20,000 nucleotides of DNA from IMG/VR virus record IMGVR_UViG_3300031673_000024; one strand, 5' to 3'. This DNA is from an uncultured virus (IMG/VR IMGVR_UViG_3300031673_000024) (Duplodnaviria > Heunggongvirae > Uroviricota > Caudoviricetes). Positions 1-20,000 of this stretch are shown here, one piece after another. Under the pieces are notes generated by a model that saw only the letters and a program-made list of their open reading frames with translations, did no database searches and was not told where the DNA came from. A program made the translations under genes and the position numbers. Within the stretch, counting starts at the first letter, position 1; the number at the start of each line of letters is the position of its first letter.

Positions 1-42
1 GCGGAGAGCGGCAGCAGCGGCCTTACGAGCACGGTTGTCCAT
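1..42 (-). CDS. 5' end of a hypothetical protein running off the window (MDNRARKAAAAALR...)
   Basis: ATG at 42 follows AAGGAAAG just after the TAA of the 55..756 gene. The frame is open to the window edge, and the N-terminus resembles that of the 15904..16554 protein (MDRQTKLHVAKALLAAA). Not in the ORF track. Confidence 0.65.
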   Translation of the reverse strand, partial: MDNRARKAAAAALR

Positions 43-54
43 TGGTGTCTTTCC

Positions 55-756
55 TTACGCTTGCACGCAGATGTGATAGCCCACGGTCATTTCCGCCATC
101 TTGGCGAACGCTGGGTGGTTGGCCCTTGCAAACAAGAGTGTGTTTCCGAGAAGACCTGGGGTAGAAGAAGGGGCATTGAGTACCCGACAGAAGACCCCTA
201 CCTCGCCAAGCTCCATATCATCGACGGTGCCATCTGGCGATTCCAGACGTCCATGAAAGTCGATAGCTCTGGGGTTGGGGTTGAGGACACACGCCTCACG
301 CAGTTCCCAATTCAACGGGCCTGCATCCGCCGCCGTGAGTAGTGGGTTGTGGATGACCACGTCGGTGGCCGAGGTCCATGAGGAGATGACCCAGGTGCCA
401 TTGGCGTTGGGGTCGCCGGACCCGTAGATGCGGAGCCATCGCTTGTTGATGGAGGACGGGATGGCAGCAAGCCCAGAAACAGCTACCAGACCGTCTGAGC
501 CGGTTGGTGTGATGGCTGCGGCTGCTCCCGAGGTACCGACACGCCCGAGGTACCGCGTCCCTCCGACGGGCGCTGAGAGCGCCTGAAGACCGAAGTCAGC
601 ATCCAACGCCACGTCCGGGTTGAGCACTTCGTAGCCATCGGTGCCGACCTGGAAGCTCCAATCGCCAATGACGATACCACCATCAGCCTCACCCCGGGCG
701 CGGTACTCTCGCGCAAGATCGGTGAGCCCCGCGCTGATCGACTGGATGATGGGCAC
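55..756 (-). CDS. Putative tail-collar/baseplate-associated virion protein (resembles phage tail-fibre N-terminal DUF3751-type domain) with an inserted beta-rich domain
   Basis: 233 aa, GTG start with GAGG RBS. N-terminal 'GLTDLAREYRA...FQVGTDG' and C-terminal 'ELGEVGVF...LLFARANHPAFAK' match the pattern of P2 gpH-like N-terminal domains (IREIGLF...LIAVAN.P..YK). Recognised by eye. Confidence 0.55.
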   Translation of the reverse strand: MPIIQSISAGLTDLAREYRARGEADGGIVIGDWSFQVGTDGYEVLNPDVALDADFGLQALSAPVGGTRYLGRVGTSGAAAAITPTGSDGLVAVSGLAAIPSSINKRWLRIYGSGDPNANGTWVISSWTSATDVVIHNPLLTAADAGPLNWELREACVLNPNPRAIDFHGRLESPDGTVDDMELGEVGVFCRVLNAPSSTPGLLGNTLLFARANHPAFAKMAEMTVGYHICVQA

Positions 757-768
757 AAGCAGCCTCGC

Positions 769-1782
769 TCAGTAGATGGTCTTCTTGGGCAGCGGGCTCA
801 AGGCGATGTTCTTCGTCGATCCGTCAGGCATCGACAGCGAGATGCTCCTCACCTCGAAGTAGAAACCATCACGGAAGCGGTCTGCAACATGGGCGTCCAG
901 GCGACGACGCTTGTCCTCTGGGATCTCATTCGAGACGTAGGCCCACGTAACATGAGGGACAAACGAGTCTTGATGGGCAACCACGACACCCTCACGCTCA
1001 AGGGACAGACGAAGCATCCGGTGAAGGCGCTCAAGCTCACCACGAGGCTCTGATCGAGCAGGAAGCCAAAGCGCCTTCTCTCCAGCCTCACCCTCACCGA
1101 AGTCGCGGAGCCCGGTGTTCGGATCGACGTACACACGGAAGGGAGGGATCGTCTTCGCCGCCGCACGCACGCGATACAGGATCTCCGACTGCTCGCCGGG
1201 GCTGTAATCCTTGTCCCCAACGAACAACATCGTGATGTGCGGCTCGTCGCCGTGGTTGTGTACCGCAGCGTCGGGGAAGCGGGAAGCGTACTTCTTCGGA
1301 AGCGGGATGCCGACCCACGTCGTCTTGTGCTTCTGGGAGGAAACCGCACCTGTTGCGAAGATAGCCTGGTTCGCACGGTTCAGGGCGCGCGTAGCCTGCT
1401 GAGCCGGGTCTTCGTCAACAGACGCATGACGACGGACGCCCTTCTCCACAAGCTCCTTCTTCTTCTTTGAGATGGAAGCGAACTTCTCGACGCCCTTCTC
1501 GGTCAAGCGGTAGCGGGACGTGGCGTGGCGCGTCATCTTGATGAGGCCGTCATCTTCGAGAGCGGTGAGGACTTCCTGCGGGAAGGTGTCCGGGTACTTG
1601 CCGCTCTTGCCTGCCCAGTAAAGCTGGGTCAGCACCTTGTTCTTCTGCTTCTGCGAGACGCTCGCTGCCGAAACCTGACGAGCAACTGCCTCTATGGCAG
1701 CGGAGACGTCACTGGGCATCGAGGCATCGGACAGTCTCTTGGCGAGAGCATTGATCCGAGCAGAGAGCGAGGTGTCAGCCAT
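769..1782 (-). CDS. 2H phosphoesterase (2'-5' RNA ligase/LigT/Acb1-like fold) with a ~150-aa N-terminal extension
   Basis: 337 aa. Two HxT motifs in hydrophobic context (EPHITMLFVG, FVPHVTWAYV) about 95 aa apart. The N-terminal part is helical and contains a winged-helix-like 'LEDDGLIK...YRLTEKG'. GAGG RBS. Confidence 0.85.
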   Translation of the reverse strand: MADTSLSARINALAKRLSDASMPSDVSAAIEAVARQVSAASVSQKQKNKVLTQLYWAGKSGKYPDTFPQEVLTALEDDGLIKMTRHATSRYRLTEKGVEKFASISKKKKELVEKGVRRHASVDEDPAQQATRALNRANQAIFATGAVSSQKHKTTWVGIPLPKKYASRFPDAAVHNHGDEPHITMLFVGDKDYSPGEQSEILYRVRAAAKTIPPFRVYVDPNTGLRDFGEGEAGEKALWLPARSEPRGELERLHRMLRLSLEREGVVVAHQDSFVPHVTWAYVSNEIPEDKRRRLDAHVADRFRDGFYFEVRSISLSMPDGSTKNIALSPLPKKTIY

Positions 1783-1785
1783 GCC

Positions 1786-2001
1786 TCAGTGTGGCTTGGC
1801 GATGTTGTCGCGGGCGCTGTTCTTGACGTTCTGCACCATCGAGGCCGCAGCCACAAGACCATGCGCGATCAACACGATCGAGGTGAGAAACACCTTGTTC
1901 GCCATCGCCATCATGCGGTAACTCGTAGGGCATCCCTGCCGTCGTGCGCTTGGTACGCCTCTAAGATGGGATGTCTCTGCATGACCATGTTCGTCACTCA
2001 C
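1786..2001 (-). CDS. Small hypothetical protein with one hydrophobic segment (possible holin-like/lysis accessory)
   Basis: 71 aa. Fills the gap between the amidase (GTGAGTGA start/stop overlap) and the 2H gene. Hydrophobic run VFLTSIVLIAHGLVAAASMV. The start could be a later ATG. Confidence 0.45.
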   Translation of the reverse strand: MSDEHGHAETSHLRGVPSARRQGCPTSYRMMAMANKVFLTSIVLIAHGLVAAASMVQNVKNSARDNIAKPH

Positions 2002-2818
2002 TAGGCTTGATAACGCGCTCGATCATCGACATCTGCTCGTCGTAATCGTAGTGCCACTCTGGGTTCTCTTCCGCCTCGGCGTTATCACCTCGCGAGTCAC
2101 CAAGCGAGGCAATCTCATCGTCATCATCATCAGGGTCATCGGCGTCAGCCAACGCTGGAGGGATCATCTCCTCCGTACCGAAGACCTCGTTCAGCACGTA
2201 ATCGTGCGGCCAGAGAGGACCCGGGTCGCTCTTCCGGTGAGGAGACACGTCGGAGTGGAAGCAGATATCCTTTGCCTGGATGATTGGGTACGAATCGACG
2301 ATTCGCTTGAGAACCTCGATGTTAGCCGCTACCAACTTGTCGCTGTAGGGCTCCCAGTAGCGCATGACGCCGAAATGGTCTGCTGCTCGCTCCGGCTTCG
2401 GGCCACTGTACTTTCTACCAGGGACGAAACCCGCCGTCGTCTTGGCAGGTAGGTAGAAGTCGTTACCTGACTGTAGCAGCCAGCCAACGTTGCAGTTCTC
2501 GATGCCGATCGTGAACTGGTTGACGTTCGTCGGTTGGGAAATGCCACGCGGCCAGAACCCCTTCCCCTGCTTCTCCCCCGCGTGGAACGCCCTGTCCGCG
2601 AAGCTCACCATCTGTACGACGTGGCCGTTTCGGAAGATGAATACGTGCGCAGAGTTCTTTGACTCCGGTGTACCCATCCACTTGACGAGCCCTCCCTCCG
2701 AGGCTGATGCGGTGTAGTGCTGCACCACGCCAGATACGGGCCACTCCGCCTTGCGTCCTGCCCAGAAACTCTTGCTGGGGATGACCTCGGCACCAGGGAT
2801 GTCAGGGAGGAAGCTCAT
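1994..2818 (-). CDS. N-acetylmuramoyl-L-alanine amidase (Amidase_2, AmpD/T7-lysozyme-like), probable endolysin
   Basis: 274 aa. Motifs VVQHYTA, SAHVFI.RNG.VVQMV, AFHAG, NQFTIGIEN and ICFHSDVSPHRKSDPG provide the Zn ligands H, H, D and the catalytic E. Acidic C-terminal tail. GGAG RBS. Confidence 0.92.
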   Translation of the reverse strand: MSFLPDIPGAEVIPSKSFWAGRKAEWPVSGVVQHYTASASEGGLVKWMGTPESKNSAHVFIFRNGHVVQMVSFADRAFHAGEKQGKGFWPRGISQPTNVNQFTIGIENCNVGWLLQSGNDFYLPAKTTAGFVPGRKYSGPKPERAADHFGVMRYWEPYSDKLVAANIEVLKRIVDSYPIIQAKDICFHSDVSPHRKSDPGPLWPHDYVLNEVFGTEEMIPPALADADDPDDDDDEIASLGDSRGDNAEAEENPEWHYDYDEQMSMIERVIKPSE

Positions 2819-2821
2819 GGA

Positions 2822-3094
2822 CTACTCCGGGTAGTAGCGAACGACGGCTGCGGACAGGGTGCTGCCATCACCATGTATAAAGACATGCGCTTCCATGTGG
2901 TCCTCGTGCTCCGAAACGGCGCCGATACCGAACTCTCCCGCAGGCACATACGTCGGAGTGAACCGCCCATGCTTATCGAGTAGACGAACCAGTGGGTAGC
3001 GGACCTGCTGAAGATGGAACCGCGCGTGACCGTGGTTCGCGCCCGAGGCGGCGAAGGTATCCGCAAGAGCGTCGATCAATTGTGTAACGTTCAC
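2822..3094 (-). CDS. Hypothetical protein (90 aa)
   Basis: GTG start overlaps the TGA of the upstream 57-aa ORF (GTGA). Its stop lies 3 nt before the amidase ATG, consistent with operon packing. Confidence 0.65.
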   Translation of the reverse strand: MNVTQLIDALADTFAASGANHGHARFHLQQVRYPLVRLLDKHGRFTPTYVPAGEFGIGAVSEHEDHMEAHVFIHGDGSTLSAAVVRYYPE

Positions 3095-3264
3095 TTCATC
3101 TCGTCTTCCGAGGCAGACATAACGTAGCCATCTACGACCACGTACAAGTCCTCGAAGGTGGGTAGTCTACTGACAGTGTGGGATTGAGGAGCGTTAAGCT
3201 CCTCACGATCGAGGTGAGAGGGATGTGCCTGGGTAAAGAGGTCGTCTTCGTGGTTGGCCGGCAT
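3091..3264 (-). CDS. Small acidic hypothetical protein (57 aa, MPANHEDDLFTQAHPSHLDREELNAPQSHTVSRLPTFEDLYVVVDGYVMSASEDEMK)
   Basis: Translated by hand; below the ORF-track cutoff. ATG lies 3 nt after the GGDEF stop, with AAGGG upstream. Its TGA overlaps the next GTG, so it exactly fills the gap. Confidence 0.65.
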   Translation of the reverse strand: MPANHEDDLFTQAHPSHLDREELNAPQSHTVSRLPTFEDLYVVVDGYVMSASEDEMK

Positions 3265-3267
3265 AAG

Positions 3268-4101
3268 TCAGCCCTTCTTTTGTGAGTACATCCGCTTATC
3301 TGCCTGTAAGAGCAGGGTGTCGATGTCGTTACCGTCTTCGGGGAAGGTGGCTACGCCACACGAAACACCCACCGAAACATCAACATCTCCTACCGCAATT
3401 GGCCTCCCAATGACAGCGCGAATACGCGACGCTATGACCTCCGCCTCGCTTACGCTTCGGAGCATGGACAAGAAGACCAAGAACTCATCGCCCGCGAACC
3501 TGGAGACAGTATCTGTCTGGCGAACAGTCTCCCTAAGGCGTAGCGCTACTGATCGCAGAACGGCATCACCCACGGCGTGCCCATAAGTGTCATTGATGGG
3601 CTTAAAACTGTCGAGGTCCAGGAAGAGGATAGCAGCGCCACGTTGCTCACGTCCTGCTTGGGCCAGTCCTTGCTGGACTCGATCCATGAACAGGTGCCTG
3701 TTGGGCAACCCCGTAACCGCGTCGTAGTGAGCCCTATGCGCTAGCTCTGCTTCTCTCGTCTTGTCCTCGGTAACGTCTCGTCCGATGAGGATCGCTTCAT
3801 TGTCGCCTACGCATGGCGTAGCGCTCAAGGACAGCCATAGCGAATCACCACCATTCGTCTGAAAGTGCCGGGTGCCACGAAGGGCAGCCCCCGTACTGTC
3901 GGCACGCACGGCTACAGCTTCCTCAGGATGCATGAGGTCGAGAAGAGAACCTCCCTCAATCTTGTCGTTCCCAAATAGGTAACGGAACATCGGGTTAACC
4001 TTGCGCAGCAGGTAGCCACGCAGGTCGACGATAGCCATAGGGTCTGCCGCCAGCTCAAATAGGAGACCGAGCCTATCTTCCTGTCCAATAATTATCGGCA
4101 C
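3268..4101 (-). CDS. PAS-GGDEF diguanylate cyclase
   Basis: 277 aa. PAS-like N-terminus (DPMAIVDLRG...VNPMF...LMHPEE...WLSLSATP...GRDVTEDK). GGDEF hallmarks: AHYDAVTGLPNR, FLDLDSFKPINDTYGHAVGDAVL, I-site RQTD, A-site RFAGDEF, VSCGVATFP and ADKRMY. Confidence 0.95.
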   Translation of the reverse strand: MPIIIGQEDRLGLLFELAADPMAIVDLRGYLLRKVNPMFRYLFGNDKIEGGSLLDLMHPEEAVAVRADSTGAALRGTRHFQTNGGDSLWLSLSATPCVGDNEAILIGRDVTEDKTREAELAHRAHYDAVTGLPNRHLFMDRVQQGLAQAGREQRGAAILFLDLDSFKPINDTYGHAVGDAVLRSVALRLRETVRQTDTVSRFAGDEFLVFLSMLRSVSEAEVIASRIRAVIGRPIAVGDVDVSVGVSCGVATFPEDGNDIDTLLLQADKRMYSQKKG

Positions 4102-4150
4102 AAGTAGGACCCCACTACCATCAGCGTGCCGTTAATGGGGAATACTATAC

Positions 4151-4183
4151 GGAGAAAGCCGGGAGTACGACCCGGCTTTCTCC
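4151..4183 (-). terminator. 13-bp perfect hairpin downstream of nrdJ, probable intrinsic terminator
   Basis: GGAGAAAGCCGGG-agtacga-CCCGGCTTTCTCC, 21 nt after the nrdJ stop. The U-tract is short. Confidence 0.6.
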
Positions 4184-4204
4184 TTACTTACACTGAGCTG
4201 TAGG

Positions 4205-6862
4205 TCAGCCGCAGCCGGTTGTGTCCCCGCAGTTGTCGCACTTGTGGCACGAACCTGCACGAACAGTCATGTGACCACAAGCAAGGCATGGAGGACCAGA
4301 AACAACCCGCCGACCCTCGCGCACTGGGACACTGGGTTTGGCAACAGAGGCGGAAGGTGATCCGGGCTCTGCGGTGGTCCTCATCTCGACGATCCTCGCA
4401 ATGTAGTCGAGCAGCGACGTAGCCGAGGGAACATCCGGGTTGCCCGTGAACCCAGCAGGCTCGAACGAGGTGTGCTTGAACTTCTCAGTGAGGGTGTCCA
4501 CAGGGATACCCCACTGAATCGCAATCGAGAACAGCGTCGCCCAGCCGTCGAGGAGACCGTTGAGAGTCGATCCCTGCTTGGAGACGTTCACGAACACTTC
4601 ACCAAGCTGTCCGTCCGGGTAGTACCCGAGCGTCAGGTAGCCGTTATGCCCGTTGAGTCCGAACTTGTGTACGGATGCCATACGGTCGTTAGGCATCGGA
4701 CGGCGGTGAAGCTCCCCAGCCGCCACAGAACGCGGAGCGGTCTCCGCGTCGACGTTGAGAGGCTGGCTCTCCTTGCAGCCGTCACGGTAGATGGCAATCG
4801 CCTTCAAGCCCATGCGCCACGCTTCCATGTACATCTGCTTGACGTCCTCCACCGTGGACTCGCTGGGCATGTTCACGGTCTTGCTGATAGCGCCAGACAA
4901 GAAAGGCTGACAGGCAGCCATCATGTTCACATGACCCATAGCCGAGATCGACCTATCACCGCGTTTAGGCTTGAGGGAGCAGTCGAAAACCGCCAGGTCC
5001 TTGTCCTTGATATGCGGAGAACCCTCGATGGTGTCGTTCGCTTCGATGTACGCGATGATGTCAGCCACATTCTCGGCGGAGTAGCCGATGTTACGCAAGG
5101 CCATACCCACGCCCTGGTTGACGATCTTCATGCTCCCGCCGCCGACGAGCTTCTTGTACTTGACGAGGGCGAGGTCAGGCTCGATGCCGGTTGTGTCGCA
5201 ATCCATCATGAACGAGATCGTGCCTGTCGGAGCGAGAACACTGGCCTGCGCGTTGCGCATTCCAGTGCTATTGGCGTACGTGATGGCAGCCTCCCACTCA
5301 TCATGGGCCTCGGTGAAGATGTCCGAGAACATGGAACGGCTGGCGTGGTCGTCGTTTGCTGCCAGATGCATCTTCAGCACTTCCGTCATCGGCTCCCGAT
5401 TGCGGAAGAAGCCCTCGAAAGCCCCGACCTTCTCGGCGATCTGACCACTCATCCGGTAAGAGGTAGCAGACATGAGCGAGGTGATCGATCCAGCTAGGTC
5501 ACGACCCTTGGTGCTGTTGTAGGGCAGACCGAGAGACATGAGCAGGGCTCCCAGGTTGGCGAAGCCGATACCCAATGTGCGGTACTTCTTCGCCTCTCTG
5601 GTGATGTTCTCCGTGGGGAAGCCCGAGAAGGAGATGAGCGTCTCCTGCGCGAGAATAGTAAACTCCACACCAGCCTTGAAGGCGTCGACGTCGAACGCCC
5701 CATCATCCTTACGGAACTTCATCAAGTTAAGAGAAGCAAGGTTACATGCCGAGTTGTCGAGGAACATGAACTCCGAACATGGGTTCGATGCCACGATCTG
5801 ACCGTCCGCCGAGCACGTGTGCCACTCGTTCACGGTATCGTGAAACTGGAGGCCAGGGTCGCCACATGCCCAAGCAGCCTCAGCAATCTTGCCGAAAAGA
5901 TCGCGTGCATTGACCATACGGGCTACGCCACCATCAGGCACACGCGACTTGAGGCCCCAAGAGGACCCCTCCTCGACCGCCTTCATAAAGGCGTCGCTGA
6001 TACGAACCGAGTTGTTAGCGTTCTGCCAAGGAGCGAGGTCGTAGGCACCGCCTTCCTTGTTGAACTCGGGAGAGAAGCCAGCGGCGATGAGAGCCTGGAC
6101 AACCTTCTCGGCCTCCACCTTCGTCATCACGAACGCTTCAATGTCTGGGTGGTCGTCGTTCATGACGAGCATCTTGGCTGCGCGTCGCGTCTTGCCTCCC
6201 GACTTGATCGCAGCGGCGCTGCGGTCCCATCCCAAGGCAAACGACAGCGGCCCGGAGGCGTAGCCGCCGCCCGACAGTCGGGCGTTCTTCTCGCGGATGC
6301 GGGAGATGTTCACCCCTGCCCCGGAACCCTTGCGGAAGACGTAGCCTTCTTCGGTGGCGAGGTTGAGGATCGACTCCATTGTGTCGTCGACACTCAGGAT
6401 GAAGCAGGCGCTCGACTGCGGGTTCTCTTCTGCCCCGACGTTGAACCAGACAGGCGAGTTGAACGCCATCATCTGGTTGAGGCACATGAAGCGAAGCTCG
6501 TCTTCGAGAATCTTCCCAGCATCATCGGACAGATACCGGTTCTCTACGGCTGCGGTGGCGATGGTGACGACGACGCGGTCGATCAGTTGACGGACAGAGG
6601 ACTCGCGCTTCTCCCCGTGGCCACGGAAATACTTGGAGGCGACGATGTTCGTAGCGTTCTGCGACCAGAACTTGGGTACCTCGACACCGTACTGCTCGAA
6701 GATGATCTCCCCGTCGAGGTCCTTCATGACGACGTCGCGCATCTCCCATTCGACCTCGTCGTAGGGTGATGTCGTCGTAGTGAAGTAGCGCTTGAGGGGG
6801 AGCCGCTTGGCTTTGACAGAAGTAGAAGAAGTGGGAACAGTAGCCGTAGCGGCGTCCAACAT
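4205..6862 (-). CDS. nrdJ: Adenosylcobalamin (B12)-dependent class II ribonucleotide reductase
   Basis: 885 aa. Motifs WSQNATNIVASKYF, FNSPVWFN, PQSSACFI, KSGGKTRRAAKM, active-site ASNPCSEF, ACNLASLNL, APTGTIS and GAISKTVNMP. C-terminal TSCPD-type domain and Zn ribbon ending CLACG...CHKCDNCGDTTGCG. GAGGG RBS. Confidence 0.96.
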   Translation of the reverse strand: MLDAATATVPTSSTSVKAKRLPLKRYFTTTTSPYDEVEWEMRDVVMKDLDGEIIFEQYGVEVPKFWSQNATNIVASKYFRGHGEKRESSVRQLIDRVVVTIATAAVENRYLSDDAGKILEDELRFMCLNQMMAFNSPVWFNVGAEENPQSSACFILSVDDTMESILNLATEEGYVFRKGSGAGVNISRIREKNARLSGGGYASGPLSFALGWDRSAAAIKSGGKTRRAAKMLVMNDDHPDIEAFVMTKVEAEKVVQALIAAGFSPEFNKEGGAYDLAPWQNANNSVRISDAFMKAVEEGSSWGLKSRVPDGGVARMVNARDLFGKIAEAAWACGDPGLQFHDTVNEWHTCSADGQIVASNPCSEFMFLDNSACNLASLNLMKFRKDDGAFDVDAFKAGVEFTILAQETLISFSGFPTENITREAKKYRTLGIGFANLGALLMSLGLPYNSTKGRDLAGSITSLMSATSYRMSGQIAEKVGAFEGFFRNREPMTEVLKMHLAANDDHASRSMFSDIFTEAHDEWEAAITYANSTGMRNAQASVLAPTGTISFMMDCDTTGIEPDLALVKYKKLVGGGSMKIVNQGVGMALRNIGYSAENVADIIAYIEANDTIEGSPHIKDKDLAVFDCSLKPKRGDRSISAMGHVNMMAACQPFLSGAISKTVNMPSESTVEDVKQMYMEAWRMGLKAIAIYRDGCKESQPLNVDAETAPRSVAAGELHRRPMPNDRMASVHKFGLNGHNGYLTLGYYPDGQLGEVFVNVSKQGSTLNGLLDGWATLFSIAIQWGIPVDTLTEKFKHTSFEPAGFTGNPDVPSATSLLDYIARIVEMRTTAEPGSPSASVAKPSVPVREGRRVVSGPPCLACGHMTVRAGSCHKCDNCGDTTGCG

Positions 6863-6959
6863 AGAAGCACCCTCGTGTTTGGTCGTGATGTGGTGGGGCG
6901 GCGGACGCCGCGCGTAGAGACAGAGTGATCGTCGACGAGAAGAGAGGCCCGAGGAGACC

Positions 6960-7916
6960 TTACGCCTTCTTTTGGGTCTTCTTCTTAGCCTTAGCCTTCG
7001 CTGGCTTACTCTTGAATCTTCTCTTCTTCGGAGCCGACAATTCGTCTTCGGGCGGAAGCTCGCTTATGAACACACAGTTGCGGTGCGGAGGAAAGATGGC
7101 GGTGAAGTACAGGAAGTCGCCGCTGTAGAGCTTGAGGTTGAACTCGTTGACTGCCTGACCCACGCGGTAGTCAACGTCCTCGTTCTCACACAGCTTTCGG
7201 TAGGCACGGGCCATCGTCAGCCCAACATCAGAGCCCGCAAGGTCCAGCGCGGTGCTCCATATGTCCTTTGCCTCGTCAGGCAGCTTCTTGGTCACGGCGC
7301 TCGTGACCTTGAGCCTCGTCGTAATCCGGAATAGAAACCTGATGTACGCATCAATCACGATAGAGAAGGGGAGGGGGCTCTCGGTTTCGTCTAGGATGCG
7401 CTTGACCTCGGCCATCATCCGCTGCGCTCCGGACACAGGAGCGACCTCTGGGATGGGCATCCTGCTGGTCGACTCCAATACCGACGGGCGTCTCTTTCCT
7501 AGAGCGGCGGTGAGCTTTGCAGCTAGAGGGAAAGGGCTTGCGGGACTGGGCAGCGCGACGGTCTCGTTCATCTCTGCCGGTGTTAGATGCCTGGGGGTAG
7601 GGATGCCATCCTCCACCTCAACATCAACGACCTCGAACCCCTCCGTGCTCCTCTTGAGCGTGTGGAGGTTTTGCAAGTCGTCAAATACGAAGATCGAGTC
7701 GAACCTGTCGTAGTCCTTCGCTACACGGTGCAGGGAAGACGCCCCCAGGAGGAGCAGCACGGACTTGCGCCCGTCTCCCTCCACTTCACTCATGAACTTC
7801 ATGTACTGAGCTAGGACACGCGGGGTATCTGCGTACACAACCGGACGCCAACGAACAGGGTCGACCATCGACATCACAGCGATCGGGTTCGTGAAGGAAA
7901 AACCGACAAATGCCAT
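6960..7916 (-). CDS. Hypothetical protein with Lys-rich C-terminal tail
   Basis: 318 aa, co-oriented, 8 nt after the upstream stop, GAGG RBS. Ends KKRRFKSKPAKAKAKKKTQKKA. No family recognised. Confidence 0.75.
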   Translation of the reverse strand: MAFVGFSFTNPIAVMSMVDPVRWRPVVYADTPRVLAQYMKFMSEVEGDGRKSVLLLLGASSLHRVAKDYDRFDSIFVFDDLQNLHTLKRSTEGFEVVDVEVEDGIPTPRHLTPAEMNETVALPSPASPFPLAAKLTAALGKRRPSVLESTSRMPIPEVAPVSGAQRMMAEVKRILDETESPLPFSIVIDAYIRFLFRITTRLKVTSAVTKKLPDEAKDIWSTALDLAGSDVGLTMARAYRKLCENEDVDYRVGQAVNEFNLKLYSGDFLYFTAIFPPHRNCVFISELPPEDELSAPKKRRFKSKPAKAKAKKKTQKKA

Positions 7917-7924
7917 ACAGAACC

Positions 7925-8578
7925 TCAGACCCTAGAGACAGCAAGCTCGATGAGCTTTGATACAAAGCGAGCCTTGAAGCTAGCGTCATCAAACGGGAAA
8001 GCCAACCCCTCATGTGCCGCGTTACGCTTAACTCTGAAAGCAACAACAACACGTTCTGGTTGTGCATAGTTGCCATCGATGACGTCGGTAGCCGAGCGTC
8101 CCGTAGGCTTGAGCGAGGGGTTGTCGAATGAAATGATCCCGTGGTCTAGCTCATCGCCGAGGGTGGCCTGAATGAGCAGCTTAGAGGCGCGCTGTACGCC
8201 CTTGAGGCGCAGGACGAGAAGCCGCCACCACCACTCCATCGGACCATCGACCTCAGTAAGCTCTCGCTTCCTGAGAGCTTCCCAGAAGGCCGCGTGACCT
8301 GGGTGCTTGGCCTGGAGATAGATGGAGGACTTCAAGCGCTCACGCGCGTCCTCAGCCAGCCCAAGCTGGTCACAGAACATCTTGCGAGTCTGCTCGTACC
8401 TGGGCTTGGCCGCCAGATCGACTACGCTGGCTGGATTCGATCCATGCTCCGGGCGACTGAGCCCAAAGCTCGCCCACTCGAAGTCTGGGATGCCGGTCCA
8501 TTGGAGCCAAAGCTGCGTTAGCGCTGGGTGCGCACGCTGCATAGCCCCGATAACACCAACCTGTACGACCTTCGCCAA
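7925..8578 (-). CDS. Hypothetical protein (possibly degenerate nucleotide-kinase-like fold)
   Basis: 217 aa, TTG start after AGGGGGG, packed between neighbours. The function call is weak. Confidence 0.65.
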   Translation of the reverse strand: MAKVVQVGVIGAMQRAHPALTQLWLQWTGIPDFEWASFGLSRPEHGSNPASVVDLAAKPRYEQTRKMFCDQLGLAEDARERLKSSIYLQAKHPGHAAFWEALRKRELTEVDGPMEWWWRLLVLRLKGVQRASKLLIQATLGDELDHGIISFDNPSLKPTGRSATDVIDGNYAQPERVVVAFRVKRNAAHEGLAFPFDDASFKARFVSKLIELAVSRV

Positions 8579-8609
8579 GCTACACCCCCCTGAGGGGAAT
8601 AGCTGTACA

Positions 8610-9764
8610 TCAGTCGCCGACCAGGTTGAAGCCCCGAATAAACACCCCCGCCGTCACGGCTGGAACCTCGATAGTAACGCCAAGCGAAAATGGAGGATTA
8701 GCGTCGTCGTAGTTTCCCAGGACGAACGTACCAGCAGGACTCGATCCTGGGTCTGTGGCGATGACGGGGCCAGACACCTTGTTCGGTGTCGAGGACAACT
8801 CAGTCCTATCCAGCGTGTACACGTTGTAAGGATGGGTGCTCAAGCTCACGCTAGCAAGGCTAGCGAGGTCGGCGAAGACTTCGATCCGCTTGGGGAGAGG
8901 GCGCGGCGGGAGCGGAATACGGAACTGGTACGTCTGGATACCGACGCCAGCGGAGTTGACGATCTGAAGACCGACGTTCTCCGGCTCACGTACGTCCCAG
9001 GTAACCCCTGCCTCAGAGCCCGGAGCAATCCCGTTGTCGCTGATGCGTACCGAGGTCGCAGACACATAGGTCAGGATCTCGAACCAGCCGTTGTTGTTCC
9101 CCGTGGCATTGGAAACGAGAAGGAAGCGACCCACGTCACTTGTCTGCATCCCTACGAGGCCAGTGACATCGATCTGACTCGCGATCGTAGCTCCTGATGC
9201 GCTCAGAGTCGCCGACGCCGTTCCACTACGTAGCGAATGGCTCTGCTGTGTCGCCGTGATGTTTACACCGCGAGACACGTCACATGCCTGTGGGAACGGG
9301 GCCGGGAGGAACCCGTCCTCGATCGCCTCCAATAGTGAACCAGCCTGGAGAGTCGGCGGACGGCTGAGCATGTCTGCTGTCAACGGTCCCGCACCCGTAT
9401 GGCGGATCCAGATCAACGCCAGCGAGTTCGGGTTGGGGTCGCCCTCACGCCCGAGAATACCAGCACGCAACGTGTAGAAGGCGGAGGAACCACCCGTCGC
9501 CTGGATGTCGTCATGGTCGGCGGTGATGGTGTAGTCCGTAGCCACGCCCGGGGTAGGTACCGTCACCTGCGTAACAGCAGTCTCACCAACCAGAACACCG
9601 TTCGGGAGAAGGAACGTCCCCGCTGAAAGCTCAAGCAGGGTACCGCTGACGACGGTGGGGACAAATCCCTCGTAGATGCCAGGAGTGAAGAGAGCCGTTG
9701 TGAGCTTCTTCGTCCTGCCCTGCGTTAGGAGCGCACCGAAATCGTAGACACGGGATTGAGTCAT
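8610..9764 (-). CDS. Putative virion structural protein (tail/baseplate/fibre-type, beta-rich)
   Basis: 384 aa, rich in T/S/G/V/P. N-terminal 'TPGIYEGF' motif is typical of phage tail/baseplate proteins. Shares an ~80-aa domain with the 55..756 protein. Confidence 0.6.
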   Translation of the reverse strand: MTQSRVYDFGALLTQGRTKKLTTALFTPGIYEGFVPTVVSGTLLELSAGTFLLPNGVLVGETAVTQVTVPTPGVATDYTITADHDDIQATGGSSAFYTLRAGILGREGDPNPNSLALIWIRHTGAGPLTADMLSRPPTLQAGSLLEAIEDGFLPAPFPQACDVSRGVNITATQQSHSLRSGTASATLSASGATIASQIDVTGLVGMQTSDVGRFLLVSNATGNNNGWFEILTYVSATSVRISDNGIAPGSEAGVTWDVREPENVGLQIVNSAGVGIQTYQFRIPLPPRPLPKRIEVFADLASLASVSLSTHPYNVYTLDRTELSSTPNKVSGPVIATDPGSSPAGTFVLGNYDDANPPFSLGVTIEVPAVTAGVFIRGFNLVGD

Positions 9765-9767
9765 CCG

Positions 9768-10208
9768 TCAGCCCTTCACGCCTTCAAGCAGCTTCTTGAG
9801 CTTGCCTGCGATGGTCTCAAGCTCGTCGGCCAGCGCCTGGGCCTCATCGTCTTCCATCTTCGTCGTCTTGGCCTTACGAAGGGCAGCGATGGTCTGACCA
9901 CCAATGCCCATCACCTTCTTCAAGGCGTTGACAACCGACTTGGCGTCATCAGGCAGCTTGTCATCCGACTTCTGCTTTGCTTGAACCAGGGCACGCTTGT
10001 CGAGGAGATGCTCCACCTTGGCGAGAGCGTAGATGACGCCGCTCTGCTTTTGGAGTGAGGACCTGAGGATGTTCTTTGCGATGTTGGTGACAAGCCCGAG
10101 GTCACCGTCATCGAAATCCGCTTCCTTCTTGCCCCGCTGAGCGGACACAGTTTTCTTGGCCTTCTTCCAAGCCTTCTCTTCTTCGGTGGTGTTAACCCAA
10201 GCGGGCAT
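9768..10208 (-). CDS. Hypothetical helical phage protein, probably head-associated
   Basis: 146 aa, AGGAG RBS. N-terminal 'MPAWV...EEKAWKKAKK...LVTNIAKNI' resembles a small domain recurrent in phage head regions. Helical C-terminus. Confidence 0.75.
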   Translation of the reverse strand: MPAWVNTTEEEKAWKKAKKTVSAQRGKKEADFDDGDLGLVTNIAKNILRSSLQKQSGVIYALAKVEHLLDKRALVQAKQKSDDKLPDDAKSVVNALKKVMGIGGQTIAALRKAKTTKMEDDEAQALADELETIAGKLKKLLEGVKG

Positions 10209-10378
10209 GGAAGTCTCCTAACGAACCGGGCCAGGCGCGCGCAAGCAGCCTACCCCTCAGTATGCGTTCGAGGGGTCGGAGTCACGTAAGCGTCAACTCA
10301 ACGGTTTACATCAAGTATTTATTAGTACCCGCCGCGCGGCCCGGAAGGACGTAGAACCTAGTCTCACAGCCTCGACAC

Positions 10379-10416
10379 AAAGAAAAACGGGAGCCAAGTG
10401 GCTCCCGTTTTTCTTT
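10379..10416 (-). terminator. Intrinsic terminator after the major capsid gene (potentially bidirectional)
   Basis: AAAGAAAAACGGGAGCC-aagt-GGCTCCCGTTTTTCTTT: 17-bp inverted repeat with U-tracts on both strands, 16 nt after the capsid stop. Confidence 0.9.
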
Positions 10417-10432
10417 TGCTTCTAGTAACTTA

Positions 10433-11545
10433 CTAGACGCGGGTGCCGATGGCGACGGCGCGGTCCTGAACGTGGAGAGACTCCAAGCCCATGAGGTAGA
10501 AGCCGCGGCGCGGCGCACCCAATGGATAATGGTTGATCTCTGTCGACTGGATCTCGCGACGAACACCACGCTGGCCGAGGGCGATCGGGGTGCCGAGAGC
10601 GAAGACCTCACCCGGCTGCAACACCTGGAGGGTGTCGTAGCGGAAGCCGTCGGTGATCAGGTTCATGTCGAGCAGGGCGCCGAGCTTGCCCTCCATGATC
10701 AACTGGTACTTGTGAACGGGCTCCCACCACGTCGTGAACGACGGGTCGGCGATCATGTCGTCCCAGATGTCGAAGGAGAACAGGAGGTGAGCGGCGGGGA
10801 TGCCGTTCGACAGGACCTGCGTGCGGAGCGCCGTGAGAACCTGCGGCGTGAACGTCGCGAAGCTCACCGGAGCGTTGAAGACACCAGCCGTGGCGAGGAG
10901 CAGGCTTCGCAGAATGCGATCCTGGCGAACCATGACCGCTTCGAGCGCGTCCTGGAACTTCTCGTCAAGGAACTCCGGGCCTGCCTGAGCAAGCTCGCGC
11001 TCCTCGATGAGCACCTGGCTCTGGAGGTAGTAGTCCTGGGGGTAGATGTACGCCTGCTCGACGATCTGTGCGATACCTTCGCCATCGTTGATGACTTGGA
11101 ACGCGGTCACGTCCTTGCGGCGCAGCTTGATGCGGTTGTCCACACCGTCGACGACGTCCTTGCGGGCGACGACCTGCGGTGTGAAGCCCTGACGGTTCAG
11201 GGTTTCCCACACATCCTCGGCGAACACTTCGCCCATGAGCTTCATGCGATCATCGCCAGAACCGAAGGCGCTGACGAGTTCCTCGTGACGCTCCTTCTTG
11301 GCGCTGAGCTTGGCGCGCTCATCGGTGAAGCCTGCGTCACTGCCGATCTGGCCGTTCTGAACCATCGCGTGGAGCGCGTTGATCTTCTGGGCGAGGTCTT
11401 TGGTGTCGTAGGCGTTGATCTCACCAGAGGCGTCGGTCATGCGACCACCCGCTGCCTGGATCTGACCGTTGCTCTTCTTTGCGAACGCGGGCATGTGCCC
11501 CATCACGGGCTCCCGCGTCGCCAAATGGAAGTCCTGTCGAAGCAT
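10433..11545 (-). CDS. Major capsid protein (HK97 fold, jumbo-phage type)
   Basis: 370 aa, strongly GC3-biased codons, strong AAGGAG RBS, followed by a terminator. Lies last in the portal-protease-scaffold series. Motifs GEINAYDTKDL, ETLNRQGF, EKFQDALEAVMVRQDR and EGKLGALLDMNLITDGFR recall capsid proteins of PaBG/Lu11/RSL1/Y3-like jumbo myoviruses (from recall, unverified). Confidence 0.85.
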   Translation of the reverse strand: MLRQDFHLATREPVMGHMPAFAKKSNGQIQAAGGRMTDASGEINAYDTKDLAQKINALHAMVQNGQIGSDAGFTDERAKLSAKKERHEELVSAFGSGDDRMKLMGEVFAEDVWETLNRQGFTPQVVARKDVVDGVDNRIKLRRKDVTAFQVINDGEGIAQIVEQAYIYPQDYYLQSQVLIEERELAQAGPEFLDEKFQDALEAVMVRQDRILRSLLLATAGVFNAPVSFATFTPQVLTALRTQVLSNGIPAAHLLFSFDIWDDMIADPSFTTWWEPVHKYQLIMEGKLGALLDMNLITDGFRYDTLQVLQPGEVFALGTPIALGQRGVRREIQSTEINHYPLGAPRRGFYLMGLESLHVQDRAVAIGTRV

Positions 11546-11730
11546 GGACTTTCTCCTTCTTGTAGGGGCCTTTCCTCGACTCAGTTTGGTTCGGCCCCAG
11601 GTGGAAAAAGAGGACGAGTCGAGGAATGTGTTTTTGGGAAGTTGGGCGGGGAGCCCCTGTTAGGTGGTGAGGCGGGGAACAAACCCCGCACTCACCTAGA
11701 GGTTGTGAAGTTCAGGAGAACTTCAACCTC
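11546..11730 (-). promoter_or_regulatory. Structured 5' leader of the major capsid gene (several hairpins plus an anti-Shine-Dalgarno pairing)
   Basis: Stems at 11699-11730, 11665-11696 and 11572-11582/11616-11626. Loop segments 11593-11598 and 11603-11610 are complementary to 11565-11570 and to the RBS region. Confidence 0.6.
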
Positions 11731-11839
11731 ACTTCTTCTTGCCCTTCTTGAGCTGAGCCTTGCCACGGCCACCCTTCACGGGGGCGCGACGGCTGTGACC
11801 CTTGACGGTCGGCGAACGGCTGTACTTCTTGACTTTCAT
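11729..11839 (-). CDS. 36-aa highly basic peptide (MKVKKYSRSPTVKGHSRRAPVKGGRGKAQLKKGKKK), putative nucleic-acid-binding core protein
   Basis: Translated by hand; not in the ORF track. GAGGAG RBS 7 nt before ATG. Codons are mostly G/C-ending, as in the capsid gene. 15 of 36 residues are K/R and none are acidic. Confidence 0.85.
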   Translation of the reverse strand: MKVKKYSRSPTVKGHSRRAPVKGGRGKAQLKKGKKK

Positions 11840-11924
11840 GATGAACTCCTCGCGGTGTGGCGACGTGTGTGTGTGTTTGGTTATTGTCTAGGTAGTGCGG
11901 GAGACCGCGAGGTAGTCCAGGAGT

Positions 11925-11954
11925 GAGCGGCGGTGAGTCAACTCACCGCCGCTC
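11925..11954. other. 14-bp perfect inverted repeat after the charge-block gene (mRNA processing/stabilising hairpin or plus-strand terminator)
   Basis: GAGCGGCGGTGAGT-ca-ACTCACCGCCGCTC. TTT follows only on the plus strand. Confidence 0.6.
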
Positions 11955-11963
11955 TTTGATCAG

Positions 11964-13412
11964 CTACTTCTTCGCCGGGGACTTCTTCTTCTTCGGTGCC
12001 CGCTTCTCCTTCATGGAGGCGAGGCGCCGGTCGTCGAGCTTGGCGAGGTCGGCAGGGTGCTTCATGCCGTACTTCTCCTTGTAAGCCTTGCGGCTCTGCG
12101 GAGACGGACGGTTCGACGTGAACCAGTACGAACCGAGGAACTTGCCCTTGGAGTCGTAGGTGTTGAAGTAGAACTTCTTGCGGACCTTCTTGCGTCCCTT
12201 GGGCGTGTTGACCGAGCCACGCATGCCCTTCTTGCTCTTCTTCATCTCGGTGCGGAAACGACGGCGCTTCCGATTGATCGTGGCCCGACGCTTCGCCTTG
12301 GCTCGCGCGGACTTGCTCATCTTCGGGCGCTTCTTCGCCGAGACCGTGCGGTTGTCCGTAACGAAGTCACGGCGCTCCTTCGGGCTCATGCTGGCGAGAA
12401 GCTCGCGAACCTGCGCAACCGAGAGGTACTCGGAAGCCTCAGCGTCCTCGATGTAGTCCTCAGGCATCTCCTCATCGTCGATACTCTCAGGAGCCATTTC
12501 GAGGGCGTCGGGGGCGTCGGTATCGACTTCTGGTTCGAGATCACTGGGTCCTTCGCTTCCGAAGTCCATCTCGACATCCGTCGCGATCAGTCGGCTCAGA
12601 CGCTTCTGAACGCGGGACAGGCGCGAGGAGATGCGGCGGCGAGCCGAACCTTCGAGCAGACCTTCCTTCTCCAGAGCAGCAAGTTCGTCTTCCGAGAGCG
12701 TCTCCATGTCGCCTTCGTCATCGTCGTCATCGTCGTCATCGCCCGAACCATCGACGTCGTCTCCGTCCTCGGAGTCGTCGTCCTCCTCGGAGTCGTCCTC
12801 TTCGGCAGATTCGTCTTCCTCGGAGTCGTCTTCCTCGTCAGCGGGCTCATCTTCCTCTTCCTCTTCCTCGGAGTCGTCATCTTCGGCAGATTCGTCTTCC
12901 TCGGAGTCGTCTTCCTCGGAGTCTTCCTCGGAGTCTTCCTCGTCAGCGGGCTCATCTTCCTCTTCCTCTTCCTCGGCGGCGGCACGCAAGGCCGCGGCTG
13001 CAAGGTCAAGGGACGAAAGAGCGAGTTCCTCATCGTCCATGTCGTCGTCGCCGAGCATGTCCATCGGCTCCATGTCGTCGTCGCCGAGCATGTCCATCGG
13101 CTCCATGTCGTCGTCGCCCATGTCGTCGTCGAGCATCATGTCCATCGGATCTTCGTCCAGCATGTCCATGTCGTCGTCGCCGAGCATGTCTTCCATGCCC
13201 TCTTCCATCATCTCCTCTTCGGGAGACTCCTCGGAATCGAGCATCATTTCGTCCTCTTCCATCGCCCGGATCTCCGACTTGATGTCGCGGAGTTCGGACA
13301 TGGCGGCGCGGATCTCCTTGCGCTTCGCCGGAGAGGCGGTCTTCATAGCCGCGCGAAGCCCGCTCATTGCCTCGCGGATCTTCCGGCTGGTCTGAGCCTG
13401 GATACGGTTCAT
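11964..13412 (-). CDS. Low-complexity charge-block protein (basic N-terminus, very acidic repeats, Lys/Arg-rich C-terminus), probable internal head/core protein
   Basis: 482 aa from ATG 13412 (MNRIQAQ..., AAGGAG RBS). The track's TTG start at 13493 falls inside a hairpin loop. Located between the decoration and capsid genes. Confidence 0.8.
   Translation of the reverse strand: MNRIQAQTSRKIREAMSGLRAAMKTASPAKRKEIRAAMSELRDIKSEIRAMEEDEMMLDSEESPEEEMMEEGMEDMLGDDDMDMLDEDPMDMMLDDDMGDDDMEPMDMLGDDDMEPMDMLGDDDMDDEELALSSLDLAAAALRAAAEEEEEEDEPADEEDSEEDSEEDDSEEDESAEDDDSEEEEEEDEPADEEDDSEEDESAEEDDSEEDDDSEDGDDVDGSGDDDDDDDDEGDMETLSEDELAALEKEGLLEGSARRRISSRLSRVQKRLSRLIATDVEMDFGSEGPSDLEPEVDTDAPDALEMAPESIDDEEMPEDYIEDAEASEYLSVAQVRELLASMSPKERRDFVTDNRTVSAKKRPKMSKSARAKAKRRATINRKRRRFRTEMKKSKKGMRGSVNTPKGRKKVRKKFYFNTYDSKGKFLGSYWFTSNRPSPQSRKAYKEKYGMKHPADLAKLDDRRLASMKEKRAPKKKKSPAKK
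12760..12976 (-). repeat. Composite coding repeats (EEEEEEDEPADEED x2, SEEDESAE x2, DSEE units)
   Basis: GTCTTCCTCGTCAGCGGGCTCATCTTCCTCTTCCTCTTCCTCGG occurs twice, with additional 12-15 bp TCTTCCTCGGAG units. Confidence 0.85.
13036..13118 (-). repeat. 33-bp tandem repeat, 2.5 copies (encodes DDDMEPMDMLG)
   Basis: TCCATGTCGTCGTCGCCGAGCATGTCCATCGGC at 13036-13068 and 13069-13101, partial at 13102-13118, with degenerate copies beyond. Confidence 0.9.
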
Positions 13413-13474
13413 TTCTTCTTGCTCCTTGAGAAAACTGCGGGTTTCGTGCTGTGAAAGGGGGGAGGGGGAAAGAC

Positions 13475-13513
13475 GAGTAAGGGTCTCCGGCAAAAAACCG
13501 GAGACCCTTACTC
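13475..13513 (-). terminator. 16-bp perfect hairpin after the decoration gene (weak terminator/attenuator or processing site)
   Basis: GAGTAAGGGTCTCCGG-caaaaaa-CCGGAGACCCTTACTC. On the minus strand it is followed by the pyrimidine run GTCTTTCCCCCTCCCCCCTTTC. Confidence 0.6.
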
Positions 13514-13519
13514 AGTCAA

Positions 13520-14260
13520 TCAGCCAGGCAGGTTGCACTCGAAGCCGATGAAGGCTTGGGTGATGCCGGGGGTCTGCTTGTTGGTGGGCTCCAGCACGAG
13601 CGTGCCGAAGTCCGTGCCCGCGCCGCCCGTGAGGACAGCATCGCCAGCCGCGCCGGAGGTCACGACCGTGTTCGCATCCACGTCCCACAGCGATGACGTG
13701 TCGAAGCACGAAGACACGAACTTGCAGTTGCCGTAGCCTACAGTGACCTGGGCGTAGAGCGTCTCTGCACCGTTGTTCACCGAGCGACGGCCACCGCGAC
13801 GCTGAAGCTCAGCGGCGGAGATGGCGTACTGGTAGACGATGGTGAAGTTGACGTCGGTGATGGCCGCGTCAGCCGTGAGCACGTTGGCGGTGAGGCCAAG
13901 CTGGCCCGCGCCGGGCGCACCAGCCACGACCACGATGGTCGCGCCCGTGTCGCTGTTGTAGGCACGGATGACGCCAACCGCGGTAGGTGTCTCCTTGAGG
14001 GTCGTGGTGAGCGGAGCCGCCGCCGGAACCGAGAGGTCCTCCCGGAGGGGAACGGTGGCCTGGTTGGTCTCCGACAGCCAGAGGATGCCGACGACGCGCT
14101 CGCCAGCCCCTGCGGCAGACGGAGCCACGATACGCTCACCGGCTGCGTTGAAGCCGGCGTCGACCATCACCATGCCGCGCTCCAGCGCGCCAGCGTAGGT
14201 CGGGTCGAGAAGGACGTCCTTCTTGTGTTCGATGATGCATTCGTTCAGTTGGAGTGCCAT
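13520..14260 (-). CDS. Probable capsid decoration/cement (minor capsid) protein
   Basis: 246 aa, A/G/T/V-rich, highly biased codons, between scaffold and capsid genes. 'ERGMVMV...VAPSAAGAGERVVGIL' fits the start of a beta-tulip decoration protein. Confidence 0.6.
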   Translation of the reverse strand: MALQLNECIIEHKKDVLLDPTYAGALERGMVMVDAGFNAAGERIVAPSAAGAGERVVGILWLSETNQATVPLREDLSVPAAAPLTTTLKETPTAVGVIRAYNSDTGATIVVVAGAPGAGQLGLTANVLTADAAITDVNFTIVYQYAISAAELQRRGGRRSVNNGAETLYAQVTVGYGNCKFVSSCFDTSSLWDVDANTVVTSGAAGDAVLTGGAGTDFGTLVLEPTNKQTPGITQAFIGFECNLPG

Positions 14261-14358
14261 TTTGGCTTTTCCTTTGTCCGCTTAATGCGAACGGTGAGAG
14301 AGAAGAAGTGATGGTCGTTGTAGTTGGCGCTAGGTAGGCGTCTGATCTCTCACCGAGA

Positions 14359-15606
14359 TCAGCGGAAGCCGCCGAAGCGGTTACGGAAGTTGGTCTTCGA
14401 CTCGGCATCCACCGGCTCGGGGGAAGCGCGACGAACCGAAGCCGAGACGTTGACGTCACTGTTGTGCGACGCCTGGAGGGGAACCGCGCGCGCAGCCATC
14501 TGGTTGGCGAGGTTCTGGTCGTAGTTGGGGTTCGTAGCTGCGTGGCTACGCTCGCTCGGAAGCGGGCGAACACGCTTGCCGGCAGCCTGCATCGCAGAGA
14601 GGATCTCGGAGAGAGCCTCAGCCGAGAGGTTGCTCCACTCCTCAGCCTTGTCGAGGAGACCAGCGAAGGTCTTGATTCCCTGCTGGAAGAAGGCGTCATC
14701 GACCATCTCGGCGGCAGTTGCCTCCGGGAGACCCGCGCTGCGGATGCTCACGATGAGCGCGTCCTTGAGCGGGTTCTGGACGATGAAGTTGTTGGCCGAA
14801 GCCTCCAGCACATGGCCGAGGGTTCCGATGTAGCGCGCCTTCACCTGCGAGACCTGCTGACGCAGGGCTTCCTGGGTGGAGGCTGCGAGGTTCGCCTTGA
14901 TCTGCGCGATCTTCTTGTTCGCGTCGACCTTGGCCACGTAGGTCTTGGCCTTCACGGCGCTCAGGGCAGCCATGAGTCCGTGCTTTTTGATTCCGTCGAT
15001 GACCGAGCGTGCGAAGTCGTGCGAGACGAAGTGCGCTGCGATCTCCTTGGCGTGGTCCTGGTCCTTCAGGGACACCTTGGCGATCGGGTCGCCGTTGGCG
15101 AACAGAACCCAGTGCGCGCCTGCCTCCATGACCTCAGCAGCGGTCGATGCTTCCTCGGGAACGAAGGGAACGAGGTCGAAGTTGACTTCCTCGTCCTCAG
15201 CGAACTCGGCTGGATCGGTGACTGCCATGATGGCGTCTTCGAGGCCCGGCGGGATGAGGATGCCGGGCTGGTAGCTCGCGTCATCGCCAGCGTCGCCCTT
15301 GCCCTCTTCGATGGCCTTCTCCAACTCGGGGGGAAGGGAGATGCCGATGTCCTCAGCGCCGAGGTTGGCGTTGTCAGCCGGGCTCAGCGTGGTGCCCTCG
15401 AAGCCGCCATTCGGGGGCGCGTTCTGGTCGAGAGCCCTGACATTCCTCGCCGCCTTGACGGGGCGCTTGGTCGCCGACTTCTTCACACCAGTCTTCTCAG
15501 CCTTCGCGGTCGCCTTGCGCTTCGCCATACGCGCTTCGCGCTTCTCTGCCATCGCGAGAACCTTCTTCGATGCGCTCATGAGATCGTTCTTTTTCGTGTT
15601 CTTCAT
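14359..15606 (-). CDS. Probable scaffolding/prohead core protein
   Basis: 415 aa. Basic N-terminus, acidic linker, long helical/coiled-coil region and an aromatic C-terminus (NFRNRFGGFR). Located downstream of the protease and upstream of the capsid gene, with highly biased codons. Confidence 0.65.
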   Translation of the reverse strand: MKNTKKNDLMSASKKVLAMAEKREARMAKRKATAKAEKTGVKKSATKRPVKAARNVRALDQNAPPNGGFEGTTLSPADNANLGAEDIGISLPPELEKAIEEGKGDAGDDASYQPGILIPPGLEDAIMAVTDPAEFAEDEEVNFDLVPFVPEEASTAAEVMEAGAHWVLFANGDPIAKVSLKDQDHAKEIAAHFVSHDFARSVIDGIKKHGLMAALSAVKAKTYVAKVDANKKIAQIKANLAASTQEALRQQVSQVKARYIGTLGHVLEASANNFIVQNPLKDALIVSIRSAGLPEATAAEMVDDAFFQQGIKTFAGLLDKAEEWSNLSAEALSEILSAMQAAGKRVRPLPSERSHAATNPNYDQNLANQMAARAVPLQASHNSDVNVSASVRRASPEPVDAESKTNFRNRFGGFR

Positions 15607-15879
15607 CTGTTGGTCCCTCGTGCCATAACCGATAGGTCTGGCGTTAATGAAGCCTCAGTGTCGTGGATTGTTCACCTTCACCGCGGTGCGGGAGGCGCTG
15701 TTAAAGTAGACCCGAGGCTTCTGTTCGCGTAGCCGGGTGCTACAGGGCTAGAGTTGCAACGCTACAAATCCTCTGCCTGGATTTGTTCAAGCGGAGCCCA
15801 GATCAATGCCCATGAGCTTCTGCTCAATCGCGATGTTACAGGCCCATAAAGGGAACATTACAAATGATAGAAAATGGTC

Positions 15880-15898
15880 CTACTGCTCGATGCAGTAG
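15880..15898 (-). terminator. Possible weak terminator after the 216-aa gene
   Basis: CTACTGC-atcga-GCAGTAG, 5 nt after the stop, followed by GACCATTTTCTATCATTTG. Confidence 0.35.
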
Positions 15899-15903
15899 CG
15901 GAA

Positions 15904-16554
15904 TCATGTGCGCGGGTGACCAACGATGATCTTCATGTGCCGGTGCCCGGCAATGTCCCTGTAGTACCAACCAGGATTGTCAGGGTACTTGCCAGAGGGA
16001 TGCTCTCCGACCCACTCGATCTTCTTTCCGTTCAGAACCTTCTTCGCTGTCTCAGGATCGTTCACGGTAGGGACGTGGTGCCGCGTAAGAAGGATGTGGG
16101 CGATGGCATCTGACACTTCTGCGAAGACACCCTTCTTGCGGAGGAGCAGGTCTGCCTTGTGCTTGACCACAGCCTTCTTAGCTAGCGAAGTGTCATCGTG
16201 CCCCATCCCGACGTATTTTTCGCCAGCCTTCTTGGTATCCACGAGGTTCAGCGCGTCTGCCTCTGGATCGGCATCAATGTCAGCGGCGTCGAAGAAGACG
16301 ACCTCTCCACCAAGTAGGTCGATAGGGTTGCGGAGCTTGAAGTGCCCGCCGATCTGCCGGTAGGCGTTCTGGATCAACTCGAACAGTTCATCCTGAAGCT
16401 CCGGGTCATCCCGCAGGTCGTCTACCGTCAGCCTAGTCCACTTGTTCTTGGGGATGTTGAGGTCGGCGAAGTCCGCTCGGATAGCGTTCTCCGTCAACCT
16501 ATCAGCGGCAGCGAGTAGAGCCTTGGCGACGTGTAGCTTAGTCTGCCTGTCCAC
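15904..16554 (-). CDS. Hypothetical phage protein with helical N-terminal leader, possible head-packaged enzyme (GNAT-like fold, tentative)
   Basis: 216 aa, GTG start with GGGGAG RBS, 2 nt after the protease stop. Conserved-looking motifs LIQNAYRQIGG, KYVGMGHD, FAEVSDAIAHIL and WYYRDIAGHRHMKIIVGHP. Confidence 0.7.
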   Translation of the reverse strand: MDRQTKLHVAKALLAAADRLTENAIRADFADLNIPKNKWTRLTVDDLRDDPELQDELFELIQNAYRQIGGHFKLRNPIDLLGGEVVFFDAADIDADPEADALNLVDTKKAGEKYVGMGHDDTSLAKKAVVKHKADLLLRKKGVFAEVSDAIAHILLTRHHVPTVNDPETAKKVLNGKKIEWVGEHPSGKYPDNPGWYYRDIAGHRHMKIIVGHPRT

Positions 16555-16556
16555 CG

Positions 16557-17378
16557 TTACTCCCCGAACGGCTTCTGCTGCGTCTGAAAGGCGCCATAGT
16601 TCGCCGGGTCACCTACCGAAGACGACTCGAAGAAGTGGTAGTCGTAGACCGCGTCGTACACGAGGCTTCCTTTGAGGACCTGCCCCTTGCCCATGAACTT
16701 GCCCTGGACACGCTGCTGCTGCGGTCCCTTCATGCAGTCACAGGCCGACGGATAGCTCGTATCCCAGCGATGCCCGCAGTTTGCACAGTCCATGGAAGCG
16801 GTCCACGCGCTCATGCTGTGGCCACGACGACGACCAGAAAGAACATCATCAGCAAGCTGACTGTCCTTCGTACGGTCGAACGCCTTGAGGATCATGGTGA
16901 ACCAGCGGCCATTCACCTGCTTCATCGAAGCGTCGAGGATGACACCCTTCGCCTTCGTGTTGTCATCATGCTGGTGCTCGTAAAACACCGGCTTACCCAC
17001 GAACGTGCGATACGCTTGAACACCGAACTTGGGAACCCAGTCAACCAACCGAGAGGTCAGGAAGCAGTCCATGTTACGGTTGGGCACATCGCCTTCAACG
17101 ATGGGCACCTCAGCGATGACGTAGTCTCGGATGTCCGCCGACAGGCAGTAGGCGTCAGCCGCAGCGGGGAGCCAGGACACGTCCACCACAGAGCTTCGGT
17201 CGAGGGCCGAGGCGCTTGCCATCAGCATCCGACCAGTCCCACGATCTAGGTCGTATCCCAGACGGAAAGACTCCTCGGTGTTGATCTGATCCGCGTAGGA
17301 ATGGAGGATGTGGGAGTCTTTGGGGTTCGCTGTAGCAGCCGACAGAGCAGAACCTTCGGGGATGATGAGAGAGGTCAT
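16557..17378 (-). CDS. Prohead maturation protease (HK97/assemblin-like serine protease fold) with Zn-finger insertion
   Basis: 273 aa directly after the portal. Motifs PNRNMDCF, FVGKPVFYEH (candidate catalytic His), KAKGVILDA, GHSMSA (candidate catalytic Ser), CANCG...CDC and FFESSSVGDPA. Confidence 0.8.
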   Translation of the reverse strand: MTSLIIPEGSALSAATANPKDSHILHSYADQINTEESFRLGYDLDRGTGRMLMASASALDRSSVVDVSWLPAAADAYCLSADIRDYVIAEVPIVEGDVPNRNMDCFLTSRLVDWVPKFGVQAYRTFVGKPVFYEHQHDDNTKAKGVILDASMKQVNGRWFTMILKAFDRTKDSQLADDVLSGRRRGHSMSAWTASMDCANCGHRWDTSYPSACDCMKGPQQQRVQGKFMGKGQVLKGSLVYDAVYDYHFFESSSVGDPANYGAFQTQQKPFGE

Positions 17379-17381
17379 AGG

Positions 17382-19376
17382 TCAGACTGCCTTCCCGGCT
17401 TTGTTCAGGGTATCGAAATCCCGATTTAGCCGTGCGCGGTCCACTGAGAGGTCTTCTCGTGGTGTCCCTGACAGTTTGGTATCCGTAGGGACATAGACGC
17501 GGGAAGCGTCCGCCTTGAAGGAAGCTGACTCCACCACACCCTCCGACAACTCCTTCGCCTTTTTCTTCTCCTTGTCGGTCAACTCATTGACATCGTACCC
17601 GTCCTCGTCTTCCGCGAAGTCGAGTTTCGACACGCCCTTCTGGAGCTTCTCGATCTCGGCAGAAAGCTCATCGGGCTCCATGTCGCCAGCGCCCTCTTGA
17701 AGAGTCATGATCTGCTGCTTCAACTGCTGGAACTTCATAGCCTCCAGGCGGAAGTCCAGGTCAGCAACCGCCGTCCGCATCCGGTCGGCTAGTTCGCCAC
17801 CACCAAGGGTACGGTTCCACTCGGCTGCCCCGACAGGCAAGCCCTTCTCTTCCATCTTGTCGAGAAGGTCGGCACGGGCCATATCCGCCGTGGAGTCAAG
17901 GCTCTTGTGGAAGATGAGCGTAGGAAGGATGAGTTCGTGGTCGTCGTCGTCGATGATGATCCGGTGAGCAAGCTCTGCGGGGGTGCGGCGCCGGAAGTTG
18001 TGGACGACAGCCAAAGCACGGAAGAACTTCTGGATGAGGAAGGTCTCCACCACGTACTTCCGGTGTGCCTTCAGGCGCTCCATGAAGATCGTGGGGGCCG
18101 TTGTCGTATCAATGTTCATATCCCCCATAAGGAGTGATTCAGAAACACCGAACATCTTGAGCTTGGCTTCCTGCAAGAAGCTCCACTCGTCCTGCCACTT
18201 CCACATCTCAGCGAGCGATCCACGGATCTGATTGAAGTCAACGTCGTAACGTGTGCCGATGGTTGACGACACGCTGTCTTCTTCGGCGGCGGTGTAAGCA
18301 GACACCAAAGCATCGATCTGCTCGGGGGTAGGCTCCCACTGCTCGGAGCCAACGCGAATCTGCGTAATGGGTCCGGCACGGCGGCGGTGCCCGGTCAACG
18401 TCGCGTTGATGAGGCTCTTCTCAAGGCCCCACAATGGGATGTTGCGTACGTAGAAGGAGGTACCGTAGATGTCGCTGAAGAACGACCGGCGAGGAAGGTA
18501 CGCCGTAGTCGTTGGATCGAGCGGGATCGGCTGGTTCTGGCCGAGAGCGTCGAGAAGCTCCTTCGGCATCCCCTTACGGGAGTCGACGTCACGCTCGTCC
18601 TGGCTTTTTACCCACGCCTGCATAGCAGGAGAAGGTACAAGGTCGAGCTTAGGCATGAAGCCAGTGCGTGGGATCTCACCGATGTTCACGTAGTCAGCGT
18701 CGTGGATGACCATGTCAGTCCAGATGCCCAACTCCGCGTTGAGGATAAGCTGGATGATGACGCGCCCGATGACTAGGTACTCCTTGGTGATGTCCTCCAA
18801 GTACCTGTCGACACGTACAGCATCCTTGGCCGCCCAATAGGTATCGATTATGGTTGGGTCCCGGATGCCGGCGATGTCGAAGTCTGACCAGCACATCTCC
18901 GCAATGGTCTCGACCACGGGGCCTTCGATGACCCCGCGGTTGAACATGATGCGGAACATGCGGTTCTGTGAACGCGGGTCCTGTGGGATCCAGTCTTCAG
19001 CGACCGTGCCTCGGCTGAGGTCGTCGTAGACAGGGTTGTACCGGTCGACCGTGGCCCCAGAGGAACCAAAGCCGCCGCTCCCGCCGAAGCCACCAAGACC
19101 ACCGCTCCCGCCGCTACTCCCACCACTACCAAAGGAGCCAACAGCAGAGACTGTATTTGCTTCTACTACAGTCTTATTCTTCTGATTGAGACGCTCGTGC
19201 ATCGTAGCTGCATGCACGTGCCCATCTTCGTCTTTCACAAATCCGCGACGGGACTTCAGGCCGCTTACAACACCGGCTCCGGCGTCGTTGTTGGCACTGT
19301 TTCCTTTACCGGTAGGACGGTTGACACTCTCAATGAGTGAAGAAACAACACGCTGGCGACGACCAATACGGAGCAT
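17382..19376 (-). CDS. Portal protein
   Basis: 664 aa, first gene of the head series. Portal-like features: ITKEYLVIGRV, YLPRR...DIYGTS, LEKSLINATL...RRAGPI, QIRVGSEQWEPTPEQIDAL, KLKMFGVSESLLMG and FMERLKAHRKYV. Low-complexity N- and C-terminal extensions. Confidence 0.8.
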   Translation of the reverse strand: MLRIGRRQRVVSSLIESVNRPTGKGNSANNDAGAGVVSGLKSRRGFVKDEDGHVHAATMHERLNQKNKTVVEANTVSAVGSFGSGGSSGGSGGLGGFGGSGGFGSSGATVDRYNPVYDDLSRGTVAEDWIPQDPRSQNRMFRIMFNRGVIEGPVVETIAEMCWSDFDIAGIRDPTIIDTYWAAKDAVRVDRYLEDITKEYLVIGRVIIQLILNAELGIWTDMVIHDADYVNIGEIPRTGFMPKLDLVPSPAMQAWVKSQDERDVDSRKGMPKELLDALGQNQPIPLDPTTTAYLPRRSFFSDIYGTSFYVRNIPLWGLEKSLINATLTGHRRRAGPITQIRVGSEQWEPTPEQIDALVSAYTAAEEDSVSSTIGTRYDVDFNQIRGSLAEMWKWQDEWSFLQEAKLKMFGVSESLLMGDMNIDTTTAPTIFMERLKAHRKYVVETFLIQKFFRALAVVHNFRRRTPAELAHRIIIDDDDHELILPTLIFHKSLDSTADMARADLLDKMEEKGLPVGAAEWNRTLGGGELADRMRTAVADLDFRLEAMKFQQLKQQIMTLQEGAGDMEPDELSAEIEKLQKGVSKLDFAEDEDGYDVNELTDKEKKKAKELSEGVVESASFKADASRVYVPTDTKLSGTPREDLSVDRARLNRDFDTLNKAGKAV

Positions 19377-19381
19377 GACTA

Positions 19382-20000
19382 TCAGTACCGCACTTGGGTA
19401 CCTGTGGGAAGAGGCAGAACGACACGATCCTGACGACAGTAGATTCCGCCCCGCTCATTCGCCAAGGATACAGGCTCCATTGCACCGTGACACCGAGGAC
19501 AACGGTCTCCGGCCTGCGCCATCTTGGGATGGAATGCAGCGTTGACGACTTCCGAGTTGGTTGACGTGAGCGTGACTTGCTCAGTGCCGCTTGAAACGAC
19601 AGTCGCCTTTGCAGAGCCAGAGAGAACCTGCTGCTTCGTGGGGCTGGTGCCTGCCGACGCGACGACGATCTTGGCGGAGGCGGACAGCGTGGCCGAGGCT
19701 TCCTCGATCACGTTGCGCGCAGCGAGTAGTGCGTTCGCTGCGTCCTGCTCAGTGACGAATTCCACCTTGCCATCGGGTGTTGCCCACCCAGAACCAACAA
19801 GAAGGTTCTTAACCTTGGAGCGAACGGTGTGGAGGTCACCATCACGAACGCCGAGCGAACGGGCGTCACTCGCCATGCCCTTGTTCCAAAGGTTGTCGAA
19901 GGTACCAATGATCTTTGCCATGTTAGCCTCGGAAGGTGCCTTTCCTGACAACGACGGGAAAGTCCGCCGTGCCGCTTGTAGAGACTGCGCCTCCACCCAT
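19382..20000 (-). CDS. Hypothetical (probably virion) protein with C-terminal Zn-ribbon, likely 5'-truncated by the window
   Basis: The frame is open to the window edge. C-terminal CPRCHGAM...IYCRQDRVVLP, preceded by an S/A/T/V-rich linker. Confidence 0.75.
   Translation of the reverse strand, partial: WVEAQSLQAARRTFPSLSGKAPSEANMAKIIGTFDNLWNKGMASDARSLGVRDGDLHTVRSKVKNLLVGSGWATPDGKVEFVTEQDAANALLAARNVIEEASATLSASAKIVVASAGTSPTKQQVLSGSAKATVVSSGTEQVTLTSTNSEVVNAAFHPKMAQAGDRCPRCHGAMEPVSLANERGGIYCRQDRVVLPLPTGTQVRY

Follow-up and report, generated by a model that had tools for sequence, protein, structure and literature searches.

A PAS-GGDEF gene between nrdJ and lysis genes of an uncultured soil phage is predicted to encode a diguanylate cyclase

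The window analysed here, a stretch of 20,000 nucleotides from an uncultured virus of the Caudoviricetes (IMG/VR record IMGVR_UViG_3300031673_000024), carries all of its long genes on the minus strand. In the order of reading these are a portal gene (17382-19376; phrog_16240), a head maturation protease (16557-17378; phrog_18299), a 509-aa ORF lying between the upstream head genes and the capsid gene (11964-13493), the major head protein (10433-11545; phrog_2522, E 6.8e-40), several unassigned genes and nrdJ, a class II (B12) ribonucleotide reductase with a TSCPD tail (4205-6862; Ribonuc_red_lgC, E 5.9e-135). The PAS-GGDEF gene follows at 3268-4101, and after it, still on the minus strand, come a 57-aa acidic ORF (3091-3264), a 90-aa ORF (2822-3094), an Amidase_2 endolysin (1994-2818), a small ORF (1786-2001) and a 337-aa protein of the 2H/LigT phosphoesterase type (769-1782). 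Pfam and PHROG calls on both sides agree with the initial annotation, made from the letters of the window, which had described the gene as embedded among phage genes between nrdJ and the endolysin. The head protease also matched positions 68-208, in the N-terminal part, of phrog_2774, a PHROG of 1263 positions with no assigned function. The 509-aa ORF matched no Pfam or PHROG family; compared across relatives, it diverged far more than the genes around it, and identity, at 38-56%, was confined to short patches. A PADLOC search of the window gave no matches, and a tRNA search found none within it.

The 57-aa ORF starts 3 nt past the stop of the PAS-GGDEF gene and has its own stop overlapped by the 90-aa ORF, with the endolysin ATG standing 3 nt past the latter; this tight spacing suggests that the four genes belong to one transcription unit with the lysis genes. 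Neither of the two ORFs matched a family in Pfam or PADLOC. On its other side, the PAS-GGDEF gene is separated from nrdJ by a 13-bp GC-rich hairpin (4151-4183, minus strand) that lies just past the nrdJ stop, with a fold of -47.5 kcal/mol (z -3.2) and no T tail. A scan for consensus promoters and terminators yielded neither a sigma-70-like promoter nor a terminator call for this hairpin. Set apart from nrdJ by the hairpin and running head-to-tail with the small ORFs and the endolysin, the gene is probably co-expressed with this block, at a modest level. The small ORF after the endolysin, which was read by eye and has an uncertain start, contains one hydrophobic stretch and no Pfam family, and is possibly a holin-like protein. 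The 2H/LigT-type protein was recognized through its C-terminal half (2_5_RNA_ligase2, E 3e-13), gave no sequence match in the PDB or PADLOC, and is conserved in two related contigs, G001 (52%) and G002 (40%).

The first of these contigs, the 59.7-kb IMG/VR contig G001 (loci L001 and L161), was found to match 18 of the 19 queried window proteins in the same order, the capsid being 84%, NrdJ 65% and the endolysin 72% identical. It carries, between nrdJ and the endolysin, a 295-aa PAS-GGDEF gene that is 46% identical to that of the window. The one remaining protein, that of the 57-aa ORF, was also recovered there by pairwise BLASTP (33%, E 8e-7), starting 4 nt past the GGDEF stop, and the 90-aa ORF is conserved at 33% identity. 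A different hairpin, of 22 bp (z -5.4) and likewise without a T tail, occupies the equivalent place.

Assembly support was sought in sequencing runs. Run X1, possibly the source sample, yielded one 6.6-kb contig over 1900-7000 with zero differences, and X3, from a different soil sample, yielded a contig over 3965-4315 that crosses the nrdJ/GGDEF junction, also with zero differences. The junction at 3266/3267 was not bridged by 31 letters in X3, but was bridged by a 151-nt contig (3225-3375) from X5, a sediment metatranscriptome, in which a second 151-nt contig, likewise identical to the window, covers 3375-3525. X5 being an RNA library, these contigs are a weak hint that the gene is expressed, with DNA carry-over possible. 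Three soil metagenome runs contained 87-100% of the sampled words of 1900-7000; the small shares seen in runs X4-X8 were left out of any statement on habitat, and stretches lacking coverage in X4 and X5 carry no meaning. Synteny at the equivalent place in an independent phage contig, together with contigs from other samples that cross the junctions without differences, supports the earlier reading of the gene as phage-borne.

The PAS-GGDEF ORF is intact, a single open frame of 277 codons (P0001). Its GTG at 4101 is the first start codon past an in-frame TAA (4132-4134), and this start is supported by an N-terminal stretch, D-R-x-x-L-L-F, that follows it and is kept in close relatives; one gene caller chose Met22 instead, giving a 256-aa protein (P0125). 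Residues 20-112 (3766-4044, minus strand) form a PAS sensor domain, recognized by Pfam PAS_9 (PF13426; E 8.4e-7, 29.7 bits against a cut-off of 27) and TIGR00229 (35.9 bits against 22.9). Residues 124-276 (3274-3732, minus strand) form the GGDEF catalytic domain (Pfam E 4.7e-43, 147.2 bits against 23.8), and the NCBIfam model TIGR00254 (142.8 bits against 37.4) likewise places the protein in the GGDEF family (PF00990/TIGR00254). The translation contains the motif DLDSFKPINDTYGHAVGD, in which D162-L-D-S-F-K-P-I-N170-D-T-Y-G-H-A-V-G-D179 can be read, an I-site R194-Q-T-D197 (3511-3522, minus strand) and, five residues further on, the A-site motif A203-G-D-E-F207 (3481-3495, minus strand). Profile searches and translation therefore agree with the initial annotation on a complete GGDEF domain behind a PAS domain, with every motif that it had listed. 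This agreement is at the level of domains: no NCBIfam equivalog model reached its cut-off, implying that the protein is not orthologous to any named enzyme.

The catalytic and feedback sites, previously described as apparently intact, proved so in the translation and in an alignment of 53 homologues, save for the substitution of Gly by Ala at the first motif position. D162, K167, N170, D171, H175 and D179 are invariant in this alignment, as are R194, D197, G204, D205, E206 and F207, so that the acidic metal-binding residues (D162, D205, E206) and the guanine-reading residues (N170, D179) are all present. The same catalytic and I-site residues are retained in the subclade of relatives that share AGDEF (members 48-69% identical to P0003), and their persistence throughout makes a pseudo-enzyme in decay unlikely. 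Four of the five positions of the GG(D/E)EF signature are canonical. AGDEF itself was found in 12 of the 234 homologues of the tree set, whereas an RxxD was detected by pattern match in 213 of them. We take N170 and D179 to correspond to N335 and D344 of PleD. The protein stops two residues past K275, leaving the final five profile positions of Pfam unmatched, and presumably among these is an Arg that contacts phosphate in PleD; similarly short basic tails occur in 47 of 125 retrieved homologues, and we regard the short tail as a trait of the subfamily.

An AlphaFold2 model of the protein (mean pLDDT 94.2) shows the PAS domain as a five-strand sheet with flanking helices and, together with the Pfam domain calls, bears out the proposed architecture of a sensor joined to a cyclase. 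The modelled GGDEF domain superposes at about 1 Å on the active cyclases 4urg (tDGC of Thermotoga maritima, TM1788), 7a7e (YfiN/TpbB) and 5m3c (PA0575); solved GGDEF domains such as 4urg and 7a7e are 41-44% identical to it with an rmsd of 0.9-1.1 Å, the values for 4urg being 42% and 1.0 Å. The whole model matches RbdA (PA0861; 5xgd) and a LOV-activated cyclase (8c05), with which it has in common the two-domain layout and the linker helix. Unlike these solved PAS- or LOV-GGDEF proteins, the phage protein lacks an EAL domain and, as judged by eye, a flavin-binding LOV signature. A PDB sequence search with the PAS domain found no relative at E<0.1, and a homodimer prediction scored 0.35 against a mark of 0.42, which speaks neither for a dimer nor against one.

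Domains, residues and fold are together consistent with a PAS-gated, product-inhibited diguanylate cyclase that would raise c-di-GMP in the infected cell, the reading that we favour as reasonably probable. Weighing against it are the Ala at the first motif position, the shortened C-terminal tail, the poor codon fit and the gene's dispensability in the wider phage group. In this scheme the N-terminal helix, the PAS domain and the linker helix would together mediate dimerisation of the soluble cyclase, and an intracellular signal read by the PAS domain would set the geometry of the two GGDEF domains. The pair would then convert two GTP to c-di-GMP, with output limited by c-di-GMP bound at RQTD. 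Extra c-di-GMP may act on the host's own effectors, giving less motility, fewer pili and more matrix, and the infected cell could as a result stay among susceptible neighbours or be closed to further adsorption. The available parts of two papers describe a phage peptide, YIP, that likewise raises host c-di-GMP by activating the host enzyme YfiN (PMC8085984, PMC11461919), a precedent for phages benefiting from raised c-di-GMP. YIP, however, is a small peptide acting on a host enzyme, whereas the soil phage encodes the enzyme itself.

The protein might instead be a weak or dead GGDEF protein that binds c-di-GMP or GTP, either as a receptor or as a sponge soaking up host c-di-GMP through its RxxD. 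Phages do sequester cyclic nucleotides with sponge proteins, and both the Ala at the first motif position and the strict conservation of the I-site in the 53 homologues would suit such a role. The AGDEF domain of NbdA is termed degenerate in the accessible part of a preprint (bioRxiv 10.64898/2026.03.20.713172). Against this, the metal- and substrate-binding residues are all kept in the AGDEF subclade despite some 30-50% divergence, and the sister subclade, including the syntenic copy in G001, has a canonical GGDEF. The initial annotation's statement that AGDEF variants can be active also has a published precedent in VCA0965 of Vibrio cholerae, which in the available portion of its report made c-di-GMP in vivo and in vitro, and remained functional when the first motif residue was Gly, Met or His (PMC3974145). 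VCA0965, a bacterial chromosomal gene, has both AGDEF and an RxxD site in common with the phage protein. We consider a binding protein of this kind unlikely.

Of 8000 candidates scored in a protein search, 2372 were homologues at E<=0.001. Nine of them stood out: P0003-P0006, which are 49-71% identical to the query and all AGDEF, and P0007-P0011 at 41-45% (54% over 62% of the query for P0010), all GGDEF. The contigs that encode these nine include two of 317 kb and 132 kb. Phylogenies were built from sequences covering both domains (profile positions <=35 to >=270), matches to GGDEF only being dropped, which left 242 rows, or 234 after removal of identical ones. In the FastTree phylogeny of the 234 rows, the window's protein, P0003-P0011 and the G001 copy formed an 11-row clade (SH-like support 99), within which the five AGDEF members formed a subclade (support 99) that keeps AGDEF throughout. 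Both clades were recovered with SH-aLRT 99 by IQ-TREE (LG+C20, quick search) from 65 rows, comprising the 45 nearest and 20 random ones, with 10 long-branch rows left out. Members of the 11-row clade are 41-71% identical to the query and two of them have been shown to be phage-borne; one relative is labelled a Planctomycetota MAG at NCBI and lies on a 4.8-kb contig. The groups nearest to the clade, among them a copy carried by a complete 448-kb IMG/VR phage and another in an Undibacterium genome, have a branching order that lacks resolution. No bacterial genome copy placed in the tree fell inside the clade, the genome loci being those among the matches listed. Among the same matches, the best near-full-length bacterial genome match was 41% identical (80 kept genome loci), and a metagenome scan gave generic GGDEF homologues of at most 49% identity among the matches listed, which did not include P0003-P0011.

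Carriage of the gene was compared across related phages, comprising six IMG/VR contigs (G001-G004, related by capsid, and G005 and G006, related by endolysin) and five complete cultured relatives. According to CheckV, G005 and G006 are 99-100% complete and G001-G004 are fragments. A GGDEF domain was detected in one of the six contigs and in none of the five cultured relatives, which makes the PAS-GGDEF gene an accessory of a subclade and not a clade-wide trait. The possibility, raised with the initial annotation, that such genes are commonplace in the related phage clade did not hold in this set. With phage genes on both sides, the same locus occupied in a relative and the gene absent from other relatives, it has the properties of a phage accessory (moron or auxiliary) gene. 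In G002 (L162/L166) and G004 (L167), with capsids 79-81% identical to that of the window, a different ribonucleotide reductase, 23-27% identical to NrdJ, stands at the corresponding place, and the G002 endolysin is on the opposite strand; the block of nrdJ, GGDEF gene and small ORFs accordingly looks like a swapped cassette. The 57-aa and 90-aa ORFs (2822-3264 in the window; 10824-11284 in L001) were found only in the two GGDEF-bearing phages and not in G002 or G004.

Wider searches of phage sequences were also made. No match to the window turned up by megablast among 50,697 phage records, and IMG/VR scans with the single protein, the AGDEF-subclade alignment and P0008 gave no confirmed relative. 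A tblastn search of the protein against phages hit 130 records, all below 60% identity, which were set aside as evidence of carriage, many being unannotated or having whole-genome-shotgun-style accessions.

The composition of the gene sets it apart from its neighbours. Its GC3 of 0.601 is the lowest of the 19 window genes (0.638-0.838 in the others), and no other gene agrees less well with the codon usage pooled from the remaining 18. The opening codons had been noted as more A/T-ending than those of the capsid gene, and this was borne out over the first 30 codons (GC3 0.567 versus 0.833; 0.838 for the whole capsid gene). The G001 copy also has the lowest GC3 of its surroundings (0.716, against 0.74-0.93 for its neighbours). 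GC3 that is lowest in both phages yet tracks each genome (0.60 and 0.72) suggests long residence in phages. On compositional grounds the evidence points to an old resident with modest expression and not to a fresh import, and the poor codon fit may reflect low expression. The proposed acquisition of the gene from a host is, for these reasons, plausible as an old event only: a recent import is made less likely by the gene's own clade of 41-71% identity, by a best bacterial match of 41% among the matches listed and by a GC3 that tracks the phage genomes. The phylogeny that had been called for gave the protein a clade of its own, with support of 99 in two trees, and placed no bacterial genome copy, among the matches listed, within it.

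The lowest GC3, the worst codon fit and the absence of the gene from most relatives could also be taken to indicate a passenger from the host with no role for the phage. Yet the gene is intact and its locus is shared by two phages with 84% identity between their capsids and 46% between their GGDEF proteins, its composition tracks each phage genome, and its clade is without any bacterial genome copy placed in the tree (among the matches listed). A mere passenger therefore seems very improbable.

GGDEF enzymes with altered specificity exist, the Hypr GGDEF enzymes, and a cyclase making another product (cGAMP, c-di-AMP or a linear dinucleotide) might jam or decoy host cyclic-nucleotide immune signalling. 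Phage enzymes that break down cyclic-nucleotide immune signals are among the members of the 2H/LigT fold, and the 2H/LigT-type phosphoesterase gene 1.5 kb downstream could hint at cyclic-nucleotide traffic. The guanine-reading positions N170 and D179 are, however, canonical and invariant in the 53 homologues, and the PADLOC search gave no family match. In Hypr enzymes the second of these positions is occupied by Ser or Thr, but in the phage protein by Asp (D179), so that c-di-GMP would be favoured over cGAMP if the presumed PleD correspondence and this Hypr rule apply. Another product is in our view highly improbable.

An artefact, in which a host fragment was misassembled onto phage DNA or host DNA flanked a prophage, might be suspected from the many IMG/VR GGDEF matches at contig ends (only 16 of 80 kept loci have 10 kb or more between them and each contig end), but is effectively refuted by the phage genes flanking the PAS-GGDEF gene tightly on each side, the equivalent arrangement in the independent contig G001, the zero-difference contigs of X1 (6.6 kb, 1900-7000), X3 (3965-4315) and X5 (3225-3375), and the finding that none of 80 bacterial genome loci, among the matches listed, shares another window gene.

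The phage that carries this putative cyclase is probably a large one. Its capsid and portal proteins share about 26-31% identity with their counterparts in cultured phages of Burkholderia, Achromobacter, Erwinia, Dickeya, Pseudomonas putida, Xanthomonas and Vibrio, whose genomes measure 195-267 kb; for the capsid, the identity is about 30% to phages of 200-265 kb. A 72-kb contig encodes a protein with at least 90% identity to the query. These values suggest a large and possibly jumbo (>200 kb) phage, and CheckV extrapolations from the relatives disagree with one another, implying a genome of anywhere from about 57 to 206 kb.

The initial annotation had rated the novelty of a phage-borne PAS-GGDEF gene too highly. 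The query matches seven PHROG families, and in IMG/VR 127 of 187 pattern matches encode a relative. The complete IMG/VR phage G008 (447,761 bp, with direct terminal repeats) has two sensor cyclases, a triple-PAS-GGDEF protein of 548 aa and a GAF-GGDEF protein of 346 aa (L254, L255), and the 170-kb IMG/VR contig G007, with a capsid 29% identical to that of the window, has a PAS-GGDEF-EAL gene. In print, a diguanylate cyclase is mentioned for a Mu-like virus from the Cariaco Basin in the available part of PMC7785012, and a 'probable diguanylate cyclase DgcQ' is listed in the annotation table of phage G, as far as the text of PMC12484599 is accessible. GGDEF domains, often with PAS or GAF sensors, thus occur in other phage genomes too. 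These genes represent different protein lineages, the G008 copy lying outside the 11-row clade and that of G007 being a PAS-GGDEF-EAL gene, in contrast to the short stand-alone PAS-A/GGDEF protein of the clade, adjoining nrdJ and lysis genes. Our literature searches uncovered annotations and mentions in metagenome papers but no biochemical test of a GGDEF enzyme encoded by a phage, and supplementary files may list further viral GGDEF genes. The phrase 'phage-encoded diguanylate cyclase' was found only for the YIP peptide, which binds host YfiN, in the available text of PMC11461919. The protein is an ordinary member of the PAS-GGDEF kind in a less ordinary location, though one with company, and the novelty of the phage-borne gene is moderate.

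A bolder and improbable reading is that the 11-member PAS-A/GGDEF clade is phage-only and that c-di-GMP is the phage's own infection-stage messenger, acting on phage-encoded partners. If this were so, the PAS domain would sense the condition of the infected cell, and the signal would be received by partners for which the 57-aa and 90-aa ORFs, translationally coupled and directly before the endolysin, are candidates. Lysis would then be timed, or superinfection blocked, rather than the host being pushed towards biofilm.

Our understanding of the GGDEF enzyme family is unchanged by this gene. Phages are known to manipulate c-di-GMP via host enzymes, as with the YIP peptide in the portions of that literature available to us. 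The soil phage offers a short (277 aa), soluble candidate with a high-confidence model and, together with its syntenic relative, a natural AGDEF/GGDEF pair. It would therefore be well suited to asking whether the second-messenger signalling of hosts is directly rewired by large soil phages, and how far the first Gly of the GGDEF motif tolerates replacement.

Follow-up and report, generated by a model that had tools for sequence, protein, structure and literature searches.

The internal proteins of phage T4 are folded proteins of ~8–20 kDa with an N-terminal targeting sequence, which the prohead protease removes by cutting behind a motif that contains Glu. Protamines, adenovirus mu and pVII, and baculovirus P6.9 are Arg-rich, and the eukaryotic viruses concerned have non-pressurised cores. 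Short tandem units rich in Lys, Pro, Ser, and Ala are found in disordered DNA-binding tails, such as the SPKK/PAKKA-type repeats of histone H1 and HU-like tails. In one account of the T4 head (PMC3012670), ~1000 internal protein molecules are present, with lysines contacting DNA phosphates; the same source describes these proteins as basic and rich in lysine, with genes among those for the head and with a capsid-targeting sequence, and as entering the prohead along with the scaffolding core. Adenovirus pVII has been described as protamine-like (PMC10548178), and P6.9 is referred to as a viral core protein (PMC5899202). Small proteins of phages are described as numerous and under-annotated (PMC11323111). 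No tailed-phage precedent for a protamine-like or small basic packaged peptide was found in the open-access literature, where the papers on protamine-like packaged proteins all dealt with eukaryotic viruses or VLPs.

The locus described here is a 36-codon ORF in a 20,000-nt stretch of DNA from an uncultured virus (IMG/VR record IMGVR_UViG_3300031673_000024; hereafter, the window). The encoded peptide resembles the T4 internal proteins in being basic and Lys-rich (11 of 36 residues are Lys; pI 12.0) and in being encoded among head genes, and IPI, IPII, and IPIII of T4 are the closest analogue for the mode of action proposed below. Unlike these proteins, however, it is only 36 aa in length, has a predicted coil conformation, and shows no sequence similarity to them. 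Moreover, neither the window peptide nor its homologue on another contig (L016) contains Glu, and both thus lack a T4-type targeting/cleavage site. Judged from its sequence, the peptide is not a member of the T4 internal protein family. With adenovirus mu and pVII and baculovirus P6.9, which condense or neutralise genome DNA, it shares the features of a small, strongly basic viral peptide without acidic residues, but those proteins belong to eukaryotic viruses, whereas the present peptide belongs to a tailed phage, is Lys-rich, and shows no detectable homology to them. The initial annotation had regarded it as comparable in concept to mu or P6.9; in composition (4 Arg vs. 11 Lys), however, it is not protamine-like, and no family similarity was found. 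Like the SPKK/PAKKA-type repeats, the peptide consists of tandem basic units, here a 9-residue V-K-x-x-x-R unit with SPTVK and RAPVK, but it differs from histone H1 and HU-like tails in motif and length and in being a free-standing peptide with no folded domain, and no profile match was obtained.

The head module and the small ORF

Every gene of the window is encoded on the minus strand, and the region represents the head module of an uncultured phage. The genes relevant to this study and the repeat within the ORF are as follows:

17382..19376, minus strand: portal gene (phrog_16240, E 5e-69)
16557..17378, minus strand: head maturation protease gene (phrog_18299, E 2e-45)
11964..13493, minus strand: scaffold-like gene, whose product is polyacidic in its middle part and basic in its C-terminal domain (assigned by position and composition)
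11729..11839, minus strand: 36-codon ORF encoding a Lys-rich peptide of charge +15 (ATG at 11839, TGA at 11731-11729)
11771..11823, minus strand: 27-nt (9-codon) tandem duplication within the ORF (TRF: 2.0 copies, 81% matches, score 69)
10433..11545, minus strand: major head protein (capsid) gene (phrog_2522, E 6.8e-40)

The gene order (portal, protease, several other genes, scaffold-like gene, small ORF, and major head protein gene) is that of a late head-morphogenesis cluster. Three proteins are encoded between the protease and the scaffold-like gene; none gave an informative family match, and one gave a weak match (E 0.0089) to a PHROG of unknown function. The scaffold-like protein (483–509 aa) contains 157 Asp and Glu residues vs. 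76 Lys and Arg residues, and its last 150 residues contain 53 Lys and Arg vs. 11 Asp and Glu. It matched no Pfam or PHROG family, and the label ‘scaffold’ was given on the basis of gene position and composition. Position 13415 was used as the 5′ bound of this gene in the calculation of composition and in the gene-content comparison; judging from the relatives, whose proteins start with MN or MK, translation probably begins at the ATG at 13412. As a candidate origin of the small ORF, duplication of the basic tail of the scaffold gene was considered and rejected, with composition-level matches only (E 0.15–0.28 by tblastn and ≤15 nt by blastn).

The major head protein of the window shares 26–31% identity with its counterparts in jumbo phages (BcepSauron, RSL1, and Erwinia/Dickeya 260-kb phages). 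It matched 96 proteins among phage records, all at <60% identity, and when the 3.2-kb region was compared by megablast with 50,697 phage records, nothing matched, indicating that no close DNA relative is contained in that collection. The spacer between the scaffold-like and major head protein genes is 418 nt in length and contains the small ORF. In the distant jumbo phages BcepSauron, RSL1, and GR7B, the spacers before the capsid gene are 33–95 nt long and thus have no room for such an ORF.

The ORF encodes the peptide MKVKKYSRSPTVKGHSRRAPVKGGRGKAQLKKGKKK (36 aa, 4.0 kDa), in which Lys and Arg account for 31 and 11% of the residues, respectively, with a net charge of ~+15. The initial annotation, made from the sequence alone, had placed an ORF at 11729..11839 without giving its strand, and had listed 11 Lys, 4 Arg, no Asp or Glu, and three V-K units; all of these features were found in the translation of the minus strand. 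Its description of the ORF as located immediately upstream of the capsid gene is correct as to order, but 183 nt intervene between the ORF stop and the capsid ATG. Residues 3, 12, and 21 are the first of the three V-K-x-x-x-R units (VKKYSR, VKGHSR, and VKGGRG, respectively), which gives a period of exactly 9 residues. Because of this spacing and the 27-nt repeat identified by TRF, the 36-aa peptide consists of a few 9-residue V-K-x-x-x-R units in series, and the ORF probably owes its form to the tandem duplication of nine codons. AlphaFold2, run on a two-sequence alignment (window and L016), returned an all-coil model (mean pLDDT 67, pTM 0.14), and the peptide is thus predicted to be intrinsically unfolded.

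Database searches with the peptide yielded no match by tblastn against the 50,697 phage records (E ≤ 10), none by phmmer against 1.84 billion representative proteins (E ≤ 0.001), no family in Pfam, NCBIfam, or PHROG (E ≤ 10), and no PDB chain (E ≤ 10). No match was found in IMG/VR either to an exact 41-nt stretch of the ORF or to a degenerate pattern of the conserved peptide core. A collection of 15 billion proteins does not contain the exact peptide, although it does contain, on three contigs, the capsid protein of this phage. The ESM Atlas contains the peptide letter for letter, indicating that another pipeline called it as a gene; the best score among the ESM Atlas features (0.82) was at chance level by their own calibration. 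The small ORF represents an orphan family with two known members.

Distribution among relatives and the homologue in L016

A capsid-based search identified six related loci, five of which have a readable spacer between the scaffold-like and capsid genes; these five and the window constitute the six phages compared below. L001–L004 are four IMG/VR contigs (capsid 79–85% identical), and L016 is a contig of a MAG, with a capsid 84% identical to that of the window. Three metagenome contigs were also found, none of which extends the upstream context: L005 is a 1.4-kb fragment that includes 58 nt upstream of the capsid gene, L006 is the same as L002, and L007 is a 3′ fragment. Among 401 genomes of the phylum of the MAG, only one, the L016 MAG itself, carries the capsid gene.

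Two of the six phages, the window and L016, carry the ORF, and the other four, L001–L004, lack it. The spacers containing the ORF are 418 and 414 nt in length, respectively, whereas those of L001–L004 are 181–273 nt and contain no basic ORF of at least 10 aa. A profile built from the two peptides detected no copy elsewhere in the L001–L004 contigs, which are fragments with a CheckV completeness of 15–48%. The initial annotation had suggested a survey of small basic ORFs upstream of homologous capsid genes, with a lack of conservation counting against the peptide; such an ORF was found in L016 but not in L001–L004, so that conservation extends to one relative and fails in four of the six phages.

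The phage closest to the window by gene content, G001 (locus L001), lacks the ORF. A relic of the ORF in L001 was sought and rejected, as the best local match was 10 nt and was equalled by 200 of 2,000 shuffles. The branching of the window, L001, L016, and L005 is not resolved in the capsid tree. Because the closest relative by gene content contains neither the ORF nor a detectable relic and the capsid tree is unresolved, the distribution requires at least one loss or lateral exchange. In addition, because the ORF is absent from four of the six phages, packaging in capsids of this type cannot generally require the peptide.

This patchy distribution among close relatives, which does not follow gene-content relatedness, is reminiscent of phage morons and small ORFans: a small gene lies between two conserved late genes in only some relatives, with stem-loops on either side. 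An accessory, moron-like peptide directed at the host or against its defences, e.g. one that enters the cell together with the DNA and shields it or inhibits a nuclease, would account for such a cassette bracketed by hairpins, and the T-even internal proteins are described as a diverse set of anti-restriction proteins (PMC3012670). Against this reading, the ORF matches the phage's own genes in composition, GC content, and codon use, no promoter of its own was recognised (a scan gave no sigma-70-like promoter), and the peptide shows no homology to anything found. We consider a host-directed role of this kind to have little probability.

In the contigs of four DNA sequencing runs, pieces identical to the window were found in runs X2, X4, and X5. 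Those of X2 cover the ORF except for a gap at 11760-11772, and those of X4 cover 11795-11839 only. The X5 pieces flank the ORF, and X6 contains one identical 36-nt piece, located in the capsid gene; among the pieces listed, neither of these two runs has one on the ORF. No variants within the ORF were observed among the run pieces listed.

The homologue found in L016 is as follows:

L016, 4579..4692, minus strand: 37-aa ORF between the scaffold-like and capsid genes (MASKKKRVSVKKYDRKKTVAKHTRRKGVKGKRRLPKK)

Its SD sequence (AGGAGA) is located at the same spacing from the ATG as that of the window ORF, and an A/C-rich sequence, AAACCACCACA, lies directly 5′ of the SD. The L016 peptide contains 19 Lys and Arg residues, with Lys dominant. 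The two peptides have VKKYxRxxTVxxHxRRxxVKGxR in common, with 17 invariant columns, and the conserved residues include Tyr, Thr, and His besides Lys and Arg. The 9-residue spacing of Val is kept in the L016 peptide (positions 10, 19, and 28). BLASTP with composition adjustment gave an E-value of 2e-5 for the pair, and the observed local score of 67 was reached by 2 of 20,000 composition-preserving shuffles (mean 30).

Frame 0 is the only frame that is open in both the window and L016. In the 24-codon core, 3 of the 14 identical residues are encoded by different synonymous codons, and the non-identical codons differ at two or three positions. The spacer 5′ of the ORF cannot be aligned between the window and L016, as expected from a capsid dS of 0.89. 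For the core, dN and dS were 0.59 and 0.54, respectively (dN/dS ~1); no averaged purifying-selection signal is thus present, although 24 codons provide little power. The pattern in the core is a mosaic, in which conserved codons are intact and the others are saturated.

Coding potential, translation signals, and RNA structure

The possibility has to be considered that the ORF arose by chance or is very young, lying in a spacer that was expanded partly by the 27-nt duplication, and is either untranslated or translated without consequence. Among 20,000 shuffled spacers, 15,821 (79%) contained an ORF of at least 36 aa, and length alone therefore carries no weight. The same spacer contains a second 36-aa ORF (11581..11691) with a coding score of −0.148, which is evidently spurious. 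A dN/dS of ~1, the absence of the ORF from four of the six phages, the tandem duplication inside it, and the lack of homologues among 1.84 billion representatives are also consistent with a chance origin.

The translation signal is less easily obtained by chance. An ORF of at least 36 aa preceded by a 4-mer SD was found in 1,803 of the 20,000 shuffled spacers, and one preceded by a 6-mer SD in 108 (0.54%). Only 1 of the 120 other ORFs of 30–70 aa in the window has a 6-mer SD, and strong SDs are rare in the window, being found at the capsid gene and a few others. The log-odds coding score of the small ORF is 0.43 per codon, which exceeds those of all 108 spurious (out-of-frame or antisense) ORFs (maximum 0.057) and of 93% of real 35-codon windows. 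At 0.80, its GC3 lies between the values of all genes (0.74) and the capsid gene (0.84), and 10 of the 11 Lys codons are AAG. The capsid-like codon usage claimed in the initial annotation is thus present, but it is mostly an effect of AAG-Lys: after removal of the Lys codons, the scores of the window and L016 ORFs fall to 0.105 and −0.017, respectively, compared with a mean of 0.26 for real genes (standard deviation 0.15, 5th percentile 0.011), so that the window ORF stays positive but at the lower end of real genes. The codon score is driven mostly by AAG-Lys and is to be discounted, and this dependence is a further point on the side of chance.

The 6-mer SD, the codon use, and the L016 homologue nevertheless place the ORF above chance. 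L016 has an ORF of like length, position, and SD spacing, even though dS is 0.89 for the capsid gene and the spacers 5′ of the two ORFs do not align, and the similarity of the two peptides, with Tyr, Thr, and His conserved, goes beyond composition; these observations argue against a chance or inconsequential ORF, which we regard as unlikely. We conclude, with a probability of roughly 0.65–0.7, that the ORF is a real, translated, accessory, and lineage-restricted gene. The earlier suggestion that a real gene in the head module had gone unnoticed is therefore probably correct, given the SD, the codon use, and the L016 homologue.

The translation signals and RNA structures around the ORF are as follows:

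11925..11954, minus strand: 13-bp G+C-rich hairpin, 10 nt after the stop codon of the scaffold-like gene, with no U tract
11865..11876, minus strand: (AC)6 tract in the 5′ untranslated region, from the sequence
11846..11851, minus strand: Shine-Dalgarno sequence GAGGAG, 6 nt 5′ of the ATG, predicted to be paired in the window fold
11666..11730, minus strand: two hairpins directly 3′ of the ORF (−41.9 kcal/mol, z −7.2)
11546..11665, minus strand: structured 5′ leader of the major head protein gene, with nested stems followed by the SD AAGGAGA, from the six-phage alignment

The strong GAGGAG ribosome-binding site noted in the initial annotation was confirmed at a distance of 6 nt from the ATG. 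Of the unstructured upstream (AC)n tract that it also described, the AC tract itself stays single-stranded in the fold prediction, which, however, pairs the SD with an upstream sequence, CCUCGCGG. The predicted sequestration of the SD in the window's own fold argues against the claim of high expression; no such pairing is predicted in L016. The 5′ region of the window folds with a z-score of −5.7. The hairpin at 11925..11954 was not called in a consensus terminator scan, which found no U-tract terminator, and a tRNA search of the region found none.

The first of the two hairpins at 11666..11730 takes in the last two bases of the ORF stop codon. A pair of hairpins is likewise predicted in L016 (z −5.3), with the stop codon of its ORF inside the first, although the sequences of the post-ORF hairpins are not conserved between the two. 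The capsid leader that follows contains two nested stems, CAGGGGCU/AGGCCCC and UUCCUCGxxUC/GAxxCGAGGAA, and RNAalifold predicted 27 pairs for the six phages, 5 of which show compensatory changes. In an Rfam scan of 11300-12200 (E ≤ 10), only sub-threshold chance matches were obtained, and the capsid leader belongs to no Rfam family. The leader is kept in all six phages, whereas the small ORF is present in two; because the leader is present with or without the ORF, it is, as far as the alignment indicates, independent of the ORF.

Two regulatory readings can be weighed against these data. In the first, the ORF acts in cis as a uORF or leader peptide: a ribosome terminating on the stop-codon hairpin would adjust how far the capsid message is read through or how well it is translated, and the peptide would be a by-product or an arrest peptide. 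The arrangement in the window and L016, where a strong hairpin takes in the stop codon and is followed by a second hairpin and then by the conserved capsid leader, is compatible with this idea, as are the fold of the 5′ region and the Lys run at the end of the ORF (KKGKKK in the window; PKK, after KGKRRL, in L016). However, the four phages without the ORF retain the leader with its covarying stems, so that the leader does not go together with the ORF; the ORF stop is 183 nt from the capsid ATG; the hairpin sequences are not conserved; the analysis showed neither a U-tract terminator nor an alternative pairing; and the conserved internal Tyr, Thr, His, and Arg-Arg residues would be unexpected for a mere regulatory frame. 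Regulation in cis therefore appears very unlikely.

In the second, which the initial annotation had offered as its alternative, the peptide acts in trans and favours late translation by binding to the ribosome or to late mRNAs, among them the leader of the capsid message. The ORF adjoins a conserved structured leader, and the peptide has a composition like that of small basic ribosomal proteins, but the matches of the two-sequence profile to bL33 (E 0.37) and uS19 (E 1.1) in PDB are not significant, no Pfam or NCBIfam profile of such proteins (bL33, bL34, bL36, bS21, etc.) matched the peptide at E ≤ 10, and no fold is predicted. Because the leader with its covarying stems is conserved in the four phages that lack the ORF, regulation of this leader by the peptide is a weakened reading, although the role of a modulator may remain. 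A binder acting in trans appears improbable to us.

A possible role in head assembly

The best overall explanation is that the ORF is a genuine accessory small gene of part of the clade, encoding an unfolded peptide that binds a polyanion electrostatically during head assembly. We propose this only tentatively, the chances of the whole being distinctly below even; electrostatic binding of a polyanion would be the most economical mechanism. We infer the translation of the peptide, its timing, its binding partner, and its packaging alike. The peptide would be made together with the head proteins, and the candidate polyanions are the adjacent scaffold-like protein, with its Asp/Glu runs, and DNA. 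In a more specific form, the acidic scaffold-like protein would draw the peptide into the prohead; the scaffold would then be removed, with the peptide staying behind; and the peptide would finally reside on the packaged DNA as a lysine counter-ion, after which it may be ejected with the DNA. This protamine-like version, in which packaging would proceed via the acidic scaffold, is the leading specific model and a plausible hypothesis suggested by composition and gene neighbourhood, although its probability is low. On a rough estimate with one peptide per capsid subunit (~1,000–1,600 copies), it would neutralise a few percent of the phosphates of a ~200-kb genome, so that any effect would be modulatory, which fits the dispensability of the peptide in four relatives.

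In its most explicit form, the proposal is of a free-standing, polylysine-type repeat peptide that is handed from a polyacidic scaffold to the incoming DNA without a targeting sequence or protease cleavage and that originated recently by 9-codon tandem duplication in the spacer. We regard this combination as decidedly unlikely; if true, it would show that a late operon can give rise to a small gene within one of its intergenic spacers and would provide a protamine- or mu-like genome counter-ion in Caudoviricetes.

Small unannotated genes are common in phages, and the present ORF is worth annotating, although it would not yet surprise a phage biologist. Genes of 30–40 codons are routinely missed by gene callers, as illustrated by the absence of this peptide from the 15-billion-protein collection. 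Production and packaging of the peptide, if they take place, would represent a minimal, sequence-simple means of charge neutralisation in a large phage head, and if virion MS showed a packaged counter-ion, the internal-protein theme in tailed phages would be extended.

Relatives of the phage and history of its head module

By gene content and identity, the closest relative of the window is the IMG/VR contig G001 (locus L001; window segments cited in this comparison, 15904-16554, 2822-3094, and 3268-4101), which does not contain the small ORF for the lysine-rich peptide. The reverse is found in L016, a locus on a metagenome-assembled genome (MAG) contig, where the small ORF is present but several window genes are missing. 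The head-module spacer therefore has a history different from that of the flanking genome, through mosaicism or loss. The following gene is separated from the head genes by a few kb:

4205-6862, minus strand: class II (B12-dependent) ribonucleotide reductase (Pfam, E = 6e-135)

This enzyme contains a C-terminal TSCPD domain and shares 65% identity with that of G001 versus only 23-27% with those of the other relatives.

L016, the sole relative from a genome collection, resides on contig 15 (80.9 kb) of MAG G005, an uncultured Bacteriovoracaceae bin, and its head module continues past the contig end. This is probably a phage contig, and its binning may be either a host hint or an artefact; the capsid was found in none of 400 other genomes of the same phylum.

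Scaffold-like protein and an antisense open frame

Two open frames were considered around the capsid gene:

11964-13493, minus strand: scaffold-like gene (counterparts, L001 1283-2715 and L004 1466-2778)
10472-11926, plus strand: open frame of 484 aa, antisense to the entire capsid gene, its leader, and the small ORF

The scaffold-like protein, which matched no Pfam or PHROG entry, has a very long Asp/Glu-rich middle region and a conserved basic C-terminal domain with the motif FYFxTYDSKGK..G..W. In L001 and L004, two ORFs replace the single gene, with the break at the acidic/basic boundary. The 484-aa frame is not a gene but a shadow ORF such as arises opposite coding DNA of high GC content; a gene caller could wrongly report it.

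Shine-Dalgarno use and the capsid leader RNA

Comparison of gene starts revealed that most window genes lack a recognisable Shine-Dalgarno sequence and that strong ones occur only at the capsid gene, the small ORF, and 9768..10208, suggesting that Shine-Dalgarno strength is a means of setting expression level in this phage. The capsid gene is also preceded by a conserved structure:

11546-11665, minus strand: structured 5' leader of the major head gene, also found 5' of the capsid genes in L001, L002, L003, L004, and L016

Its outer stem, CAGGGGCU...AGGCCCC, is invariant among the six phages and encloses an 11-bp inner stem (UUCCUCG../..CGAGGAA) with five compensatory pairs. The Shine-Dalgarno sequence of the major head gene lies directly 3' of the stem end, and a second GGGGCC could be a competing partner of the same GGCCCC. 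For window positions 11000-12600, three sequencing runs (X2, X4, and X5), which come from different studies and are labelled as metagenomes of soil and sediment, contain contig pieces identical to the window together with diverged relatives, one of which carries a 5-nt deletion at 11560, within the leader. The leader matched no Rfam family and may be a new RNA element that regulates late capsid expression in cis.

Follow-up and report, generated by a model that had tools for sequence, protein, structure and literature searches.

A conserved RNA helix and a candidate pseudoknot in the capsid mRNA leader of uncultivated jumbo-type phages

The analyzed stretch of DNA (hereafter the window) comprises 20,000 nucleotides of the uncultured virus record IMGVR_UViG_3300031673_000024. 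Its minus strand encodes a major head (capsid) protein of 370 aa (positions 10433-11545, AUG at 11545-11543), assigned to the PHROGs family phrog_2522 (major head protein) with an E-value of 6.8e-40. This assignment bears out the initial annotation, which had described the adjacent non-coding region as the leader of a capsid mRNA. A tblastn search with the capsid ORF matched 96 phage records, every one at less than 60% identity, and the best named capsid matches, approximately 30% identical, were those of jumbo phages such as BcepSauron, phiRSL1 and the Erwinia and Dickeya phages. Genes located upstream on the same strand encode a portal protein (17382-19376), a head protease (16557-17378) and a very acidic protein of 509 aa. 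No tRNA or tmRNA gene was found in the window.

The capsid protein is the phage protein made in the greatest abundance, and little is known about how its output is controlled in large uncultivated phages. In the window the capsid gene constitutes its own expression unit, flanked by upstream hairpins and by a strong intrinsic terminator. The terminator, 3′ of the gene (10379-10416, minus strand), has a perfect stem preceded by an A-tract and followed by a U-tract. The upstream hairpins, also on the minus strand, are a GC-rich structure devoid of a U-tract, GGUGAGUGCGGGG-UUUGUU-CCCCGCCUCACC (11666-11696), and a second hairpin at 11730-11699. Screening of the region 9500-14500 for sigma-70-type promoters (-35 and -10 hexamers spaced by 16-18 nt) yielded no sites, and a terminator scan of the same region distinguished three terminator-like sites, all on the plus strand and none within 11546-11700.

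Read 5′ to 3′ on the minus strand, the element starts with a conserved block, TAACAGGGGCUCCCCGCCCA (11643-11662), which holds the hexamer TAACAG and a possible mini-hairpin, GGGC-UCCCC-GCCC (11656-11644). An A/C-rich, G-poor spacer, ACUUCCCAAAAACACA (11627-11642), separates this block from a stem, helix 1, whose 5′ arm UUCCUCGACUC (11616-11626) pairs perfectly over 11 bp with the 3′ arm GAGUCGAGGAA (11572-11582); a G-U pair between G11615 and U11583 could extend it to 12 pairs. The loop of helix 1 (33 nt in the window) is composed of three parts: the segment L1 (11599-11615), pyrimidine-rich in the window and containing the anti-Shine-Dalgarno (anti-SD) candidate CUUUUUCC (11610-11603), the hexamer GGGGCC (11593-11598), and the A/C-rich segment L2, GAACCAAACU (11583-11592), which ranges from 9 to 13 nt across the leaders compared below. 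A second hexamer, GGCCCC (11565-11570), stands a single nucleotide (A11571) past helix 1; the two hexamers are the 5′ and 3′ strands of a candidate helix 2. The Shine-Dalgarno core GGAG (11553-11556) lies 7 nt 5′ of the AUG, inside GGAGAAAG (11556-11549). Neither helix 1 nor helix 2 is followed by a U-tract, a feature that an intrinsic terminator or attenuator would possess.

All of the strings quoted in the initial annotation were found on the minus strand. The span proposed there for the element, 11546-11640, does contain the parts that had been named, but it misses the conserved 5′ part, TAACAGGGG...CCCA, at 11662-11643. A small ORF running across the leader (11581-11691) was also considered; it was rejected because leader lengths among relatives differ by non-multiples of three.

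Six full leaders were available for comparison, namely that of the window, those of four IMG/VR contigs (L001-L004) and that of one MAG contig (L077). A seventh leader, L005 from a JGI metagenome contig, is partial, being ended by the contig edge. The capsid proteins of the relatives are 80-85% identical. Among 81 four-fold degenerate sites in invariant codons, 11% are invariant and the mean pairwise identity is 0.47, i.e. neutral sites are near saturation, and conservation within the non-coding leader therefore reflects selection. Three segments are invariant against that background: TAACAGGGG, GGGGCC and GGAA-A/UA-GGCCCC. Every full leader, and L005 as well, has the GGAG core at a distance of 3-8 nt 3′ of GGCCCC. 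The interval between TAACAGGGG and helix 1 measures 18-28 nt depending on the leader, and its variable portion is A/C-rich in each of the six.

The distribution of the element was examined by several searches. A covariance model built on helix 1 alone matched strongly only once in the window and only once in every related contig, while on 32 distant-capsid loci it produced a single noise match (L246, E = 0.5). Inspection by eye of 35 distant capsid loci (25-54% identity), among them those 32, revealed no GGGGCC/GGCCCC leader, and no leader relatives were found by blastn among phage records. Scanning of 2.9 million IMG/VR viral contigs for GGGGCC...GGAAAGGCCCC returned 65 stretches, of which the true ones were the four capsid contigs. 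The pattern TAACAGGGG...GGAA...GGCCCC returned six stretches (the same four contigs and two chance matches, which were rejected), and the 5′ block alone, which occurs at no fewer than 82 sites, gave one capsid leader among the 82 matches listed. A metagenome scan yielded L005, one duplicate and nothing further. Among contigs assembled from public reads, X4 and X6 span the leader with no differences, X5 covers flanking parts only and an RNA run yielded no coverage, so these added no new variants. Approximately 30 more capsid-protein clusters at 72% identity or above exist, as does a group at 55-68%. Because the covariance model detects a single copy per contig and the motif scans return only the same contigs, the element is confined to a narrow clade and to a single gene, that of the capsid.

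The initial annotation had recognized no known riboswitch in this leader, and the database searches agree with it. Within 11000-12200 of the window, Rfam 15 (E up to 10) gave five chance-level matches of at most 15.3 bits, compared with thresholds of 49.5-95.5, and no matches at the gathering score were obtained for five related loci. A full-text search found no published description of such a pseudoknot or leader element in phage capsid genes. As an RNA motif the leader element is new, although of a type already familiar, and seven sequences represent it so far.

The window contains only five different perfect inverted repeats that reach 11 bp and have a loop of 3-60 nt, helix 1 among them. 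In 200 dinucleotide shuffles of the sequence the mean number of such seeds was 0.53, and any seed occurred in 31.5% of them. The remaining four repeats sit directly after genes and are terminator-like.

The initial annotation had named covariation among related capsid leaders as a check on the proposed structure, and the outcome differs between helices: helix 1 covaries, whereas helix 2 shows no variation at any of its six pairs. For helix 1, both-side changes were identified at 4 of the 12 pairs in an alignment of five sequences (L002, misaligned by MAFFT, was omitted), with 98.3% of cells paired, and the covariation score was equalled in 1 of 500 shuffles. When the partner was slid by 1-3 columns as a control, pairing fell to 41.6-58.8%. 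The helix 1 of L002 folds separately as 13 bp with a 1-nt bulge and one G-U pair, and the 3′ arm of L005 differs again (CUGGGACGAGGAA). Across leaders the helix is 11-13 bp long and encloses a loop of 28-33 nt; its four basal pairs, UUCC/GGAA, are invariant. The perfect 11-bp stem of the initial annotation is confirmed by its excess over the shuffle expectation and by these compensatory changes. Judged by sequence comparison, helix 1 is a real, selected RNA helix.

The strand on which this structure is selected can be read from its wobble pairs. The G-U pairs of L003, L077 and L002 are compatible with the sense strand only, as they become A-C mismatches on the opposite strand; the selected structure is therefore capsid-sense RNA. 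This observation bears on the idea that the locus is a DNA-level operator or promoter, in which inverted repeats bind a protein and no RNA structure is formed. The invariant blocks, including the GGGGCC/GGCCCC inverted repeat, could serve as protein half-sites, and there is no sigma-70-type promoter nearby. However, helix 1 maintains its pairing through G-U, the gap between the hexamers varies from 22 to 28 bp, and interlocking repeats are ill-suited to a dimeric DNA binder. We consider a DNA-level site highly improbable.

Neither GGGGCC nor GGCCCC differs among the six full leaders, so that the loop hexamer is in each case perfectly complementary to the one that follows the stem, while the flanking loop varies in length and sequence. 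L005 retains GGAA-A-GGCCCC, and in L077 the linker is the dinucleotide UA. The chance expectation for a perfect 6-mer complementarity between the loop and the nucleotides next to the stem is 0.7% when the loop is shuffled and 3.1% when loop/flank pairs are sampled at random from the window. All six pairs of helix 2 are unchanging in the five aligned sequences, and L002 carries the same hexamers; with both strands invariant, counts of paired changes speak neither for nor against the pairing.

Further information on this pairing comes from the dimensions of the loop. The stem/L2 lengths in the six leaders are 11/10, 11/10, 12/11, 11/10, 11/9 and 13/13, i.e. L2 tracks the stem. An A/C-rich segment whose length follows that of the stem fits a strand running along helix 1, and this favors a knot. 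In classical H-type pseudoknots, only 0-1 nt join the 5′ strand of stem 2 to the 3′ strand of stem 1, and a longer last loop crosses stem 1. The loop layout found here is a different one, with a first junction of 9-13 nt and a last loop of 1-2 nt, and a knot would require stem 2 either to stack beneath the base of stem 1 or to fold alongside it. The geometry would be tight in L002, whose L1 of 9 nt stands against a stem of 13 bp; L1 ranges from 9 to 17 nt across leaders and its sequence is not conserved. We regard a GGGGCC/GGCCCC pseudoknot as plausible, at roughly even odds. The pairing put forward in the initial annotation is upheld as far as both hexamers are conserved in a knot-compatible layout, but it lacks covariation and GGCCCC has a nested rival partner, GGGGCU.

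The rival partner is located in the TAACAGGGGCU block upstream. If GGCCCC paired with this GGGGCU there would be no pseudoknot: the resulting helix would enclose the spacer and helix 1, and the loop GGGGCC would be left as a single-stranded recognition site for a protein or an RNA. The RNAalifold consensus of five leaders does pair GGCCCC with GGGGCU, over 6-7 pairs that are all kept; GGGGUU of L002 can still pair through G-U, and both G-blocks are invariant. This arrangement requires the TAACAG block to lie inside the RNA, yet, as described below, that word recurs before many genes in the manner of a promoter or processing signal. The C-to-U and G-to-A changes of L002 are better explained as one compensated pair of the local mini-hairpin, the link between L2 and stem length is left without an account, and the nested helix likewise lacks covariation. 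Taken together, these points make the nested arrangement unlikely.

The initial annotation had further proposed that a second helix, between CUUUUUCC of the loop and GGAGAAAG, occludes the Shine-Dalgarno sequence. Such a helix can be drawn in the window, but it is not conserved, being absent from L002 and weak in L004 and L077. The predicted energies of the loop-to-RBS duplex are -9.6 kcal/mol in the window, -10.3 in L001, -0.7 in L002, -11.0 in L003, -6.6 in L004 and -5.6 in L077. Order-shuffled versions of L1 pair as well or better in 34%, 20%, 93%, 2.6%, 20% and 22% of cases, respectively, so the native pairing beats 95% of shuffled loops in one leader of the six (L003), and no conserved anti-SD pairing of the kind expected of an SD-sequestering switch was found. 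Since shuffled loops pair comparably, the anti-SD match of the window is an incidental result of pyrimidines in the loop lying opposite purines in the RBS. On this comparative evidence, the idea of an SD-hiding switch is not borne out by the relatives.

A two-state switch would have helix 1 alternate with helix 2 extended into the loop-RBS helix that hides the Shine-Dalgarno sequence, a protein or ligand choosing between the two states. The ordinary minimum free energy (MFE) fold of the region is unremarkable (z = -1.2), and in the window and L001 the MFE structure in fact combines helix 2 with the anti-SD helix, at almost the same energy as the fold with helix 1. In a comparison of five leaders (L003 was left out), nested folds with helix 1 forced and folds with helix 2 in place of helix 1 differ by 0.2-1.4 kcal/mol in four leaders and by 4.2 kcal/mol in L077; the respective energies are -30.2 and -31.0 kcal/mol in the window and -24.2 and -23.6 kcal/mol in L004. 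The fold with helix 2 only also has the lower predicted RBS accessibility: the region from the Shine-Dalgarno sequence to the AUG is predicted to be more accessible with helix 1 formed and both hexamers sequestered in 11 of 12 comparisons, the remaining one being a tie. Against a switch stand the uneven anti-SD pairing described above, the variability of L1 in both length and sequence, the lack of an Rfam riboswitch match and the small number of conserved unpaired nucleotides from which a ligand pocket could be built. We consider this mechanism decidedly unlikely. Helix 1 would be completed during transcription before GGCCCC and the RBS emerge, which favors an order of folding with helix 1 first and the knot second.

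The 5′ edge of the conserved region is sharply defined. The window becomes similar in nucleotide sequence to its relative G001 precisely from position 11662 onward, which is the T of TAACAGGGG, a 9-mer that is invariant in the six leaders and occurs once per contig. In each relative a hairpin of differing sequence is located directly 5′ of TAACAG. The hexamer itself is far more widespread, with 20 sense and 4 antisense copies over approximately 216 kb. A gene start, defined as a Shine-Dalgarno sequence plus the start of a long ORF, follows within 160 nt for 13 of the 20 sense copies, compared with 244 of 2000 random positions (binomial P ~4e-8). A second conserved copy in the window (15698-15703, minus strand) lies 91 nt 5′ of the start of a 415-aa head-module ORF (14359-15606); it is position-equivalent in G001, G002 and G003, each time behind a covarying GUAGC...GCUAC hairpin. 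Given this strand bias and recurrence before genes, the most likely role of TAACAG is that of a short core promoter, or of a processing signal, common to many genes. No phage RNA polymerase was identified by PHROGs among 78 ORFs of three partial contigs (29-48% complete).

The capsid leader is the longest of those that follow this signal, with 92-111 nt after TAACAG, and the module of helix 1 and helix 2 is a capsid-specific insert that accounts for the extra length. Directly behind TAACAG, the 5′ block of L002 carries GGGU/ACCC in place of GGGC/GCCC, a single compensatory change of the local mini-hairpin. The late promoter of phage AR9 has been described as AACA-(6N)-T(A/G), the last base being the transcription start (PMC5312081). 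AR9 offers a parallel in that a very short word containing AACA precedes many genes of a jumbo phage (PMC5312081); the resemblance is limited to AACA. The leaders read AACA-GGGGCU-CC, or AACA-GGGGUU-AA in L002, and T(A/G) is absent at the AR9 spacing.

The same 5′ edge could belong to an element acting at the level of the transcript, either a site of processing or stabilization, by which a monocistronic capsid mRNA would be freed from a long head-operon transcript and protected, or an anti-termination signal. The hairpins without U-tracts directly upstream and the sharp onset of similarity at TAACAG are in line with such a role. The capsid genes of phages 201phi2-1 and phiKZ are reported to have three consecutive promoters each, and two of those of 201phi2-1 are each followed closely by a terminator (PMC11512511). 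The lack of a U-tract after either helix argues against a transcript-level role, and the fixed short spacing between GGCCCC and the Shine-Dalgarno sequence (3-8 nt) suggests that the ribosome-binding site is the target. Moreover, the 11-13 bp of helix 1 fall short of the usual length of RNase III substrates. We judge a transcript-level role quite improbable.

Structured leaders located close to ribosome-binding sites are known from other systems, ribosomal-protein leaders among them. The pseudoknot of the Escherichia coli rpsO leader includes the Shine-Dalgarno and AUG region and is stabilized by ribosomal protein S15. The candidate knot resembles it in its place beside the RBS, where the 30S footprint has its upstream limit, and in its predicted equilibrium with nested hairpins, but here the RBS is outside the knot. 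The T7 gene 10 leader bears a short hairpin at its very 5′ end that is not known to engage in loop-flank pairing, and T7 promoters follow a 23-bp consensus that recurs throughout the genome. Gene 10 shares with the present locus the layout of a capsid unit, in which a dedicated upstream signal, a 5′ hairpin and an unstructured purine-rich RBS precede the gene and a strong terminator closes it.

The operator of T4 gene 32 consists of a knot of approximately 28 nt and, 3′ of it, a tract exceeding 40 nt that carries UUAAA/UAAA repeats and is bound cooperatively by gp32 (PMC535899). T4 and RB69 share with the candidate structure described here the placement of a pseudoknot at the 5′ side of the leader, ahead of a less structured RBS stretch, and the T4 operator is likewise gene-specific (PMC535899). 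In contrast, the present element is a candidate knot with an 11-13 bp stem and a 28-33-nt loop, and it precedes a capsid gene rather than a gene for a single-stranded DNA-binding protein. From knot to AUG the six leaders have 14-19 nt, and in the window this stretch, UACAAGAAGGAGAAAGUCC, contains no UUAAA or UAAA repeats, which sets it apart from a gene 32-type operator.

Giant phages provide a further comparison. In 201phi2-1, sRNAs derived from 5′ UTRs have been reported upstream of other genes (PMC11512511). The capsid genes of 201phi2-1 and phiKZ resemble the gene analyzed here in being giant-phage capsid genes with elaborate upstream control and structured 5′-UTR elements, although their capsid proteins belong to an unrelated lineage and no pseudoknot is described for them (PMC11512511).

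The reading that we prefer, and to which we give about an even chance, is that the leader contains a clade-specific, single-copy, cis-acting RNA structure, probably a knot, at the 5′ side of the capsid mRNA of an uncultivated jumbo-type phage. It is based on six full sequences of one clade, and its functional part is a prediction. TAACAG would act as a promoter core or processing site that fixes the 5′ end of the transcript, after which a small GC hairpin, an A/C-rich single-stranded spacer and the 11-13 bp helix 1 would follow in this order. Helix 1 is expected to fold first during transcription, and its loop would then capture GGCCCC, so that the loop GGGGCC most likely pairs with the hexamer 1-2 nt past the stem and a compact, non-classical pseudoknot is formed. 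The knot would terminate 3-8 nt 5′ of the Shine-Dalgarno sequence. By locking away the G/C-rich segments and those resembling Shine-Dalgarno or anti-SD sequences (UUCCUC, GAGGAA), it could keep the purine-rich RBS single-stranded. A folded block at the upstream edge of the ribosome footprint could stabilize the mRNA and set the rate of initiation, and the invariant junction UUCC/GGAA-A-GGCCCC/GGGGCC may bind a trans-acting factor. We propose that the leader module probably sets the translation or stability of the capsid mRNA.

A more specific version of this proposal is that the knot is a translational operator read by a phage factor, for example in a feedback from head assembly through the acidic scaffold-like protein or through a small basic peptide (36 aa) whose gene lies immediately upstream. 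Base pairing of a hairpin loop with a downstream segment would then be a recurring, independently evolved theme of the capsid leaders of this whole jumbo-phage lineage. A second clade carries a covarying hairpin with a GAGC loop and, 23-43 nt downstream, an invariant ACGCUCA block. We consider this version unlikely; if true, it would add a new case of post-transcriptional control of virion assembly. If the leader instead merely stabilizes or insulates the mRNA, it could serve as a compact 5′ UTR module for high-level expression. What the comparison provides is a concrete RNA element, in which one helix is defined, two blocks are invariant and the spacing to the RBS is fixed, together with TAACAG as a candidate upstream signal of this phage group.

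In a second clade of relatives, with capsid proteins approximately 40% identical, the capsid leader contains a covarying hairpin of 5-8 bp (L231, 1002-1050; L232, 984-1052; L233, L234 and L243, 1027-1076; L236, 972-1022). Its stem occurs as CCUAGC/GCUAGG, CCUCCCCU/GGGGGAGG and CCUCGUU/AACGAGG, its loop holds GAGC, and an invariant ACGCUCA block is located 23-43 nt 3′ of it. The GAGC loop and the ACGCUCA block constitute another candidate loop-to-downstream pairing.

A different leader motif was distinguished approximately 70-110 nt before the capsid AUG in a third clade, at seven loci encoding distant capsid relatives (L225, L226, L227, L228, L229, L230 and L245). It is composed, in order, of AGAAGC..AGU(C/A)U, a UUYAGGAG-loop-CUCCU element, CCCAAA and an A/C-rich leader, and resembles the TAACAGGGGC-loop-GCCC-AAC...CCCAAAAACACA arrangement of the window. 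The second conserved TAACAG of the window (15698-15703, minus strand), too, is preceded by ACAGAAGCC..GUCUAC; it lies 91 nt 5′ of a 415-aa head-module ORF (14359-15606). A covarying GUAGC-loop-GCUAC hairpin also precedes the second TAACAG (region considered: window, 15600-15760; locus L269, 8214-8330). In relative G001, a small hairpin (GCUGC-CCAGA-GCAGC) and then an A/C-rich spacer come after the second TAACAG, an arrangement identical to that of the 5′ portion of the capsid leader.

Upstream of the capsid leader, the minus strand of the window carries a gene for a 509-aa protein (11964-13493) that combines long repeats rich in Asp/Glu with a tail rich in Lys/Arg. This acidic protein, possibly a scaffold, matched no family. 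Between this gene and the leader lies a very basic 36-aa ORF (11729-11839, minus strand); in the close relatives L002-L004, its place is taken by the conserved C-terminal region of the acidic gene, which extends to the intergenic hairpins.

Directly 3′ of the capsid gene, relatives G002 and G003 carry an HNH homing-endonuclease gene of approximately 610-640 aa (L276, 17621-19543; L278, 17302-19134), a place occupied by a 146-aa ORF in the window. On two contigs, L257 and L258 (1201-2366), the capsid protein match (54% identity) starts at residue 114 and the sequence upstream of it is GC-rich and unrelated; these contigs may carry a split or interrupted capsid gene.

Besides helix 1, the window contains four hairpins with perfect stems of 11 bp or more; all of them lie directly behind a minus-strand gene and on the same strand. 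The one just 3′ of the capsid gene (10379-10416) is a classic A-tract/U-tract terminator, while those at 4151-4183, 11925-11954 and 13475-13513 have a weak U-tract or none. The head genes of the window share their strand block with a gene (4205-6862, minus strand) for a ribonucleotide reductase of the B12-dependent class II, which carries a TSCPD domain at its C terminus.
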